Positions 1 through 64,000 of a stretch of 64,000 nucleotides of DNA are shown here, in pieces. The position numbers and the translations under genes are program-made. Source of the DNA: Pseudomonadota bacterium (GTDB lineage Bacteria; Bdellovibrionota; Bdellovibrionia; Bdellovibrionales; Bdellovibrionaceae); assembly GCA_041178425.1 (NCBI GenBank), contig JBEGVH010000014.1:64001-128000 (forward strand), written 5' to 3'. Each line of letters starts with the position of its first letter. Within the stretch, counting starts at the first letter, position 1. The notes below the pieces were generated by a model. That model was not told the DNA's origin and ran no database searches. It was given only the letters and a program-made list of their open reading frames with translations.

Positions 1-171
1 TTGCGAGATGATCTCTGCGTTCATCGAACCGAGGGCATCGAAAAGATCTTTTAGGCGCAAGGATATTTGCCACTGGGCAAGACTCATCACGACCCCTGCA
101 ATGGCCATGATCACAACAAGTCGCTTATGAGGCTTAAGCTCTTTCAACAGTCTCTTAATGACATTCCACAT
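1..171 (-). CDS. ABC transporter permease/ATP-binding protein (MsbA-like), N-terminal part; runs off the window edge
   Basis: Read manually on the minus strand: MWNVIKRLLKELKPHKRLVVIMAIAGVVMSLAQWQISLRLKDLFDAL. This is an elbow helix plus TM1 typical of ABC exporters. AAAGGA SD upstream. Not in the ORF track because it is truncated. Confidence 0.6.
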   Translation of the reverse strand, partial: MWNVIKRLLKELKPHKRLVVIMAIAGVVMSLAQWQISLRLKDLFDALGSMNAEIISQ

Positions 172-190
172 GAAGGCTTCCTTTGAATAC

Positions 191-219
191 CTTCTAACTC
201 AGCCGACCAGGGATGTCAA
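191..219 (-). promoter_or_regulatory. Putative sigma70 promoter for the ABC exporter gene
   Basis: Minus strand TTGACA-N17-TAGAAG. Confidence 0.45.
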
Positions 220-227
220 AAATTCAC

Positions 228-947
228 TTAAGCGGCAATAAGGTCATTCAACATTTTCTGTGTTTTTGAAGTTAAGTCAGAAAAAACAAGGCGCCTTCGA
301 TCCTGTAAATCACCAGAAACTTTGCCCTGAAACGCAAATTGTTTCTTTCCTGCTGGGCTATCAATGATGAAAACGATTTCAAATGGACCACTTTTTAAAT
401 CAAATGGAATGGCTTTATCGAGCAATACCCCGCTCGAAGAGAGATTGACCGTTTGAGTTCTAAAGCTTTTGCCTCCACTGGCAATGATCACCTCAATTTT
501 TTTAGTCACTCTCGCAGATCTCCGACGATCAACTCCCAAACCCAGGGCCGGTGGTTTTGGAGGCCTCGAAAAAGTCAGATCATCTCCATGAAAGTCTCGA
601 AACTCATTAGACTCATCAGCGGTTTCTTCACGCAAAAAGGTGCGTACCTCGGAATACTCCTCTGGGATTCGCGTCTGGGTTTTTTCCTGTTCTAGGGGGG
701 GATTTGAATCGGCGACACGCCCTTTGGTGCCAGGAAGATGAATGAGCATGCGAATCTTGCTTTCCTTCACGTCAACAATATTTCGAAGCGGAAGCCAATC
801 ACGAAAAAACGGATTCCAAGCCCACCAATGGTCAATATTCACATTTCGCAGATTACTTAAAAAGTCTTCGGCCCCCGACTGTGAGAGACGTCGTGATACA
901 ACCCGGGTTTTAGAATCAATGAACAACCAATAAAGACCGTCTTCCAT
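228..947 (-). CDS. PilZ domain protein (c-di-GMP receptor) with a Trp-rich N-terminal domain
   Basis: C-terminal RRSAR (RxxxR) and NLSSSG (D/NxSxxG) motifs. N-terminal WWAWNPFFRDWLPL resembles a GYF_2-type motif. Confidence 0.8.
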   Translation of the reverse strand: MEDGLYWLFIDSKTRVVSRRLSQSGAEDFLSNLRNVNIDHWWAWNPFFRDWLPLRNIVDVKESKIRMLIHLPGTKGRVADSNPPLEQEKTQTRIPEEYSEVRTFLREETADESNEFRDFHGDDLTFSRPPKPPALGLGVDRRRSARVTKKIEVIIASGGKSFRTQTVNLSSSGVLLDKAIPFDLKSGPFEIVFIIDSPAGKKQFAFQGKVSGDLQDRRRLVFSDLTSKTQKMLNDLIAA

Positions 948-968
948 TTAAAGTTTCTCCCCGGCTCT

Positions 969-1742
969 TTAAGCGGCTTTCTGCTCGACAATTTTTTTCA
1001 AGGCCGTTTGCATTGAGCTATTGACTCTCACAAAACGCAACCCCAAACGAAACTTTACCGGTTCTCCCTCTGAACTCGATTTCATACAATTCATCACCTC
1101 GCAGTGAACATTGAAGGCAGGAACTTCTTTAGACGGACGAAAATGAAGAGTTAAAGCTTCACCTTTTTTGAAGGAATGAAGGGGAATTTCAACGCCAGCT
1201 CCCCCGCTGCTGATTTCAAAACCCGTCGCATTCCAAAGCTTTTTATTATTGTGAATAATCAGAGAGGATCCGTGATGAACTCGCGGCGAGCTTCGCCGAT
1301 AATGCATGTTAAAGCCAGCGCGCTTTGGATCTATAAAAGGCTTCATTTTCTCTTTGGTAAAGTGACCACACGCAGAGATCAACTCCCAAGCCTCCATCGA
1401 TGGGGACCAAACGTAATCAAATTCGAATGCGGTTTTATCTTGCAACATTTGAACGATGTCTTTGTAGTCAAAAGGTCCCATTTGAGTGTTATCTCTTAAA
1501 AGAAACCAATGATTATTTTCTTTTTCAACTTCGATAGGCTTTGTGATTTCATCTCTTTTGCTAAGATACTCACAAAACGATTTGGTTAATTCGAACTTAG
1601 AAAGCAAAACCCAATCGTTAACTTTTGGATTGTAGAGATAATCATGGGGAGCTAAGTAACCTGATTTAATTTTATCCTCAATTAATTCGAGCGAGTGTGG
1701 ACCTTCTTGATGCCCATTACGAGAAACAAAATAAACGACCAT
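969..1742 (-). CDS. Tandem GYF_2 (DUF4339) domains plus PilZ domain protein
   Basis: Two segments of the form (Y/W)F..R...Q.GP......I.....W....W, then RRSSPR, EISSGG and GLRF. Confidence 0.85.
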   Translation of the reverse strand: MVVYFVSRNGHQEGPHSLELIEDKIKSGYLAPHDYLYNPKVNDWVLLSKFELTKSFCEYLSKRDEITKPIEVEKENNHWFLLRDNTQMGPFDYKDIVQMLQDKTAFEFDYVWSPSMEAWELISACGHFTKEKMKPFIDPKRAGFNMHYRRSSPRVHHGSSLIIHNNKKLWNATGFEISSGGAGVEIPLHSFKKGEALTLHFRPSKEVPAFNVHCEVMNCMKSSSEGEPVKFRLGLRFVRVNSSMQTALKKIVEQKAA

Positions 1743-1859
1743 TATGTAGCCCCTCCGATACGGTTTTCTCCTTCAATGGTAAATCATTTTCTCGAGAAAA
1801 ACTTAAAACTGGCCGCTTTCTAGCCATCAGACCGGAGGGACTGTTTCAATTTAAAACAT

Positions 1860-3371
1860 TTACTTTGCTCGACTGGCCCTTGATTTTAAAAATTGAGCCA
1901 TTAGTTGAACCCCTTGCCCACTACCGCCGGTAAATGACAACCCACCAGTGGGCTTGTCATTCCAGGCATAGATATCGATGTGTGCCCACGGAGTCGAACC
2001 AACAAACCTTTCTAAAAACATGGCGGCAGTGATTGCTCCCCCAAACCCATCCACAGCGTTCGTCATAGAGGCAACAGAACTGTTCATCTGAGAACCATAT
2101 TTTGAAACGAGTGGCATTCGCCAACAAGGTTCACCGGAGGATCTCGCCGCAAGTAGAAGTTGTTTGGCCAACAAATCATCGTTGGAGAAAAGACCAGGTA
2201 TGTCAGCACCCAGAGCCACTTTGATGGCCCCTGTGAGAGTTGCCAAATCAATCACCAGATCAGGTTTCTCCTTGTTATTGATAGCAACATCGAGAACATC
2301 TGCAAGCACCAATCGTCCTTCGGCATCGGTGTTATGAACCTCAACTGTGACGCCGCTCCGGGCTTTGAGGATGTCGCCAGGACGAAAAGAGTTCGGACCA
2401 ATCGCATTCTCTGCTAAACCTAAATAAAAATCACAGGGTACATTGAGTTGCATTTTTTCAAGCCAAACACAAAGAGCAAAAGTAGAAGCCGCGCCTCCCA
2501 TGTCTTTCTTCATCAAGCGCATACCTGAAGAGGGTTTGATATCAAGCCCTCCACTATCAAAAGTCACTCCCTTACCAACAATCGCAATAGGGTTCTTTTT
2601 GCTCCCCAGAGGGCGATACCTCAAGTGCACCATCCGAGGCCCCTGGGCAGCCCCCTGACCAACCGCAAGATGAAGCCCCATGCCCTCATCCTGAAGACGC
2701 TTTTGGTCCCAGGTAGTAACCCTCACTGTTTTTGATTTCTTGAAAAAGCCTTCAGCCAATTCGGCAAACGATCGCGGATTCAAGTCGTGACCCGGCAAAT
2801 TAACTAGATGGCGAGCCCAATTAATTGAATACGCTAAGTCAGCGGCTTCTTTGAGTCGTTTGGGATTAAATCCTCGCCCCTGACTTGAGATTGAAATCGT
2901 TGGCAATCCCTCTAACGTTTTCTGACCTTCATAAACAGAACGAAACTGATAAGCACCGAGGTCAAACCCAACAATAACACCTATCTCTTCTTCGGGAGAT
3001 GCTCCCCAAAATTCTATATCTAGGCGCGGAATCTGGAGTGCTCGAAGCACGCCAACCAAAGCACCCGCGCTGTCTCTGGCTTGAGTGTAAAGGGAATCCT
3101 GAAAATTGCCCTCGTGTTGAGTTTGTTTTTTCTTTGAGCGTCTTTGAATCCATACAGGACCGGAGTTACCAACAAAGTGCAAAGTTTCTTTTTCGTTTTT
3201 AAGTAAGCTCTCTCTCTGGTAATCAAGAGAATACATCTCTATGATGGACTTAAATTTCTTTTCTGGACGATCTCCTAAAAAGAAATAAAATCCCTGCCCT
3301 TTTAAGTTATCTTTGTTTTTTTTGACCTCGAACGTCTGACTCCACTGTGGCAAATTCAGATTTAAACTCAT
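1860..3371 (-). CDS. Leucyl aminopeptidase, M17 family
   Basis: VGKGVTFDSGG, MKKDMGG, NTDAEGRL and DLATLTGA motifs. Confidence 0.97.
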   Translation of the reverse strand: MSLNLNLPQWSQTFEVKKNKDNLKGQGFYFFLGDRPEKKFKSIIEMYSLDYQRESLLKNEKETLHFVGNSGPVWIQRRSKKKQTQHEGNFQDSLYTQARDSAGALVGVLRALQIPRLDIEFWGASPEEEIGVIVGFDLGAYQFRSVYEGQKTLEGLPTISISSQGRGFNPKRLKEAADLAYSINWARHLVNLPGHDLNPRSFAELAEGFFKKSKTVRVTTWDQKRLQDEGMGLHLAVGQGAAQGPRMVHLRYRPLGSKKNPIAIVGKGVTFDSGGLDIKPSSGMRLMKKDMGGAASTFALCVWLEKMQLNVPCDFYLGLAENAIGPNSFRPGDILKARSGVTVEVHNTDAEGRLVLADVLDVAINNKEKPDLVIDLATLTGAIKVALGADIPGLFSNDDLLAKQLLLAARSSGEPCWRMPLVSKYGSQMNSSVASMTNAVDGFGGAITAAMFLERFVGSTPWAHIDIYAWNDKPTGGLSFTGGSGQGVQLMAQFLKSRASRAK

Positions 3372-3387
3372 ATTAACTCCAATCCTT

Positions 3388-4629
3388 TTATTTTTTCAGA
3401 GCAGGACAACCTTTTCCATCAACGACTTCTCCTTCTGGAGTTTTTGGACAGCGATCTTCAAAATCGGGAATCGAATCATTATCACTATCGATGGGACATC
3501 CATCTTTATCGACCTTTACACCTCGAGGTGTACGGGAGCACATATCATTGTCGTCTTCGATGCCGTCTCTATCACTATCTTCGATAATCATCGATTGATC
3601 ATTAGTAGCGTCCATCTCCCCAATTTCGTCGGCGGAGCCAAAAACAGGCCTTTGATCAAGAATCGAGTCAGAGTCTTTTTTTGCGCTCACAAAACCAAAA
3701 TCCCAACTTGCTCCTGCTAAGAGCCGCCAATCCGGACTCATCGTTCCCTTAAGAACTTCAGTTCCACATCCTACCGTCCAACGAAAAGATCGAGAGGGGC
3801 TTGCACGCAGACCAAAAATGGCCTCGGCTGACGAAATATCTTTTGCCCTCTGATAGGCTCCCTTATCGATAGGATAGGCCGTGAAAAATTCTGCCATCCA
3901 ACTCAACTTTGGCTTTTTCTCAAATTGACGTTGATAACCCACGGAGGCGATCAGTTGATCTTCTAAAGGAAAAACAGGCGATTCAACATAGTGCTCACCC
4001 GGCGATCGAAAACGAAGACCCGCATTGAAGGCATACGATTCTTTTTGGGTTCCCTTCTCGAAAACACCTTCCATGGTCACAATAGGCGTTTGATGATCTC
4101 CTAAAAATCCATCTTGCCGGGTGTTTGGCAAATTGATCGAAGCAACAACAGCGATCCCTTTGCTATCACCATCGCCTTCACTTGGGCGCTGAATTACATA
4201 TTTCAATTGATTATGAATCATCGAAATTCCCCTCTGAGCAAGATAGGTCCGATCACTCTCTGGGTTTATGGTTTGGCCTAAATGAAAAGGGAGTGCAAAA
4301 CCAAACTCCAAATCGGGAGTAATTCCATAAGCAAAACCAAATTGCCCCGCAGCGAGTTGATCCTCTACCTGATGTTGAACTTGATTGTTTGCTGGAACAT
4401 CATAGGCAAAAAGGTTATTACCACTATAGCTCCCATAAACATACATTCGCCACTTGTTCTCACGGACCCCTTCGGCCGAATGAACCGTGATATAATTACT
4501 TTGCGATGGGCTCGGAAAAAAACCTTGATAGCTCACCCCTAAAACATTTCCTAGGGCCGTCGAAAAAAATGACGTTGAAACCACGCCCGACACAAAAACT
4601 TTAGTCATTAAAAAACGAATATTACGCAT
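3388..4629 (-). CDS. Outer-membrane beta-barrel protein with C-terminal thrombospondin type-3 Ca-binding repeats and no OmpA-C domain
   Basis: Signal peptide, alternating beta-strand pattern, DSDRDGIEDDNDMC...DSDNDSIPDFEDRCP repeats. Start moved to ATG 4629 (GGGGGA SD). Confidence 0.7.
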   Translation of the reverse strand: MRNIRFLMTKVFVSGVVSTSFFSTALGNVLGVSYQGFFPSPSQSNYITVHSAEGVRENKWRMYVYGSYSGNNLFAYDVPANNQVQHQVEDQLAAGQFGFAYGITPDLEFGFALPFHLGQTINPESDRTYLAQRGISMIHNQLKYVIQRPSEGDGDSKGIAVVASINLPNTRQDGFLGDHQTPIVTMEGVFEKGTQKESYAFNAGLRFRSPGEHYVESPVFPLEDQLIASVGYQRQFEKKPKLSWMAEFFTAYPIDKGAYQRAKDISSAEAIFGLRASPSRSFRWTVGCGTEVLKGTMSPDWRLLAGASWDFGFVSAKKDSDSILDQRPVFGSADEIGEMDATNDQSMIIEDSDRDGIEDDNDMCSRTPRGVKVDKDGCPIDSDNDSIPDFEDRCPKTPEGEVVDGKGCPALKK

Positions 4630-4851
4630 CGATCCCCCTGCCGCAAAGTTGGCGTACATATAAAATATTTACCAACGGCCTTCGATCCAAGTTTAATAGT
4701 CTGCTTCGCTAAGTCACCAAAAAATCGGCAATATTTTGAAAATCTCTTAGACTCAGCCCTCTCTGCTAAAGCACATGGACAATAGAGGGGCGCACGAAAC
4801 TTGAAGAGTAGACGCTTGGATTATTAGATACCCGTTAACTGGAGACGATTC

Positions 4852-7800
4852 ATGGCCAAGATCAAGAAAAAGTTCCAAACCATTTTATGGATTCAAGGCT
4901 TGCTGTTGGTGTTGTTTTCTTTCGATGCTCGGGCCGAATCGTTCGATTGGGTGAGCCGTCTCACAAGCATTAGTGCCAACATGGAACCTTCAATCTACTC
5001 AATCACTTCGATTTCTGGCTCCTCCCAAGTGATTGAAACCGAACCCGACTTGGGATTCCCTACTGCCAAGCTCTACACCTTCAAGCTTTGTCTCGCCCAC
5101 GCACAATCTAATGAACCTTTATTGAATGCTACTCTCGGCCTCGAAGGCGCTGGCTCTCCCATTAAACCTCAACGACTTGACTCGTCTTGCCTCACTTGGA
5201 TGGAGAGCATCAACTATCACTACACGGCCCCATCCCGATTTGTTTCCCTCATTCGCACACTTCAAATCCAAACCCAAGACGAAAAGAAAAACGTACAGTC
5301 AATCAGCATTCCTTTCCGTTTGGCTATCAACCCCTGGCTTCATGGGGAACCCTCATCGATACCCGAGGTGGCCGATTTTATAAAAAATAAACCAAGAAAT
5401 AGTGTTCCGCCGGCTGAAGCGACCAAGGCTCTTTTAGGCCAAACGTCTAAAGGGGGTGACGTTTCCGTTATCGTTAATGACTCCCGGATTAACTTTCAAG
5501 AGCTCGGCATCGACTCGAAAAGTGGTGGTAAGTTTATTTTCGACTTCCGCACAAACCCCCAAATTGAAGTTCTAAACACGGCCAATCAGCCCGTGTTTAT
5601 TAAACTCAACCAAGGCGAATTCCATTTCGAGGCCTATCTTCTTTCGACGCTCTCTGAAGGTGAAAATCAGGTTCGTCGAATCATTAATCCAGAGCCAATA
5701 AAGGGGACCGCGTTACTCCGTGATGGAGCCCTCGCATTTCAAACAGAAATAACCCTTCCATTTATTCCAACCAGAGGGCGCTTAGAATTGGCCGTCATTC
5801 TAAAAGCAAATCAAAATCAACCATTTCTTAAACCCTTTAAAGGTATTTACATTCTTGGAAACTACAACGACTTAAAAACTAATCTCTTTGCCAGAATTAA
5901 AACTGGTTACACCAATGCGAATTCAAAATTCCAATTTGAGGATTATCTTGGTTTAAATAAACAGTCCGATAAAACCTACGCGGCAAAAAATAGCCAAGAT
6001 GGGATGCGGCAATTGAAATACGAATTTGAACCTCTCCAGTTTAAAATCACTCGAGTTGGCAACGAAACAGCGACTCGCAGAGAAGTTTATTACCAAGTCA
6101 AAGCCTGCGTGAGAAATGGTGTCGATAATTCTCCTTTACGAGGTTATCACTTTCAGATCATTAAAGGTGGAACCAGCCTTCGCTCTGAACTCGACCTCAA
6201 ACCAACCATGAGACCTTCCGAGTTTGATAGCTGTATTTATTGGGATGATCGTATCGACCATAACTATTATTCTAACCAAAAGTACTTTAAACAGGAATAC
6301 AGAATTCTCAACCGAGATCTTAATCTCGACGAAACTGTCGTTGCCTACATCAACCCATGGGAAATGATCCTAAGTAGAGATGCACGAACGATTGAACCTG
6401 AAGAAATCGCAAGAGAAAACACTGAATCAAAAGGATCAGCGATCATTGCTCTGACGAGTTTTCAAGCCCAAACCCGAACTATTCACTACGCCGTAGACCG
6501 AACAATGAGTTTGAAAATAAACAAAGACGTTCATTTAATTTTGGAACCCAAAATAATGAACTACTCAAGCCTATCAAAAGGTATTGATGGACGAGAGCCC
6601 ATTCGGGATGGAATCTGGAAGATTCGTTGGGCCCTTCTTCACAACAGGTATGAAAGCGAAGGCACGTCTTTTCGACCGATTAGCCAAGGCGAAACTTTAA
6701 CAATAGCATCAAACGGACGAATTATTCTCCCTGTGACATTTAGATTTGATGACTTTCGAACCATCAGCTCAAGAAACTACCTCATGATAGAAGTAGCACC
6801 CGTTGATGCCACCATGGTCACGACTACTCTCGATGGAAATCTTGTTCCCAAAGACGGCAAACCTTTAGCAATGGTCGTTGATTCCCAGGGTGGGTTTCTT
6901 CCACAAACATTCATTGGTCCTATCCTTACTGTTGGCGATTCTGATACTTCCTACTTAATACCTCATCCAGAAAATCCCGCCCTCAAACTCTTTTTACCCC
7001 AAGGGGTCAACGGACATCAAATTTCGCAAAACGAAGTTTTTCTCTTCGAGAAACAAGCGCCTACATGGACAACGCTCTCAGAAATGAACAACCCGGCTGC
7101 CGAGGTGAGCGAATCTCAACTGGTGCAGTGGCGAAATACAGCTCTCACTGCTAACCAGATCCGCACCTTTAATCTTTACGACGCTAACGATATTAGAACT
7201 TTGAGAAAAAAAATGGGCCCCTCGGCCTTTACCCTCCAAAATTTTTCGAAGAACTATGGCCGCGAACTTTTTCAGCCAGAAATCGTTATAAGATCCATTG
7301 AGGCAAAAATACTATCTGCGGAGCTTGAAGATCGATTGTGTTTCTACTTTTTTGATCTAGATGCCAAGCAAACAGTGCGCTTTAATAATAATATTGCACC
7401 TTGGATACAAACAGACCGATGGCTAAAAAAGTGTTTGCAATCTGTGACCTCCCGCTCAAACGCTATGTCTTTCTTCAGAGCCGAACACGAAACGACTGTT
7501 GAATCTATCGATAGAACATCTCTTAGAGAGAGCTCCGCCCTCAATCTTGGAATTGGCACAAGCTTCAGCGTTAGCTCCTCTGAGTCCACAAGCACCTCGT
7601 CGAGTTTGGGCGCTTCTACGAATATAGGTCTCAGTCTCAAGGCTTCTGACATGGTTTCCATGGGAGCAAGCACAAGTTATAGTATTTCGCGAAGCGAGAG
7701 CCAGAATCAGGGATCCTCAAATAGCCTGTCACTGTCTGCCGGGGTAAACCTTAGCATGAGAAAAATAAGTCTCTTGATTGAGGGGACGACGTCCGAGCGC

Positions 7801-8241
7801 TGCTTAACTATTCAACTCAATCCGGCGCTCTACGAGGATAAAAAATCCGATTTTTGGCATGATCTCGTCAAGTCAACAAAGTCGATTGAACTGGCCGGTC
7901 AATTTGTAAATGAAAAAGTTCGATTGTGCTATTCCCTCGCAGGTCCGCAAAAGTTCTCGTCGATCGAAAAATACTATTTTCTTTTACAAGACAATCCCAA
8001 TGTTGGGTTTATCGACAATCCAGACTTGAGAAACAGACCCCTTATTTTACAACTGCGGGGACAGACTGCCTACGAAAATTTCCTTCGAATCGCTGGTGCC
8101 GATTTGGCGCTATCTAAGCAAGCAGGTTCAGCAAACTTAGGCAACTTTTCAACAGACGAAAGAACCACCAGAGCGCTCCAGTTAAAGATTCCTGGTTCTC
8201 CTGGCTCGATCACTGAAATCATGAGTCGACAAAGTAAATAG
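4852..8241 (+). CDS. Large secreted protein (1129 aa) with a duplicated C..C..W..INPW domain and a Ser/Thr-rich beta-hairpin
   Basis: Long ORF with GGAG SD and a signal peptide ending ARA-E. Internal repeat visible by eye. Confidence 0.7.
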   Translation: MAKIKKKFQTILWIQGLLLVLFSFDARAESFDWVSRLTSISANMEPSIYSITSISGSSQVIETEPDLGFPTAKLYTFKLCLAHAQSNEPLLNATLGLEGAGSPIKPQRLDSSCLTWMESINYHYTAPSRFVSLIRTLQIQTQDEKKNVQSISIPFRLAINPWLHGEPSSIPEVADFIKNKPRNSVPPAEATKALLGQTSKGGDVSVIVNDSRINFQELGIDSKSGGKFIFDFRTNPQIEVLNTANQPVFIKLNQGEFHFEAYLLSTLSEGENQVRRIINPEPIKGTALLRDGALAFQTEITLPFIPTRGRLELAVILKANQNQPFLKPFKGIYILGNYNDLKTNLFARIKTGYTNANSKFQFEDYLGLNKQSDKTYAAKNSQDGMRQLKYEFEPLQFKITRVGNETATRREVYYQVKACVRNGVDNSPLRGYHFQIIKGGTSLRSELDLKPTMRPSEFDSCIYWDDRIDHNYYSNQKYFKQEYRILNRDLNLDETVVAYINPWEMILSRDARTIEPEEIARENTESKGSAIIALTSFQAQTRTIHYAVDRTMSLKINKDVHLILEPKIMNYSSLSKGIDGREPIRDGIWKIRWALLHNRYESEGTSFRPISQGETLTIASNGRIILPVTFRFDDFRTISSRNYLMIEVAPVDATMVTTTLDGNLVPKDGKPLAMVVDSQGGFLPQTFIGPILTVGDSDTSYLIPHPENPALKLFLPQGVNGHQISQNEVFLFEKQAPTWTTLSEMNNPAAEVSESQLVQWRNTALTANQIRTFNLYDANDIRTLRKKMGPSAFTLQNFSKNYGRELFQPEIVIRSIEAKILSAELEDRLCFYFFDLDAKQTVRFNNNIAPWIQTDRWLKKCLQSVTSRSNAMSFFRAEHETTVESIDRTSLRESSALNLGIGTSFSVSSSESTSTSSSLGASTNIGLSLKASDMVSMGASTSYSISRSESQNQGSSNSLSLSAGVNLSMRKISLLIEGTTSERCLTIQLNPALYEDKKSDFWHDLVKSTKSIELAGQFVNEKVRLCYSLAGPQKFSSIEKYYFLLQDNPNVGFIDNPDLRNRPLILQLRGQTAYENFLRIAGADLALSKQAGSANLGNFSTDERTTRALQLKIPGSPGSITEIMSRQSK

Positions 8242-8260
8242 AGCCTGTTGATTCAGAGCA

Positions 8261-8298
8261 GAAAGGTCAAATCCTCTAAGAGAGAGGCTTGACCTTTC
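8261..8298 (+). terminator. Long stem-loop after the 1129-aa gene (possible terminator or stabiliser), overlapping the next gene's putative -35
   Basis: GAAAGGTCAA/TTGACCTTTC perfect 10-bp stem with an inner CCTCT/AGAGG stem. The U-tract is weak. Confidence 0.5.
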
Positions 8299-8324
8299 CT
8301 TGTCTAAAAGGACATCCTAGGGCA

Positions 8325-9614
8325 ATGAATTTACCAACTATTTCTCAACAAAAATCGTTAAATGGCTTCGGTTCTGGTGACCTCCTGGTTCTCTTTGGGG
8401 AACTCTTTCAACGGGGCTATGCAAATGGTCTTGTCGAGGAGGCCGAAAACCGGGGGATGACGATCGTCAGATCCACCGTTGGCCGACGCGACGACAAACT
8501 AGGACTACGCGCACTTAATGAAGAAGAAGGTAAAAACATCCCCCAACCGTGGATTAATCTCCCTCTTGAATGTGGTTTTGATCTCGAACCCAATTCTCAC
8601 GGACAAACCCCCGTTGATCTTTGTAAATCTATTGGTCTTAAAGAGGGTATCAAGGCTTCATTGAATCTTGAACTCATCGAAGAGTCTCAAGAAAGGGGTC
8701 GAGCGCGGTTTCGACAACAAGTAAAAAATTGGGTAAAGCAATTAGAACCGCACATTCTTCCTGGAAAAAAAGTCCTAATCGCCCACCTCATGGCGGGAGG
8801 AGTGCCTCGTTCAAAAATTATCCTTAGCCTAATGAACAGAGTTTTTAAAGGAACGGGAGACCGCTATCTCTCATCGGAAGAGTTCTGGGCTTCAGACATC
8901 GGAAACTTTTGCCAAAAAAGCTTCCTCGAAGTGACAGCAGAAAGCTTTAATATTCTAATCGAAGAAACGGCATCCCTTAGAAAACACCAATCAGAGAATT
9001 CTGGTTTTATTCATTATTCCGCCTATGGGTACCATGGAACCCCTATTTTCTTTGATCGCAAACTCCAATGGTTTAGCTACACACCCTACCTTCAAGGCTT
9101 TGCCAAAAGAAAACTAGAGGAATACTCCCAACAACACTGGAAGCAGGGAGTAAAGAGCACAGTTTATAATTGCCCAGAAATACTCACTAACTCGAGTGGA
9201 ATTTTTCCTGGCGTTGAAATATTTCTGTATTCTCTTATTTATGAGATGAGAGCCCGTGCTATTCAGACTCCTTATGTCGTAAACACCCTACAAGCGGCCG
9301 AAGAATGCTTGATTGATGGTGGCCTTGAGAAAGTCAGAGCTCTCATCGAAAGCTATTTTAAGAATCCTATTTTTATAAAGTCTTTGAACTTTTCTCAATG
9401 GCCTAGCCACTCTAACAAAGAACTCATGGAACTCATGCTCAAGGCCTCAGACGATCTCGTCAATCTTCACAAAGATCCAAACAATTTAATGACATCTCAC
9501 TTGAGCGAATTGATCATAAAAGCAAGTGGTGCCTTAATGTTAAACGACATCGCTTCTCCTCAAGAACCGGTCGCTTGGATTGGGCACGATTCTGTGATCA
9601 AGTATTTTGAGTAA
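8325..9614 (+). CDS. FabMG-family enoyl-ACP reductase
   Basis: GDLLVLFGELFQRGYANGL, TVGRRD, HLMAGGVP, YSAYGYHG, YTPYLQGFAK and NCPEILTNSS match my recollection of the FabMG family. Start set at ATG 8325. Confidence 0.7.
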   Translation: MNLPTISQQKSLNGFGSGDLLVLFGELFQRGYANGLVEEAENRGMTIVRSTVGRRDDKLGLRALNEEEGKNIPQPWINLPLECGFDLEPNSHGQTPVDLCKSIGLKEGIKASLNLELIEESQERGRARFRQQVKNWVKQLEPHILPGKKVLIAHLMAGGVPRSKIILSLMNRVFKGTGDRYLSSEEFWASDIGNFCQKSFLEVTAESFNILIEETASLRKHQSENSGFIHYSAYGYHGTPIFFDRKLQWFSYTPYLQGFAKRKLEEYSQQHWKQGVKSTVYNCPEILTNSSGIFPGVEIFLYSLIYEMRARAIQTPYVVNTLQAAEECLIDGGLEKVRALIESYFKNPIFIKSLNFSQWPSHSNKELMELMLKASDDLVNLHKDPNNLMTSHLSELIIKASGALMLNDIASPQEPVAWIGHDSVIKYFE

Positions 9615-9635
9615 TTCATTTTTGGCGAGGCATGG

Positions 9636-10481
9636 ATGAACGGTGTCAACGACGAGTTTTTAGAGCGATATCAGAAAATTTGGGATGAAGACCAAACCTC
9701 CCGCGTCTTTGCCCCTCTGGCTGAAGCCTATCGACGCAGCGGAAACTTGCAGCGAGCGTTACAAATCTGTCGACAGGGCCTCAACTTACATCCTTCGTTC
9801 GCTGGCGGTTGGTATCAAATCGCAAAAATCTTTAAAGATCGCCAGGAGTTCGAGAAAGCAATTGATGCCCTCAAAAAAGCTATCAGTCTGGCTCCTGAAC
9901 ACATTCAGGCTCACAGCTTAATTGCCGATCTTTACCTTTCTGATCGACAACCAAAGGAGGCATTAAAAGCTTTTAAAATGGTTTTGCTGCTGAATCCTGA
10001 AGATGTTAGGGCAAAAAAAACCATTGAGAGATTAGAAAGCCTTACCGCTGATGAATACAGCCCCGAAACCTTTGAGATCGGCCCTACGGCATTGATTGGT
10101 TCACTCCAAGAGACCGAAGACCTCTCTGCCGAAGCCGATTCGCCATTCGAATCTGGAACCGAACATCGAAAAAATAACACCGAATCAAAAGCTTTAAAGC
10201 AAACGGTCACTCTCGTGGATGCCCTTCTGGTGCGAAATGAGTTTACCAAAGCCCAAGACATTGTTCTTAAAGCCATTGAAAGGTTTGGAGAGTCTCCAGA
10301 GCTAGAATCCCGCCTTCAAGTTATAGATCAACAACAAGAAAAATCTTTCGACGATGAGAGTCCTGAGATCATTCAACCAGTACCGCCTCGACCAGAGCGC
10401 ATTCGGCGTTTAAAAATAAATAAACTCGAACACCTTCTTGGTAAATTTAAGCCGCAAGACAATAGTGAACAAGAAATCTAA
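9636..10481 (+). CDS. Tetratricopeptide repeat protein
   Basis: FAPLAEAYRRSG...AL, then three TPR-like units and an acidic linker. Confidence 0.85.
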   Translation: MNGVNDEFLERYQKIWDEDQTSRVFAPLAEAYRRSGNLQRALQICRQGLNLHPSFAGGWYQIAKIFKDRQEFEKAIDALKKAISLAPEHIQAHSLIADLYLSDRQPKEALKAFKMVLLLNPEDVRAKKTIERLESLTADEYSPETFEIGPTALIGSLQETEDLSAEADSPFESGTEHRKNNTESKALKQTVTLVDALLVRNEFTKAQDIVLKAIERFGESPELESRLQVIDQQQEKSFDDESPEIIQPVPPRPERIRRLKINKLEHLLGKFKPQDNSEQEI

Positions 10482-10864
10482 TCAGAAAAATCACCTTTTA
10501 AATTAATAAGAGCCTGAGTGATTGTCTCTTGCCTTTTTACATCAATCTTTTTTAAGGATTCCTTAAATATGTTTGTATTTTCAAAGGGCAAGAGCCATTC
10601 GAAGATGAGAATATCTCCTTGATGCCGCTGATAACAAAGTAATTTTTCAAGGAAAATTTGCATCTCTTTTGGATTGGATGACAACAACTCTGACTCTGCT
10701 TGATTTTGAATGGAGTTTCCGAGTTCCCGCAAGTAGTCTTCACCAGAATCAACGGTTAGATACTCCCGGCATTCAAAAGAAGACTGGGTATCGGCCCAAG
10801 ATGATGCGGACACCATTAAAACAATCACAACCCCAAGGAAAGAGTAACTTCGGTTCTTGTTCAT
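10478..10864 (-). CDS. Small secreted/periplasmic protein (128 aa, two Cys), translationally coupled to the upstream hydrolase-like gene
   Basis: Signal peptide ending SWA-D. ATGA overlap at 10861-10864 with GGAGG SD inside the upstream gene. Confidence 0.65.
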   Translation of the reverse strand: MNKNRSYSFLGVVIVLMVSASSWADTQSSFECREYLTVDSGEDYLRELGNSIQNQAESELLSSNPKEMQIFLEKLLCYQRHQGDILIFEWLLPFENTNIFKESLKKIDVKRQETITQALINLKGDFSD

Positions 10865-12195
10865 CCTGGACCTCCCGGCTTGATATAGATTCCGACCAAT
10901 ACTCTTTTTCCGCTGGTCGTAATTGAATGAGGTGTAAAGAAATCTCGGAGATATCCGTTTTTTGATTTTATTGCGATATCACCGTAACACTTTGAGGAAG
11001 AGACGATACGCCCTCTGCTGGCGCATTTATAAACGAGTACAGCCCCTTCGGGAGCTGAGCTTTCAGTTTTAAAACGCTGAGATACTCCCCACTCACTATC
11101 CATTAAGTTGATAAAACCGCGCTCCTTAAGATGAGGGCCCGCCGTCCCTGCTCCGACAGCCGTATTTAACCAATGTTTTTCGGTGAGATCCCCAGTATCA
11201 TTGCCGCAAAACGAACCCACCAATTCGACATTAGCCCGTCGAAGTGGACTCCTGCGGTAATCTCCACGGCTTCGGTTATAACGAGACAACACACTATAGT
11301 CATTACTAAGAGCCGCTTTCACAAACTTATAACAATCGCGATTTGATTTTCGCAGAAGTGACTTCAGCAATAGAGGATCCACAGATTCAAAATCTTGGAA
11401 ATTTTTAGTTACCTTTCTTACTCGCTCATAGTCTCGAGTCCCCTTAGGAGGAACTAGCGCAAGATACGCCCTTCGGATAGCACCCTTAGCCCGCTGTGAA
11501 TACTGAGCCAAGACCTCTTGCATTCGTCCTTTCACGGGCACCTTCGAACGAGAGGCCTCGTACCCCTGGGCCTCGCACATCGGCTTCGAAACATGGTGGT
11601 AAGTATTGTCTCCGATGTCTTTTATCTCTCGCAAAGGGTCACTGATATTTTGACAATCCAAACACTCAGATCGAGACTCGGTCTCTAACGAGCCATGTCC
11701 GTTCGATTGAGGGTTTTGTCTGACCCCCCTTTTGCGGGGCTTACTCTCTCTTATCGAGCGCCCTCCATTTAATTCTTCGATGGCATCATCATCATCTTGT
11801 TCGACGTCATCACTATCAATCTCGCTATCATCGTCGCCTTCAATGCTATCGTCAGGAATTCTTGAAACGGGAACAACTCTCTTTTTTTGTTCCGCGCTTG
11901 GCAGGAGTGAGAGATCCCATTGAGGTCTGGTGGGAGTTGAAGAAAGACTTTTGATTTTCGAAGTGGGCACAAGCCCCTCTCGGCCGCAACGATTCGAATA
12001 ACCCATCGGAAGGCGCACATGCGTGTAATTATCGAATTCATCCGAAGCAGCTAACGCTTGAAATCGAACGCCCGAGGGAACCATGCAAGCAAGGCGTCCG
12101 TCCATATCATAAAGAGGAACAGACTCTGCTCGAATCGGAAATTCAATCCCAAAAAGGATTACTAGAATAAGTAAAATAAAAAGAGTCCTAATCAT
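10861..12195 (-). CDS. Secreted protein with a C-terminal CHAP/NlpC-P60-like domain (putative peptidoglycan amidase)
   Basis: Signal peptide from ATG 12195, SH3-like N-terminus, acidic linker, ECLDC, then CYKFVKAAL...GF...PEGAVLVY...YGDIAIK...GYLRDF. Confidence 0.6.
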   Translation of the reverse strand: MIRTLFILLILVILFGIEFPIRAESVPLYDMDGRLACMVPSGVRFQALAASDEFDNYTHVRLPMGYSNRCGREGLVPTSKIKSLSSTPTRPQWDLSLLPSAEQKKRVVPVSRIPDDSIEGDDDSEIDSDDVEQDDDDAIEELNGGRSIRESKPRKRGVRQNPQSNGHGSLETESRSECLDCQNISDPLREIKDIGDNTYHHVSKPMCEAQGYEASRSKVPVKGRMQEVLAQYSQRAKGAIRRAYLALVPPKGTRDYERVRKVTKNFQDFESVDPLLLKSLLRKSNRDCYKFVKAALSNDYSVLSRYNRSRGDYRRSPLRRANVELVGSFCGNDTGDLTEKHWLNTAVGAGTAGPHLKERGFINLMDSEWGVSQRFKTESSAPEGAVLVYKCASRGRIVSSSKCYGDIAIKSKNGYLRDFFTPHSITTSGKRVLVGIYIKPGGPG

Positions 12196-12445
12196 CCACT
12201 GATTAACTAAGCAAATCTGGAGCCCAAAACCTAAGAGTGTTTCAAATTGATAAAAGGCTAAAATAAACATTTTATCCAACAATCGATTTGACGGTTGCCT
12301 AACATTTTTACGTTTTCTACCGCTTGAGAACGAGCACAGCGCTTCCACACAGCCAAATACTGGCATCATTCGTGCTTTAAATAGAAAGTGGAGAACCTTT
12401 ATCTCTTTCGATTTGGATAAGGTAAGTAGACCCGGAGGTTTCGAA

Positions 12446-13618
12446 ATGACAAAAAAGACAATCGCCGCCGGCTTGACAGCCATGGCATTATTAACGCCGC
12501 AGGTCTATGCGAAATCTATAAATATTAATCCCCTCATGATGGGATTAAACTCATCTTATTTAGCCTTAGAAGATGCGTCTCTTGCCGATCAAGCTTTCTC
12601 GAAAAAAAGAACACCGGGTCGAATTTTTCTCTATTCCACCTATCATTACAGCAACGAACCCTGGGTTCTGATGACTGAAGATAGGCAGAAGGAAGTATCA
12701 CCTGTGGTTTCGACCCTTAACACCTTAGATCTTGGATTTAGTTGGTTACTTGGCGACAATATGCAACTCGGCATTCAAAGCTTTGGCGCCGTCGTTGGAG
12801 TGGCCCCGCAATTTGGAAGCGACAGCAACCTTCACGCTGGTGATACTCGACTTCAATTCAAATATCGATTCCTCACCGACTCCTACTGGAATATGGCGAT
12901 TGCTCCAGAGCTAACTATTCCTACAGGAGTCGAATATGTGGGACACCGCCTGGGCGCCAGTCTTTCTAATTCAAGTTTTGCCCCAGGTATAAAAATGATT
13001 GGAGAATACAGAACTTCTGAGAATCAATGGACGTTTAACCTTGGCTACTCCTATTACAATCAAGCCGAGTATAAGTCTCCGAATTCGAATTACCCAAAGA
13101 TCGACGGCCGATCTCGGCTTTTTCTAGGAACTGGCTGGCTCTTTAAAATGAACCGGCGCTGGGCCCTCGACACCGAATTTTCAACCCAAACTCCTATGGG
13201 TACCAATCACTTTACCCAACCAGGAGTCTTAACTCTCGGAACTCGATATCAACCAAACAAAACTGTTTCTTGGCAGTTTGGGACAGGAACTGGAACATTC
13301 GGTCCGACGGGTGGCAATAATCCCATTGTTTATTTTGGAGTTAAAGTTCCATTTTTTGGAAACAATAAGAATCAGGGTAATCCTGCTGCTGATGAAGATC
13401 CTCTTGTTCAAGAAGCCTACCGAAAACATCTCGTCGATTACGCCGATGAAAATACAAAAATCGGTGCCAAAGAGCTAGAGCCCTTTATGAATACAAATCC
13501 GATTGATCAAGAGACAGGAAAACCTCTCTACGGAAATTTAGATGAACTCACTAAAAACATTGAGCAAAAGAATTCCAAGCCGAAGAAGTCATCCGTTGAA
13601 GTTGATCGCTTTCAATAA
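12446..13618 (+). CDS. Outer-membrane beta-barrel protein, probable paralogue of 3388-4629
   Basis: GGAGG SD, signal peptide ending VYA-K, GDTRLQFKYRF and PELTIPTG (phenol-degradation/MetA-type barrel motifs), hydrophilic C-terminal tail. Confidence 0.7.
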   Translation: MTKKTIAAGLTAMALLTPQVYAKSININPLMMGLNSSYLALEDASLADQAFSKKRTPGRIFLYSTYHYSNEPWVLMTEDRQKEVSPVVSTLNTLDLGFSWLLGDNMQLGIQSFGAVVGVAPQFGSDSNLHAGDTRLQFKYRFLTDSYWNMAIAPELTIPTGVEYVGHRLGASLSNSSFAPGIKMIGEYRTSENQWTFNLGYSYYNQAEYKSPNSNYPKIDGRSRLFLGTGWLFKMNRRWALDTEFSTQTPMGTNHFTQPGVLTLGTRYQPNKTVSWQFGTGTGTFGPTGGNNPIVYFGVKVPFFGNNKNQGNPAADEDPLVQEAYRKHLVDYADENTKIGAKELEPFMNTNPIDQETGKPLYGNLDELTKNIEQKNSKPKKSSVEVDRFQ

Positions 13619-13648
13619 AAAAAAGAGAGGCAGAACGCCTCTCTTTTT
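13617..13648. terminator. Bidirectional intrinsic terminator
   Basis: A-run, GAGAGGC-AGAAC-GCCTCTC, T-run, located between convergent genes. Confidence 0.9.
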
Positions 13649-13670
13649 CGTTTGAAATTTAACTCATTAT

Positions 13671-14465
13671 TTAAAAATCAGAAACCTGATCCACAAGAGA
13701 GGCATCATCAATAAAGGGATTTCTATTTCCCTGGTTTTCAAAAATAATTTGATGTCGGTTTTCTTCGGCCTGATCAACAGGATCTTCGTGGTGCCATTTT
13801 CTTAAGAACCCTTCTTCATCGCTATCAATATGTATTTTATAACGAGTTGAAAAGTAGAAGAGCGACCTTGCCACATTCCCTCTGTGTTCTGGTGGAGGCT
13901 CGAAACGAAACCCTATCGCGGTGTTTGCAAAACGCGACGTCGCACACTTTATTCGCTCTGTGGGCCCAGAGAGTTCAGCGAACTTATAATTTCCACGAGT
14001 GGAATTCATTTCAGAATCTGTGGGGTAAAGATGATGCAAATCTGATTTTTGCATCTCATTTGGAAACGCACCTGTGAAACGGCTTTGAGGCCAGGTATGC
14101 TCAGTATTTAAAACAGTTCCATCGGGTATTTTCTCCGGACCAAGATTTGCGGATCCACGAAAATCACGGTTTGTAAAATGACGAAGGCAATAAACATCTT
14201 TTACAGCGTACTCACCACTCAGCTGTTCAAGGTGAATTCGGCCAAGAAGGATTTGTCTTGCTCGATGATATCCGAGCACTCTTTGACCTCTAGATGCGGC
14301 CTCGTAGAGATGATCTGGAATCGTTCCAGTTTTTCCATACGAACGATAGTCTGAGCGAGCACCGTAACTTTCGTAATACTCAGATCCCCATATTGGATTT
14401 TCAAAAGCCGCTGAAGAAAAACTAATTCCTGTAACTAGAAAAAAGACTCCCAACAAAGAACGCAC
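13671..14465 (-). CDS. Secreted endonuclease I (EndA-type)
   Basis: NTEHTWPQS, SDLHHLYP, RGNVAR and GNRNPFID motifs; signal peptide; GTG start with GGGGG SD. Confidence 0.95.
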   Translation of the reverse strand: MRSLLGVFFLVTGISFSSAAFENPIWGSEYYESYGARSDYRSYGKTGTIPDHLYEAASRGQRVLGYHRARQILLGRIHLEQLSGEYAVKDVYCLRHFTNRDFRGSANLGPEKIPDGTVLNTEHTWPQSRFTGAFPNEMQKSDLHHLYPTDSEMNSTRGNYKFAELSGPTERIKCATSRFANTAIGFRFEPPPEHRGNVARSLFYFSTRYKIHIDSDEEGFLRKWHHEDPVDQAEENRHQIIFENQGNRNPFIDDASLVDQVSDF

Positions 14466-14762
14466 TCGACAACCCCCCGTTATCCTTAAGTTCTCTTAAC
14501 TCTTTTCTGATCTCGCGCGCAAGCTCTCAAATAAAAATTAACATGTCAAATCTGAATAATATTTTTTTAATTTAGAATAAAGGCGTCAAAAGCTTTCTTT
14601 TAAGGCCTAGACCAACGTCCCGCGAATCCCTTTGCTGGTGCCGGGTTCAGCTCTCTTGCCCTATCAAAACTTTCCGTTTTTCGATCCAAATATCTGATTT
14701 TTTTAAAATTTTAGCCACTTTAGACTACAGATTGAAGGCATTTTTTCCGAAGTGGAATCATT

Positions 14763-15536
14763 ATGTTTGCTAACAACTCCCTTCCTCACCCCTCGATCAA
14801 GCCACTGAATTATTTATTGTGGTCCATTTTGGCTTTTCAAGCGGGAACGATCAACGTAGGGGGATTTTTAGCCTGCCATCGGTTTGTGACCCACGTCACA
14901 GGCTTTGCCACTCACTTTGGAGTGGACGTTGCTTCGGGATCTATAGTGAGTGCCTTATCGATGGCTCTTGTCCCTCTCTTTTTTCTCCTAGGCTCCATGG
15001 CCTCAGCCCTCTTAATTGATAAAAGGAAGTATCTGGGAAAAGAGCCACATTATACCGTCACTTTCACATTTTCTGGAATTAGCTTTTTAACATTAACCAT
15101 CGCCGGGCAACTTGGAACCTTTGGCGCGTTTGCCAACTCGTCTAGCTCTCTTACGAATTTTATGATTTTAGCAATACTTTCTTTTCTGAGCGGTATTCAA
15201 AATGGTATGATTGGTTTTACGTCGGGCCTCCTCGTACGAACCACCCATCTGACGGGAATAACCACCGACTTGGGAGTTGGCCTTATGCGTGTTAGTTACC
15301 CCAACATATCAATACAGCAAAAACAGTTCGAATTTAAAATGAATCTTTTGAGAATTGGAACGATTGCGTCCTTTATTGTTGGATCAACCGTCGGTGGACT
15401 TGTCTTTTTTCGTTTTGAGTATTTGGGATTTCTGATTCCTTCCTTTATCTGTCTCTTCCTTGCTGGTTACAGTTGGAATGTTCTCCGAATCCAACCAGTG
15501 AGCTCACAATCAAGAAAGGTTGGAGTGGCCGAATGA
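14763..15536 (+). CDS. YoaK/DUF1275 family membrane protein
   Basis: FVTHVTG, GIQNG and VRTTHLTGITTDLG motifs; multiple TM helices. Confidence 0.92.
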   Translation: MFANNSLPHPSIKPLNYLLWSILAFQAGTINVGGFLACHRFVTHVTGFATHFGVDVASGSIVSALSMALVPLFFLLGSMASALLIDKRKYLGKEPHYTVTFTFSGISFLTLTIAGQLGTFGAFANSSSSLTNFMILAILSFLSGIQNGMIGFTSGLLVRTTHLTGITTDLGVGLMRVSYPNISIQQKQFEFKMNLLRIGTIASFIVGSTVGGLVFFRFEYLGFLIPSFICLFLAGYSWNVLRIQPVSSQSRKVGVAE

Positions 15537-17179
15537 TTGACTGGCAAGCAATCCAAGATCACTTACTTCAACTTTTAGGAGGAATGTCGCTGTTCCTTCT
15601 CGGTATGACTATGGCAAGCCAATCACTTGAAAAATTGATGGCTCGGAGTATCAGCCATGTTCTCAATAAATTATCTCAAAGCCCTTTGGTCGCTATCTTC
15701 GTTGGAATTTTACTTACGACTCTTCTTCAAAGTTCAGGGGCCGTCACAAGTATGCTTGTTGGGCTGGGTTCTGCGCGCGTCATTACGCTACCTCAAGTCA
15801 TGGGTGTGATCATAGGAACGGCCATTGGATCAACACTCACCGTTCAACTCATTAGTTTTAATCTTAATCAGTACGGACTCCCGGTCTTTAGCTTTGCTTT
15901 TCTTTTTTATTTTTTAAGTAAAAAAACTCATGTTAAGAGCATTGCGCAGGTGTTCATGGGTTTTGGCCTTATTTTCTTTGGGTTAACTATGATGAGTGCA
16001 GCTGCTCATTACTTCGCAGCTCTACCAGAATTGGCAAGCACCTTCGAGAAACTTCGCTCGCACCCCTTGATCTCATTAACCCTATCTATGATTTTTTGCG
16101 GCCTCATTCACTCAAGCGCCGTCACCATAGGACTAGCCATGAGCTTAGCCACCGCTGGAGTTATCTCTGTGAGTGATGCCCTTTTTTGGGTTTATGGCGC
16201 AAACATTGGAACCACTTCAACGGCAATCATGGCGGCGGTAAACAGCAATCATATTGGCAAACAAGTGGCGTGGTCGCACTTCATTTACAAAGTTGTGAGT
16301 GTCGTGCTCTTTTATCCTTTTTCTGAGTACTTTGTTTCCCAAATTATGGCGTACCATGCCTCTGCTTCGCGTTCGATCGCTAATGCACACTTCTTTTTTA
16401 ATGTTATCTCGGCCGGCCTCTTTTACCCCTTTATTAAATGGGGTGCTGTGATGATGGAAAAAATGTTCCCTAAAAATGTAACCGATGAATTTGGAACCGA
16501 GTTTCTAAAATTAAACACTTACAAGTCGTCCTCACTTGCCGTCTCTTATGGTGAAAGAGAAATTATGAGGGTCGCAGATATCGTTCTAAGTATGATTCAA
16601 GACTCAATAAAACTGTTTAACAACTATAGTATCGTGCTCGTTGACGGTATCAGAGAGCGCGACAATAGAGTCGATTTTCTATACCGCGAAATTAAAATGT
16701 TTCTTCTTGAACATGCCAACCATAGTTCAACAGAGGTTAATCAGAGAATTATGGACATGATTATGTTTTTGAGCGATTTGGAACGAAGTGCAGATTCTAT
16801 CGATATTAATCTCATTACCCTTGCCTCAAAAAAATCAGCTCTCAAACTTGAATTTTCGAACGCTGGTTGGGATGAACTAAAAGCGATGCATGAACAGGTC
16901 ATGAGAGTGGCGGCGATGGCTGTGAATGCTTTTCACACCAAAGAGCTCTGTGAGGAAGCCATTCGTTTGAAGCGCGACTTAGCAAAGATTGAGATGAACC
17001 TTCGAGAGAATCATATTTTGCGTTTGAACAAAGGGATGAGGGATTCCATAAATACGAGTTCCATTCACCTTGATGTCTTGAGTGAATATAGGCGAATAGC
17101 GAGCCTCCTTGTTTCACATGCCTACAAAGGAGCTCGAGGAAATGCACCTAATGACATTAATAATCCGAGCGAAAACTAA
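15533..17179 (+). CDS. Na+/Pi cotransporter with C-terminal PhoU-like domains
   Basis: LQSSGA, HSSA and GANIGTT motifs plus a helical C-terminus. ATGA overlap with the yoaK-like gene sets the start at 15533. Confidence 0.93.
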   Translation: MIDWQAIQDHLLQLLGGMSLFLLGMTMASQSLEKLMARSISHVLNKLSQSPLVAIFVGILLTTLLQSSGAVTSMLVGLGSARVITLPQVMGVIIGTAIGSTLTVQLISFNLNQYGLPVFSFAFLFYFLSKKTHVKSIAQVFMGFGLIFFGLTMMSAAAHYFAALPELASTFEKLRSHPLISLTLSMIFCGLIHSSAVTIGLAMSLATAGVISVSDALFWVYGANIGTTSTAIMAAVNSNHIGKQVAWSHFIYKVVSVVLFYPFSEYFVSQIMAYHASASRSIANAHFFFNVISAGLFYPFIKWGAVMMEKMFPKNVTDEFGTEFLKLNTYKSSSLAVSYGEREIMRVADIVLSMIQDSIKLFNNYSIVLVDGIRERDNRVDFLYREIKMFLLEHANHSSTEVNQRIMDMIMFLSDLERSADSIDINLITLASKKSALKLEFSNAGWDELKAMHEQVMRVAAMAVNAFHTKELCEEAIRLKRDLAKIEMNLRENHILRLNKGMRDSINTSSIHLDVLSEYRRIASLLVSHAYKGARGNAPNDINNPSEN

Positions 17180-17202
17180 GACTCACTAAGAACTTCAGAT
17201 CT

Positions 17203-17550
17203 TTACTTTTTAAAAGCCACTAATACTGCCAAAAAAATAAAAAACATCGATAATAAATATCTAAACGAGGGTGTTTCTCCCAGTCCCAACCATGCAAAAA
17301 TCATAAAGACGATGAGCGTGATACTCTCTTGCATGATTTTTAACTGATAAGCAGACAAGTCTCCGTATCCCAAACGATTCGCAGGAACCATGAGAGCATA
17401 CTCTGGTAGGGCCAAAAGCCAACTCACGAGAATAGCAACAACGAGCGACGAACCCTTAAATCTCAAGTGCCCATACCAAGCGACCGTCATAAAGCAATTA
17501 CTGCAAACTAGCAGTCCGAGTGTTTTTATCCAATTGGGAACATCCACCAT
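17203..17550 (-). CDS. DMT family small membrane protein (DMT_6/DUF486)
   Basis: SNCFMTVAWYGHL, EYALMVPANRLG and QLKIMQE motifs. AAGGAGG SD before ATG 17550. Confidence 0.92.
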   Translation of the reverse strand: MVDVPNWIKTLGLLVCSNCFMTVAWYGHLRFKGSSLVVAILVSWLLALPEYALMVPANRLGYGDLSAYQLKIMQESITLIVFMIFAWLGLGETPSFRYLLSMFFIFLAVLVAFKK

Positions 17551-17677
17551 GGCCTCCTTTGATCTCTTCAATTATTGACAGCTTGCCCTAAATTCTACGT
17601 AGAATAAACTAGAAGTTTGTGAGATGAAAAAGCATGTTTATCAATGCAAAATGCTAAATCACAGAGAGGATTCGTTT

Positions 17678-18088
17678 ATGTCTGTTCGCTCAACGGTTGA
17701 ATACAGGGGTGAAAAATCCTGTGAGGTTAAACATGAACCTTCCGATTCATCTTTTCTCACAGATGCCCCTAAAGATAATAATGGACAAGGGCGATGGTTT
17801 TCGCCCACAGATCTTGCCGGCGCCAGCATGGGCAGTTGCATGCTCACCATCATGGCTATGGCTGCAGAAAAAATTGGAATCGAACTCAAGGGCACAAAGG
17901 TCACTGTCGACAAGGAGATGCGAGCTAATCCTCGCCGCATCGCTAAATTGACGGTCAATTTTTATCTTCCAAAAATTGATCCTATTCATCAGACTTCTCT
18001 TGAAAATGCGGCGCTCACCTGCCCAGTGAAACACAGTCTCCACCCCGACATTGAAGTTCCCGTTAATTTTCACTGGGGATCAATTTAA
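17678..18088 (+). CDS. OsmC family protein
   Basis: TDAPKDNNGQG, FSPTDL, SCMLT and CPVKHSL motifs. GAGGA SD. Confidence 0.93.
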   Translation: MSVRSTVEYRGEKSCEVKHEPSDSSFLTDAPKDNNGQGRWFSPTDLAGASMGSCMLTIMAMAAEKIGIELKGTKVTVDKEMRANPRRIAKLTVNFYLPKIDPIHQTSLENAALTCPVKHSLHPDIEVPVNFHWGSI

Positions 18089-18106
18089 TACTTTTATTGT
18101 AATACT

Positions 18107-19120
18107 CTATTTAAGTGAGGCAGCGCAGCTCTTCGCTTCCCGCAGAGGCAACCTGAAGAATTGAGGTGGGATATCAGAAAAGATGACCGACCTCACCCGA
18201 ACTCGATAACTTTGCTGAAAAAAATCTATTTTCCTTAACAGGTTTCGAACTCGGGGTAAGAAAAGGCTGGCTGTTTCTTGGTGAAACCCAAAATGAAATG
18301 AAACTGGCTGCGGTTTTCCATAATTCTTCTCAACCAATTTTTGGAAAATAAGAAATGCCTTTTTTGAATCGATATAATCGGCCAAACCAATATTATTTGG
18401 AAACTCCAAAATTGGTCCTACCGGCGTCTGCAGTTCGTAAGGTTGGTGCTTAAAAGGCGTTTGGTCGGGCCATAGTTTTTTATTTATCTGAAACAATGGC
18501 TGCTCCGAACCCACAACAGAACCAATAATATCTAAAGGAACAGCAGAACTGTCTATTTGGATACCCTCGAGCCGAAGGGCCTCAAGAACTTCGGGCGTTG
18601 CCACCCACCCTCCGGCGCGAAAAGAGTTAATATTTGAAAATCCATGCGACCCCAGTATTTCAAGACTTTTACGAATAATCCGACGCAATTCTTCAACATT
18701 AAACAACGACAGTGGTACATCGTGGCCCCTTTGGCCATTGTAGGGCTGTGAACCCCTTGAACCCCAATAGGTCACGTTATCACGAAAGGGCACACCCGAC
18801 GCAGCCAAAAGGCTTTCGAGAGCATGAACATGAAGTCCAATCTCATCTCCTGGCCTCAGCACAGATTGGATTTTTGCTACCACATCAATAGGATTTACAC
18901 CCTTTTGGGTAAAATACGCGGCATTAAGAAAATGAATTAATTTGATGTGCGGAAACTGATTCCTAAGAAGTTTCATCGCTTGAAGATTTTCATCCTGTAG
19001 AGAAACACCTTCCCAGTCCACAGACATAAAAAGCTTCACATCTAAATACTCTTCTCGCTCAGCGTGGAGAGCTGAAGTAAAAAGAAATATAAAAATAAAA
19101 AACCACTGTTTTAACGTCAT
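18107..19120 (-). CDS. Secreted polysaccharide deacetylase-like protein (CE4/GH57 fold)
   Basis: SVDWEG, EIGLHVH, SFRAGGW, DSS and FHQE motifs; signal peptide. Confidence 0.75.
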   Translation of the reverse strand: MTLKQWFFIFIFLFTSALHAEREEYLDVKLFMSVDWEGVSLQDENLQAMKLLRNQFPHIKLIHFLNAAYFTQKGVNPIDVVAKIQSVLRPGDEIGLHVHALESLLAASGVPFRDNVTYWGSRGSQPYNGQRGHDVPLSLFNVEELRRIIRKSLEILGSHGFSNINSFRAGGWVATPEVLEALRLEGIQIDSSAVPLDIIGSVVGSEQPLFQINKKLWPDQTPFKHQPYELQTPVGPILEFPNNIGLADYIDSKKAFLIFQKLVEKNYGKPQPVSFHFGFHQETASLFLPRVRNLLRKIDFFQQSYRVRVRSVIFSDIPPQFFRLPLREAKSCAASLK

Positions 19121-19259
19121 CTGACCCTTGTTAAAAATGCCAAATTACAAGTTACTACACCCATCGACTAAGCATTGTGGTTCTAAATTAAAAATATTTA
19201 AGACTCCATAAGATAACAAGTCTTGGAAAGTTTTCTTTATCGAAGTGACAATTTGAGGC

Positions 19260-20726
19260 CTAGGGAGAGGTTAGAAGTGTCGGGGGTCGCCAACCGCCAA
19301 AGGCCTTTTCAATATCTTTAGCTGCCAACAAAGAAAGCGAGTCATTCCAACGGCTTGCCACAATTTGCAAACCCATGGGAAGCGATTGACTATCAAAACC
19401 CGTAGGCGCTTGAGTCACTGGAAAATCCAATGCATTCCAAATGGCCGTGTAAACAAAATCTATCGGACGCAAGACCCCGCTATTATGGGTAAAGGCTACT
19501 CGCGGATGAGTTGGCATGAGAAGAATATTATTTGTGCCTAAAAGATTCGAAAAATAATCTCTTAAGGCTGCAATTTTGTGCTGATACTTCCCGGGTTGGA
19601 TCGATTTTTTAAAGTATTTTTCACCGGCAGCATAAGCCAGTATCGGAAAGGTCAGTGTGCCCTTACCTAAAAGCATCTTGATAAACTCTCTGCCCAACTG
19701 AGTCGCCTGACCTTGACCCAACGATTCGTTAAAGCTTGGTCCTGACATGAGCGAAAAAGCATCGTTCCAAATCTCGAAAGCCTCTTCAAAAAGAGTGTTA
19801 TCCACTTCTTCGATTATTGCACCTTGCTCTTCAAAAAAACTGGCGGCTTTTGATAATGCTGTTTTTAGACTCGGATCGGTTGAAAATGCCCATCGCATTT
19901 GCGGGTCTTTTAGCAAATAAATCTTACGCCCTTTCCAAGAGACCTGTGTGAAATCAAACTTTTTTGAACGAACATCTTTATCTCGGCCATCGGGCTTGGC
20001 CATAACCTGAAACAACTCAATCACATCATCTGCAAATCGCGCCATGGGCCCAACAACAGTTAACCGAGAACCATCACCACTCAATTGCTCCTCGGTACCA
20101 CTCAACATTGGATAATGTCCGCTGAAAGGGATCAAGAATCGAGTTGGTTTGTGTCCAAATAAACCACAAAAGGCCGCAGGAATCCGAATGCTTCCACCGA
20201 TATCACTACCTATTCCAAAGGCGGACCCCATCGCTGAAATAATGGCTCCCTCACCACCGCTACTGCCACCACTTGTGCGCGTTAGATCGTAGGGGTTTTT
20301 TGTTGATCCATAAACATGATTAAAGGTTTCAAACCATAAACCCATCTCAGGAACGTTGGTAACCCCCGCAAAGAGTCCACCCTCCGAGACCAAATTTTCA
20401 ATGGCCGACGAATTCACACGACCTTTAAGATGACGACGACTGGCAAGACCGAGTGTATTGGGAAGACCTTTTGCTTCAAAAAGCTCTTTTGCCGTAAAAG
20501 GCAACCCCGCCAACCTAGGCGCTTGCTCACCAGCCAAGATGCTTTTCTCGAGCGTTCTTGCTTCTAAGTAGGCCTGATCCCAACGATCGGCCACTACAGC
20601 ATTAATCATGGGATTCACCTGATCACACTGGCGCCGATAGGCTCTCAAAATCTCAACTGGCGATACTTCTTTTTTATTTAGTAAATTTCTAACTTCATGA
20701 ATTCGTAAAACCGCAAGCGGGTTCAT
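19260..20726 (-). CDS. Amidase-signature family enzyme (FAAH-like)
   Basis: LAGLPFTAKE, GGSSGGEG, GSDIGGSIRIPA. Confidence 0.95.
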   Translation of the reverse strand: MNPLAVLRIHEVRNLLNKKEVSPVEILRAYRRQCDQVNPMINAVVADRWDQAYLEARTLEKSILAGEQAPRLAGLPFTAKELFEAKGLPNTLGLASRRHLKGRVNSSAIENLVSEGGLFAGVTNVPEMGLWFETFNHVYGSTKNPYDLTRTSGGSSGGEGAIISAMGSAFGIGSDIGGSIRIPAAFCGLFGHKPTRFLIPFSGHYPMLSGTEEQLSGDGSRLTVVGPMARFADDVIELFQVMAKPDGRDKDVRSKKFDFTQVSWKGRKIYLLKDPQMRWAFSTDPSLKTALSKAASFFEEQGAIIEEVDNTLFEEAFEIWNDAFSLMSGPSFNESLGQGQATQLGREFIKMLLGKGTLTFPILAYAAGEKYFKKSIQPGKYQHKIAALRDYFSNLLGTNNILLMPTHPRVAFTHNSGVLRPIDFVYTAIWNALDFPVTQAPTGFDSQSLPMGLQIVASRWNDSLSLLAAKDIEKAFGGWRPPTLLTSP

Positions 20727-21106
20727 CGATTAGAGCCCCCGAAGGTCCACTCTCGGAAACCAAAAGACTTTGCTTTTTCTAGATAAAGTTCTTCAATTTC
20801 AAATACATTCGCATCACCCGTCGGCGACCCACATAATTGGATTCTCATGAGCCCATCATTAAGGTGAGCTGTTGAAATGACTGGAATGTCTTTGAGGTCT
20901 TTCTGCATCTCTTCGACAGAGATACGCTTACCCATGCCACATTGAAGAGTCCCATCGTAGCGATAAACCCTAACGGTTTTTGGTTTACTTTCTTGTTTGG
21001 CCTGCAACTGCTGAATCTCCTTCACTCTGCAATGAGTGCTCGAACAACCCAATCCAAAAAGAGTAAAAACTAAAAGCCAGCAAAAAGCATTCCTTAAAAT
21101 AACCAT
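20723..21106 (-). CDS. Uncharacterised lipoprotein
   Basis: Lipobox GLGC; YDGTLQC...CGSPTG motif; overlaps both neighbours (operon). Confidence 0.75.
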   Translation of the reverse strand: MVILRNAFCWLLVFTLFGLGCSSTHCRVKEIQQLQAKQESKPKTVRVYRYDGTLQCGMGKRISVEEMQKDLKDIPVISTAHLNDGLMRIQLCGSPTGDANVFEIEELYLEKAKSFGFREWTFGGSNR

Positions 21107-22266
21107 GAGTCTTTCTTACCTTCCGATTTTTTCTTGCCTTTGACTTTATACAAAAGGGCTCCATTGGAGGCGAAATAAAACTCATTATTTCCCTCATCAA
21201 CGGTAACCGGCGAAAACAATCCGAACCCTGGATTCAGACTGCCAGCAGGCATTCCATCTTCAAGCCGAAGAGCCTTCATGGCTCCAGTCGACTCTCCGAT
21301 GACAACAAAATCTAAGTAAAGAACTGGGGTGGTCGCTATGCCCTCTTTGAGAGCATATTTCCAGAGGGTGCTTCCATTTTTCTTATCGATAGAGATAACC
21401 TCACCCGTCGATGAACTGTAAATCAAACGATCACCAGAAATTAATACCGATCCAAACCCACCAGGCTCCGTTTTCCAAATCAAATCACCACTCATGAGAT
21501 TTACACAGTAAAGGTGGCTATCATAACCAGTCACATAGACTCTATCACCGTCAATGACGGGCATACTATCGAGGTCACGAAAACGTTTATTTTTATTAAG
21601 AGCCGTCTCCCACTTCACCCCACCCGACTTAGCATCGAGTGCGACAAGGTAACCATCGCTAAAACCAACAACGACAACCCCGTTTTTAATGGTGGGAGTG
21701 GAAGATCCTCGAATTGAAAAATTTTGACTATCCACTCTCGAGTAAAGCCAAACTTCTTTGCCTTCAACGGCATCCACAGCATGCAAAATATTATTTCCGG
21801 TGACAAAATAAACAATGCCATCGCTAATGGTAGGCGCAGCCAATGTTTCAGCCCTCACGGGCATGGTCCACATGACTTTGCCAGAACTTACTGATATCGA
21901 ATAAAACAGACCGTCATTACCACCAAAAAATAGATGATCTTTAATCGCCGTGGCTCCGCCCTCAACTCCACCTTTCACAGGAATCCTCCAAAGGATATTT
22001 CCTGTTTGCCGATGGATCGCTACAATTCCGTCGTATCCATTTCCTTGAATGACTCTATCTTCTAAAAGAAGCGGAGACATCCTTACATTCTTGCGATACC
22101 CGATGTCTTTCGATGCCGTTGTCGGACGCACCCAGTCTTTTTCAAACTCAAGCATCACCGATGCCTTTGCATTGGACGTTTTTTTAGATTCATCGGATGG
22201 AAAATGAGTACAACCCGTTAAAAAAAAGAGGCCCCAAAGGGCCAAGCTTTTCAATCTATAATTCAT
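21094..22266 (-). CDS. bamB: Outer membrane protein assembly factor BamB-like PQQ-repeat lipoprotein
   Basis: Lipobox LTGC, repeated (A/S)LD...G...W blades, position downstream of a yfgM-like gene. Confidence 0.8.
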   Translation of the reverse strand: MNYRLKSLALWGLFFLTGCTHFPSDESKKTSNAKASVMLEFEKDWVRPTTASKDIGYRKNVRMSPLLLEDRVIQGNGYDGIVAIHRQTGNILWRIPVKGGVEGGATAIKDHLFFGGNDGLFYSISVSSGKVMWTMPVRAETLAAPTISDGIVYFVTGNNILHAVDAVEGKEVWLYSRVDSQNFSIRGSSTPTIKNGVVVVGFSDGYLVALDAKSGGVKWETALNKNKRFRDLDSMPVIDGDRVYVTGYDSHLYCVNLMSGDLIWKTEPGGFGSVLISGDRLIYSSSTGEVISIDKKNGSTLWKYALKEGIATTPVLYLDFVVIGESTGAMKALRLEDGMPAGSLNPGFGLFSPVTVDEGNNEFYFASNGALLYKVKGKKKSEGKKDSWLF

Positions 22267-22281
22267 AGAGCCTTCACCACC

Positions 22282-23103
22282 TTAAGAGGCTTTAGAGGGA
22301 TTTAAATTCTTTTTAAACTTTAAATAACGAAGATAATTTTCTGCCGTCTGTTGAATTTGTGTTTTTGGCTTTTGCTGACTTTGCTTACCTGAAGTCGGCT
22401 TATTAGTAACGATAGCTTGTAGAACACTTTCGGCCTTTTCAACCTGACCCAAATTTTCTAAACACAGCGCCCGGCCTAATTGAGCCTGCTCCGACACAAA
22501 AGACACTCTCTTTTTAGCCTCAAGACTCTCCCAAATCCCTACCGATTCTTGGCATTGTCCCTGATTTGCCAAGAGTGTTGCATAAGAATGAAGAACCATC
22601 GCTCCGAGTAAATCATCCGAACTCTGCTGCCCCTTCACCTTGGCTAGGATTTGCATTGCTTCCTTAGGCATTTCGTATTTGGTATAAATTTGACTCAGTT
22701 CGAGAGCCGCCATCGCAGCCGCTTTAGAATTAGAATGAGAGTCTACCAACTGTACCAAGCCACGAACCTCTTGCTCGTAATCTTTGTGAAAATCACCGGT
22801 GGGAGTAGCCTTAGCCGCATCTGCTTTTTTGGCGGGATCTTTGGCTTCTGCCTCGGCGCGATCAAAGGCTTCTTTCTTTTTCAGAAAAGCTTTTTCAGCA
22901 ACGTAATATTGTTCCTGGACCGATAACTCTCGATTCGTCGTCGTTTTATCCCAAGCAACAATTCCGACACCAATGAGAATCAACAAACCCAAAACACCGA
23001 ATACGAGCTTTCGTTGGCCAACCAGTTGCACAAAAAATCGTTGTCCGACCTCCGTCATATGATCGGGCCGTCGTAGTTCTTCCTTAGAAATAGTATGAGT
23101 CAT
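22282..23103 (-). CDS. YfgM-like membrane-anchored TPR protein
   Basis: Single N-terminal TM helix, TPR-like helices, yfgM-bamB synteny. Confidence 0.75.
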   Translation of the reverse strand: MTHTISKEELRRPDHMTEVGQRFFVQLVGQRKLVFGVLGLLILIGVGIVAWDKTTTNRELSVQEQYYVAEKAFLKKKEAFDRAEAEAKDPAKKADAAKATPTGDFHKDYEQEVRGLVQLVDSHSNSKAAAMAALELSQIYTKYEMPKEAMQILAKVKGQQSSDDLLGAMVLHSYATLLANQGQCQESVGIWESLEAKKRVSFVSEQAQLGRALCLENLGQVEKAESVLQAIVTNKPTSGKQSQQKPKTQIQQTAENYLRYLKFKKNLNPSKAS

Positions 23104-23126
23104 TTTATCTTCCCCTTAACGAACTC

Positions 23127-24242
23127 TTAGCGATTGTACATTTCCTTTAAAGTCGTAAATAGACGAGATGATTTTCCTTGGTGACGCTGGCGTAAACCAC
23201 CAATGGTTTTCATTCGTTGTTCCGCTAAACGATCGGCGGCGATGTGAGTGGCAATATTCTCTTCTTTTGCAATTTTGAAAACTCTCATGAGATTATCGTA
23301 AACTTTTTTAGTTTTATCGAAGGCACGATCAGAAGAGTAACCCTCAAGCTCGACAAAAACATTCATTAGGCCACCAGCATTACAAACATAGTCTGGAGCG
23401 TAGAGAATTCCCATTTCTCTTAGGGCCTCACCATGTCGAGGTTCTGCTAATTGATTATTGGCTCCTCCGGCAATCATCTTGCATTTCAATTGGCCGACAG
23501 TGAGATCATTAAAAACGGCACCCAGAGCACATGGTGCAAGAATATCGCATTCTGTTGTGATGATTTCTTCTGAACTCACGGCCTCAACACCATAACGATC
23601 AACAAAGTTTTTTACTTTTTGGGCGTCGATATCCGCAACTTTCACTCGAGCGCCTTCTTCTACGAGATACTTCACAAGGTTAGAGCCAACATTGCCAAGC
23701 CCCTGAACGGCAATAGTTAAACCTTTAACGTTATCAACATTTAGTTTCTCTTTCGCTACAGCTCTAACACCCATCAAAACGCCATGAGCAGTGTATGGGC
23801 TAGGGTCACCCGAGCCACCTAAAGATTTAGGAATACCGGTAACCCAGGGAGTTTCCATGAAAATATATTCCATATCCTGTTCGCAGGTATTCACATCTTC
23901 AGCAGTAATGTATTTTCCATTGAGCGAGTTTACAAACTGACCAAACGCTCGGAATAGTGATTCCGTTTTTTGGGTCTTGGGATCACCAATGATGACCGCT
24001 TTTCCACCACCCAAGTTCAAACCCGCGGCGGCGGCCTTGTAAGTCATTCCTTTTGATAAACGAAGAACATCCACCAACGCTTCTTCTTCTGTTTTATAAT
24101 TCCACATACGGGTGCCACCAAGAGCAGGCCCCAATGAGGTGTTGTGAATTGCTATGATTGCTTTTAAACCAACGGATTTTTCATGACAAAAAATTACTTC
24201 CTCATGTCCACCGTGTTTTTCTATCAGTTCAAAACTGGCCAC
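23127..24242 (-). CDS. ldh: Leucine dehydrogenase (Glu/Leu/Phe/Val dehydrogenase)
   Basis: LGPALGGTRM, GMTYK, GGGKAVI, YITAED, QGLGNVG and GGANNQL motifs. Confidence 0.95.
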   Translation of the reverse strand: MASFELIEKHGGHEEVIFCHEKSVGLKAIIAIHNTSLGPALGGTRMWNYKTEEEALVDVLRLSKGMTYKAAAAGLNLGGGKAVIIGDPKTQKTESLFRAFGQFVNSLNGKYITAEDVNTCEQDMEYIFMETPWVTGIPKSLGGSGDPSPYTAHGVLMGVRAVAKEKLNVDNVKGLTIAVQGLGNVGSNLVKYLVEEGARVKVADIDAQKVKNFVDRYGVEAVSSEEIITTECDILAPCALGAVFNDLTVGQLKCKMIAGGANNQLAEPRHGEALREMGILYAPDYVCNAGGLMNVFVELEGYSSDRAFDKTKKVYDNLMRVFKIAKEENIATHIAADRLAEQRMKTIGGLRQRHQGKSSRLFTTLKEMYNR

Positions 24243-24451
24243 AAGAACTCCTTCCCATCTGAGATGTCACTCATTCAATCTTGTATATGGATAATTAGTC
24301 AATGAGTCTCAAGCACTTAAATGGCAAGGAAGTAAGAATCTTTGAATGGCAATGCTAATTTTGACGCACAATGGTTAAGGAGCTTAAGGACATAAATAGA
24401 AATTCAGCTCCGAACCATGGAGCCAAGACGTGATGTGAATTTGTTTAATTG

Positions 24452-24886
24452 TTAGGCTGAATGTTTCTTGCTCTGAGCGAGATGCATTTGCACAGCCGGC
24501 TCAATTTTTTGCAATAAACCCGGATCTGAAACATTAAGACGCCCAACAAGTTCATCAGCATGCACCAACCGCTCGGCCAATGAAACTAATAGCGCCGAAA
24601 CCCATCCTGGCACCTTTTCTAATTCTCTTTCCAAAATTTCGCCCGTGATTTTTACCACCGTGACGGGCGTTAGTGAAATAGCTTCGGCCGATCGGTTTTT
24701 TCCCGACACAATTCCAAGTTCACCTAAATATTCACCAGCCTTTAAAATTCCTAAGGGAATGATCTCGTTATTTGGACCTCGTTTAAAAATACCGACTTCA
24801 CCCTGTAAAATCACATAGGCACAATCTGCTTTTTCAAACTCCCGAAGAATATAATCACCGGCCTTAAATTCGATTGCAGACTGCAT
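24452..24886 (-). CDS. Stand-alone cyclic nucleotide-binding domain protein (no HTH)
   Basis: YVILQGEV, GEYLGELG and RSAEA motifs; 144 aa. Confidence 0.9.
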   Translation of the reverse strand: MQSAIEFKAGDYILREFEKADCAYVILQGEVGIFKRGPNNEIIPLGILKAGEYLGELGIVSGKNRSAEAISLTPVTVVKITGEILERELEKVPGWVSALLVSLAERLVHADELVGRLNVSDPGLLQKIEPAVQMHLAQSKKHSA

Positions 24887-24954
24887 AAATCCTCACTTTG
24901 CTTAGGTTCCGATCAACTTCATTCTAGCGACTGATCCCTAAAACAGAAATTACA

Positions 24955-24983
24955 TTGCCAAGCGAGTAGGAAAAAACTAGCGT
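24955..24983 (+). promoter_or_regulatory. Putative sigma70 promoter, possibly giving a leaderless mRNA
   Basis: TTGCCA-N17-TAGCGT, ending 7 nt before ATG 24991. Confidence 0.5.
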
Positions 24984-24990
24984 TAAGTCC

Positions 24991-25728
24991 ATGAATGAAA
25001 ATCTTCTGCAAGTTCAAGATGGTTTCAAACAATTTAATTCAAAAACCATTTTAAAAAAAATAAACCTCGAAATTCGCAGGGGTGATTTTGTTGCCTTAAT
25101 TGGCCCGTCAGGCACTGGCAAAACTACACTCCTAAGACTGCTTGCTGGACTTGAGACCTGGTCGACCAGCTCTTTTGTTGAACAAAAAAACTCATCCACC
25201 TCTTTCGTCTTTCAAGAACCCAACCTTTTGAGCTGGCGAACACTCCTTGAGAACATTCAATTACCCCTCGAAATTCAAAAGAAACCTATTAATCAAGAGC
25301 ATTTAAACAAAAGCCTGGAGGCTGTTCATCTTGAGGGGGCTGGAACTCTGTTTCCTCATGAACTCTCTGGCGGAATGAAAATGCGGGCCTCCTTGGCGCG
25401 AGCGCTCATCACTGAACCAGAACTTCTGTTTATGGATGAACCCTTCTCGGCACTCGATGAACCCACCAGAGAAGACTTACAGGATCAGCTCCGCAAAATT
25501 TGGGAAGCGCGCGCCAACACCATCGTTTTCGTTACCCACTCTTTGAGTGAAGCCCTCTTTCTAGCCAATAGGATTATTTTTTTAAGTGGGAAACCAGCGA
25601 GCATTTTTGAAGATTATAAACCTAATCTGCCAAAACAAAGAGACCGTGAAACCAGGAGCTCCGAGATTTTTTTTCGCGAACTCAGTACGATTAGAAACCT
25701 GTTTCAAAAAACGAAAGAAATTGGTTAA
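24991..25728 (+). CDS. NitT/TauT family ABC transporter ATP-binding protein
   Basis: GPSGTGKT, FQEPNLLSW, LSGGMKMR and MDEPFSALD motifs. Confidence 0.95.
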   Translation: MNENLLQVQDGFKQFNSKTILKKINLEIRRGDFVALIGPSGTGKTTLLRLLAGLETWSTSSFVEQKNSSTSFVFQEPNLLSWRTLLENIQLPLEIQKKPINQEHLNKSLEAVHLEGAGTLFPHELSGGMKMRASLARALITEPELLFMDEPFSALDEPTREDLQDQLRKIWEARANTIVFVTHSLSEALFLANRIIFLSGKPASIFEDYKPNLPKQRDRETRSSEIFFRELSTIRNLFQKTKEIG

Positions 25729-25733
25729 AAAAA

Positions 25734-26468
25734 ATGAATAGATATTCGTTTCTCGTTACTTTACTCATCTTAATTATTTGTGAGGGCCTGATTACTCTCC
25801 TCGAGGTTCCCAGCTACTTACTACCCCTGCCATCTAAAATACTTCTCGAGTTTTGGACATCAAAGAATGATCTTTTAGCGGCCCTTTTGGAGACAAGCAA
25901 ACACACCACTTTGGCCTTATTTTTTAGTAGCGCTTCAGGCCTTGTCCTAGCCGTCTTGATTTCTCTCTCTCCGTGGTTACGGGCCGGGATCCTTCCCCTT
26001 GCTCAATTTTTTCAAACGGTTCCGATTATTGCCATCGCGCCGATGTTGGTAATCTGGTTTGGGTTTGGGGCACCCACCGTCATTGCTTCAGCAACGATTG
26101 TTAGTTTTTTTCCGATTCTTGCTTCGGCCCTCCAGGGAATCGAATCCACACCAAAATCATCTCTTGAGCTTTTTAAACTCTATAAAGCCAATAGAATTCA
26201 AACGTACCTTAAACTTAAACTGCCCTTGGCTATACCCTGGTTTTTAAACGGCCTAAGAATCTCTGTTGGATTAGCGGTCATCGGAGCACTCGTTGGTGAA
26301 TTTATCGGTGGAGGAGGCCTTGGAAGCCTCATTGACTCAGCAAGAACTCAACAAAGAACAGAACTTGTTTTCGCTGCCGTCTTTGGAAGCTGCGCCATTG
26401 GGTGGATTCTCACTCTTGCATTAGATCTACTTCAGCACACTCTTTTAAAAAAATGGCTGCAAAACTAA
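25734..26468 (+). CDS. NitT/TauT family ABC transporter permease
   Basis: LLPLPS, QTVPIIAIAP and GALVGEFIGG motifs. Confidence 0.93.
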   Translation: MNRYSFLVTLLILIICEGLITLLEVPSYLLPLPSKILLEFWTSKNDLLAALLETSKHTTLALFFSSASGLVLAVLISLSPWLRAGILPLAQFFQTVPIIAIAPMLVIWFGFGAPTVIASATIVSFFPILASALQGIESTPKSSLELFKLYKANRIQTYLKLKLPLAIPWFLNGLRISVGLAVIGALVGEFIGGGGLGSLIDSARTQQRTELVFAAVFGSCAIGWILTLALDLLQHTLLKKWLQN

Positions 26469-26473
26469 AACCA

Positions 26474-26800
26474 CTAAAAGCGTTTCGCAAAAATGAGACC
26501 CATTCCACGCTCTTCTCCTTGACCCCAGCTTACTGGCTGAACGTCGAGCAGAGGCTCTTTGAAATCGCCCATGTTTTTAAAAATAGCGACAATCAAGCCA
26601 GCATAAAGACCAAGGGAGGCCCCTTTAGCCACAGGCGCCAGGTTTGAGCCAGGGTCTTCTGAGAGAGCAATAGCCGTCCCACCGGCCAGGGCTCCTGCAA
26701 CAATGCCGTAAGTACCGTATCGAAAACCGTCCTGAAAAGGTTCGGCCTTACAACTAAGGCCGCTAGCGAATAGAATCAGACTAAAAATGATTTGCTTCAT
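26474..26800 (-). CDS. Small secreted protein with Gly-rich hydrophobic helices
   Basis: Signal peptide, GTYGIVAGALAG and GASLGLYAG glycine-zipper-like segments, C-terminal Phe. Confidence 0.65.
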   Translation of the reverse strand: MKQIIFSLILFASGLSCKAEPFQDGFRYGTYGIVAGALAGGTAIALSEDPGSNLAPVAKGASLGLYAGLIVAIFKNMGDFKEPLLDVQPVSWGQGEERGMGLIFAKRF

Positions 26801-26890
26801 AAAATAAGTAAATCCTGTTTACTGAACTGAGACAACAGATATTCGCCTTTAAAAAAACGATACACATTCCCAGTATCTCAAAATGAGACG

Positions 26891-26918
26891 TCAATTTTTT
26901 TAAATCAACTGTCGAAAA
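26891..26918 (+). promoter_or_regulatory. Possible sigma28 (FliA)-like promoter upstream of the transglycosylase
   Basis: TCAA-N16-GTCGAAAA compared with the consensus TAAA-N15-GCCGATAA. A palindromic box lies immediately upstream. Confidence 0.35.
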
Positions 26919-26992
26919 CGTTGCTAGCCAGCAACTCCTTATAGTGCTTATAAGCGAAATCACATGTCACGGCTTTTGCAATACCAAAGGCT

Positions 26993-27841
26993 ATGAAGAC
27001 AGCAATAAAATACCTCATCGTACTTTTCATCATCGAAGAAGCTACCACCAGTCGTTTAATCCATTTTTTTTCGCCGCCCGCCAATCAGGAATTTCCAGTT
27101 GAGGCACAAAAAGTGAATCAACCTCAACGTCGAATAACAAAGCGGTATAAATCGAACCTGAAGAAACAATTCACTCTAGCAAAAGCTAAGAAACGTTTTT
27201 TAAAGGGGGATCGAACCATTGCTGCTGCAGCAGAAAAAGTAGCGAACCAAATGAACTACTCCGAACGATGCAAAAGCGATTTCATTAGTGCAGATGGCCT
27301 AGGTTCTCTGGGACAGTTCATCGATCGCGAGCTTTCAAAAAAACGTTACGGAAACCTCTTCTCGAATGAGCGGGCTTTTAAACAATTCTGCCCTGGGTTT
27401 GGATCCATGTCCAAACAAGACAAAAAAAATTTATGGGTCTTTTTAGTGATGTCGATGAGTCACTATGAGAGTAGTTGTCGCTCCAACGCAGAAGCTCAGG
27501 GGCCTAATGGAATAGCCAAGGGGCTTTTACAATTGCATTCGGGCTCCGAAAATAAATACTCACACTGGGACCAAAATAAAATCTGCCGAAGAGGAGACGC
27601 GCACGATCCAATTGAAAGCATACAGTGCACCCTATCAATGCTCGACGGACAAATTGAGCGGCATGATGCCCTCTTTTTTGAAGGGTCTTATTGGGATGTT
27701 CTACGAAAGTCTAGGAATCCCGATACTCACGCTTCTAAAATTAGAAAAGCTCTCAAAATGCTTCCGGGATGTGGCATAAAATCTTTTGCATCAGATCACC
27801 ACGACATTAGTCAATCCAATGGCGATCTCGCTTCGATCTGA
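26993..27841 (+). CDS. Lytic transglycosylase (SLT/lysozyme-like) domain protein
   Basis: Catalytic ES (HYESSC), GLLQL and YWDVLR motifs; basic N-terminal extension. Confidence 0.8.
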   Translation: MKTAIKYLIVLFIIEEATTSRLIHFFSPPANQEFPVEAQKVNQPQRRITKRYKSNLKKQFTLAKAKKRFLKGDRTIAAAAEKVANQMNYSERCKSDFISADGLGSLGQFIDRELSKKRYGNLFSNERAFKQFCPGFGSMSKQDKKNLWVFLVMSMSHYESSCRSNAEAQGPNGIAKGLLQLHSGSENKYSHWDQNKICRRGDAHDPIESIQCTLSMLDGQIERHDALFFEGSYWDVLRKSRNPDTHASKIRKALKMLPGCGIKSFASDHHDISQSNGDLASI

Positions 27842-27960
27842 AAAGTCCTGCGGAGTCGGTAAATACTTAACCTTAATAGCAATTGTGGTAGCCTAGGAGA
27901 CTGATAGATTAGCAGCGATGGTCTCGCTGCACTTTAAGTCATTTTTTCTAAGGATGGAAT

Positions 27961-30900
27961 ATGACACACATCGGATCACGGTTCATGGCCTTTGGAACTC
28001 TCATTGTTCTCTTTGTAGCCTTTCAAAACTGTACACCTTCTGACCAAACCCAATTCAGTGGAATTTTTCACTCAAATAATTCGGAAAAACAAATTGAGAC
28101 ACTCTTTGAGAAAGCCTCGCCCGATTTTCCGATCGCCTCTGAAATTTCGGCTATTGAGCCTCAGGCAACATTACCACTTTTGTTTTCTAAACGACCAGAA
28201 CCACCAGCACTTCTTCATGAAGTGTTCGAAGTCGATATCACTCGCAACCCAGACGGCAGCATTCTTCAAACGGCTCCTCAATTTTATCGTCCGATTCGAC
28301 CCACCATTCCGCCAGTTCGCACCACCCACGATGGACGCTTGGGTTTCAACTCTTCTGATGAGCGTCTTTATCTTTTAGCACCTGAAAAAATAACCAGGCC
28401 TTTTCCTTTGAGTGAGCCGGGTCTGAATATTCTTACAAATTCTGATGGATGGCAAAGCCACTGGACACACTTTTTAGAAAAATCGACGGACCCCATTGAA
28501 TCGGGTTTCACTGGTGGGGCCATTTGTAATCATGTGAGGGAATCGGAACAGCCGCGAAAATGTGGAATCAATGACTGTTACGATGTTACATTCATGGGCT
28601 TCCGCACGATCAAGAGTCAAAGTAATCCCAACGGTAATTTAGATCGTGGTTATTTTCGCAGTAGAAAAATAGTTATTGAAGTAGAAAACCCAAAGACTCC
28701 CAATGCTAGAATCCGCGATGTTCGATTAGCTACTCACGATGAACTCAAAGAAAAACCAGACCCAATCGAAATGGACTACAACATTAGCAATTCAAACTTC
28801 GCCTCGTTCGAACCTATGGTAACAAACGATGGAAGACTCTTTGTTGCGAGAGCCAACTTTGTTGCGATCAAAAAGATCGACGATGCCGTGTCGTCTGGAG
28901 ATAACGATGTCGACATCTACTTCATGGTGGCTCCACTTGAGGCCGAACCCTGTGATGCTAGTCAATTTTCCTACGTCAAACGCATTCAACGGGCGCCCTT
29001 TGATCCCGACATGAAAAATCCAAAAACGGGCAAGGCACGCTACGGAATTGCGGAATATCCCATGCGTGACTCCTTCGGAAACTTTATACCTGAAGATGCG
29101 ATGTTTCCGACCTACCCTTGGATTGACCGCGCTGGCAATAATCTTTTCTTCGCCTCTGGAGGCAGCACACTGTTTAGCTACGACTGGAAATTTAATAAGG
29201 TCCCCACAGATGCTCCAGAGAGATCGGCAGTAGAGCAAGAAAGACTCCCGAAATCGTCTCGCTATCCTTCTCGCTGTATTGAAGGAGTCAAAAACTGTGA
29301 TTCCTCGCCTTACAACCCTGAGTCGCCCGAACACGTTCGCGGTTTTGCCATGATTGGCTCTTGGACCCACGGAAAAACGGTCGTTCTCGACGGTATGATT
29401 AACCATACAGATTATGGTTTAAAAAGAGGCCTGCAATTTCAGAGAGAAATAAACTTATATCAATCAAATCGTCAGTACGACGGTTGGGTGCGCGTTGGAG
29501 CAGGGCGCGATTCTGGATCAACTGGCTCAGGCCTTGATAACAAAATTGAAAGCCTATCTGAAAATGCTGAAATAAAAGGAATGGGACCAAACTCTAACAC
29601 TCTCGGATCACTTGAAAATTTAATGAATACCTATCGCTACTTGCGCCCTACTTTACCTCGCAGTCTTGTTTGGACCATCAATAATTCTGTTGGTAGCGAC
29701 GAAATCGCCTTCGATGACTATATCGATAATCGTAGCCTCATTGTATCGAGTATGATTGCTGGTGTAGAATTTATCAATGCTCCTAACTCGCGTTCCGATC
29801 GCTGGTACTACCGAGATGGTTTCGATGGCGAAAATGATAATATTGTTGATAAGCAGAGCCGCGCCATACTGATTCAAAACGCAGCAACTTCTCTAACTCT
29901 TCCGATTCCTCCTTTTGGTTATTTGAGCGCAGGTCGAGTGGAGCCCGTTGCGCTCGGAGGTATTCATGGAAGAGGCCTCTGGCTTGATGGTAGCAATTCT
30001 CTCAGTTACGAATTTTCGACATCAATAACGTCTTCGGAGCTCTTTCTTTCGATCTTCTTTGATAACCGAAGTACTAATGAAAACTTCAGACAACTGATTG
30101 GTTTTCCGGATGGCACGAGAGTTTTTCTTAATTCAACTAAATTAAAGATAAAAAACAACGAGTTTCAATTTGAGGTTCCATTGACGAGCAAAAAATCAAA
30201 TTGGACTCATCTGGGTTTAGCTATTGCAGCCGATGGGAAATCAGGAGCGATTTATTTTAATGGAATGAAAAAACAAAGTTTTACCAGTAATAAACCAATT
30301 TTCAGAATAGAGAATTCAAAAGACAAAATTATTTTGACCATTGGAAAACAAAACGCCCGTGATCCTATGGGTGGCTTTCGCGGTTGGATTGATGAACTGA
30401 AACTTTTCTCCTATATCCCCAGTTCAGAGGTTATTTGCAACCACGCCTTTGGATCGCTTCATTGGCTTAAAGAAGAAGCCACGACTCAATGGCTAGAAGT
30501 GAGCGATAGTTTTCCATTAGAAACTCACAATGAGATATTCAACGAGTTGCCCTCTCACTTCACCAGAGAACAAAACATTTCTCCAAAGGCACGCTTTGTA
30601 TGCACCACCGATTATAAAGACTCCATGGGACTCTATCGTTCACGCTTGCGACATTCAGAAGGGCTTCTTTCATTACGTGATGTACTTTTCTTTTCTATCC
30701 CTAAAGAGGATTCCTCGATTGAAGATGGTCGCCCTCTATGGAACACAAAGAGCATGGATTATAGGAATAACCAGAACTGTTCTGCTTGTCACAACGCCGA
30801 GGAACGAAGGGGTCTAGACCTCGCATCCCTCGAGGCCACTTCGTTTTGTGCACTCAGCGATAAGCGCGAATCTCATTTTTTGGGTCCACGCTACCTTTCT

Positions 30901-31134
30901 GGTCAGGTCACCGATGAACAGCTTCGCGCGATTGATCCTTTTCATGAGCAGTTGAATAAATTTGTAGACCCTCGATCAGGAAGTCTAATGACTCGACCTA
31001 TGCTTTTATCAAGCCGAGCAGGAGTTTCATGTTTGGGCTTCACTCCCAACTCCACACTTCCAAGTCTTACAACAGAAAATACATCGTCGATTATTTTTAA
31101 ACAGGAGCAGATGAGTCCGCCTACCAAAAGGTAG
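27961..31134 (+). CDS. Large lipoprotein with a LamG-like domain and a C-terminal CxxCH motif
   Basis: VAFQNC lipobox-like motif; WTHLG...IYFNG...IG...FRGWIDELKLF (LamG); CSACH. Confidence 0.75.
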   Translation: MTHIGSRFMAFGTLIVLFVAFQNCTPSDQTQFSGIFHSNNSEKQIETLFEKASPDFPIASEISAIEPQATLPLLFSKRPEPPALLHEVFEVDITRNPDGSILQTAPQFYRPIRPTIPPVRTTHDGRLGFNSSDERLYLLAPEKITRPFPLSEPGLNILTNSDGWQSHWTHFLEKSTDPIESGFTGGAICNHVRESEQPRKCGINDCYDVTFMGFRTIKSQSNPNGNLDRGYFRSRKIVIEVENPKTPNARIRDVRLATHDELKEKPDPIEMDYNISNSNFASFEPMVTNDGRLFVARANFVAIKKIDDAVSSGDNDVDIYFMVAPLEAEPCDASQFSYVKRIQRAPFDPDMKNPKTGKARYGIAEYPMRDSFGNFIPEDAMFPTYPWIDRAGNNLFFASGGSTLFSYDWKFNKVPTDAPERSAVEQERLPKSSRYPSRCIEGVKNCDSSPYNPESPEHVRGFAMIGSWTHGKTVVLDGMINHTDYGLKRGLQFQREINLYQSNRQYDGWVRVGAGRDSGSTGSGLDNKIESLSENAEIKGMGPNSNTLGSLENLMNTYRYLRPTLPRSLVWTINNSVGSDEIAFDDYIDNRSLIVSSMIAGVEFINAPNSRSDRWYYRDGFDGENDNIVDKQSRAILIQNAATSLTLPIPPFGYLSAGRVEPVALGGIHGRGLWLDGSNSLSYEFSTSITSSELFLSIFFDNRSTNENFRQLIGFPDGTRVFLNSTKLKIKNNEFQFEVPLTSKKSNWTHLGLAIAADGKSGAIYFNGMKKQSFTSNKPIFRIENSKDKIILTIGKQNARDPMGGFRGWIDELKLFSYIPSSEVICNHAFGSLHWLKEEATTQWLEVSDSFPLETHNEIFNELPSHFTREQNISPKARFVCTTDYKDSMGLYRSRLRHSEGLLSLRDVLFFSIPKEDSSIEDGRPLWNTKSMDYRNNQNCSACHNAEERRGLDLASLEATSFCALSDKRESHFLGPRYLSGQVTDEQLRAIDPFHEQLNKFVDPRSGSLMTRPMLLSSRAGVSCLGFTPNSTLPSLTTENTSSIIFKQEQMSPPTKR

Positions 31135-31190
31135 CGGTAATCATCACTGACGGCCTTTGAAACTTTTTCTTCTTAGGCCGACTCCTTTGT

Positions 31191-32462
31191 TTAAACTCGC
31201 AAGGTCAAGGTTGTTTCATTTTGGTAATTAACCCGCCCCAACTTATCACCCTTAATGGGCTTCACATAGCGACACTCGGTAACGATCACATCGTAGCGAT
31301 CTCCCTCAATCACTTTTTTCTTTCCGATGGTTTCTTTTAATAACCAGAGGGCCGCCTGAACAAGAAGTTGATGATCGACATTTTTTTGGCGAGGACGACG
31401 AACAATCAAGTGTGATCCTGGTAAATCACGCAAATGAAGCCACAAATCCCAACCCTGGGCCCGTCTTAGGAGGGCCATATTATCTTTTGCGGATTTGCCA
31501 AAAACGGCTTCGATACCTTCAGAGAGAATAAGTTTTCTCCCCTTCGCTTTTGCTTTACTTAGGAGCTCCCCGGCCAGAGATTTAACCGGGCGGCCAGGTG
31601 TATCCGCGATTGAGTGGGATTCCGATTGCAACTCATCAATTTCATTTACAAGATGCTCGATTCGCTCAATCATTTGCTCTTTTCTTTTTTCTTGCAGCTT
31701 ATGCCTGTCGAAACATCTTTGCATATTGGCGTTCAGGGGTATTGCAGGATCAATCAGTTTCGCCCAATCTTCGGGAACCTCGATACTTTGATGGATTTTT
31801 AGATATTCTCCAACTGCCAACCAAGGTTTATCCATAGATTTTAAATCATCCTGCAATTTATTGATCAGAGATTGTTTTTTTGCGACCTCTTTTTGTTTCC
31901 TTTTTTCTTTAACATCTAATTCGTCGACGGCTACTTTTTTACTGCTGCCTCCTAGAATTGCCCCCATCCAATCATCGAGATAACCCTCGATATCGAAAGA
32001 CTCCCTCAATGCATTATCGGTTGTTGTCGAGGATGGAGGTAGGCTTTTTGCCGGAAACAACGAAAGCGATTTTTCGGGTGTCTTAACAATAATGTTAACT
32101 CCATGAGGTATAAGGCGAATCTCTACTTCGCATTCACAATTTGAACCATAGATGAGCTTTATAACTCGCCCCAAAGTTTCGTCGGTGATGATATTGGTGA
32201 GGCGATGGTTTCTCGCATGTGCCTTGAGAAAAAGAACAATTGGCTTAACAAGTGATTTTTTCTTAGGAATATCACCATAAAAGTAACCCAAACGAGGCGC
32301 CAACGGTTTTAATTCAACGCCAATAGTGAAAGCGACCTTTGCATAATGCTGGAGGAAGAGATGATTTTCGGTGAGAACGATTTCTTGAAGTTGAGAACCC
32401 AGCCCATAGAGCCTAATATTTTCGACTAGTAGTTTTAATTGCTCTATTCTCAATGCCGCCAC
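31191..32462 (-). CDS. NFACT (FbpA/RqcH-like) RNA-binding domain protein
   Basis: GKSAKDN, DLWLHLRDLPGSH and RYVKPIKGDKLGRVNY motifs; coiled coils. Confidence 0.88.
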   Translation of the reverse strand: MAALRIEQLKLLVENIRLYGLGSQLQEIVLTENHLFLQHYAKVAFTIGVELKPLAPRLGYFYGDIPKKKSLVKPIVLFLKAHARNHRLTNIITDETLGRVIKLIYGSNCECEVEIRLIPHGVNIIVKTPEKSLSLFPAKSLPPSSTTTDNALRESFDIEGYLDDWMGAILGGSSKKVAVDELDVKEKRKQKEVAKKQSLINKLQDDLKSMDKPWLAVGEYLKIHQSIEVPEDWAKLIDPAIPLNANMQRCFDRHKLQEKRKEQMIERIEHLVNEIDELQSESHSIADTPGRPVKSLAGELLSKAKAKGRKLILSEGIEAVFGKSAKDNMALLRRAQGWDLWLHLRDLPGSHLIVRRPRQKNVDHQLLVQAALWLLKETIGKKKVIEGDRYDVIVTECRYVKPIKGDKLGRVNYQNETTLTLRV

Positions 32463-32561
32463 AACAACCCACTTTAAGCAGAACTTAGTATTTTAGTTTT
32501 GATATTTCTTATTTGAGCAAAGAAGGTTTTATTTAGCAAACTTTAGGTGATTGTAATTTAG

Positions 32562-32900
32562 TCAAAGGTCTCTTCCCACTTTAAACAAGTGTACTTTATC
32601 CGAATAATCCACCATGGCCAAAAAGAAGTGGGCTTGTTCTTTTTCTGCTAAAAGGGCCGCAACCCTCGTAAAACGCTGTTTTTGTCGAATTGGCCATCGC
32701 TGTAAATAAAAATCAGTTGATTTTACTGACTTAACCTCAACATAAACACGCCCCCTTGGTCCGACGAAAATCCAATCGAACTCAACTCCAAAAATTTTCT
32801 TTTGATGAAAAAGCACCCGATGAGCACGGGCACAAAAATACTCGCAGACTAATTGCTCGGCGTATTCACCTCGAGCGTGGGCCCATGGTCGCCTATCCAC
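32562..32900 (-). CDS. YraN family protein (UPF0102)
   Basis: GEYAEQ, EFD..F, YVEVKS; position downstream of rnhB. Confidence 0.8.
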
Positions 32901-33529
32901 GGCTCACCTCGCCAGTATTCTCGGACTCCTCCAAAGGAGCGTCGGTGAACCCGACAAGGACCAATTTTCTGAATTGCATGACGATGTTCTTCGGTTGCAT
33001 AACCTTTATGTTTTTCAAACCCATACCCCGGATAATTCAGTGCAAGGGCTTGCATAAATTGATCCCGAGCCACTTTTGCGCATATAGCAGCCGCGGAGAT
33101 CGGCGCCGCCCGAAGATCGCCCTTGATGAGCGGAGTCTGGACAAAATTTTTCATATTAGGAATCGGAAATTTACCATCAACAAGAATATGACCGGAGGTC
33201 ACCCCAAGGCCTTCAACGGCCCTCCGCATCGCCAATAGAGAGGCTTGAAAGATGTTGAGCTTATCTATTTCTTCTTCGGTGGCCCATGCGACACACACCC
33301 GATGATGAGTTTTAATTTGTTCAGAGAGTCGTTCTCGCTTTTCTTCACTCAATAGCTTGGAGTCGGTGAGCTCAGATTCAACAGCCTCACTGAGAAGAAT
33401 GGCTGCTCCCGCATAGACCGGGCCAGCAAGACAACCTCGCCCTACCTCATCGACACCAATGACCGGCCCGGGAGTTATTAAACGCCAATCAATCTTTTCA
33501 AAGACAGGTTTGTTTTTTTTCTCTGCCAT
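32849..33529 (-). CDS. rnhB: Ribonuclease HII
   Basis: [26 protein letters not shown] and HKGY motifs. Confidence 0.97.
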
Positions 33530-33600
33530 TCCCTACCCCCATCACTATCACTGGTGCTCCAAGCTTCTGACTCCACCATCCCCATCAGAGCTCAAAATAA

Positions 33601-33629
33601 AAAAGGAGATCTTTTTAGGATCTCCTTTT
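33601..33629 (-). terminator. Intrinsic terminator after rplS
   Basis: AAAAGGAGATC-N7-GATCTCCTTTT, with a T-run on the minus strand. Confidence 0.85.
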
Positions 33630-33659
33630 AAAAAATAAACAAAAAAGCAATTAAAGCAA

Positions 33660-34046
33660 TTAAGCCTGAGTTTTTTCAGCGGCTGCAGATTCTCCACCAC
33701 CCACAAGAGCGAATTTGATTTTAGCAGCTTTACCTTTAAGCTCACGGAGGTAGAAAAGACGTGAACGACGAACTTTACCACGGCTATCGATTTCAACTTT
33801 ATCAATAGAAGGGCTCAAGAACGGAAAGGTTCTTTCTACGCCAACTCCCGCAGACATTTTACGAACTGTAAAGCTACGGCTAGCACCAGAACCTTGAACT
33901 TTAGTCACTACGCCTTTGTAGATCTGAATACGCTCTTTATCACCTTCTTTAACTTTCATGTGAACACTGACAGTGTCACCAGATCCGAATTCTGGGTGAT
34001 TATTTTTCTTGTTCAAAAGTGATATTTTTCTAACGAGATCGCTCAT
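33660..34046 (-). CDS. rplS: 50S ribosomal protein L19
   Basis: [26 protein letters not shown] and GKVRR motifs. Confidence 0.98.
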
Positions 34047-34096
34047 CTTATTTTCCTCATTCTACAGTTAGATCTAAAGCTCTAAGGGGCCAAGGA

Positions 34097-34672
34097 TTAC
34101 CATGGTCCCATTAAGCGGTCAAGACAGATACTTGCGGCTGATCGCACAGAAAGATGGCGATAGTCATCCGGGGGAGCCCCTCTTATAGACTCCAAAACCC
34201 CGTCGCAACCCTGCATAAACTCAGTGGTTAAACCAAATCCTGTGCCCAAAATCAAGAACACAGATTGTTTATCTTCATGTAAAGTCTTTCGTAATTCCCC
34301 AAAAGTGTAAGATTTTACTCCTTCTACGGGGCGAGCATGGGTGGCGATCTTCAAACAAGGAGTACCCCAGTCATTTAAAGCGGCCTCTAAAGAGGGTGCC
34401 GTATGCACATCGGTGAGAGCCGTGCGACGCTTAGGGTTGTAACCGGATCCTGTTCCCACTCTCCAGTGGTCCAAAATACGGTCGACGAACATTAATTGTT
34501 CTTTCATAGGATGGATAATGTAATATCTTTCTACCCCATAAACTCTTGAAGCCCGAGCTATGTCATGAATATCAAAATTAGTGATATTCGTTGCCACGAT
34601 ATCACCGGCCCGATCCTTAATGGGATAGTGCACAAGGCCCACGGCCAAGCGGGGCACATAGGGAGCTGTCAT
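34097..34672 (-). CDS. SPOUT RNA methyltransferase, TM1570/DUF2168 family
   Basis: LVHYP, TNFDIHDIARASRVYG, GTGFGL and HLSVRSAASICLDRL motifs. Confidence 0.92.
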   Translation of the reverse strand: MTAPYVPRLAVGLVHYPIKDRAGDIVATNITNFDIHDIARASRVYGVERYYIIHPMKEQLMFVDRILDHWRVGTGSGYNPKRRTALTDVHTAPSLEAALNDWGTPCLKIATHARPVEGVKSYTFGELRKTLHEDKQSVFLILGTGFGLTTEFMQGCDGVLESIRGAPPDDYRHLSVRSAASICLDRLMGPW

Positions 34673-34689
34673 TTTTTCTCCTTGAGAAC

Positions 34690-35538
34690 CTACAAAACCT
34701 TATAGTGGTGTAATTGATTCTCGAAATCCTCAAGGTTTTTACGAGTTAAGCCCAAAGAGGTCAATGCGTTACTGGAACTACCCTTGAGTTTATCCATTGC
34801 TCTTTGCCATACCTTTTTCTTAACAACCTGACGTAGCATATAGGATTCAAATAAATCTGGGCGCTTAACAAAGGTAACCATAACTCCTATCAACCAACGA
34901 TCCTCGGCGATCTGGGCATGATTACCGGTTAAAAGAAACTCCGGAACGATCTGCCCCTGCCACTCTCTCGGGCGAGTATAACAGGGAGACTCTAATAGTC
35001 CGTCTCCAGCGAAACTATCTTCTGTTGAAGACGCTTCATGCCCCAAAACACCCTCTATCTGGCGCCCAACCGCATCAATAACAACAAGGGCCCCCAACTC
35101 ACCGCCACTCAGTACGTAGTCTCCTAACGAGATCTCTTCAAACTCATGGTGATTAACGAATCGCTGATCAACACCAGCATACCGACCACAGAGCAAGAGA
35201 AGATGTTTTTCTTTGGCAAGCTCCATAACCAACTCATGGGTTAGAGTCCGACCCTGGGGCGACAGAAATATTTTGCGGATTTTTTGACTATCAGAACTTG
35301 GCTGGGCATCGGTCGTAATATGATCCACACATTGATGAAGCGGCTCAGCCATCATCACCATGCCATCACCACCACCAAATGGACGATCGTCAACCGTTTT
35401 ATGAACATCGTGGGTCCACATTCGCGGAGTATAAATATTAACTTGAATTTTATTCTTACTAACCGCCTGCCCCACAACTCCCAACTTAACAACTTGAGAG
35501 ATTAAATCGGGAAAAAGGGTTATAACGGAAAACTTCAT
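34690..35538 (-). CDS. trmD: tRNA (guanine37-N1)-methyltransferase
   Basis: VDDRPFGGGDGM, LSPQG, SLGDYVLSGGE and YTRP motifs; synteny. Confidence 0.97.
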   Translation of the reverse strand: MKFSVITLFPDLISQVVKLGVVGQAVSKNKIQVNIYTPRMWTHDVHKTVDDRPFGGGDGMVMMAEPLHQCVDHITTDAQPSSDSQKIRKIFLSPQGRTLTHELVMELAKEKHLLLLCGRYAGVDQRFVNHHEFEEISLGDYVLSGGELGALVVIDAVGRQIEGVLGHEASSTEDSFAGDGLLESPCYTRPREWQGQIVPEFLLTGNHAQIAEDRWLIGVMVTFVKRPDLFESYMLRQVVKKKVWQRAMDKLKGSSSNALTSLGLTRKNLEDFENQLHHYKVL

Positions 35539-36080
35539 TTTTTCGATTCTCTTTGAATCTCTATGAGTCCCTCAGGGAGCTCCATAAAAATTTTTTTCTC
35601 TTCGAAATCAATCTCAACCAAAAATTCTTCTACAAGAGGAATCTCTGCAATTCCAAAATCCATCCGAACATGAAGGAGGTCCTGGACCGTATTGGTGCCG
35701 AATCCTTCTATAATGCCTAAGCGAACCTCATCATCGTAGACTTCAAAACCTTCGATTTCCGCCAAATAAAACGTGTCATCACCTTCATCCGAGACAAAAA
35801 ACGAACCACTTACATAAACCAACTGAGCCCTCAATTTTTCAGCCTCAGTACGATCATTAACCCCTTCGATAAAAACAAGAAAACCATCTTTGAAAGGACG
35901 GAGAGACTTAACGAGATGAGTGGTTCGTTGTCCTTTGGCATCTTCAAAGACCACTTCTGTTAATTCATCTATCCAACTGATATCTTTTGAGAAGACATAA
36001 ATATAGAGCTCGCCTTTAAGACCATGAACCCCAGAAATTTTACCAATTTTTCGCAAAGATTCAGAAAGTGCGGTCATCAA
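35535..36080 (-). CDS. rimM: Ribosome maturation factor RimM
   Basis: IGKISGVHGLKGEL, DRTEAEKLR and PRC-barrel C-terminus. Confidence 0.96.
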   Translation of the reverse strand: MMTALSESLRKIGKISGVHGLKGELYIYVFSKDISWIDELTEVVFEDAKGQRTTHLVKSLRPFKDGFLVFIEGVNDRTEAEKLRAQLVYVSGSFFVSDEGDDTFYLAEIEGFEVYDDEVRLGIIEGFGTNTVQDLLHVRMDFGIAEIPLVEEFLVEIDFEEKKIFMELPEGLIEIQRESKK

Positions 36081-36150
36081 TATATCCTGTTCTTATTTTG
36101 ATAGAAAAAACGGTTCAGTTTTTATCAGATATAAAATCAAAAGGCTCTTA

Positions 36151-36180
36151 AAAAAAAAGGGGACTTCACAGTCCCCTTTT
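36151..36180 (-). terminator. Intrinsic terminator between khpA and rimM
   Basis: Minus strand GGGGACT-GTGA-AGTCCCC followed by 8 T. Confidence 0.88.
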
Positions 36181-36205
36181 ACAAATACTCTTTTAAAAAG
36201 AACAA

Positions 36206-36448
36206 CTACTCAACAATCTCAAGAACACTTCGCTTATTAACCTTAGCGCTAGCAGCAGTAAGAATGGTTCGCATTGCTCGAGCAGTTTTACCTTGCTTTC
36301 CAATCACTTTACCTAGGTCTTGTTTTGCTACTTTGAGCTCAACAACAGTAGTTTGTTCACCCATTACCTCTTTGACCTCCACTTGATCTGGATGGTCGAC
36401 AAGAGACTTAACCATGAACTCTACAACATCTTTCAGGCCTGAACTCAT
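36206..36448 (-). CDS. khpA: KH domain RNA-binding protein KhpA
   Basis: [13 protein letters not shown] motif; position between rpsP and rimM. Confidence 0.95.
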
Positions 36449-36558
36449 AAAATTTCCCTCACTCTAGAATAGCCTTAGCACTCATATTCTTTTAAGCACG
36501 GAAACAGGTGCTTACACTTTTAAGTTGAATACGAAACCAAGAATGAATCAAGAACTTC

Positions 36559-36804
36559 TTACTTCTGAGCCTGTTTCATTAGGTGCTGGACTCGAGCAGT
36601 GGGTTTAGCACCTTTCTTGATCCATTCGTTGATTTTAGGAAGATCAATATGAATGCTTTCTGTTTGAACACCCACTTTAGGAATGTAATAACCCAAGTTA
36701 TCCAAGTATTTACCAGTTACATAGCGGCGAGAATCAGCCACCATTAAACGATACTTAGGCTTATGTTTAGAACCACAACGGGCTAAGCGAATCACAACTG
36801 CCAT
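36559..36804 (-). CDS. rpsP: 30S ribosomal protein S16
   Basis: VIRLAR.G.K..P.YR..VADSR and W...GA.PT motifs. Confidence 0.97.
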   Translation of the reverse strand: MAVVIRLARCGSKHKPKYRLMVADSRRYVTGKYLDNLGYYIPKVGVQTESIHIDLPKINEWIKKGAKPTARVQHLMKQAQK

Positions 36805-36964
36805 CGCAAACTCTCCTCAAAAACAATAAAAACGCTCTTTTAAGCGTGCTCTCAGTTTGATTTAAAAAACGAGCATCTGGAGTCTTTACCGATAAAGACT
36901 TGCAAACGCAAGACTTTTATCCCGAAAATGACTTCAAATACAAGGTTTCTCCCCAATTTCTATT

Positions 36965-38305
36965 CTAGAAGCCAAATGGCGAACGCCCGCCACTCCCTCG
37001 CCCCATACCCATCTTCATGAATTGACTCATCATTTTCTTTGAATCCTCAAATTGCTTAATGAAGCGGTTAACGTCTCTCACCTCGGTGCCACTACCCTTT
37101 GCAATGCGCGCTCGTCGCGATCCATTCAAGATCTTATGATTACGGCGTTCCTGAACGGTCATTGAACGAATGATCGCTTCAATTTTTTTGATTTCTTGGT
37201 CTGGTGGGGTCATATCCTTGAGTTGCTTAGTTAGTTGCCCCATACCTGGAATAAACTTGAGGATTCCATCAAATCCTCCCAACTTCTTAAGCTGTTGAAT
37301 CTGCTGCAAAAAATCTTCGACCGTGAACTCATTGCGCATCATCTTTCGGGCCGATTCCTCAGCCTCTTTGGCATCGATCACCTCTTGAGCTTTTTCAACA
37401 AGAGTTAATACGTCGCCCATATCAAGAATGCGGGAGGCTAATCGATCGGGGTGAAAAACTTCTAGGGCAGCCACCTTCTCGCCCATTCCAAGAAATTTGA
37501 TAGGAATCCCCGTCACTTCGCGAATACTTAAAGCCGCACCCCCACGCGCGTCGCCATCAACCTTTGTAAGCACCAAGCCCGTAAGCCCCAGCCTCTTATG
37601 AAAACCTTCGGCCACATTGACAGACTGTTGACCCAACATTGCGTCGGCCACCAACAGAACCTCATGAGGCGTCCAAATTCCTTTAATTCTCTCGAGCTCA
37701 CCCATTAATTCGTCATCAATCTGCAAACGCCCCGCAGTATCGACAATCACCACATCGAGATCTTCGGCTAGAGCCCATGATTTGGCACCAGACACAATCT
37801 CCTCAGGCTTTTGAGTAGTTAATGACGGATAAACGGGAATGCTATTTTGCTTACCGAGCGTTTGTAACTGATCAATAGCCGCTGGCCGGTAAATATCAGC
37901 AGGAACCAAACCCACTTTTTTATTTAATTTCTTTCGAATATGAAGCGCCAACTTGGCACAAGAGGTCGTCTTACCAGCACCCTGCAAACCAACCAGAAAG
38001 AGAACGGAGGGCTTCTCTTTAACTTGAATTTCAACGGCATCAGTCCCAAGGACTCTGACCAACTCATCATGAACAATCTTAACAAATTGTTGCCCCGGAT
38101 TAACCCCTTCAAGAACATCAGCCCCCATGGCTTGAGCTTTAACTCGATCTATGAAATTCTTGACCACCTTAAAATTGACATCAGCTTCAAGAAGACTCAT
38201 GCGAATCTCTTTAATAGCGTCTTCAATATTGCTTTCTGAAATCTTATTTTGACCTTTGAGTTTTTTAAAGCTGCCGAGAATTTTGTCTGATAACTGATTA
38301 AACAT
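36965..38305 (-). CDS. ffh: Signal recognition particle protein
   Basis: GLQGAGKTT, DTAGRL, TKVDGDARGG and a Met-rich M domain. Confidence 0.99.
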   Translation of the reverse strand: MFNQLSDKILGSFKKLKGQNKISESNIEDAIKEIRMSLLEADVNFKVVKNFIDRVKAQAMGADVLEGVNPGQQFVKIVHDELVRVLGTDAVEIQVKEKPSVLFLVGLQGAGKTTSCAKLALHIRKKLNKKVGLVPADIYRPAAIDQLQTLGKQNSIPVYPSLTTQKPEEIVSGAKSWALAEDLDVVIVDTAGRLQIDDELMGELERIKGIWTPHEVLLVADAMLGQQSVNVAEGFHKRLGLTGLVLTKVDGDARGGAALSIREVTGIPIKFLGMGEKVAALEVFHPDRLASRILDMGDVLTLVEKAQEVIDAKEAEESARKMMRNEFTVEDFLQQIQQLKKLGGFDGILKFIPGMGQLTKQLKDMTPPDQEIKKIEAIIRSMTVQERRNHKILNGSRRARIAKGSGTEVRDVNRFIKQFEDSKKMMSQFMKMGMGRGSGGRSPFGF

Positions 38306-38332
38306 TCTAAACTCCTCTTAATTTCTCGGCAA

Positions 38333-39112
38333 CTACCACCGACTAAAACGCCCTGGACGCAAGCTTCTCAAGGCCTGCCAATAAAAGAACCCTAAGCCAA
38401 AAACTGAAATTAACATGGCTCTTTCGATTGACACATTACAATAGCCTAAGAAGGAGTAGCGAAATCCTTCAATAAAGTAAAGAAGAGGATTCCACTGGGC
38501 CACCGCTCGCCAAAAAGGAGAGAGTTTTTCCAATGAAATGAAGACCCCTCCCAGATAAATGAGCGGTAGCAAAACAAAAGAGGAAAACGCGCTCAATTGA
38601 TCCATAGTTTTAGACCACAAAGCCATTGCAATTCCTATGTGACCAAAGGAAAGCCCCGCCACCAAACTGAAAAACAAAAATATTCCTGGATGAGCGAGCC
38701 CTAATAATTTACCGCTCTGCCAATACATAAACAGGCTTCCTACTAACCAAGTCACGAGCGCCACGATCATTCCCCTCACCCACGCCGCCAATGCCATCGC
38801 CCAAACGATGGTTTGATTTGAAAGGGGAACAACCCGGAGGTCTTCAAGATCACCAGTGAACTTCATATTAACAATGGAGCTCGATGAGTTTTGATAGGAA
38901 TTATTAATAAGCCCCATCATCATTAAACCCGGTATTAAGTAAGCTAAATAAGAAAGTTCGCCGTTGAGTTGAACGTGCTGTCCAAGAGTAACTCCAAAAA
39001 CCAGCAAATACAGAAACGAACTTATAAAGGGAGCAAATACGGTTTGCATGACCACTTTTAAAAAACGAGAAATTTCTCTTTGAAAGAGCGTCCAAAATTG
39101 AATCCAAGTCAT
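38333..39112 (-). CDS. ABC-2 type transporter permease (YadH-like)
   Basis: REISRF, PGLMMMG, YLGGVF and NPLLYFIEGFRY motifs. Confidence 0.92.
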   Translation of the reverse strand: MTWIQFWTLFQREISRFLKVVMQTVFAPFISSFLYLLVFGVTLGQHVQLNGELSYLAYLIPGLMMMGLINNSYQNSSSSIVNMKFTGDLEDLRVVPLSNQTIVWAMALAAWVRGMIVALVTWLVGSLFMYWQSGKLLGLAHPGIFLFFSLVAGLSFGHIGIAMALWSKTMDQLSAFSSFVLLPLIYLGGVFISLEKLSPFWRAVAQWNPLLYFIEGFRYSFLGYCNVSIERAMLISVFGLGFFYWQALRSLRPGRFSRW

Positions 39113-40011
39113 GTTCTTACACCCTTAAGGAGGAACTTCATGGCCTCTTCAAGACCACCTTCTTTTACCTGAAGGTCAACGATTTCAGCAGCGGTCACAC
39201 CCAGATCTTGTAAAATATCTCCAACTTGCATCTTAGCAGGAACCAAAAGTTTTAATTGATTTTGAGTTTGAGAAACAAGAAGTGGGTGCTCAAAAGAACG
39301 ATCTGAATTGGTGGTTAACACAATCTCTCGCCGACTCAAGTCAGTGATGATTTCGCGAGTCGGACGTAAACAACACAATTCGCCCTTATTTATGACCGCA
39401 ATCCTATCACAAAGGGTTTCTGCTTCTTGTAGATAATGAGTGGTCAAAAGAATGGTGAGACCTTCACGATGCATTTCACGAACAAAGTCCCAAAGACCCT
39501 CTCGCAACTCAATATCAACACCAGCGGTAGGTTCATCAAGCAATAAAAGCTTTGGTTTGTGAACAAGAGCTTTCGCAATCATCAATCTTCGCTTCATTCC
39601 GCCAGAAAGTTGTTTTACTTTTTTGTGACGATGATCCCATAAGCTGAGCTTGTTTAGAAGATAATCTATATGTTCTTGATTTTTGCGAACACCATAGTAC
39701 CCCGATTGAAATTGCAAGATTTCTTGCACCTCAAAAAAACCATGGGTCACAATTTCTTGGGGCACAACCCCAAGAAGTGGCTTTGTAAAATCAGATTGAG
39801 TAAGTACGTCATGGCCGAAAATTTTGGCCCCACCAGAACTGGGTTCTTCAAGCGTTGTAAGAATTGATATAAGAGACGTCTTCCCTGCCCCATTAGGCCC
39901 AAGCAATCCAAAGATTTCTCCCGCCTCGATCGAAAAGCTAAGATTGTTAATGGCGCAAGTAGTTCCATAGGTCTTAGTTAGTGCTGAAACTTCTAGAGCT
40001 TTAGTTGCCAC
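39109..40011 (-). CDS. ABC transporter ATP-binding protein (YadG-like)
   Basis: GPNGAGKT, LSGGMKRRLMIA and DEPTAGVDIELR motifs. Confidence 0.95.
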   Translation of the reverse strand: MATKALEVSALTKTYGTTCAINNLSFSIEAGEIFGLLGPNGAGKTSLISILTTLEEPSSGGAKIFGHDVLTQSDFTKPLLGVVPQEIVTHGFFEVQEILQFQSGYYGVRKNQEHIDYLLNKLSLWDHRHKKVKQLSGGMKRRLMIAKALVHKPKLLLLDEPTAGVDIELREGLWDFVREMHREGLTILLTTHYLQEAETLCDRIAVINKGELCCLRPTREIITDLSRREIVLTTNSDRSFEHPLLVSQTQNQLKLLVPAKMQVGDILQDLGVTAAEIVDLQVKEGGLEEAMKFLLKGVRT

Positions 40012-40019
40012 TGTTTAAA

Positions 40020-41624
40020 TTACCTCGCTCGACTGATCGATGTGTGAAATTCAACGTCTGGATTTTCTCTCCGTGCCCAGTTAAGATCCCACTCTTGATT
40101 GAGCAAAATAACTGGCTGATCAATGGAATCGCGATAGATGGTAAAACTACCCTTCAATTCATCCACCGGCTTGCCCTCTGCAGTGCGCGGCCAGCGAGCC
40201 ACAGTATAAGGCGCTCGATTGAGCCGAACTTCTAAGTTGTACTCTTCTTGCATGCGATGAACAAGAACCTCAAATTGTAGTTCGCCCACAACACCAATCA
40301 ATGGATCTTGTGGTCCAACATAGGGATCTATAAAAAGTTGAATGGCACCCTCTTCAGAAAGGTGCTTCAAAGCTTCTTGCATTTTTGATCGCTTAAGAGC
40401 ATCGCGCACTGACATCCGGGCAAAAAGCTCGGGTGCAAATTTTGGAATGTCCTCAAAGAGAACCTCTCCCGACAATGCCACCGAATCTCCAATTTGAAAA
40501 TTCCCCGTATCATTCACACCAACAATATCACCGGCATAAGCTTCATCGATTGTTGCGCGATCACCAGCAATAAATTGATTGGAGTATGCGAGGCGGAGCT
40601 CCCGGCCCAAACGCATGTGCTTTACCTTCATTCCTCGCTCAAATTTACCTGAACAAATTCGCAAAAAGGCAACTCGATCACGATGTCGCTTATCCATGTT
40701 GGCTTGGATTTTAAAAACAAATCCAGAAAAGTTTTGATCTAAAGGATCCATTTGCTTGCCATTACGAAGAGTGCGCGCCTGCGCCCCCGGAGCATACTTG
40801 CAGAAGAATTGTAGAAAGGTATCCACACCAAAGTTTTGCTTTGCACTTCCAAAAGTAACGGGACTGATCTTTCCCAGCAAAAACTCCTCAGGATGAAACT
40901 CTGGCAGAACTCCCTCGACTAGCTCAAGCTCTTCGCGGGCCTGAGCCAGAATTTCGGCATCGATGAGAGAATCTAGCTGGGTATCATTGATTCCTGTGGT
41001 CTGCAAAACCGTTACGTCACGATCATCCTCGCGACGTTGATCATAAAGAATAACCTCTTTATTCCATCGATTATAAATACCGCGAAAACGCTGACCGATT
41101 CCGATGGGCCAAGTCACTGGATGGCAACTCATTCCAAGAGTTGATTCGATTTCGTCGATGAGATCGAGGGGCGATTTTCCCTCACGGTCTAATTTATTTA
41201 CAAAGGTAAAAATAGGAATGTGTCGATAGCGACAAACATCGTAGAGTTTTCGGGTTCTCTCTTCGACCCCCTTGGCCACGTCTATCAACATCGTAGCACT
41301 ATCAACCGCCATTAACACTCTGTAAGTGTCTTCTGAGAAATCTTTGTGACCGGGAGTATCTAGAAGATTCACACAGAGATCTTCATACTTAAAGGTCATG
41401 ACGGAAGAAGTGATGGAAATCCCTTTTTGCTTTTCGAGTTCCATCCAATCGGAGGTGGCGGCCTTTGTGCCCGACTTACCCTTAACCTCACCAGCCTCGT
41501 GGATCACTCCGCCATGATAGAGCAGTTTCTCTGTTAGAGTCGTCTTTCCCGCATCAGGATGCGAAATAATCGCAAACGTACGGCGTTTCAATATCTCTTG
41601 GCGCTCCGGACCGGCATAAAGCAT
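40020..41624 (-). CDS. prfC: Peptide chain release factor 3
   Basis: RRTFAIISHPDAGKTTLTE, DTPGHKDFSEDTYR, NKLD and KIQANMD motifs. Confidence 0.99.
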   Translation of the reverse strand: MLYAGPERQEILKRRTFAIISHPDAGKTTLTEKLLYHGGVIHEAGEVKGKSGTKAATSDWMELEKQKGISITSSVMTFKYEDLCVNLLDTPGHKDFSEDTYRVLMAVDSATMLIDVAKGVEERTRKLYDVCRYRHIPIFTFVNKLDREGKSPLDLIDEIESTLGMSCHPVTWPIGIGQRFRGIYNRWNKEVILYDQRREDDRDVTVLQTTGINDTQLDSLIDAEILAQAREELELVEGVLPEFHPEEFLLGKISPVTFGSAKQNFGVDTFLQFFCKYAPGAQARTLRNGKQMDPLDQNFSGFVFKIQANMDKRHRDRVAFLRICSGKFERGMKVKHMRLGRELRLAYSNQFIAGDRATIDEAYAGDIVGVNDTGNFQIGDSVALSGEVLFEDIPKFAPELFARMSVRDALKRSKMQEALKHLSEEGAIQLFIDPYVGPQDPLIGVVGELQFEVLVHRMQEEYNLEVRLNRAPYTVARWPRTAEGKPVDELKGSFTIYRDSIDQPVILLNQEWDLNWARRENPDVEFHTSISRAR

Positions 41625-41775
41625 TCTACAAAACTCCTGAATTCGAAAGCTTCATAAATACTTGGTTCTGAGCACGAAATCTATCGAGAAGATCTTGGCT
41701 TTTGCCACACAGCGCATTTAGCCTTTTTAGGCGCAATCTACATTCTTGGAGCCTCTTTTAAGCTCCAAACGCCAA

Positions 41776-42390
41776 CTAATTAATTTCTAGCCAAATTTCA
41801 TTTCGCCGTAAAAACCAGAGTTGATAAGGGGAGTTATAGCGAGCAAAGGTTGGCTGGCCTATGGTTTTTAAACCATCGCGCTCCAAAGTTCGTTGCAGCA
41901 GGTTCAACTTTTCGTTGTATCTTTCTTCGGTCCATCGACCCGAATAGACAAGGACCGCCCTTTTTTTGGCTGGAATCTGTCGAATTTGAACGCTTGGATC
42001 TAGTGGTTCGGGAAGAGTCTCCATAGAGTAGCTTTTTGGCATCGTGAATTGAATTATAAAAGTGCCTTCTTTATCCCCGGAATTTATTTGTGTTACAGGA
42101 GCTGTCATTGCGATTTTTTCAGTCTCTGGCTCCTGGATCACTGGTGCGGTCATGTCGATTTTCTTTTTCGATTTGTTATTTCCAAAGATAAACGCAGCAA
42201 GGGTTCGAAAAGCAGTGTTCCCTGCTGAATCGAAATTTCCTTGAACTTCAACCTGAGCAACGAGAATAGGTTCGTATCTCCTCACTTCATAAACTTCATT
42301 TTTAGTAACTACTTCGAATGAAGGCTCCTCAATCGCCATGACCTCTCCTGAGTTGAATAATACTAATAAAAATAGAATCAAAAACTTCAT
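41776..42390 (-). CDS. SOUL heme-binding protein, secreted
   Basis: EEPSF, FRTLAAFIFGNN, IAMTAPV and RRNEI motifs. GGGGAG SD before ATG 42390. Confidence 0.95.
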   Translation of the reverse strand: MKFLILFLLVLFNSGEVMAIEEPSFEVVTKNEVYEVRRYEPILVAQVEVQGNFDSAGNTAFRTLAAFIFGNNKSKKKIDMTAPVIQEPETEKIAMTAPVTQINSGDKEGTFIIQFTMPKSYSMETLPEPLDPSVQIRQIPAKKRAVLVYSGRWTEERYNEKLNLLQRTLERDGLKTIGQPTFARYNSPYQLWFLRRNEIWLEIN

Positions 42391-42403
42391 AATGTACTCC
42401 CCA

Positions 42404-44275
42404 TTACCCAAGAACTGTTTCTAGCAGAATAAGGATGATCCCTATAATGGATCCCCCAGCAATGACCCCTGCGGCCGTTGTCTCTTGATTTTCCACCATA
42501 GCTTTATAGCCAAGACTCGTCTTGTCTGTGCATTTTTTGCCAGCAAGCCAGAAGACCAATGTTCCCAGCGACATAGAAAGTGCGTCGGTAAAGCGCAATA
42601 CAAAGCCTAATCCAAGGCCAACGCCCGAAACAGGAAAACGTCCGTGAGTTTTTTGACTGAGAACTTCGAGAACAATTCCCAAGATCGCACCAACGAGGGC
42701 GCCAAACTGAGCCGTCGGATGCAAGGTGCTCAAACCATTAGTCAGAGCCTCGGCCACCCCTTTCCATATCATCGCGCCAGGCAATGGCATTTTGTCGGAG
42801 GTAAAAAGAGAGATATCTCCCTTGAAAATCATGTAAAACACAGGAACAGCAACCAGAGACCCGGCAATCACTCCTAGAACGTGACCTACCGCCTGGTGCC
42901 TTGGTTTTCCACCAAGCATGTAGGCAGGCTTTACATCCATCAAAAGATTACTAGCGTTGAGGCTCACATCAGATGTTATTCCGGCTGTCATTAAATTCGT
43001 CGTCACATTACCGGGGGCCAAAAGGCTGTAGGTAATTTGAGTTAATTTACCCAGAGCTCCACCGGGAGTGATCGCCGTTAGGCCCGTGGATGTGACAGCA
43101 ATGAGTGTGAATAGAAAAACCAATGGGATCGCTAAAATTGCCAACCACCAATGGATACCAAACCAAGCGCTCGCCATATAGACCGTCACTGCACCAACGA
43201 GAGGAATCCCAACCACAAAAAGCCACATTGGGAGTTCAATGTCTTCGAGGATGTCTTTCTTTTTTGGCCCCTTCGAAAAAACTTTCGAAAAGGCCTCAAC
43301 AATAATCTGCGGTTTTGAGAAGAAAGAATAGAGGGAGGCCGTTGTCATCATGGAAGCTCCACACCATAAAGACCACATCGTAATCGCCTTAAACTTAGCT
43401 TCTGGAATAATCCCATGGCTGATTAAGAATGGGGCTAAAATAAAATAATTCACAAAGGCGCCCAGCAAAATCGACATCGATGTTTTCATGTTCATCAATC
43501 CACCAGTGCCTGCCATTACAATCGAGGAGTCCCACTGAATAGTTAGATTTTTGAGCGGAATATCCATCAGTTTTGGAGTAACAAACTTATAAACAATATC
43601 ATCCCAATACTGAGGAAGTGTTAAAAACTTAAGTTTAAGAGTGCCCATGAAAGACTCACTTCGCATCATCTCTATTAATGCAGATAATCCGGCTCCGCCC
43701 AAAAGTAGTTTAGCCTTAAATGTGCCTTCGGCCCCCTGATCACTATGAAGGCTATCCAACACAACCCCTGCCGCGTACCCCTCAGGAAAAGGCAATTGCT
43801 CATCATTGATGAATCGTTTTTTCAGAGGAAAAGCAAAAAGAACTCCAAGAACAGCGAGAGAAATAATCCAAGGAATGACATGCCACATAGGTATCACCTG
43901 ATTTGTGACCATCATGTACGCTGGAATCGAGGCGCACAGAGGTGCTGTCATATATCCCGCACTGGTAGCGATCGACTGCATGGCGTTGTTTTCGAGAATA
44001 GACATCTCAGAGCCAATCTTAAGCCGTGAGAGAATTCGAAAAATCCCATAAGAAATCACAACCGATGAAATTCCAACTCCGAGAGTCCACCCCGTTTTAA
44101 TCCCGATATAAAGATTCGTCATACTGAGCACACAGCCAAGAAGCATTCCTGTGATCGCCGACCGAAAGTTTAATTGAGGCATATCACCCTTATAAACATT
44201 CTCCAGCCACCAACGATCTTTCTCTTCTAAGGTCATTGTTCGAATTTGCTCTGGCGTTAGTTCTTTGATGGCCAT
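42404..44275 (-). CDS. OPT family oligopeptide transporter (YSL-like)
   Basis: NLYIGIKTGW, LENNAMQSIATSAG and QLPFPEG motifs. GGAGG SD before ATG 44275. Confidence 0.95.
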   Translation of the reverse strand: MAIKELTPEQIRTMTLEEKDRWWLENVYKGDMPQLNFRSAITGMLLGCVLSMTNLYIGIKTGWTLGVGISSVVISYGIFRILSRLKIGSEMSILENNAMQSIATSAGYMTAPLCASIPAYMMVTNQVIPMWHVIPWIISLAVLGVLFAFPLKKRFINDEQLPFPEGYAAGVVLDSLHSDQGAEGTFKAKLLLGGAGLSALIEMMRSESFMGTLKLKFLTLPQYWDDIVYKFVTPKLMDIPLKNLTIQWDSSIVMAGTGGLMNMKTSMSILLGAFVNYFILAPFLISHGIIPEAKFKAITMWSLWCGASMMTTASLYSFFSKPQIIVEAFSKVFSKGPKKKDILEDIELPMWLFVVGIPLVGAVTVYMASAWFGIHWWLAILAIPLVFLFTLIAVTSTGLTAITPGGALGKLTQITYSLLAPGNVTTNLMTAGITSDVSLNASNLLMDVKPAYMLGGKPRHQAVGHVLGVIAGSLVAVPVFYMIFKGDISLFTSDKMPLPGAMIWKGVAEALTNGLSTLHPTAQFGALVGAILGIVLEVLSQKTHGRFPVSGVGLGLGFVLRFTDALSMSLGTLVFWLAGKKCTDKTSLGYKAMVENQETTAAGVIAGGSIIGIILILLETVLG

Positions 44276-44487
44276 TAATCCTCCCGAGATCCGCATTCAT
44301 TCAAGGTTTCTTACGTCGGCAAGTATGTACAAAACCCTATTAACTTGTCTACAGATTGATCGGGTATTTTTAAATGGAAGCACGAGGGTCATAAACCTCA
44401 TGGCCAAATAATCCTATCAAAAAGTACCTCATTAAATCTTGAATTTAAAGTTGAGTCCTTAAACGACTTGGCTTAGGGTCTTAGGTC

Positions 44488-45735
44488 ATGAAATCACATT
44501 ATAAACTAATCATCAGTCTTTTCCTTGGTGCGATCTTTGGCCTTCTCCTCCATCCAGCCTACGAATCTCCTTTTGCCCAGGGACTTAATAATTATTTTTT
44601 TGAACCAATGGGCCAAATCTTCCTCAGAAGTATTTTTATGATCGTGGTTCCAATGGTGGTGAGCGGTTTGATTGTGGGCGTTTACCAGCTCACCTCCCAC
44701 CATGGCCTTGCAAAGGTCGCGCGTCGCACTCTCTTCTACACCCTGATTGCAAGTTCGGCCTCTGTGATTATTGGGGTGGTTTTCGTGAACAGCTTGCGGC
44801 CCGGCGATGGACTAAATTTACCGACACTCTCCTCTACTGCCTCGGCCAATATCGAAAAAATACAAAAAAATGTCTCTGATTCAAAACCGGCTATTCAGGC
44901 TCTCATTGAGATAATTCCCAAAAACCCCCTCGAAGCTGCCACAAAAGCATTTGATGGCGAGATGCTAGCGCTTATGTTCTTTTCTTTAATCTTTGGAGTC
45001 GCACTCTGCAAGCAAGGCCCCGCAGATCAAACTCCCCGCTGGGTCGATCTTTTCGAGGAATGTTACTCCACCTGTATGAAGATTGTCGAATGGGTCATGA
45101 AACTCGCCCCATACGCCGTCTTTGCCCTTGTTTTTCAATCTACTTTTAAATTTGGAATTCAAATTTTACTTTCACTTGGTTTTTATGTTTTTGTGGTCGT
45201 CGCGGCTTTGCTCGCACAACAACTTGTTGTGTATTCGCTTCTATTAAAATCATTCACCAATTGGTCACCACTCACTTTTTTTAAAGAATGTCGTGAAGTT
45301 TATCTCTATGCTTTTGCCACGGCATCTTCCAATGCCACACTTCCAAGATCACTCGAAGTGGCAGAGCATCGCCTGAAGCTAACTCCAGAGATTTCGCGTT
45401 TTGTATTAACTATTGGAAGCACAGCTAACCAGAATGGAACAGCCCTCTTTGAAGGGATCACAGTTCTTTTTCTTGCACAGGTTTATGGAATTCAACTTGA
45501 TTTAGCCCAACAAGTGAAAGTCGTACTGATGTCGATATTGGCGGGAATTGGGACCGCTGGCGTACCCGGCGGATCTTTGCCATTAATAATGATCCTCATT
45601 CAACAAATGGGAATCCCTGCTGAAGGAATGGGACTTATCATGGGTGTCGATCGATTTCTTGATATGTGCCGAACAACCCTCAATGTTAGCGGTGACTTAG
45701 TTATTGCCGCACTCGTCGACGAAAAGAAAGCATAA
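44488..45735 (+). CDS. Dicarboxylate/amino acid:cation symporter (DAACS, GltP-like)
   Basis: AFATASSNATLP, NQNGTALFE, GTAGVPG and DRFLDMCRT motifs. Confidence 0.96.
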   Translation: MKSHYKLIISLFLGAIFGLLLHPAYESPFAQGLNNYFFEPMGQIFLRSIFMIVVPMVVSGLIVGVYQLTSHHGLAKVARRTLFYTLIASSASVIIGVVFVNSLRPGDGLNLPTLSSTASANIEKIQKNVSDSKPAIQALIEIIPKNPLEAATKAFDGEMLALMFFSLIFGVALCKQGPADQTPRWVDLFEECYSTCMKIVEWVMKLAPYAVFALVFQSTFKFGIQILLSLGFYVFVVVAALLAQQLVVYSLLLKSFTNWSPLTFFKECREVYLYAFATASSNATLPRSLEVAEHRLKLTPEISRFVLTIGSTANQNGTALFEGITVLFLAQVYGIQLDLAQQVKVVLMSILAGIGTAGVPGGSLPLIMILIQQMGIPAEGMGLIMGVDRFLDMCRTTLNVSGDLVIAALVDEKKA

Positions 45736-45744
45736 GGAGCCAAC

Positions 45745-46968
45745 ATGAATTTGATCATCACCACGGTACTTTTAATTACGAGCTCTGTAGCCACCGCTAA
45801 AGCACCGCCTCACCTGGATATCGAAATGAGCGGGTACGAGTACGAAAAACTCATTGCCTGGGACCAACTCGAATTAGAGAACCAGGGTAGAAAACATGCT
45901 TTTGACGATATTTTTGTTACTGGCAAACGCAACCTAGATTGGATTCGACTGCTTAACCAAAATCGAATCGACAAAATTTCGCTCAGCACTCCAGAATCGC
46001 AACAGGGTTTCCCAATCAATAATCCCCGTGTTTATAATCCAGAAATTATCCGAGCATCTTATAACGATCTGAAAGAAAAAATGCCCGAATCACTTCGCAC
46101 CATTATTTTCAGCTCAACTCCCTTGCCACCGCAGCTTCCGAGCTCCCTTGAGGAATACATAACATGGGGTCTTGAAGTGGATCGCGTTTATCAGATTGCA
46201 GCAAGATGGAGAACCCTTGAACCCTATCGTGAACATTTACTCATGAATGGCGTGAAAGACATTCGAGGCTATCATTTTATTACTTCAAATACTGATTTGA
46301 TGTCCCGCCTCAAAAACTGGAACTCACTGGCCACCGAAGAGAAACCTCTCGTTACCCAATGGCTCAATCAGGTTTGCTCCAATCACCTGCGCGATACAAA
46401 CCAATGCAGCACCCTCACTCAAAGGGCTATTCAAAAAAATCAGGCCCTTTCCTTTTTTGAAAGTCATCGGGCTGGAAGCGAAGAAATTATCTCCGAAATG
46501 ATGCATATTCCTGACGATGGCAAATTTGGATCAGTCAAATGGGAAACACAGAATGAAGTAAAAGTGCCTTTTAAAGACCCCATCGATTTGAATATGCGCT
46601 CCTATTTGCTCAACAACATCGAACAGGAATGGAATTACTCCCCCTTTTCGCTCAAAATTAATTGGGTTCCCCAAAATGCCTATGGAGTAGAGGTCATTTG
46701 GAGCCCTGGTGTCACTCCGCATGTTCCCGGACTTGGATCCCATCAAATTTATATGGATGCAAACGCACCAATTTCTGAATATGACGTTCAGTGGACCATT
46801 CGACATGAATTTGGCCATGTATTGGGGTTTCCTGATTGCTACTTGGAATTTTACGATCCATCGCTGAGTGCCATCGTTGCTTACCAGCTCGATACCAGCG
46901 ATCTCATGTGTTCACGCCGCGGCCATTTGAAAGAGCGTCACGTAGAAGAAATAAGAAAGACCTACTAA
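45745..46968 (+). CDS. Secreted zinc metallopeptidase (metzincin-like, HExxHxxGxxD)
   Basis: HEFGHVLGFPDCY followed by a Met-turn (DLMC); signal peptide. Confidence 0.8.
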   Translation: MNLIITTVLLITSSVATAKAPPHLDIEMSGYEYEKLIAWDQLELENQGRKHAFDDIFVTGKRNLDWIRLLNQNRIDKISLSTPESQQGFPINNPRVYNPEIIRASYNDLKEKMPESLRTIIFSSTPLPPQLPSSLEEYITWGLEVDRVYQIAARWRTLEPYREHLLMNGVKDIRGYHFITSNTDLMSRLKNWNSLATEEKPLVTQWLNQVCSNHLRDTNQCSTLTQRAIQKNQALSFFESHRAGSEEIISEMMHIPDDGKFGSVKWETQNEVKVPFKDPIDLNMRSYLLNNIEQEWNYSPFSLKINWVPQNAYGVEVIWSPGVTPHVPGLGSHQIYMDANAPISEYDVQWTIRHEFGHVLGFPDCYLEFYDPSLSAIVAYQLDTSDLMCSRRGHLKERHVEEIRKTY

Positions 46969-47157
46969 GCAACTGGGGGGCCATTTAATTGTTTTAAAAG
47001 TGACAATTTCGGGCCTTTAGTTTCATAAATCGACACTCCATCACACCAAGGTCAAATAAAATTGATTTAAGAAGTGGAATGGGTTGTGCACCCTCCGCCC
47101 CTATTTGCCAGTCAACAAAATTGATTTTCGTGGCAAGGACCGACTAAGGAGCGTTGT

Positions 47158-48477
47158 GTGAAAAACCTTTGGAACTTAAAATTCTTTAACAATACCCTCT
47201 TAATGGTGTGCCTCAGCCTGACGGCCTTTGCTGATGGGGGCGGCAATAACCACATTCAACAGGAACTCAGAAATAAAACAGAAGGCCAAATTCTCGACCT
47301 CATCCGCTCTCACTTAGACACAATGAGCATGAGCGCAGATTATCGGTTCCAGAGGGACGCAGCAGTTATTGCTATAGGTTGCAATACAATCCCATCTGTT
47401 TTCTATAAGCAAAAGGCCAAATGTTTTAGAGATCATTTAAAACAAATTAAAGACCTCACCGGCAACCGCTCCAACGAGTTACGTTTTGGAAATCTCGTTG
47501 ATTCGGTCTGTTCTGCCGTACAAAGCACTCTCACCACCAACGAGAGGCACAATAGAATTAACCCATGGATCCTCACCTACTCCAATTGCATGAGCAAGCT
47601 TGTCACTGCCCTTGGAGAAAAGAACCCTCTGACCCCTATCTTTGGCTCATGTGAACGCTCCGGTTCTATGCAAGACTATGTGGAAAAACCAAATTGCTAC
47701 CACGAGAAGGTTCCTCGCGTGGAGGATTCCCTCGAGTATCTTCCAAAAACCAATAGCGCTTCGGTTCAACTCAGCGACATGAACGGCCTTTTTCTGGACT
47801 CCGTTGTTTCAACGACACCCCTCTTACCGCCACGATCGGCGCTCGATATTCAAAAAGTTGACTCCCTCTATGCCTCCTGCACCTCGCTCAACACGAACGA
47901 TCTGCCGGCTGGAGAGAAAGGACGTGTCGCTCCCAATATGGATACCTATTCGATCTTTCGCGAAATCAATTGTTTTCGAGATGGCCTATTTGCGATCGCC
48001 TATGGAGCAACAGTTCCAGGAACCATTATGGCCGCTTGCCGCGAACGAATACCAGGGGTTGAAGTTCTCAGAACCAAATGGCGTGATATCAATCCCTCTC
48101 TCAAAGAGACCGATTGGAACTTGATCGAAACACGCGACTTTAAAACTATTTGTCTTCGAAATGGTGTGTTAAATTCGGGTGATAAAAACTACGAATCTAT
48201 CGCCGAAGATTCAGGTCGCTATCTCTTTGAAGGAGCTGTGAACTTGTTTGGTGGATGGATTTGGGACTCCTCTGTTTATGAAGACGAACTTGCGCTCTAT
48301 AATGAACAAAAACTTATAACTCGTAGTGAAGAGGAGCGTAAGAGCCAAAAGCTCATTTCGAATCTGAATGAACTATCGGCTGATGATCTTTCAGTTTTAG
48401 CTGCCGCAGCGAAAAAGGCACGAGATATCAAACTCAACAATCAGAATACTCAAACACCCTCCGAACCGATGCCCTAA
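47158..48477 (+). CDS. Secreted hypothetical protein with five Cys-pair repeats
   Basis: GTG start with AAGGAG SD, signal peptide ending AFA-D, downstream terminator. Confidence 0.7.
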   Translation: MKNLWNLKFFNNTLLMVCLSLTAFADGGGNNHIQQELRNKTEGQILDLIRSHLDTMSMSADYRFQRDAAVIAIGCNTIPSVFYKQKAKCFRDHLKQIKDLTGNRSNELRFGNLVDSVCSAVQSTLTTNERHNRINPWILTYSNCMSKLVTALGEKNPLTPIFGSCERSGSMQDYVEKPNCYHEKVPRVEDSLEYLPKTNSASVQLSDMNGLFLDSVVSTTPLLPPRSALDIQKVDSLYASCTSLNTNDLPAGEKGRVAPNMDTYSIFREINCFRDGLFAIAYGATVPGTIMAACRERIPGVEVLRTKWRDINPSLKETDWNLIETRDFKTICLRNGVLNSGDKNYESIAEDSGRYLFEGAVNLFGGWIWDSSVYEDELALYNEQKLITRSEEERKSQKLISNLNELSADDLSVLAAAAKKARDIKLNNQNTQTPSEPMP

Positions 48478-48507
48478 ACTCATTTTTCAACCAAAGAGCT
48501 AAAACCC

Positions 48508-48539
48508 AGAGGGCTGCCACATCTGCCCTCTTTTTTTTT
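48508..48539 (+). terminator. Intrinsic terminator
   Basis: AGAGGGC-N10-GCCCTCT followed by 8 T. Confidence 0.8.
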
Positions 48540-48599
48540 GAAGGTTAGACAAGAGCCACTAACTTGATTATGTTAAATCAACGTACAAATTAGGGGGCG

Positions 48600-49352
48600 A
48601 TGATGGCGATCACAAATTTTAAAAATAAAACTGTTTTTATTTCTGGTGCCGGTTCGGGAATTGGCGCAGCGACAGCCCTTCTTTTTGCGCAACATCAAGC
48701 TCATCTTATTCTCATCGGGCGAAGAATTGAAAATCTGCAACAAACCTCCTTAGCGGCAAAACAGTTTGGTGCCAAAGTCGATTTGTTAAGTCTTGATATT
48801 AACAACCTTGATGAAATTCGGGCGTTCTTTTCTCGAATCGACCGTTTGGATATAGCCGTCAACAATGCCGGCATCGAAGGTGCCGTTGGTGATACTCTCG
48901 ATCTGACCGAAGCTGATTTCAACCATGTTATGGACACCAACGTTAAAGCTTTGTGGGTTTGCATGCAGGAACAAATTAAATGGTTTCGCCAACACAACCA
49001 ACCAGGCAACATTGTTAATATCTCATCGATTGCCGGAATCCGTGGTTTTGCAGAGTCTGGACTTTACGTCACAAGTAAACATGCGGTGATTGGTATGAGC
49101 CAAGCCATCGCGCTCGAGCAAATCAAACACAACATTCGTATCAATGTTGTTTCACCCGGATCAATTGATACACCAATGCTCAATCGCCTCTTCCCCAACG
49201 CTGCTGCAGAAATGGGACCCTCTCAGCCCATGAAACGAATCGGTAAACCCGAAGAAATTGCTGAGGTCATACTCTGGCTGGCGTCGGAACAGTCAAGCTT
49301 TGTGGTCGGTCACAATCTCGTGGTTGATGGCGGCCGAACTATTTCTGGCTAA
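48600..49352 (+). CDS. Classical SDR oxidoreductase
   Basis: SGAGSGIG, NNAG, NISS, YVTSK and PGSIDT motifs. Confidence 0.96.
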   Translation: MMAITNFKNKTVFISGAGSGIGAATALLFAQHQAHLILIGRRIENLQQTSLAAKQFGAKVDLLSLDINNLDEIRAFFSRIDRLDIAVNNAGIEGAVGDTLDLTEADFNHVMDTNVKALWVCMQEQIKWFRQHNQPGNIVNISSIAGIRGFAESGLYVTSKHAVIGMSQAIALEQIKHNIRINVVSPGSIDTPMLNRLFPNAAAEMGPSQPMKRIGKPEEIAEVILWLASEQSSFVVGHNLVVDGGRTISG

Positions 49353-49584
49353 TTAATCAATTAACTTTTACTTATTATATAAACTCAAAACTAACTGAGA
49401 CGAACAAGTATTATGTTTCAAAATGTCTCGGGCCTATTTTACTTTCTCTTCAATAAAAATAAATTCTATTGAAACCAAAAATAGTTCGCCTAGGTTTTAT
49501 TGAGCGCTCGCGAGGCGAATAAGCCCCCAAATGGGGCTTCAATATTTTTTTTCATTCAACTTATTGAATGCAAGGGAGTTTAAA

Positions 49585-50160
49585 ATGAGAACATTTTTTC
49601 TTTCGACACTACTAATTTTAGTTGCGCCTTTGAGTCACGCCCTCACGCAGTTCGATATACAACCCTTATCTATTAAGACTAAGTACCAAGTGATGGGAGT
49701 CCAAGCGGGCCCACAAGCACAAAAAGCCATCATTTATACCGGCGATCAGGCTGAACAAGTCGCGCAAAAGGCAGGATTTACGATCAACAAACATCGACAA
49801 ATGCTCGTCATGACGGGACCTGAAGTTGACTCGTTGGTTGGCTCATCGATTGGGGCGACCTACAGCGTAGGAAAGTTAGTGTTGATAACGTCAGCTAACT
49901 TTGTTTCTGCTGCCATCAATATGACATACAATATTTTAGCGGTTGGAGCTGGCGTTGTGTGGCTCGGGGTTAGCACTGCTGCTACCATCGGAAAAACGGT
50001 CGTGTACTTTACTTTAAAAGGCCTACAAGGTAGTTTTTATTTAATCACCGGAACGGGAGTTTTTCTTGTGAAGGCGTCACAGAGAATCGTGGTGGGCACC
50101 CTTAAGTTTATTTGCGAAATACCCAATTATTTTGGTTTAGGATTTTTTGCCTGCCACTAG
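49585..50160 (+). CDS. Secreted protein with long amphipathic/hydrophobic helices
   Basis: GGGAG SD before ATG 49585, signal peptide ending SHA-L, own terminator. Confidence 0.7.
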   Translation: MRTFFLSTLLILVAPLSHALTQFDIQPLSIKTKYQVMGVQAGPQAQKAIIYTGDQAEQVAQKAGFTINKHRQMLVMTGPEVDSLVGSSIGATYSVGKLVLITSANFVSAAINMTYNILAVGAGVVWLGVSTAATIGKTVVYFTLKGLQGSFYLITGTGVFLVKASQRIVVGTLKFICEIPNYFGLGFFACH

Positions 50161-50177
50161 TTACTACAACTACACCC

Positions 50178-50210
50178 AAGGCAGAGATTTTGCTCTGCCT
50201 TTTCTTTTTT
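50178..50210 (+). terminator. Intrinsic terminator
   Basis: AAGGCAGAG-ATTTTG-CTCTGCCTT followed by a T-rich tail. Confidence 0.88.
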
Positions 50211-50412
50211 CTACAAAATCGTACTGACTATTGTTTGAGGAAAAACGCTCGTATTTTCTCATGAAAGTGATTTTAGCAGTCTCACAAAGTAGTAGATCGC
50301 TCCGACCAATTAAACCATCCTGAGTGACACTTTTTGCCATTCTCATTGAAAAGTACGGAGAAGCTTCGATCTTCAATAGACCTCGCCCATAGCCCTTGTG
50401 ATAACGGGGTTA

Positions 50413-51234
50413 ATGAAAAACGTGGCTTTAGCCCTAGCGCTCCTATTTTTAATGTTCACAGGCTGTTATCGGTCGCCGCAAAAAGTGAATGTGGATCGCC
50501 AAATTGAGTGGGCGTACCATTTAATCGATCAAGGTGAGTACTCCGCGGCCATTGATCTTTTTACCCAACTCAGTCGTCAAAATAATTCGCCCACAGTGCG
50601 TATTGGCCTCGCCTCGGCCTATGCCGCGCGTGCGGGTGTCAGAGTTCACTCGTATTGGGACTTAGCTTTACCCTCAGTGAGAGTTCCGCCCCCCACCAGC
50701 CTGGAGGCCAATCTTGCTTTTAGAAAACAATGGATGGATCGACTTCAACTTCTTCCTCTCAATTTACAAAATCAGGTCGCCACAAAAACGGAAGAAATTA
50801 TTGCCGCTCACGAAAAAGTAGAAACACTGAAATGGCGCTTTCAGCAAATTCCACTGATTGTAAGAATTGAACAACGTAATGATATTATGATGGCTCGAGA
50901 AATTATTAGAGATATTCCCAATCGGGGCATTCATCTTTATCGTGCTCTTCTCACGCTCGTACTGGTTCGCTTTGAAACACAAGTAATCTCGAACAGTATC
51001 GACGAAACGCTTGTTACTAAGTCAGGTTGGCCTTGCTCGAATTCTCTCCGTAGCTGGATTCACCAACTGCCCCCATCACTTGATCTTTTAGCAGACGTGC
51101 TTTTTGACCTTAAATTGGCTTTCCCGCAAAAGGTTGCCGAAATGGCTCCCTTCGAACAAGACCTCGTTTCGTTTAAACAAAGATTTATGAACTCTCAATC
51201 CATCTTGGAAAACACTCTATGTTCGGCACAGTAA
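50413..51234 (+). CDS. Lipoprotein with an N-terminal TPR-like repeat
   Basis: Lipobox FTGC; LIDQGEYSAAI...LASAYAARAG; predicted all-helical. Confidence 0.7.
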   Translation: MKNVALALALLFLMFTGCYRSPQKVNVDRQIEWAYHLIDQGEYSAAIDLFTQLSRQNNSPTVRIGLASAYAARAGVRVHSYWDLALPSVRVPPPTSLEANLAFRKQWMDRLQLLPLNLQNQVATKTEEIIAAHEKVETLKWRFQQIPLIVRIEQRNDIMMAREIIRDIPNRGIHLYRALLTLVLVRFETQVISNSIDETLVTKSGWPCSNSLRSWIHQLPPSLDLLADVLFDLKLAFPQKVAEMAPFEQDLVSFKQRFMNSQSILENTLCSAQ

Positions 51235-52292
51235 CGTTTCGAAAAGCGACGCTACCGGGTACTATCGGCACTCTCCTTTTTATGGTGAGTTGCTTTGCCA
51301 ATGCCTATCCCTCTGATACTTTTTTAAATTATTTGAATCAAACTCGAACCGATCAAAAGCGTAATCATCAGTTGTGCTATGCCTACGAAGACAGTACCCC
51401 TGGTTTACCCTGTAACCCTGCGTTTTTGGGCCTCGACCGCCAGAATACGGGTTGGGTTTACGGCTACGGAAACAACAATCTTCAGTTTTTTCAAGATGTG
51501 GCAGATATTGTTCGAGGCCCCATTCGCGCCCAAGAACTTTTAGCTATCGTTGACCACAACTCTCACGACAACTTTCAATTAGAGCTCTCAATGGGCTATG
51601 TCTCGAGCACCTGGGGCGTTAATGTGATTCCCGATAAGCTTGTTTTGTTTACTAACTTTCGAAATCCGGCCCTACCAAGAATTACCGTGTTAGCAGCGCG
51701 TGAACGTGAAATCCAATTTCAGCTAGGCAGCTTCCTGAGCAAAGAGTGGTCGTGGGGCCTCCAGTTGAGAGGCGTTCAGAGACGCTTTACTTACAGCGAT
51801 GCTTATTTTAGTGACTATATGACGGGCGATGCCGATTTTTTAAATTCCATCAGGTCTCAGAACGCTTATTATATTGAGCCGAGTCTTTTATATGTGCCTG
51901 AATCCAGCGACTGGAACCCTCTCGCCTCGGTGATGATTACCAATCTTGGTAAACCTGATTTTTATATGGACCCTTACGATTACAACCCCGCGGCTCAGTT
52001 TGCCTTTTCTATTGCTCCTCAGACCGACTACGGAACCTTTAAAATGGGAGTCACCAGTCAGTGGGTTCAGCAGGCCGAGATCAATAGAATTTTTTCGGCT
52101 GCGGGTTTAACCTATAGTTATTCATGGTTTGACCTCTTTACCACTGTGAGTGAATTCGAAAAACAGCTGGGCGTTTCCTTTAATTTTGAGTACCTCACAA
52201 CCAGCGTTAGTTATGCCCAACAAGACTGGAGCAATACTCCCTCGCCGAATGCGCATTCACTTTGGCGCTGGGATCTAGGAATTTTGTTTTAA
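51219..52292 (+). CDS. TraF/FadL-like outer-membrane beta-barrel
   Basis: Signal peptide, CNPAFLG (the NPA.L motif of FadL/PorV/TraF-type barrels), amphipathic strands, C-terminal WDLGILF. Confidence 0.65.
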   Translation: MFGTVTFRKATLPGTIGTLLFMVSCFANAYPSDTFLNYLNQTRTDQKRNHQLCYAYEDSTPGLPCNPAFLGLDRQNTGWVYGYGNNNLQFFQDVADIVRGPIRAQELLAIVDHNSHDNFQLELSMGYVSSTWGVNVIPDKLVLFTNFRNPALPRITVLAAREREIQFQLGSFLSKEWSWGLQLRGVQRRFTYSDAYFSDYMTGDADFLNSIRSQNAYYIEPSLLYVPESSDWNPLASVMITNLGKPDFYMDPYDYNPAAQFAFSIAPQTDYGTFKMGVTSQWVQQAEINRIFSAAGLTYSYSWFDLFTTVSEFEKQLGVSFNFEYLTTSVSYAQQDWSNTPSPNAHSLWRWDLGILF

Positions 52293-52408
52293 TCGCCCCG
52301 CAACACCCTTTTGATCCCTCGTTAGCCAATGCCCCTTTGACTTTTGAGCTTTTCTAACTTCATATGGAAAAATCGTTTTTTGATTGATGTGGGGGAGGGC
52401 CCATTCTT

Positions 52409-53659
52409 ATGACTACAGCAATGACTGACTCCTTGGAGTCTACTGAACAACACCCGTCACGCCATCCTCAGGCGCGAAAAGCCCTCACACTTTTAACCAC
52501 AGTCAACTATCTGAATTACATTGACCGATTTATTTTGAGCGCTGTTTTAGTCTCAATCAAATTGGATCTTAATCTCACCGATTTTCAAGCGGGCCTTCTT
52601 GCGACCGCTTTCATGATTGCTTATATGTTTACTTCTCCCATTTTTGGTTGGATGGGAGATACCAAAAATCGCTCAAAACTTTTAGCTGCGGGTGCTCTAC
52701 TCTGGAGTGTTGCGAGCCTTATGACAGGCTGGGCCGGCTCCTTTATGATGTTGGCGCTCTCGCGGTTTATTTTAGGATTTGGCGAGTCTGCGTTCACGAC
52801 CATAGCAACGCCCTTCATTTCTGATTTTTACCCCAGCTCTCGCCGCGGTCGAGCTCTCGCTATTTTCTCCTCGGGTCTGCCGGTGGGAGCGGCTCTTGGC
52901 TTTGTCTTGGGAGGAATCTTAGGGCAAGTCGTCGGCTGGCGAAATGCTTTTTTGATTGTCGGCTTTCCTGGGATTATTCTTGCCGCCGTTATTCTTACAC
53001 TTCCCGATCCGCGACAAAAAGTCAGTAATCTGGAATTTAACTATCGCAAAATTGTGAGAGAACTATCAAAAATTAAAACCTACGTTTGGACCACGCTCGG
53101 CTATTGCGCTTACAGTTTTGTCGTAGGTGGAGTGGCTCACTGGGTTCCTTCGTATTTACAGAGAAATTACAATCTCGATCAAATGAAAGCCAATATGCTT
53201 TTTGGTGGCATCGCGGTGTGCAGCGGCCTTATTGGAACACTTTTAGGGGGTTATATTGGTGATCGTTGGGCCTCTCAAAAAGGTTCCGCTGGGCATTTAA
53301 AATTATCTTCGCTCTCGATGGCGATGGCTCTCCCCTTCTTTATTGGAACTCTTTATGCACCCACAATCGGGTGGTTGACCTTCTTTCTTGTGTTTGCGCA
53401 ACTCTTCTTTTTTCTTTCAACCAGTCCGATCAGTGTTGCACTTATTGAAGCCGTCCCTGCCCACGCAAAAACAACGGCCATGGCCATTTCGATCTTTCTC
53501 TGTCATATCCTTGGAGATGCCATATCTTCGCCACTCATCGGACTTATTTCCGATAAGACAGGCTCTCTTCAAACAGGAATGGCAATTTGCGCGCCAGTGA
53601 TCGTGATTAGTTCTCTTTGCTGGGCTAAGGGAATGAACAGTCGCAAAGTCATGGCATAA
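52409..53659 (+). CDS. MFS transporter, spinster family
   Basis: NYLNYIDR, GWMGDTKNR, R..LGFGES and HILGDAISS motifs. Confidence 0.9.
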   Translation: MTTAMTDSLESTEQHPSRHPQARKALTLLTTVNYLNYIDRFILSAVLVSIKLDLNLTDFQAGLLATAFMIAYMFTSPIFGWMGDTKNRSKLLAAGALLWSVASLMTGWAGSFMMLALSRFILGFGESAFTTIATPFISDFYPSSRRGRALAIFSSGLPVGAALGFVLGGILGQVVGWRNAFLIVGFPGIILAAVILTLPDPRQKVSNLEFNYRKIVRELSKIKTYVWTTLGYCAYSFVVGGVAHWVPSYLQRNYNLDQMKANMLFGGIAVCSGLIGTLLGGYIGDRWASQKGSAGHLKLSSLSMAMALPFFIGTLYAPTIGWLTFFLVFAQLFFFLSTSPISVALIEAVPAHAKTTAMAISIFLCHILGDAISSPLIGLISDKTGSLQTGMAICAPVIVISSLCWAKGMNSRKVMA

Positions 53660-53794
53660 ATTAAGATTATTTAAAGTCTCACGCCCATAAAACCCCGTTG
53701 GCCACTATCACCGTGATGATTTGCCTCGATTTACCAAACGACCCTTGAACGCTAAGACGATGCCTTTTAGATTCCCAATCAAAAGGGAGGTTTC

Positions 53795-54235
53795 ATGGGT
53801 CCACAAAATTGGTTTGTTGTAATAAATAGAAAATCGGCAAAAGTCTTTGAAGTGAGCGATAAGCCTCAAACACTCACCTATCTGCGCACGATTCGCAATC
53901 CTCTCGGTGCCATTAAAAATAAGCTCATGCGATTGGATAAGCCAGGTTTCAGTCGTGGCAAGTTTGTTAAAAACAAGAGTCCACACGCTCTCACTCACGA
54001 GAAAAACCCCCAAGAGGACAGCGCGATCGATTTTGCAAAAAAAATCGCTCATTATTTAAGATCTCACAAGTTAAACAAAAATTATCTCAACCTTATTATT
54101 GCCGCAGAACCTCATATGATGGGCCTGGTACGAAAAGCGATCGAGCACGATCACTTTAAAGTCAACATTCGTTGGCTTCAAAAAGATCTCGAAAAAATGC
54201 CGACCGATCGACTTGAGGCCATGTTGTTTAGTTAA
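53795..54235 (+). CDS. Host-attachment family protein (baeRF12-like)
   Basis: WFVVIN...AKVF, DKPG, FAKKIA, LIIAAEP..MG.VR and KDL motifs. Confidence 0.85.
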   Translation: MGPQNWFVVINRKSAKVFEVSDKPQTLTYLRTIRNPLGAIKNKLMRLDKPGFSRGKFVKNKSPHALTHEKNPQEDSAIDFAKKIAHYLRSHKLNKNYLNLIIAAEPHMMGLVRKAIEHDHFKVNIRWLQKDLEKMPTDRLEAMLFS

Positions 54236-54267
54236 TAGAAAGTGCTTATTCAAATAAAGGGAATGCT

Positions 54268-54699
54268 ATGAAAATTTCTAAAATTCTATGCTGTGTGGAT
54301 ACTGATCCCCTCGCTGAGTCTGTTTTTGATTACGCTCTTGCCCTTGCCACCGACCTCAAGGCCGAGTTGGCCATTTTGAGCGTTCTTGATCAGAAACAAC
54401 TCCAAATGGGAGACTCCGGCATCGACGCTTGGACACTCAAAGCGTCGATCAAAGAAGAGATCTCACACCTTTTTGATAAACTCCAAAAAAAAGCTGCCAA
54501 TCTCACCCTAACAAAGTTCTCCGAAGAAGGCATTCCCGCGACGACAATCGTTGACGTGAGCAATAATTGGAGCGCCGATCTCATTGTGGTCGCTTCTCAT
54601 AGCCGCACTGGAATTCCCCGACTCATCATGGGAAGCGTCGCGGAGTCGGTGCTTCGCCACGCGAAATGCCCAGTGCTAGTAGTGCCAGCAAAGAAGTAG
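54268..54699 (+). CDS. Universal stress protein
   Basis: KILCCVD, ADLIVVASH..TG and MGSVAESVLRHAKCPVLVV motifs. Confidence 0.96.
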   Translation: MKISKILCCVDTDPLAESVFDYALALATDLKAELAILSVLDQKQLQMGDSGIDAWTLKASIKEEISHLFDKLQKKAANLTLTKFSEEGIPATTIVDVSNNWSADLIVVASHSRTGIPRLIMGSVAESVLRHAKCPVLVVPAKK

Positions 54700-54816
54700 T
54701 TTTCACTGAGAGCGAAGAGGCCTCTTATCACCCATTTTATTGCCATTTTTAGAAGCCTCCCAGAGACTTAGAGAACACTGCGCATCAGTGTGATCTTAAG
54801 TCTATGGGAGTTTAAC

Positions 54817-55848
54817 GTGGTGCTTCGAACTTTGTTATTGTTTGTTGTTTTATCGATTTGCCTGGGTTGTTCCACGCTAACACCAAAGCAAGAAGAGGAG
54901 CTTTTGTACTGGCAAGAGCAAGGTGTCTATGTTCAAAAGCAAGACGCTAAAAAAGCCTGGCAACTCAATTATTTCATGGGGGCTGGCGATTTTTATCTGG
55001 GCCACTATGATTATGGTTTTTTAAATTTAATCACCTGGCCATGGTCAATGATCTGGGCTCCAAAGGCCGCCGCCAATCGCGCATTCAAAACAAATTGGGA
55101 AGCCACAAAGCTCGCCTTAGGCGACAGATACCTAACTCTGCGTCCTCCTCCCTCTCCAAAAGAGAGCGATGAAAACAACGAAGAGGAACAACCTATAATG
55201 CAAAGGATTAAGAAGGCCTTTCGCGAACGGCGAATCTCCGAGGAAAGAAAAAAGCGGATACTCGAAATTTCTTTGGTACCTGTAGACACGAGTTTACTTT
55301 ACGATGGAGGTCCAATTCCTCAAGGTTGGAGGGGTGTTCTTTATTTTCGAGGTCAACATGGTCTCCTTCATGAAACATATAGTTCGGGCCTGAGCGATTT
55401 TGCCTCTTCAATCTCCGGGATTGTACAAATTGGCCCCGAAGAAGATCGCAAACATATTTCTGGTGAACAGAGCCATTGGGCCTACAGATATTTTCTTCAT
55501 GACAATTGGTTTATACAAGCCGGATACAAAGAACGAGTGGTCTCCTATTCTTATACGGCCTGTTTTGAAGGAAGCTGTTATCGAACGATCGACGAGGCCA
55601 ATTGGACGGCCAAGCTAAAGATGGCAGTAGCCGCTATCGGTTACCAAGCCTTTAGTGGCAAACATTCAAAGTGGGTGTCCGGGGTAGAATTCCATTTGAA
55701 TACGGTCCAAAAGACAGAAATGCTAGAAGATCGTTATTCACGCAGTCGAAGCGGCGAAAGCCCTACACTAACTAAAAGTGAAGAGGCAAAGAAGCAATTT
55801 CTAGATTCATATGGGGACTTAATTTTTCACATTGGTTATTTGTTCTAA
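54817..55848 (+). CDS. Lipoprotein with a TM2-like hairpin and a probable C-terminal beta-barrel
   Basis: GGGAG SD with GTG 54817, lipobox CLGC, GAGDFYLGHY..GFLNL, C-terminal FHIGYLF. Confidence 0.6.
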   Translation: MVLRTLLLFVVLSICLGCSTLTPKQEEELLYWQEQGVYVQKQDAKKAWQLNYFMGAGDFYLGHYDYGFLNLITWPWSMIWAPKAAANRAFKTNWEATKLALGDRYLTLRPPPSPKESDENNEEEQPIMQRIKKAFRERRISEERKKRILEISLVPVDTSLLYDGGPIPQGWRGVLYFRGQHGLLHETYSSGLSDFASSISGIVQIGPEEDRKHISGEQSHWAYRYFLHDNWFIQAGYKERVVSYSYTACFEGSCYRTIDEANWTAKLKMAVAAIGYQAFSGKHSKWVSGVEFHLNTVQKTEMLEDRYSRSRSGESPTLTKSEEAKKQFLDSYGDLIFHIGYLF

Positions 55849-55862
55849 ATCTAATCCGAACA

Positions 55863-56654
55863 TTACTCAATGACTTCAATAGAATCTGTCTCGGCTACCA
55901 CGCCCTCATTTTGAGGGATCCACAAAGTACCGAAAAAAACTTTGTTCTCTTTTTGACGGTAGCTACTCAGCGTTTTTAAGGGTTCTGGCCCACTGGCCAA
56001 CCCCGTGGTTTGATCGATCGTAATCACATGACATCGCTGACACAATTTGGGGTTGGCAAACTCAACCTGACCAATGCGAATGCGACGCCACTGTTCTTCT
56101 TCAAAAGCCTCTGCTCCCGAAAACACAATATTTGGTCGAAAGCGATCGTAAGAGACTGACTGCTCTAATCGCCCATTCAAATCCTCAAGACTTTTTAGAT
56201 TTAAGATCTGTATAGGCCGCTGATCAGCAAATCGAACCTCGGGCTGCCAACCAGGGTTATCGGATTTTAGCCTTCGGTTTGTGGTGGGCATATGCCGAAC
56301 AAGCCTGCAGGAAACCTCAAGGTATTGAGAGATCGCCTGCGAATAAAGATCCGGCTCAAGAGCGACCTCAAAAGGAGAATCCCAAAGAGTGGCAATGACT
56401 TTTCGTTGGAAGGAATTCTTTTTGGAAATCTTAAAAAACATCTTTTGAAAGGCTACGGTGAGACTCTCCTCTTCGAGAAAAACTTCGATAGTGGCCATTT
56501 TTGGAAGTCGTCTCTGGGATAAAAATTGACCTTCTTGATCGATCAGCATCCATTCGCGATCACCCGCTGGGCCAAGGTGACTGATGCTTAATAGTTTAGT
56601 TTTTTGCGCACTCGCCGACTTGATGGGATAGATGTAAAGATCTTTGATATTCAT
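55863..56654 (-). CDS. MOSC domain protein (YcbX-like)
   Basis: LYIYPIKS, DREWM, RFAD, RFRPNIV and CQRC motifs. Confidence 0.95.
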   Translation of the reverse strand: MNIKDLYIYPIKSASAQKTKLLSISHLGPAGDREWMLIDQEGQFLSQRRLPKMATIEVFLEEESLTVAFQKMFFKISKKNSFQRKVIATLWDSPFEVALEPDLYSQAISQYLEVSCRLVRHMPTTNRRLKSDNPGWQPEVRFADQRPIQILNLKSLEDLNGRLEQSVSYDRFRPNIVFSGAEAFEEEQWRRIRIGQVEFANPKLCQRCHVITIDQTTGLASGPEPLKTLSSYRQKENKVFFGTLWIPQNEGVVAETDSIEVIE

Positions 56655-56702
56655 AAAAAGCGTATCTCATTGAATCGCCAGACTTGGCAATGCTTGACCA
56701 GC

Positions 56703-58652
56703 TTAAAAATAGTAATAAACACCAAGAGCACCTCTTGCCTCTGAGGACTCGGCGGTCTTGCTAAGTCGCGCTTCAAACAACCAACGATCATCCTTACCCG
56801 CCAAAAGGGTTTGCGCCAGGGCCCAAGTCAGTCGTTGGGTTTTTCGTGGCTCAAGAATAGCCTCATTGAGGCCCTCAAAAACAAAATTAGACTTTGGCGA
56901 AGTGGCCCATCGTAAACCTAACACCGGCCCCACACTCAAAAAGAGGTTCTCCGCTCTTGTCGATACCATTGTGTGACTCACCTTTCCCTGAAATAGAGTA
57001 TAAGCAATAAGGCCAGAAATCGGTGTCGATTCAAATTTATAAGTGGCTCCTACCGCCGATCTCAAAAAAGCAGGGGCACCCACGAGGGAAATTTCAGGTT
57101 CACGCTCCCATCCAAATGACACTCGCCAACTCGGACTCACATCCAAGCGATTGATTGGAGACAAAGACGTAATTCCAACCAGGTGAAACTTTTCTAACAA
57201 TAGATTTTTACTCAAAGCCCGATCATGAATCCAGCCGAGTGAGAAAAAATCAATCTGAGCGTAATCAGGATAGCCCGCAATTGGATCAAGAAAATCGTGA
57301 AGCGCAAATCGCCAAAAAAATTCAGTTCTCTCTTTTTCACTAATCCGCAGGCCTCCCCGTCCGGACGGATGGGCCTTATCAGGGGATACGTCTAAAGGTG
57401 CAATTATTTTAAGTGGCAAAGCCGCTGGCAATTCGCTCCGCTCTAGAAGCCAATTATTTTTTTCAACAACCCGAGAACCCGAACGTTCAAGTAAAAGCTC
57501 ATTAGCAAATTTGTAGTCGTAATAATCGAGACCAGCATCAAGAACTCGCGCAAGCTCCTGGGGGTTTAAGGTTCCCCGCCAAGACTGATCGTCGCCACGC
57601 CATTTGTTGAAACTTTTAAACTCTTCATCGGTGAGTAAAGAAACCCTCTCTTTCAACTGGCGATAAACCGAGGGCCGGTAAATAATGTTGTCGATCAATC
57701 CAGGCGTTTCCGACAGGGGCTTAATCGTCTCGCCAGGTATGATCCAAAATGGCAGTTTTTCGACTAAACTCAAACGTGGCGCTGCGACTTCGAGCAGCGT
57801 TAGCATGTGATAGGAACAGTTTTCGGTAATATAATAATAATCGAAGGTTGTAAACGAAAGCTCCCACAGATGATCAACGAGCCGCTCAACCTCTTGGTCG
57901 GTTAAGGCTAAATCATATTCCCAAAGATCTCTCGACTCGTAGTCGTTATATTCACGAACCTTGTAATAATAAGGAATAACCGTAAAGGTACCAGGAAAGC
58001 CTCCAGCCATTCCCAACACTGCATACAGAAAAGGATTCTTCGTCGTCGCATTGGCAGCGTAATTAACACCGATATCTAAAAGCTCGGTCGATTTTTCATT
58101 TCGTTCCGAATGTTTTTGCCGATTCAACCGCAACAGAGAGTGACCGAAGGTCGAAGAGGGGTTGTTCATATAATACGACGAAAAAACAAGTGTCACCGAG
58201 CGAGCACGAAGTCTTTGCACGAATTTTTTATATTCAGCACACTCACCATCAATCGAAAGATCTAAATCGAATCGGTTTTTGAGCTGTTCTTTGAGCCACT
58301 TCGCCCTTGCTGGAAACTGACAAAGTGCCGACAACTCCACTTTTTCTTGGGTCAGCGGCACGTGAAGAGTTCTTTTTTTTGGAGCTTGCAATGCAACCAG
58401 TGTGGCCTTGAGCTCATTCAGCGGCGAGCTCTTACCGTCGCTTGCTAAAAAAAATTGGGCGTCGTCGGCCTGACTTTCTGTATGATTACTAAAAAGGGGG
58501 TCTTTATAATGCAAAAGCCGATGCCAATAAGGATCTCTCGAAAGTGATTGCAATTGATTGGAACTGAGCTCGATGGAGAAGACATTAGCAGAGTAGCCGA
58601 AAAACAAACCGTAAATCAGAAAGCGCCAAACTATAAAAAACATAGAACGCAA
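56703..58652 (-). CDS. DUF4105 (Lnb N-terminal-like) Cys-His enzyme domain fused to a probable C-terminal outer-membrane barrel
   Basis: WHRLLHY, CQFPAR..WL, PSSTFGHSLLR, YNDYESRDLWEY, YYYITENCSY and YRPS motifs; RFALHDFLD; aromatic C-terminus YYYF. Confidence 0.9.
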   Translation of the reverse strand: MRSMFFIVWRFLIYGLFFGYSANVFSIELSSNQLQSLSRDPYWHRLLHYKDPLFSNHTESQADDAQFFLASDGKSSPLNELKATLVALQAPKKRTLHVPLTQEKVELSALCQFPARAKWLKEQLKNRFDLDLSIDGECAEYKKFVQRLRARSVTLVFSSYYMNNPSSTFGHSLLRLNRQKHSERNEKSTELLDIGVNYAANATTKNPFLYAVLGMAGGFPGTFTVIPYYYKVREYNDYESRDLWEYDLALTDQEVERLVDHLWELSFTTFDYYYITENCSYHMLTLLEVAAPRLSLVEKLPFWIIPGETIKPLSETPGLIDNIIYRPSVYRQLKERVSLLTDEEFKSFNKWRGDDQSWRGTLNPQELARVLDAGLDYYDYKFANELLLERSGSRVVEKNNWLLERSELPAALPLKIIAPLDVSPDKAHPSGRGGLRISEKERTEFFWRFALHDFLDPIAGYPDYAQIDFFSLGWIHDRALSKNLLLEKFHLVGITSLSPINRLDVSPSWRVSFGWEREPEISLVGAPAFLRSAVGATYKFESTPISGLIAYTLFQGKVSHTMVSTRAENLFLSVGPVLGLRWATSPKSNFVFEGLNEAILEPRKTQRLTWALAQTLLAGKDDRWLFEARLSKTAESSEARGALGVYYYF

Positions 58653-58698
58653 GACTACTTGATTTCATCTTGCTTTCCAAACAATTTCGAAATCCGAA

Positions 58699-59160
58699 TT
58701 AACCTTGGCAGCCTTCGCTTGCCGCTTGATTCGCCTTCAAAACAGATCGAACTTCTTTACTGATATGAGTAGAATCATTGGTGCCGTTTTGATAGATCTT
58801 CTTATAATTATTTTTCAAAAGACCATGAACTTTCATTGGATTTGAACAGTTCAAAACCTGTGTTAATCCTGTAAGAGTTTGTCCTTGTCCTCTCGCCATG
58901 TCATTCGCTAAGGCCTCAGGATTGGCCTCGATGTAATTTTCGAGCTTTGCAACTCCAGAAACTTCCACACAGTTTGACGTCCCAGAAGAAATTCCAAACG
59001 TCTGTGTATGAGAGGTACCATTGCTTGTGAAAGCAAAAATTTGATTTTCGTTACCAAACATTACATTACCAAGTCCGCACCCAGCAGGTCCAACCGGTTT
59101 TCGGGCATGGGCCAGAGAGGTAACAACAAGAGCAACAGCAACTAAAAATAATTTATTCAT
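58699..59160 (-). CDS. DUF3015 family secreted protein
   Basis: GPAGCGLG, TFGISSGTSNC and DMARGQGQTL motifs; signal peptide; AAGGAG SD. Confidence 0.92.
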   Translation of the reverse strand: MNKLFLVAVALVVTSLAHARKPVGPAGCGLGNVMFGNENQIFAFTSNGTSHTQTFGISSGTSNCVEVSGVAKLENYIEANPEALANDMARGQGQTLTGLTQVLNCSNPMKVHGLLKNNYKKIYQNGTNDSTHISKEVRSVLKANQAASEGCQG

Positions 59161-59176
59161 TTAATAACTCCTTCAA

Positions 59177-59686
59177 TTATGAATTCTGGCAATCTAATTT
59201 TTTGTTCTGTTCAATCACTTTCATGATCTGACGACTTGATTCATACGAATTTTCGTTTTTCATGAAAATCTCTGAGAAGTTTTGATGAATTACTTCTTCA
59301 AAGCCGGATTGATTGCGGCAGTTGAAAATGCCAGCCAAATCTTGTAGTGTTTCACCCTGGCCACGAGCTGCTTCTTTTTTTAACGTCTCTCTGTTGATTT
59401 CAATGTATGAAACAGCTTCCATACCCATCTCTGAGATGTCACAGTTCGAAGTACCAAAAGAAATACCAATAGCTTGATTGCTATAAATGTCATTTGAAGT
59501 GGCAGCAACGATCTGTATCATCCCTGGTTTGGCGCCAAAAATCACACTCCCAAGACCACATCCAGCGAGACCGTAACCTCCGCCGGTGAGTTGGTCGTGA
59601 ATTGACTTCTTTCTACCGTCCGCCATGCTCGCGCTACTGAACGCAGATACTAATAGTGCTGTCGCAATTAAAACCATTTTTTTCAT
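59177..59686 (-). CDS. DUF3015 family secreted protein (second paralogue)
   Basis: YGLAGCGLGS, GISFGTSNC and EAARGQGETL motifs. AAGGAG SD before ATG 59686. Confidence 0.92.
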   Translation of the reverse strand: MKKMVLIATALLVSAFSSASMADGRKKSIHDQLTGGGYGLAGCGLGSVIFGAKPGMIQIVAATSNDIYSNQAIGISFGTSNCDISEMGMEAVSYIEINRETLKKEAARGQGETLQDLAGIFNCRNQSGFEEVIHQNFSEIFMKNENSYESSRQIMKVIEQNKKLDCQNS

Positions 59687-59796
59687 TGAAGCTCCTTCTT
59701 CGCAGTGTTTTGGTTTTTTATTCGTAATGACTCTATAAGAGCAAAAAGGCGATACTCCGACAAGTTTTAAAAATTCCAGAACTAAAAATAGATAAA

Positions 59797-60708
59797 CTAA
59801 TTTAACCAGCCCGCACTCTCCCGAAAACATGCGCCACACTGGATGGCTCTCTCTATCAATTCAACAAACGGTTTTCTATTCTGCCCACCCTTCTTAAAAA
59901 GAAAATCGGTATGCCGGCCGTTCTCAATTTTTACGAACACCTTTGGCTCCGCGCATCTATCAAAAAGACGCTGACCCATCGAGTAACTCACAACCGGGTC
60001 AGCGGTTCCATGCACCACCAATATCGGTGTCGGCGATAGACTTTTTAGCTCCGATTCTGGCGACTGACTATTGTCGACGATTACCCAGGCCAGCGGTTGA
60101 AGCAGCCATGTGAGCCAATGCTTCGAGAGGGTGTCGGCGGCTACTCTCTTGTAATCCGAAAAGCTCGAATCAATCACAATCAAACGAAGCGATTTTTCTA
60201 GTTCGGTAGCCCTATTTGTTTTTTTTAATTCAACCAAAGACTTCATCGCAATGGCTCCTCCCAAACTTTGCCCAAAAACAATCAGCGGCACCTCAGGCTC
60301 TTGTTCGAGCATCCACTTTAAAGCCGCCAGACCGTCTTCGGTGGTCCCCATTGGCGAAGGCTCCCCTTTAGAGAGCCCATAACCCCTGTAATCGAAAATA
60401 AAATAATCAAATTGATGATGTAGCAGAAAGTAGAGACTTGCGAAGTGAGTTGAAATATTCTGAGCGTTTCCATGAAAAAAAAGAATTTTAGCCTTCGCTT
60501 TTTCCGGCTTCTTTTTTGAACTGTCATCGTGGCGAAAATACCAACCATGAAGCTTTACCCCATCCTTGGTTTCAAAAAAAATATCTTCAGGTTTCAATGG
60601 CAAGTGCTGAGGATCAGCGTATTGGTTCTGATGGGGGTAATAAAAAAAACTACTGCAGCCGCAAAGGCAAAAGAGAATCCAAATGATGATTAGCTTTATA
60701 AAACCCAA
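59797..60708 (-). CDS. Lipoprotein alpha/beta hydrolase
   Basis: Lipobox LCGC followed by SSFFYYP; FFHGNAQN, FDYRGYG, GQSLG, HGTAD and GRH motifs. Confidence 0.93.
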   Translation of the reverse strand: MGFIKLIIIWILFCLCGCSSFFYYPHQNQYADPQHLPLKPEDIFFETKDGVKLHGWYFRHDDSSKKKPEKAKAKILFFHGNAQNISTHFASLYFLLHHQFDYFIFDYRGYGLSKGEPSPMGTTEDGLAALKWMLEQEPEVPLIVFGQSLGGAIAMKSLVELKKTNRATELEKSLRLIVIDSSFSDYKRVAADTLSKHWLTWLLQPLAWVIVDNSQSPESELKSLSPTPILVVHGTADPVVSYSMGQRLFDRCAEPKVFVKIENGRHTDFLFKKGGQNRKPFVELIERAIQCGACFRESAGWLN

Positions 60709-60757
60709 ACAGTGACCTTTCGCTGAAAATAAAGCGACCCATCAAAAAAACATCATT

Positions 60758-61135
60758 TTAGATTGGGCTCGTTGAACATCGGCCCCATAGTTCTTTCAAC
60801 ACAGGTATGCGTGGATTAATTAGTTTTGAATTACCTTTTTCGGAATCGGTGCCATAAATAATCAATTCGAGATTATTGTCGGGACTCTCTTTTGACAGCC
60901 AAACATGAAGCACTTCATCTGAAGCACAAAACTCTTGAGTGATAGTTTCTAGTGACTCTCGCCCTTGAAAAACAATTTTTGCAAAATCGTCCGTCTTTCC
61001 GTTTCGCACCATCAAGTGAACATCGGCGAATGGGGCTCCGTACATGGAATAGGAGCAGTGATACTCTAGTTGCTCAATTGAAAAAGATTGAAAACAAAAC
61101 AAAAAAAGAAACACACCCACTAATCTGGCCGGCAT
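60758..61135 (-). CDS. Small secreted hypothetical protein
   Basis: Signal peptide, AAGGGG SD, Cys near both the N- and C-termini. Confidence 0.65.
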   Translation of the reverse strand: MPARLVGVFLFLFCFQSFSIEQLEYHCSYSMYGAPFADVHLMVRNGKTDDFAKIVFQGRESLETITQEFCASDEVLHVWLSKESPDNNLELIIYGTDSEKGNSKLINPRIPVLKELWGRCSTSPI

Positions 61136-61265
61136 TTCACACCCCCTTGTCCAGTTGTCTATTGAAGCAATAAAGTTAGTCTATTGTCACTTTGAGAAAC
61201 TGCGACAAAAGGTGTCGAAAAAGCGGCCTTCAAAATTATTTTTTGATCCACAGGCTCTGTCGAAC

Positions 61266-63068
61266 CTATTTCACCCAAATCCGATGAAGAGTATTGCTTC
61301 CGTAAGAACCCTGATAGTCGTCGCATTCCCATCGTGAACCAGCACCGCGAACAGCCCAATGATAATTATTCCCGCGATAAAATGGGAAAGCTGTCATCGC
61401 CTCATTACCTTGACTCGTCCAATATCCGTCAAGAGTCGGAGGTGTGTTTGCAGAGTGGCTAGTCAGAGTTGTGTAACTGGAATTGAGATTACTACAACTT
61501 TGGCTATTTCCTGTTTTGAAGTAGGTAGAGCAATTGGCGTCTGAGGTTTTGAAATGAACCACTCGAGCATGGTTGGATGTTTGACAATAAAATCGCATCG
61601 ATGAAAACAAGAGTCTATTCAGCAATGAGGGAGCCGCGTGCCCCCAGGTTGTGGTACTTGCTGACTCATCTGTTCCAAGGCTACTGAGACCGAGGCGCGG
61701 AAACACCGTCGTGCTGGGATTAGTTGCTGGGTTCGTATTGCCTGCATGAAGATAATTAAGAACGAGCGTCCAGCCACCTCCATCGGTGGTTTGATCGCAA
61801 TAGACAAGCACATCGCCCAGGCCATTAAGATTGATTGTGTAAAGTCCACTTGCGGTAAATCCACGCGATCGCCAATCAGCACAAGATGCAGGTATAATAC
61901 TGTATTGTATTAACACCGCACCAGAACCACCTCGCCCACCTGAAGTCCCTGCGATATTAGTATTCCATCGCGAACCACCGCCGCCGCCTCCGGTTCCATC
62001 AACGCCGATGGTGGCATCTAAACCATTAGTGGTTCCATCGTAATCATTTCCACCGTTACCACCACCACCAGTACCACCGCGACCATGGCGAGTACCAGAG
62101 GAATCAGTGTAGATCTGGCCACCACCTCCGCCAGCAAACCAACCCGAAGCTCCGACGCTGGTTCCAAAACGCGCGCTCATATCGATTCCTGCGCCGCCAT
62201 CGCCGCCACCATCAGAACCTCGAATGCCATCGGTGCCAGACTTCCAATTCCCACCAACAGCACCAGCTCCACCGCCTCCCGCAGAAGCATGATTGGGCGC
62301 AGAGCCCGCTGTATCGGGTTTGCCGGTTCCTCCTGTGCGACCATAAACAGTTGCCCCACTATAACTTACTTGCGTGGAAGAACCGCCCGATGCAGCGGGT
62401 GCGCTATTGGAGTGTGACCCGCCGCCACCCGATCCGCCGGAATTTCCGGCCTGCCCAGCAGCCGTCGATGCGTTTCTCGAACCACCCCCGCCTCCGCCTT
62501 TACCGGTATAGCCACTGAAAACTGAATCACTGCCGTTAGTACCATTAGTTCCGCCGGTATTCGATCCTGCTCCGCCACCACCCACTGTCACAGAGTAGGC
62601 CTGAGTGGATAAACCAACGCCAGGAATATAAACAACACCACCGCCTCCACCGCCGCCGCCGAAACGTCCACCACCGCCACCGCCCCCGACGACGAGAGCC
62701 TCAACATTTCCAGTTCCAGTGGTGACGGTAAAGGTTCCATTACTGGTAAACTTGTGTTGTTTAATTCCGTTTGTCGTCGCCTCAGTGCCACCACTGGCAG
62801 CAAAACAAAGCCCGATAGAGACACCTGACGGGGGTGAACCCGCAAAGGACGTCCATTCGCCCGAACTATTTGTTGGAATAAATATGGCGAGCCCACTGGC
62901 GTGATTATTGGCAACTGTTCGACAGGTTGCATACTCGGTGATTTGCCTAGTCTCACCAGCGATTACTTTATAAGAGGTCGCCGCACGAACCGATGGTTTT
63001 AAAAAGAGCACTACCATCGCAAATCCGAACCCAGCCAGGTAAAAGAAATTCTTGTAATTTTGCACCAC
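61266..63068 (-). CDS. Secreted glycine-rich domain plus fibrinogen-like domain protein
   Basis: AAGGAG SD with GTG 63068; HKFTSNGTF...LVVGGGGGGG...GGSGAVLIQY (glycine-rich domain); SC...SGLYTI...VYCDQTTDGGGWTLV. Confidence 0.85.
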   Translation of the reverse strand: MVQNYKNFFYLAGFGFAMVVLFLKPSVRAATSYKVIAGETRQITEYATCRTVANNHASGLAIFIPTNSSGEWTSFAGSPPSGVSIGLCFAASGGTEATTNGIKQHKFTSNGTFTVTTGTGNVEALVVGGGGGGGRFGGGGGGGGVVYIPGVGLSTQAYSVTVGGGGAGSNTGGTNGTNGSDSVFSGYTGKGGGGGGSRNASTAAGQAGNSGGSGGGGSHSNSAPAASGGSSTQVSYSGATVYGRTGGTGKPDTAGSAPNHASAGGGGAGAVGGNWKSGTDGIRGSDGGGDGGAGIDMSARFGTSVGASGWFAGGGGGQIYTDSSGTRHGRGGTGGGGNGGNDYDGTTNGLDATIGVDGTGGGGGGSRWNTNIAGTSGGRGGSGAVLIQYSIIPASCADWRSRGFTASGLYTINLNGLGDVLVYCDQTTDGGGWTLVLNYLHAGNTNPATNPSTTVFPRLGLSSLGTDESASTTTWGHAAPSLLNRLLFSSMRFYCQTSNHARVVHFKTSDANCSTYFKTGNSQSCSNLNSSYTTLTSHSANTPPTLDGYWTSQGNEAMTAFPFYRGNNYHWAVRGAGSRWECDDYQGSYGSNTLHRIWVK

Positions 63069-63299
63069 TTCATTCTCCTTGAAATGATCATTTCTTGCAA
63101 GAGCCATCTCTGAAGGCAGGCCATCTCCTTTCAAGGCCAGCAAGCCATCGGTCACCTCTAATCAATGCATTCCGCCTATTTATACCAGGACCTATTAACG
63201 GTTTTTTTACAAGGCCTTGCGCAGCTCCTCTTTGGGACTATTCTATTAGAGCTTCAGAATTTTAAAGAACTTTTTGAGTCTCAATTTTTAGGGGGATCT

Positions 63300-64000
63300 A
63301 TGCCTAGGGTTCAAATGTGTGAAGTAATCATTTCTTGGCTTGTCTTTTTTGCGTTAGCCTCTCCTCGGTTCGCATCCGCCATTAACCGTGACACACTTGA
63401 AAATAACGCAGATTTAGCCAATCAAACACTCTCCCTTTCTTCGTTGGCCATCGAAAATAAAGATCTTGTCATCGCGGCTGATCAAACTGTTGAGATAGAT
63501 GCGAGCGTCAATATTGAAAAACTGACTGTTTTGGGAACCCTCCTCTGCCCGGATCATGGAAACTTTACGATTCGTACAACCGGCCTCTCTGTTTCGGGTA
63601 AAAACGGCGCCTTCATTTGCGGAAGTGAATCAAACAGATTTCGGGGCCAGCTCAAAATCGCTCTCAAACCAGGACGTTATGAAAATATTCACGGTGTTAA
63701 TAGCGATCGTAATTTCTTGGTAATGAATGGCGGAAAAATTCTTCTGTTTGGTGATTCGAAAAATTCAAGGTGGTTGCACCTAAACCGAAATATTTCGGAG
63801 GGTGAGCGGCAAATTGAACTCTCTGAATCGGTCCCATGGACCCCAGGGGACCAAATAGTTATTGCACCAAGCAGCTACAACCCTTCACAGGGTGAAATGG
63901 CCATTGTAAGTCAAGTGTCTGTCGACCAAAGAATTTTGACTCTCCGTGACCCCCTCAAATTTTCACACTTTGGCGATATTCAAAGATTCGAAGGTAGAAA
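63300..64000 (+). CDS. Secreted G8 domain protein (CEMIP/TMEM2/fibrocystin-like), N-terminal part; runs off the window edge
   Basis: Manually translated and open to the end of the window: LTVLGTLLC, FICGSESNRFRG, VMNGGKILLFG, WTPGDQIVIAPS...LTLRDPLKFSHFG. GGGGGA SD. Confidence 0.85.
   Translation, partial: MPRVQMCEVIISWLVFFALASPRFASAINRDTLENNADLANQTLSLSSLAIENKDLVIAADQTVEIDASVNIEKLTVLGTLLCPDHGNFTIRTTGLSVSGKNGAFICGSESNRFRGQLKIALKPGRYENIHGVNSDRNFLVMNGGKILLFGDSKNSRWLHLNRNISEGERQIELSESVPWTPGDQIVIAPSSYNPSQGEMAIVSQVSVDQRILTLRDPLKFSHFGDIQRFEGR

Follow-up and report, generated by a model that had tools for sequence, protein, structure and literature searches.

The window analysed here, a stretch of 64,000 nucleotides, carries a cluster of four ORFs on its minus strand (56703-60708, Table 1) that had been described as co-directional genes for exported products: a lipobox-bearing Ser-Asp-His hydrolase, two DUF3015 paralogues and a 649-aa protein with a Cys-His domain in front of a putative barrel. 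The question raised by this locus is what such an enzyme does together with these neighbours, for which the original prediction had envisaged acylation or peptide processing in the envelope. We favour, with a probability of about one half, a dedicated outer-membrane system that would attach fatty acids to the Ser/Thr-rich stretches of exported proteins bearing a docking tag, by a chemistry that we infer. The module may be an undescribed bacterial way to lipidate envelope proteins.

Table 1. Features of the four-gene cluster in window coordinates
Feature	Position	Strand	Details
Lipobox alpha/beta-hydrolase gene	59797..60708	-	303 aa
Lipoprotein hydrolase residues	Cys18 codon 60655-60657, Ser148 60265-60267	-	plus Asp237, His266
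DUF3015 paralogue 1	59177..59686	-	169 aa, ATG start after AAGGAG site
DUF3015 paralogue 2	58699..59160	-	153 aa
Paralogue 2, Cys28-Cys64 loop	58969..59079	-	10 Ser/Thr in 37 residues
Paralogue 2, predicted helical docking domain	58732..58953	-	about residues 70-143; invariant N80, G91, G93
Outer-membrane enzyme (DUF7843-Lnb_N-DUF7840)	56703..58652	-	649 aa, TTG start
Enzyme, DUF7843 domain	58284..58550	-	ORF residues 35-123
Enzyme, Lnb_N (formerly DUF4105), permuted papain-like domain	57720..58232	-	His 58140-58142, Asn 57819-57821, Cys 57816-57818
Enzyme, helical domain	57414..57563	-	most of predicted DUF3015 docking surface; P0005 365-410; L399, R402
Enzyme, outer-membrane beta-barrel (DUF7840)	56706..57362	-	12 strands, terminal Phe

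The description of the four genes holds. They are co-directional with stop-to-start gaps of 110, 16 and 46 bases, and the export of their products was judged by eye from the N-terminal sequences. Both DUF3015 genes match Pfam PF11220 (118 and 114.5 bits, cut-off 25; E 3.9e-34 and 4.8e-33), the His and Cys codons of the 649-aa protein lie where they had been placed, and its C-terminus reads YYYF. In the hydrolase (Pfam Hydrolase_4, 2.5e-20), which is the sole copy in the genome according to tblastn, S148, D237 and H266 are invariant and the lipobox residue C18 is nearly invariant among 39 orthologues.

DUF3015 is found upstream on the same strand in 70 of the 73 enzyme loci that have more than 300 bases upstream, with two copies in 23 of these 70, and this clustering goes far beyond chance. 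Among 402 sampled genomes, all 104 that bear DUF3015 also have the barrel, and the matching hydrolase clade occurs only together with the barrel (84/84). The 80 loci span at least eight phyla, and the module is present in about half of the genomes sampled from the phylum of the window and about a tenth of the sampled Pseudomonadota. The co-occurrence of the three families and the barrel, whose absence would have been the computable evidence against the original prediction, are both present, and the role of DUF3015 as a dedicated partner is backed by the adjacency and by the predicted docking described below. The hydrolase is, judged from the genomes, an accessory member, as it is missing from 12 of the 80 DUF3015-bearing genomes of one sample.

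When the ORFs above 120 aa were clustered across the 80 loci, DUF3015 and the hydrolase were the only large neighbour families that recurred. A flanking MOSC gene and a 125-aa gene were excluded as module members, because neither was found in other loci, and apparent enzyme-DUF3015 fusions (L058, L077, L078, L158, L161) turned out to be overlaps due to early start calls. The counts of promoters and terminators are no different from those in shuffles; no terminator-like site was listed between the DUF3015 and enzyme genes, and no RNA holder was listed.

The enzyme matches the Pfam families Lnb_N (2.7e-52; 177.3 bits, cut-off 22.2), DUF7843 (1.5e-22) and DUF7840 (8.2e-30), the latter two of which the original prediction had left unnamed. 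It also has a signal peptide and is present as a single copy in the genome; its database record P0005 starts at the ATG at 58643, and P0005 residue numbers equal ORF numbers minus 3. H168, N275 and C276 are invariant in 118 homologues, and DUF7843 holds the first of the enzyme's two invariant cysteines, which likely form a disulfide pair. The C-terminal 12 strands were modelled at a mean pLDDT of 93 and match the outer-membrane barrels of EstA (Z 14.2, rmsd 4.1, 199 residues aligned), NanC (Z 13.9, rmsd 3.7, 178 aligned) and KdgM (Z 13.7, rmsd 3.5, 166 aligned), and the terminal residue is F, Y or W in 100 of 120 homologues. With the whole-protein model as query, the catalytic fold matches TseH (PDB 6v98; Z 9.3, rmsd 3.8, 154 aligned) and YiiX (Z 7.7, rmsd 3.0, 133 aligned) with middling scores. 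Both the proposed barrel and the proposed Cys-His domain are borne out: by sequence and model, the enzyme is an outer-membrane barrel with a permuted NlpC/P60 Cys-His domain, which, from the strand count, probably faces the periplasm. A profile search of the sequences of solved structures gave no relative of the enzyme, a blank that shows no novelty.

PagP is an outer-membrane barrel enzyme as well. EstA, LpxR and OmpLA share the barrel fold, and EstA also has an enzyme domain; however, their identity to our enzyme is only 7-13%, and their substrates are lipids or esters instead of tagged proteins. Autotransporters, which have a pore helix and a surface-exposed passenger, may differ: the model has no long helix linking the helical domain to the first barrel strand, and no Autotransporter Pfam match was found in the enzyme.

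The sequence indicates that the enzyme is not Lnb, the Bacteroides lipoprotein N-acyltransferase. Both possess an Lnb_N domain, a catalytic His before the Cys and a TseH-like fold, the latter in our model and, for Lnb, in the accessible parts of PMC11573676. However, Lnb is described there as a general lipoprotein acylating protein that is 398 aa long and predicted to have five membrane helices, whereas the enzyme has 649 aa, a 12-strand barrel instead of inner-membrane helices and dedicated neighbours, and scores 13.7 bits with the Lnb equivalog NF051878 (cut-off 550). The host also differs in having a full Lnt (228.8 bits, cut-off 132.9), so the enzyme was rejected as a general Lnt replacement. 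LnsA-LnsB from Staphylococcus aureus resembles the proposed system, as far as PMC13559823 is accessible, in its exported permuted NlpC/P60 Cys-His acyltransferase, its phospholipid donor and its second protein. But LnsB belongs to the CPBP family of membrane proteins, and in this Gram-positive ordinary lipoproteins serve as substrates, whereas our enzyme is anchored by a fused barrel and has small exported partners. The Tox-Act1/TseH type VI effectors are a sister clade and contain the nearest solved catalytic fold (PMC12994826, in part; PDB 6v98), yet they are secreted toxins with immunity genes and not barrel-anchored. In the accessible parts of these three papers (PMC11573676, PMC13559823, PMC12994826), the characterised relatives transfer acyl chains; the bacterial ones are N-acyltransferases or lipid-targeting toxins, and none is described as O-acylating a protein. 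A literature search that fell short of most subscription papers found nothing on serine O-acylation. In the Aat system, a dedicated acyltransferase reportedly lipidates the small Sec-exported CexE/Aap outside the Lgt pathway; AatD is said to be an inner-membrane Lnt homologue that acylates an N-terminal glycine and to have its own secretion system.

DUF3015 paralogue 1 consists of a signal peptide, a Cys43-Cys82 loop (59441-59560) and a helical domain, and shares 37% identity with paralogue 2. The Cys28-Cys64 loop of paralogue 2, which might be the acyl acceptor, is the most conserved part of the family and has a low model confidence when modelled alone. Fold searches with DUF3015 gave no significant match and the protein atlas no usable match outside DUF3015; neither blank shows novelty. 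The profile of the docking domain matches 80 of 151 genomes, the same ones that have DUF3015 and all with the barrel. One docking tag carries many unrelated Ser/Thr-rich N-segments, with up to seven carriers per genome, some of which have no GCG.

The modelled complex of the enzyme with paralogue 2 reached a score of 0.82 (runs 0.77, 0.82 and 0.82), compared to 0.01 for the best of three controls. In a benchmark, 116 of 157 solved complexes reach the score mark, as do 2 of 215 mismatched pairs; both counts apply here only approximately, since own alignments were used. The runs share at least 42% of the contacts, the partner pLDDT is at least 64, and it is unlikely that the score stems from a memorised structure, since searches gave no solved relative of the enzyme and no fold match for DUF3015. 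The model neither supports nor contradicts the idea that the GCG segment enters the Cys-His cleft: docking is predicted via the helical domains (DUF3015 residues 64-65 and 76-128), and neither the GCG or Ser/Thr segment nor the catalytic His/Cys belongs to the confident contacts.

Predicted docking away from the catalytic residues also suits an enzyme that remodels outer-membrane lipids as a phospholipase or transacylase, with DUF3015 docking not as a substrate but as a cofactor, regulator or inhibitor, its Ser/Thr-rich loop gating the active site or the barrel. The Tox-Act1 and LRAT/YiiX clades act on lipids (PMC12994826, in part) and LnsA requires LnsB as a second subunit (PMC13559823, in part). 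Divergent tag carriers adjoin Rhs genes, as immunity genes would, and DUF3015 has weak, non-significant fold matches to Tai4 and Rap1a at background level (Z 3.4-3.5, Foldseek E >2). We nevertheless regard this explanation as unlikely: a regulator would hardly come as many unrelated N-segments on one tag, and neither the polar Ser/Thr switch of the PEGA hairpins nor the DUF2388 parallel, both described below, is explained by it.

The docking surface varies with the type of partner. Seven positions of the predicted interface have a consensus of at least 70% and lie in a region that is hard to align in divergent enzymes. They are kept to 0.86 in 113 enzymes with a canonical partner, 0.51 in 17 of the WD-type and 0.15 in 14 with a PEGA partner, and since partner type tracks enzyme phylogeny these counts are not independent. 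Other regions of the PEGA-partner enzymes are kept to 0.43-0.48, and His, Asn and Cys to 100% in all groups; enzymes with a PEGA-type lipoprotein neighbour lose the docking residues and keep the catalytic ones. Outside the sample, a PEGA-type partner was found at three of five DUF3015-negative Pseudomonadota enzyme loci. Some enzymes (L048, L066, L110, L114, L128, L171, L210) have no partner nearby.

The PEGA-type partners themselves differ from their stand-alone relatives. The motif S-[TS]-T-D is present in all 16 enzyme-adjacent lipoproteins and in none of the seven stand-alone ones, and the hairpin has a hydropathy of 0.56 with 3.6 Ser/Thr in the former versus 1.53 with 0.7 in the latter; the enzyme-adjacent group requires two changes on its tree but may have a single origin. 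That the hairpins of DUF3015 and PEGA are directly homologous is at most suggested (hhalign probability 8% and 1.5%). An initial register equating A-T-T-N of DUF3015 with S-T-T-D of PEGA was dropped, as the WD class pointed to another one; neither is statistically established.

Over the 35 residues that precede the docking domain, the Ser/Thr fraction is 0.26-0.30 in three classes (225, 22 and 34 sequences), compared to 0.12-0.16 within the domain and 0.18 in 65 lipoprotein tethers from the host genome. Neither five PEGA fusions, at 0.21 (p 0.09), nor seven weak-scoring tag carriers show a clear enrichment in this segment, and a hydrophobic-[ST][ST]-G motif, defined post hoc, is missing in the window's paralogue 1 and in 20 of 22 WD-type proteins. 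Because GCG is absent in other tag proteins and Ser replaces the lipobox Cys in four PEGA-type partners, Ser/Thr richness and not a cysteine appears to be common to the partners.

This bears on Lnb-type N-acylation, in which the acceptor would be either the diacylglyceryl-cysteine of a lipoprotein client or a cysteine freed at the lipobox-like AG-CG junction of DUF3015, a cut that the hydrolase might make. Canonical DUF3015 proteins all have G27-C28-G29, lipoproteins make up most of the PEGA partners and are also found among the tag carriers, where there are several, and Lnb and LnsA N-acylate cysteine (PMC11573676, PMC13559823; both in part). Lnt and SecDF adjoin the DUF4105-DUF3015 genes in epsilon-proteobacteria (PMC10318531, in part), which fits N-acylation equally well. 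However, C28 co-occurs with the likewise invariant C64, which suggests a disulfide, the inspected DUF2388 clients have no such cysteine, and the lipobox is alike in enzyme-adjacent and stand-alone PEGA proteins whereas the hairpin is not. With the serine substitutions, the host Lnt and a dispensable hydrolase added, we consider N-acylation quite improbable.

The DUF2388 proteins seem to repeat the client layout beside a different Lnb_N enzyme: their N-segments contain 0.35 Ser/Thr, and they adjoin such an enzyme in 11 of 12 genomes. Homology between DUF2388 and the DUF3015 tag was not detectable. A tie of DUF2388 to the barrel enzyme was rejected, both being present in just seven of the 12 genomes.

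A variable core with a conserved tag is, by analogy, also known from follower-peptide systems, and the enzyme might be a peptidase, a transpeptidase or a processing-coupled exporter that binds the tag, cleaves the N-segment or cross-links within it, and then lets a peptide go or exports it via the barrel. Its fold is papain-like, TseH, the nearest solved catalytic fold, is called a cysteine protease in the accessible part of PMC11573676, and the modelled barrel resembles FapF and autotransporters. However, the characterised Lnb_N member in that source is an acyltransferase. Clients track the catalytic part and not the barrel, because the barrel stands alone (about 245-270 aa, no catalytic domain) in nine of 11 DUF3015-negative barrel-bearing genomes, and no barrel family was found in the DUF2388-linked enzymes. 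This explanation is therefore quite improbable.

Under the favoured O-acylation, the Lnb_N domain would lie at the inner leaflet of the outer membrane, facing the periplasm, and transfer a phospholipid acyl chain to its catalytic cysteine, by analogy with LnsA, Lnb and LRAT. Sec-exported DUF3015 would bind the enzyme's helical domain via its own helical domain, an address tag according to the model and the interface comparison, and the tag would bring the Ser/Thr-rich segment next to it to the active site for O-acylation of hydroxyls. A polar hairpin could thereby become membrane-anchoring independently of Lgt, Lnt or Lol, and membrane insertion and oligomerisation are the simplest guess for the modified clients.

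In a wider and more tentative form, which we consider possible but less than probable, Lnb_N enzymes outside Bacteroidota would constitute an unrecognised lipidation route, by which helical-tagged (DUF3015, DUF2388) or PEGA-domain exported proteins are O-fatty-acylated on Ser/Thr runs and anchored independently of Lgt, Lnt and Lol. In the barrel-fused class this would take place at the outer membrane, and the partner hydrolase would make it reversible. To our knowledge, bacterial lipidation of exported proteins is known only at the inner membrane and on the N-terminus. A tag-directed outer-membrane enzyme acting on internal Ser/Thr would, if true, add a new lipidation pathway, give a function to DUF3015, DUF7840, DUF7843, DUF2388 and DUF7844, and provide a portable tag to anchor proteins.

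The adjacency of DUF4105 and DUF3015 in epsilon- and gamma-proteobacteria was already known from supplement file 3 of a 2023 study (PMC10318531), which also notes that the catalytic pocket is deep and that DUF2388 lies close by, and leaves the function unknown; its accessible passages are silent on the barrel, binding, the hydrolase, PEGA partners and Ser/Thr-rich segments. New here are the complex model, the interface loss in PEGA-partner enzymes, the PEGA S-[TS]-T-D motif, the other Ser/Thr-rich N-segments and the DUF2388 parallel.

The lipoprotein hydrolase could be a deacylase or lysophospholipase, stripping the proposed esters or clearing the lysophospholipid by-product. Among solved structures it is closest to generic esterases and to monoglyceride lipases, and its HGN motif suggests a resemblance to ABHD13/17-like protein deacylases.

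Re-reading of the sequence bore out the original prediction of four ORFs, including all their motifs and coordinates. The large protein of this locus, a 649-aa putative enzyme, contains three Pfam domains, namely DUF7843, Lnb_N (the former DUF4105) and DUF7840, and this layout is common to most of the best 120 of its relatives, of which 2442 were found among 8000 scored candidates. The residues H168, N275 and C276 (numbering of its database record P0005, i.e. ORF position minus 3) are unchanged throughout 118 aligned homologues. The structure model (mean pLDDT 93) ends in 12 strands that resemble outer-membrane barrels in a fold comparison, so that the C-terminal barrel proposed from sequence is now also predicted by the model. 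Since an even strand number places the start of the barrel on the side of the terminal Phe, the catalytic domain would face the periplasm; in the same fold comparison it gave moderate matches to TseH (Z 9.3) and YiiX (Z 7.7).

The enzyme would work like the permuted NlpC/P60 acyl enzymes. By analogy to LnsA (PMC13559823) and Lnb (PMC11573676), a phospholipid would serve as acyl donor via a thioester intermediate. Ser/Thr residues of client segments would be O-acylated, probably with a role for the hydrolase as well. N-acylation by the enzyme is the reading to which we give the least credit; the enzyme is not a member of Lnb, and the host genome also encodes a normal Lnt. In this genome the enzyme and the hydrolase are each encoded once and DUF3015 twice, every copy at this locus. 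Neighboring genes and further features are listed in the table.

Features of the window and of comparison loci (L, from other genomes or metagenomes) and proteins (P)
Source	Position (strand)	Feature
Window	54790-55848 (+)	lipobox protein, 352 aa, C-terminal Phe, no Pfam match; hydrophobic hairpin-like stretch in N-terminal part
Window	55863-56654 (-)	co-directional MOSC-domain gene, 48 bases downstream; not kept beside enzyme elsewhere
Window	56703-58652 (-)	DUF7843-Lnb_N-DUF7840 enzyme
Window	58699-59160 (-)	DUF3015, paralogue 2 (153 aa)
Window	59177-59686 (-)	DUF3015
Window	59797-60708 (-)	lipobox hydrolase (Hydrolase_4)
Window	60758-61135 (-)	exported protein, 125 aa, no Pfam match, 49 bases before hydrolase; not found in other loci
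Window	61266-63155 (-)	Gly-rich protein, 629 aa, fibrinogen C-terminal match; G+C 0.55 (surroundings 0.44)
L084-L092		stand-alone DUF7840 barrels, about 245-270 aa, signal peptides; no catalytic domain, no DUF3015; seen in one family of Bdellovibrionota
L162, L168, L172, L176		PEGA-type partners with Ser at lipobox Cys position, transcribed divergently from enzyme
L030	7857-8471	fusion of PEGA and DUF3015 helical domain
L190, L191, L193, L194, L195		fusions of PEGA and DUF3015 helical domain
L171	2216-2614	small exported protein directly upstream of enzyme without DUF3015/PEGA neighbor
L066	5302-5874	as L171
L098	4063-4533, 13967-14799	divergent DUF3015-like genes lacking GCG, adjoining Rhs-repeat genes with hydrophobic C-termini
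L099	3831-4271	as L098
L101	3623-4036	as L098
L100	3582-4040	divergent DUF3015-like gene lacking GCG
L219, L220, L221		Pseudomonas-like genomes; DUF3015 copies distant from enzyme, adjoining radA or a probable glyA
L224-L228		lipoproteins with linker and weakly matching helical domain, without Ser/Thr loop, distant from enzyme genes
P0365, P0366, P0371		exported proteins with 2 or 3 tandem helical domains
L237, L239, L242, L243, L244, L256, L258, L261, L263-L265		DUF2388 genes, often tandem, beside DUF7844-Lnb_N enzyme

The original prediction had treated DUF3015, the barrel enzyme and the hydrolase as one system, and the three do co-occur in Bdellovibrionota as well as in Pseudomonadota. Loci were confirmed in 567 cases, and the 80 that match best cover at least eight phyla, with Bdellovibrionota as the main group (37/80). 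A DUF3015 gene lies upstream of the enzyme in 70 of the 73 loci with room there, a further one has a DUF3015 fragment at the contig end, and the hydrolase is found inside the fetched flank in 34 of the 80. Among 151 genomes of Bdellovibrionota, DUF3015 is present in 80, all of which fall within the 91 with DUF7840, and a strong hydrolase match in 69 (69/69 with DUF7840, 68/69 with DUF3015). In 251 pseudomonadotal genomes, DUF3015 occurs in 24, all inside the 31 with DUF7840, and the 15 genomes with a strong hydrolase match (nine candidates scored per genome) carry both; the genomes of both samples are related and the counts are not independent draws. The module is real, widespread and functionally unstudied; literature searches returned no functional study. 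The adjacency of DUF4105 and DUF3015 is already in print in the supplement of PMC10318531, and DUF3015 has an entry in a table of PMC13066512. Figure 4B of PMC12994826 presents DUF4105 contexts; DUF3015 was not found in nine supplement files of that paper.

Eleven genomes of Bdellovibrionota possess the barrel but no DUF3015; nine of them have a short stand-alone barrel, one has it on a 1.6-kb contig and one encodes a divergent full enzyme. The neighbor of such divergent enzymes is a small PEGA-type lipoprotein instead of DUF3015. Within 80 metagenome loci, it stands beside all ten divergent enzymes with room upstream, DUF3015 beside none of them. The same neighbor was detected at three of five real DUF3015-negative enzyme loci of Pseudomonadota (one truncated, one without; two further barrel matches below the cut-off were left out). 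A quickly computed tree covers 80 enzymes, among them 36 of the canonical ones; in it, the DUF3015-partnered enzymes form a single starred group with canonical and WD-type subgroups inside, and the PEGA-partnered enzymes lie outside. The PEGA hairpins of enzyme-adjacent copies are polar and carry S-[TS]-T-D (16/16), and those of stand-alone copies are strongly hydrophobic and lack it (0/7); the stand-alone copies may be under-sampled since the profile was built on enzyme-adjacent ones. Natural fusions of a PEGA lipoprotein with a DUF3015-like helical domain occur in six cases, of which five match the profile of this domain and three adjoin an enzyme locus. The small exported proteins of L171 and L066 possibly represent further partner families.

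Structure prediction supports binding of DUF3015 to the enzyme. The complex model with paralogue 2 scores 0.82 (best control 0.01), and the mark used for this score is reached by 116/157 solved complexes vs 2/215 mismatched pairs; the runs share at least 42% of contacts, with a partner pLDDT of at least 64. Modelled alone, the DUF3015 protein has a confident helical domain (70-143) and a low-confidence loop before it (17-67). The confident part of the predicted interface joins DUF3015 residues 64-65 and 76-128 with enzyme residues 183-189, 224-234 and 365-410, and neither the loop nor the catalytic residues are confidently placed. Remodelling of lipids by the enzyme, with DUF3015 as its regulatory partner, is a second reading, which we consider unlikely. 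In an independent check on sequence conservation, consensus interface residues (seven positions, enzymes of at least 420 residues) are kept at 0.86 in canonical, 0.51 in WD-type and 0.15 in PEGA-partnered enzymes; the latter keep residues outside the interface at 0.43-0.48, and in all three groups the catalytic residues are kept at 100%.

The profile of the helical domain, a putative docking tag, matches 2981 cluster representatives and, in Bdellovibrionota, exactly the 80 of 151 genomes that bear DUF3015. The N-segments attached to it vary: besides the Cys loop of canonical DUF3015 and the loop of the WD class, they include lipoprotein tails with Ser/Thr runs and cysteine-bounded segments beside Rhs genes. 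The tag also occurs in PEGA fusions and in tandem repeats. Common to the N-segments is a Ser/Thr fraction of 0.26-0.30, vs 0.18 in lipoprotein tethers, and 15/34 non-canonical and 55/225 canonical segments exceed the 90th percentile of this control. The enrichment was not seen in the N-segments of PEGA fusions or weak tag carriers. Cleavage or export of the partner by the enzyme is a further reading of the module, which appears quite improbable to us. We propose a docking-dependent Ser/Thr O-acylation system, with a probability of roughly 50%. The module would be a variant of the dedicated acyl-transfer systems, and categorically new if Ser/Thr O-acylation held true. The divergent DUF3015-like proteins lacking GCG are possibly immunity proteins or additional clients.

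DUF2388 is listed near DUF4105 in the supplement of PMC10318531. Each of these proteins has a signal peptide, a segment rich in Ser/Thr (mean fraction 0.35 over 30 segments) and a helical domain, for which no homology to the DUF3015 tag was detectable. Twelve genomes have matches over the cut-off, and in 11 of them Cys-His enzyme motifs lie within 1.5 kb of a DUF2388 copy; the three adjacent enzymes that were domain-scanned are each DUF7844-Lnb_N, without a match to the barrel family. The same layout therefore recurs with different parts, as a parallel and likewise unstudied system. The DUF7844 part of the DUF2388-linked enzymes contains an HExxH-like motif.
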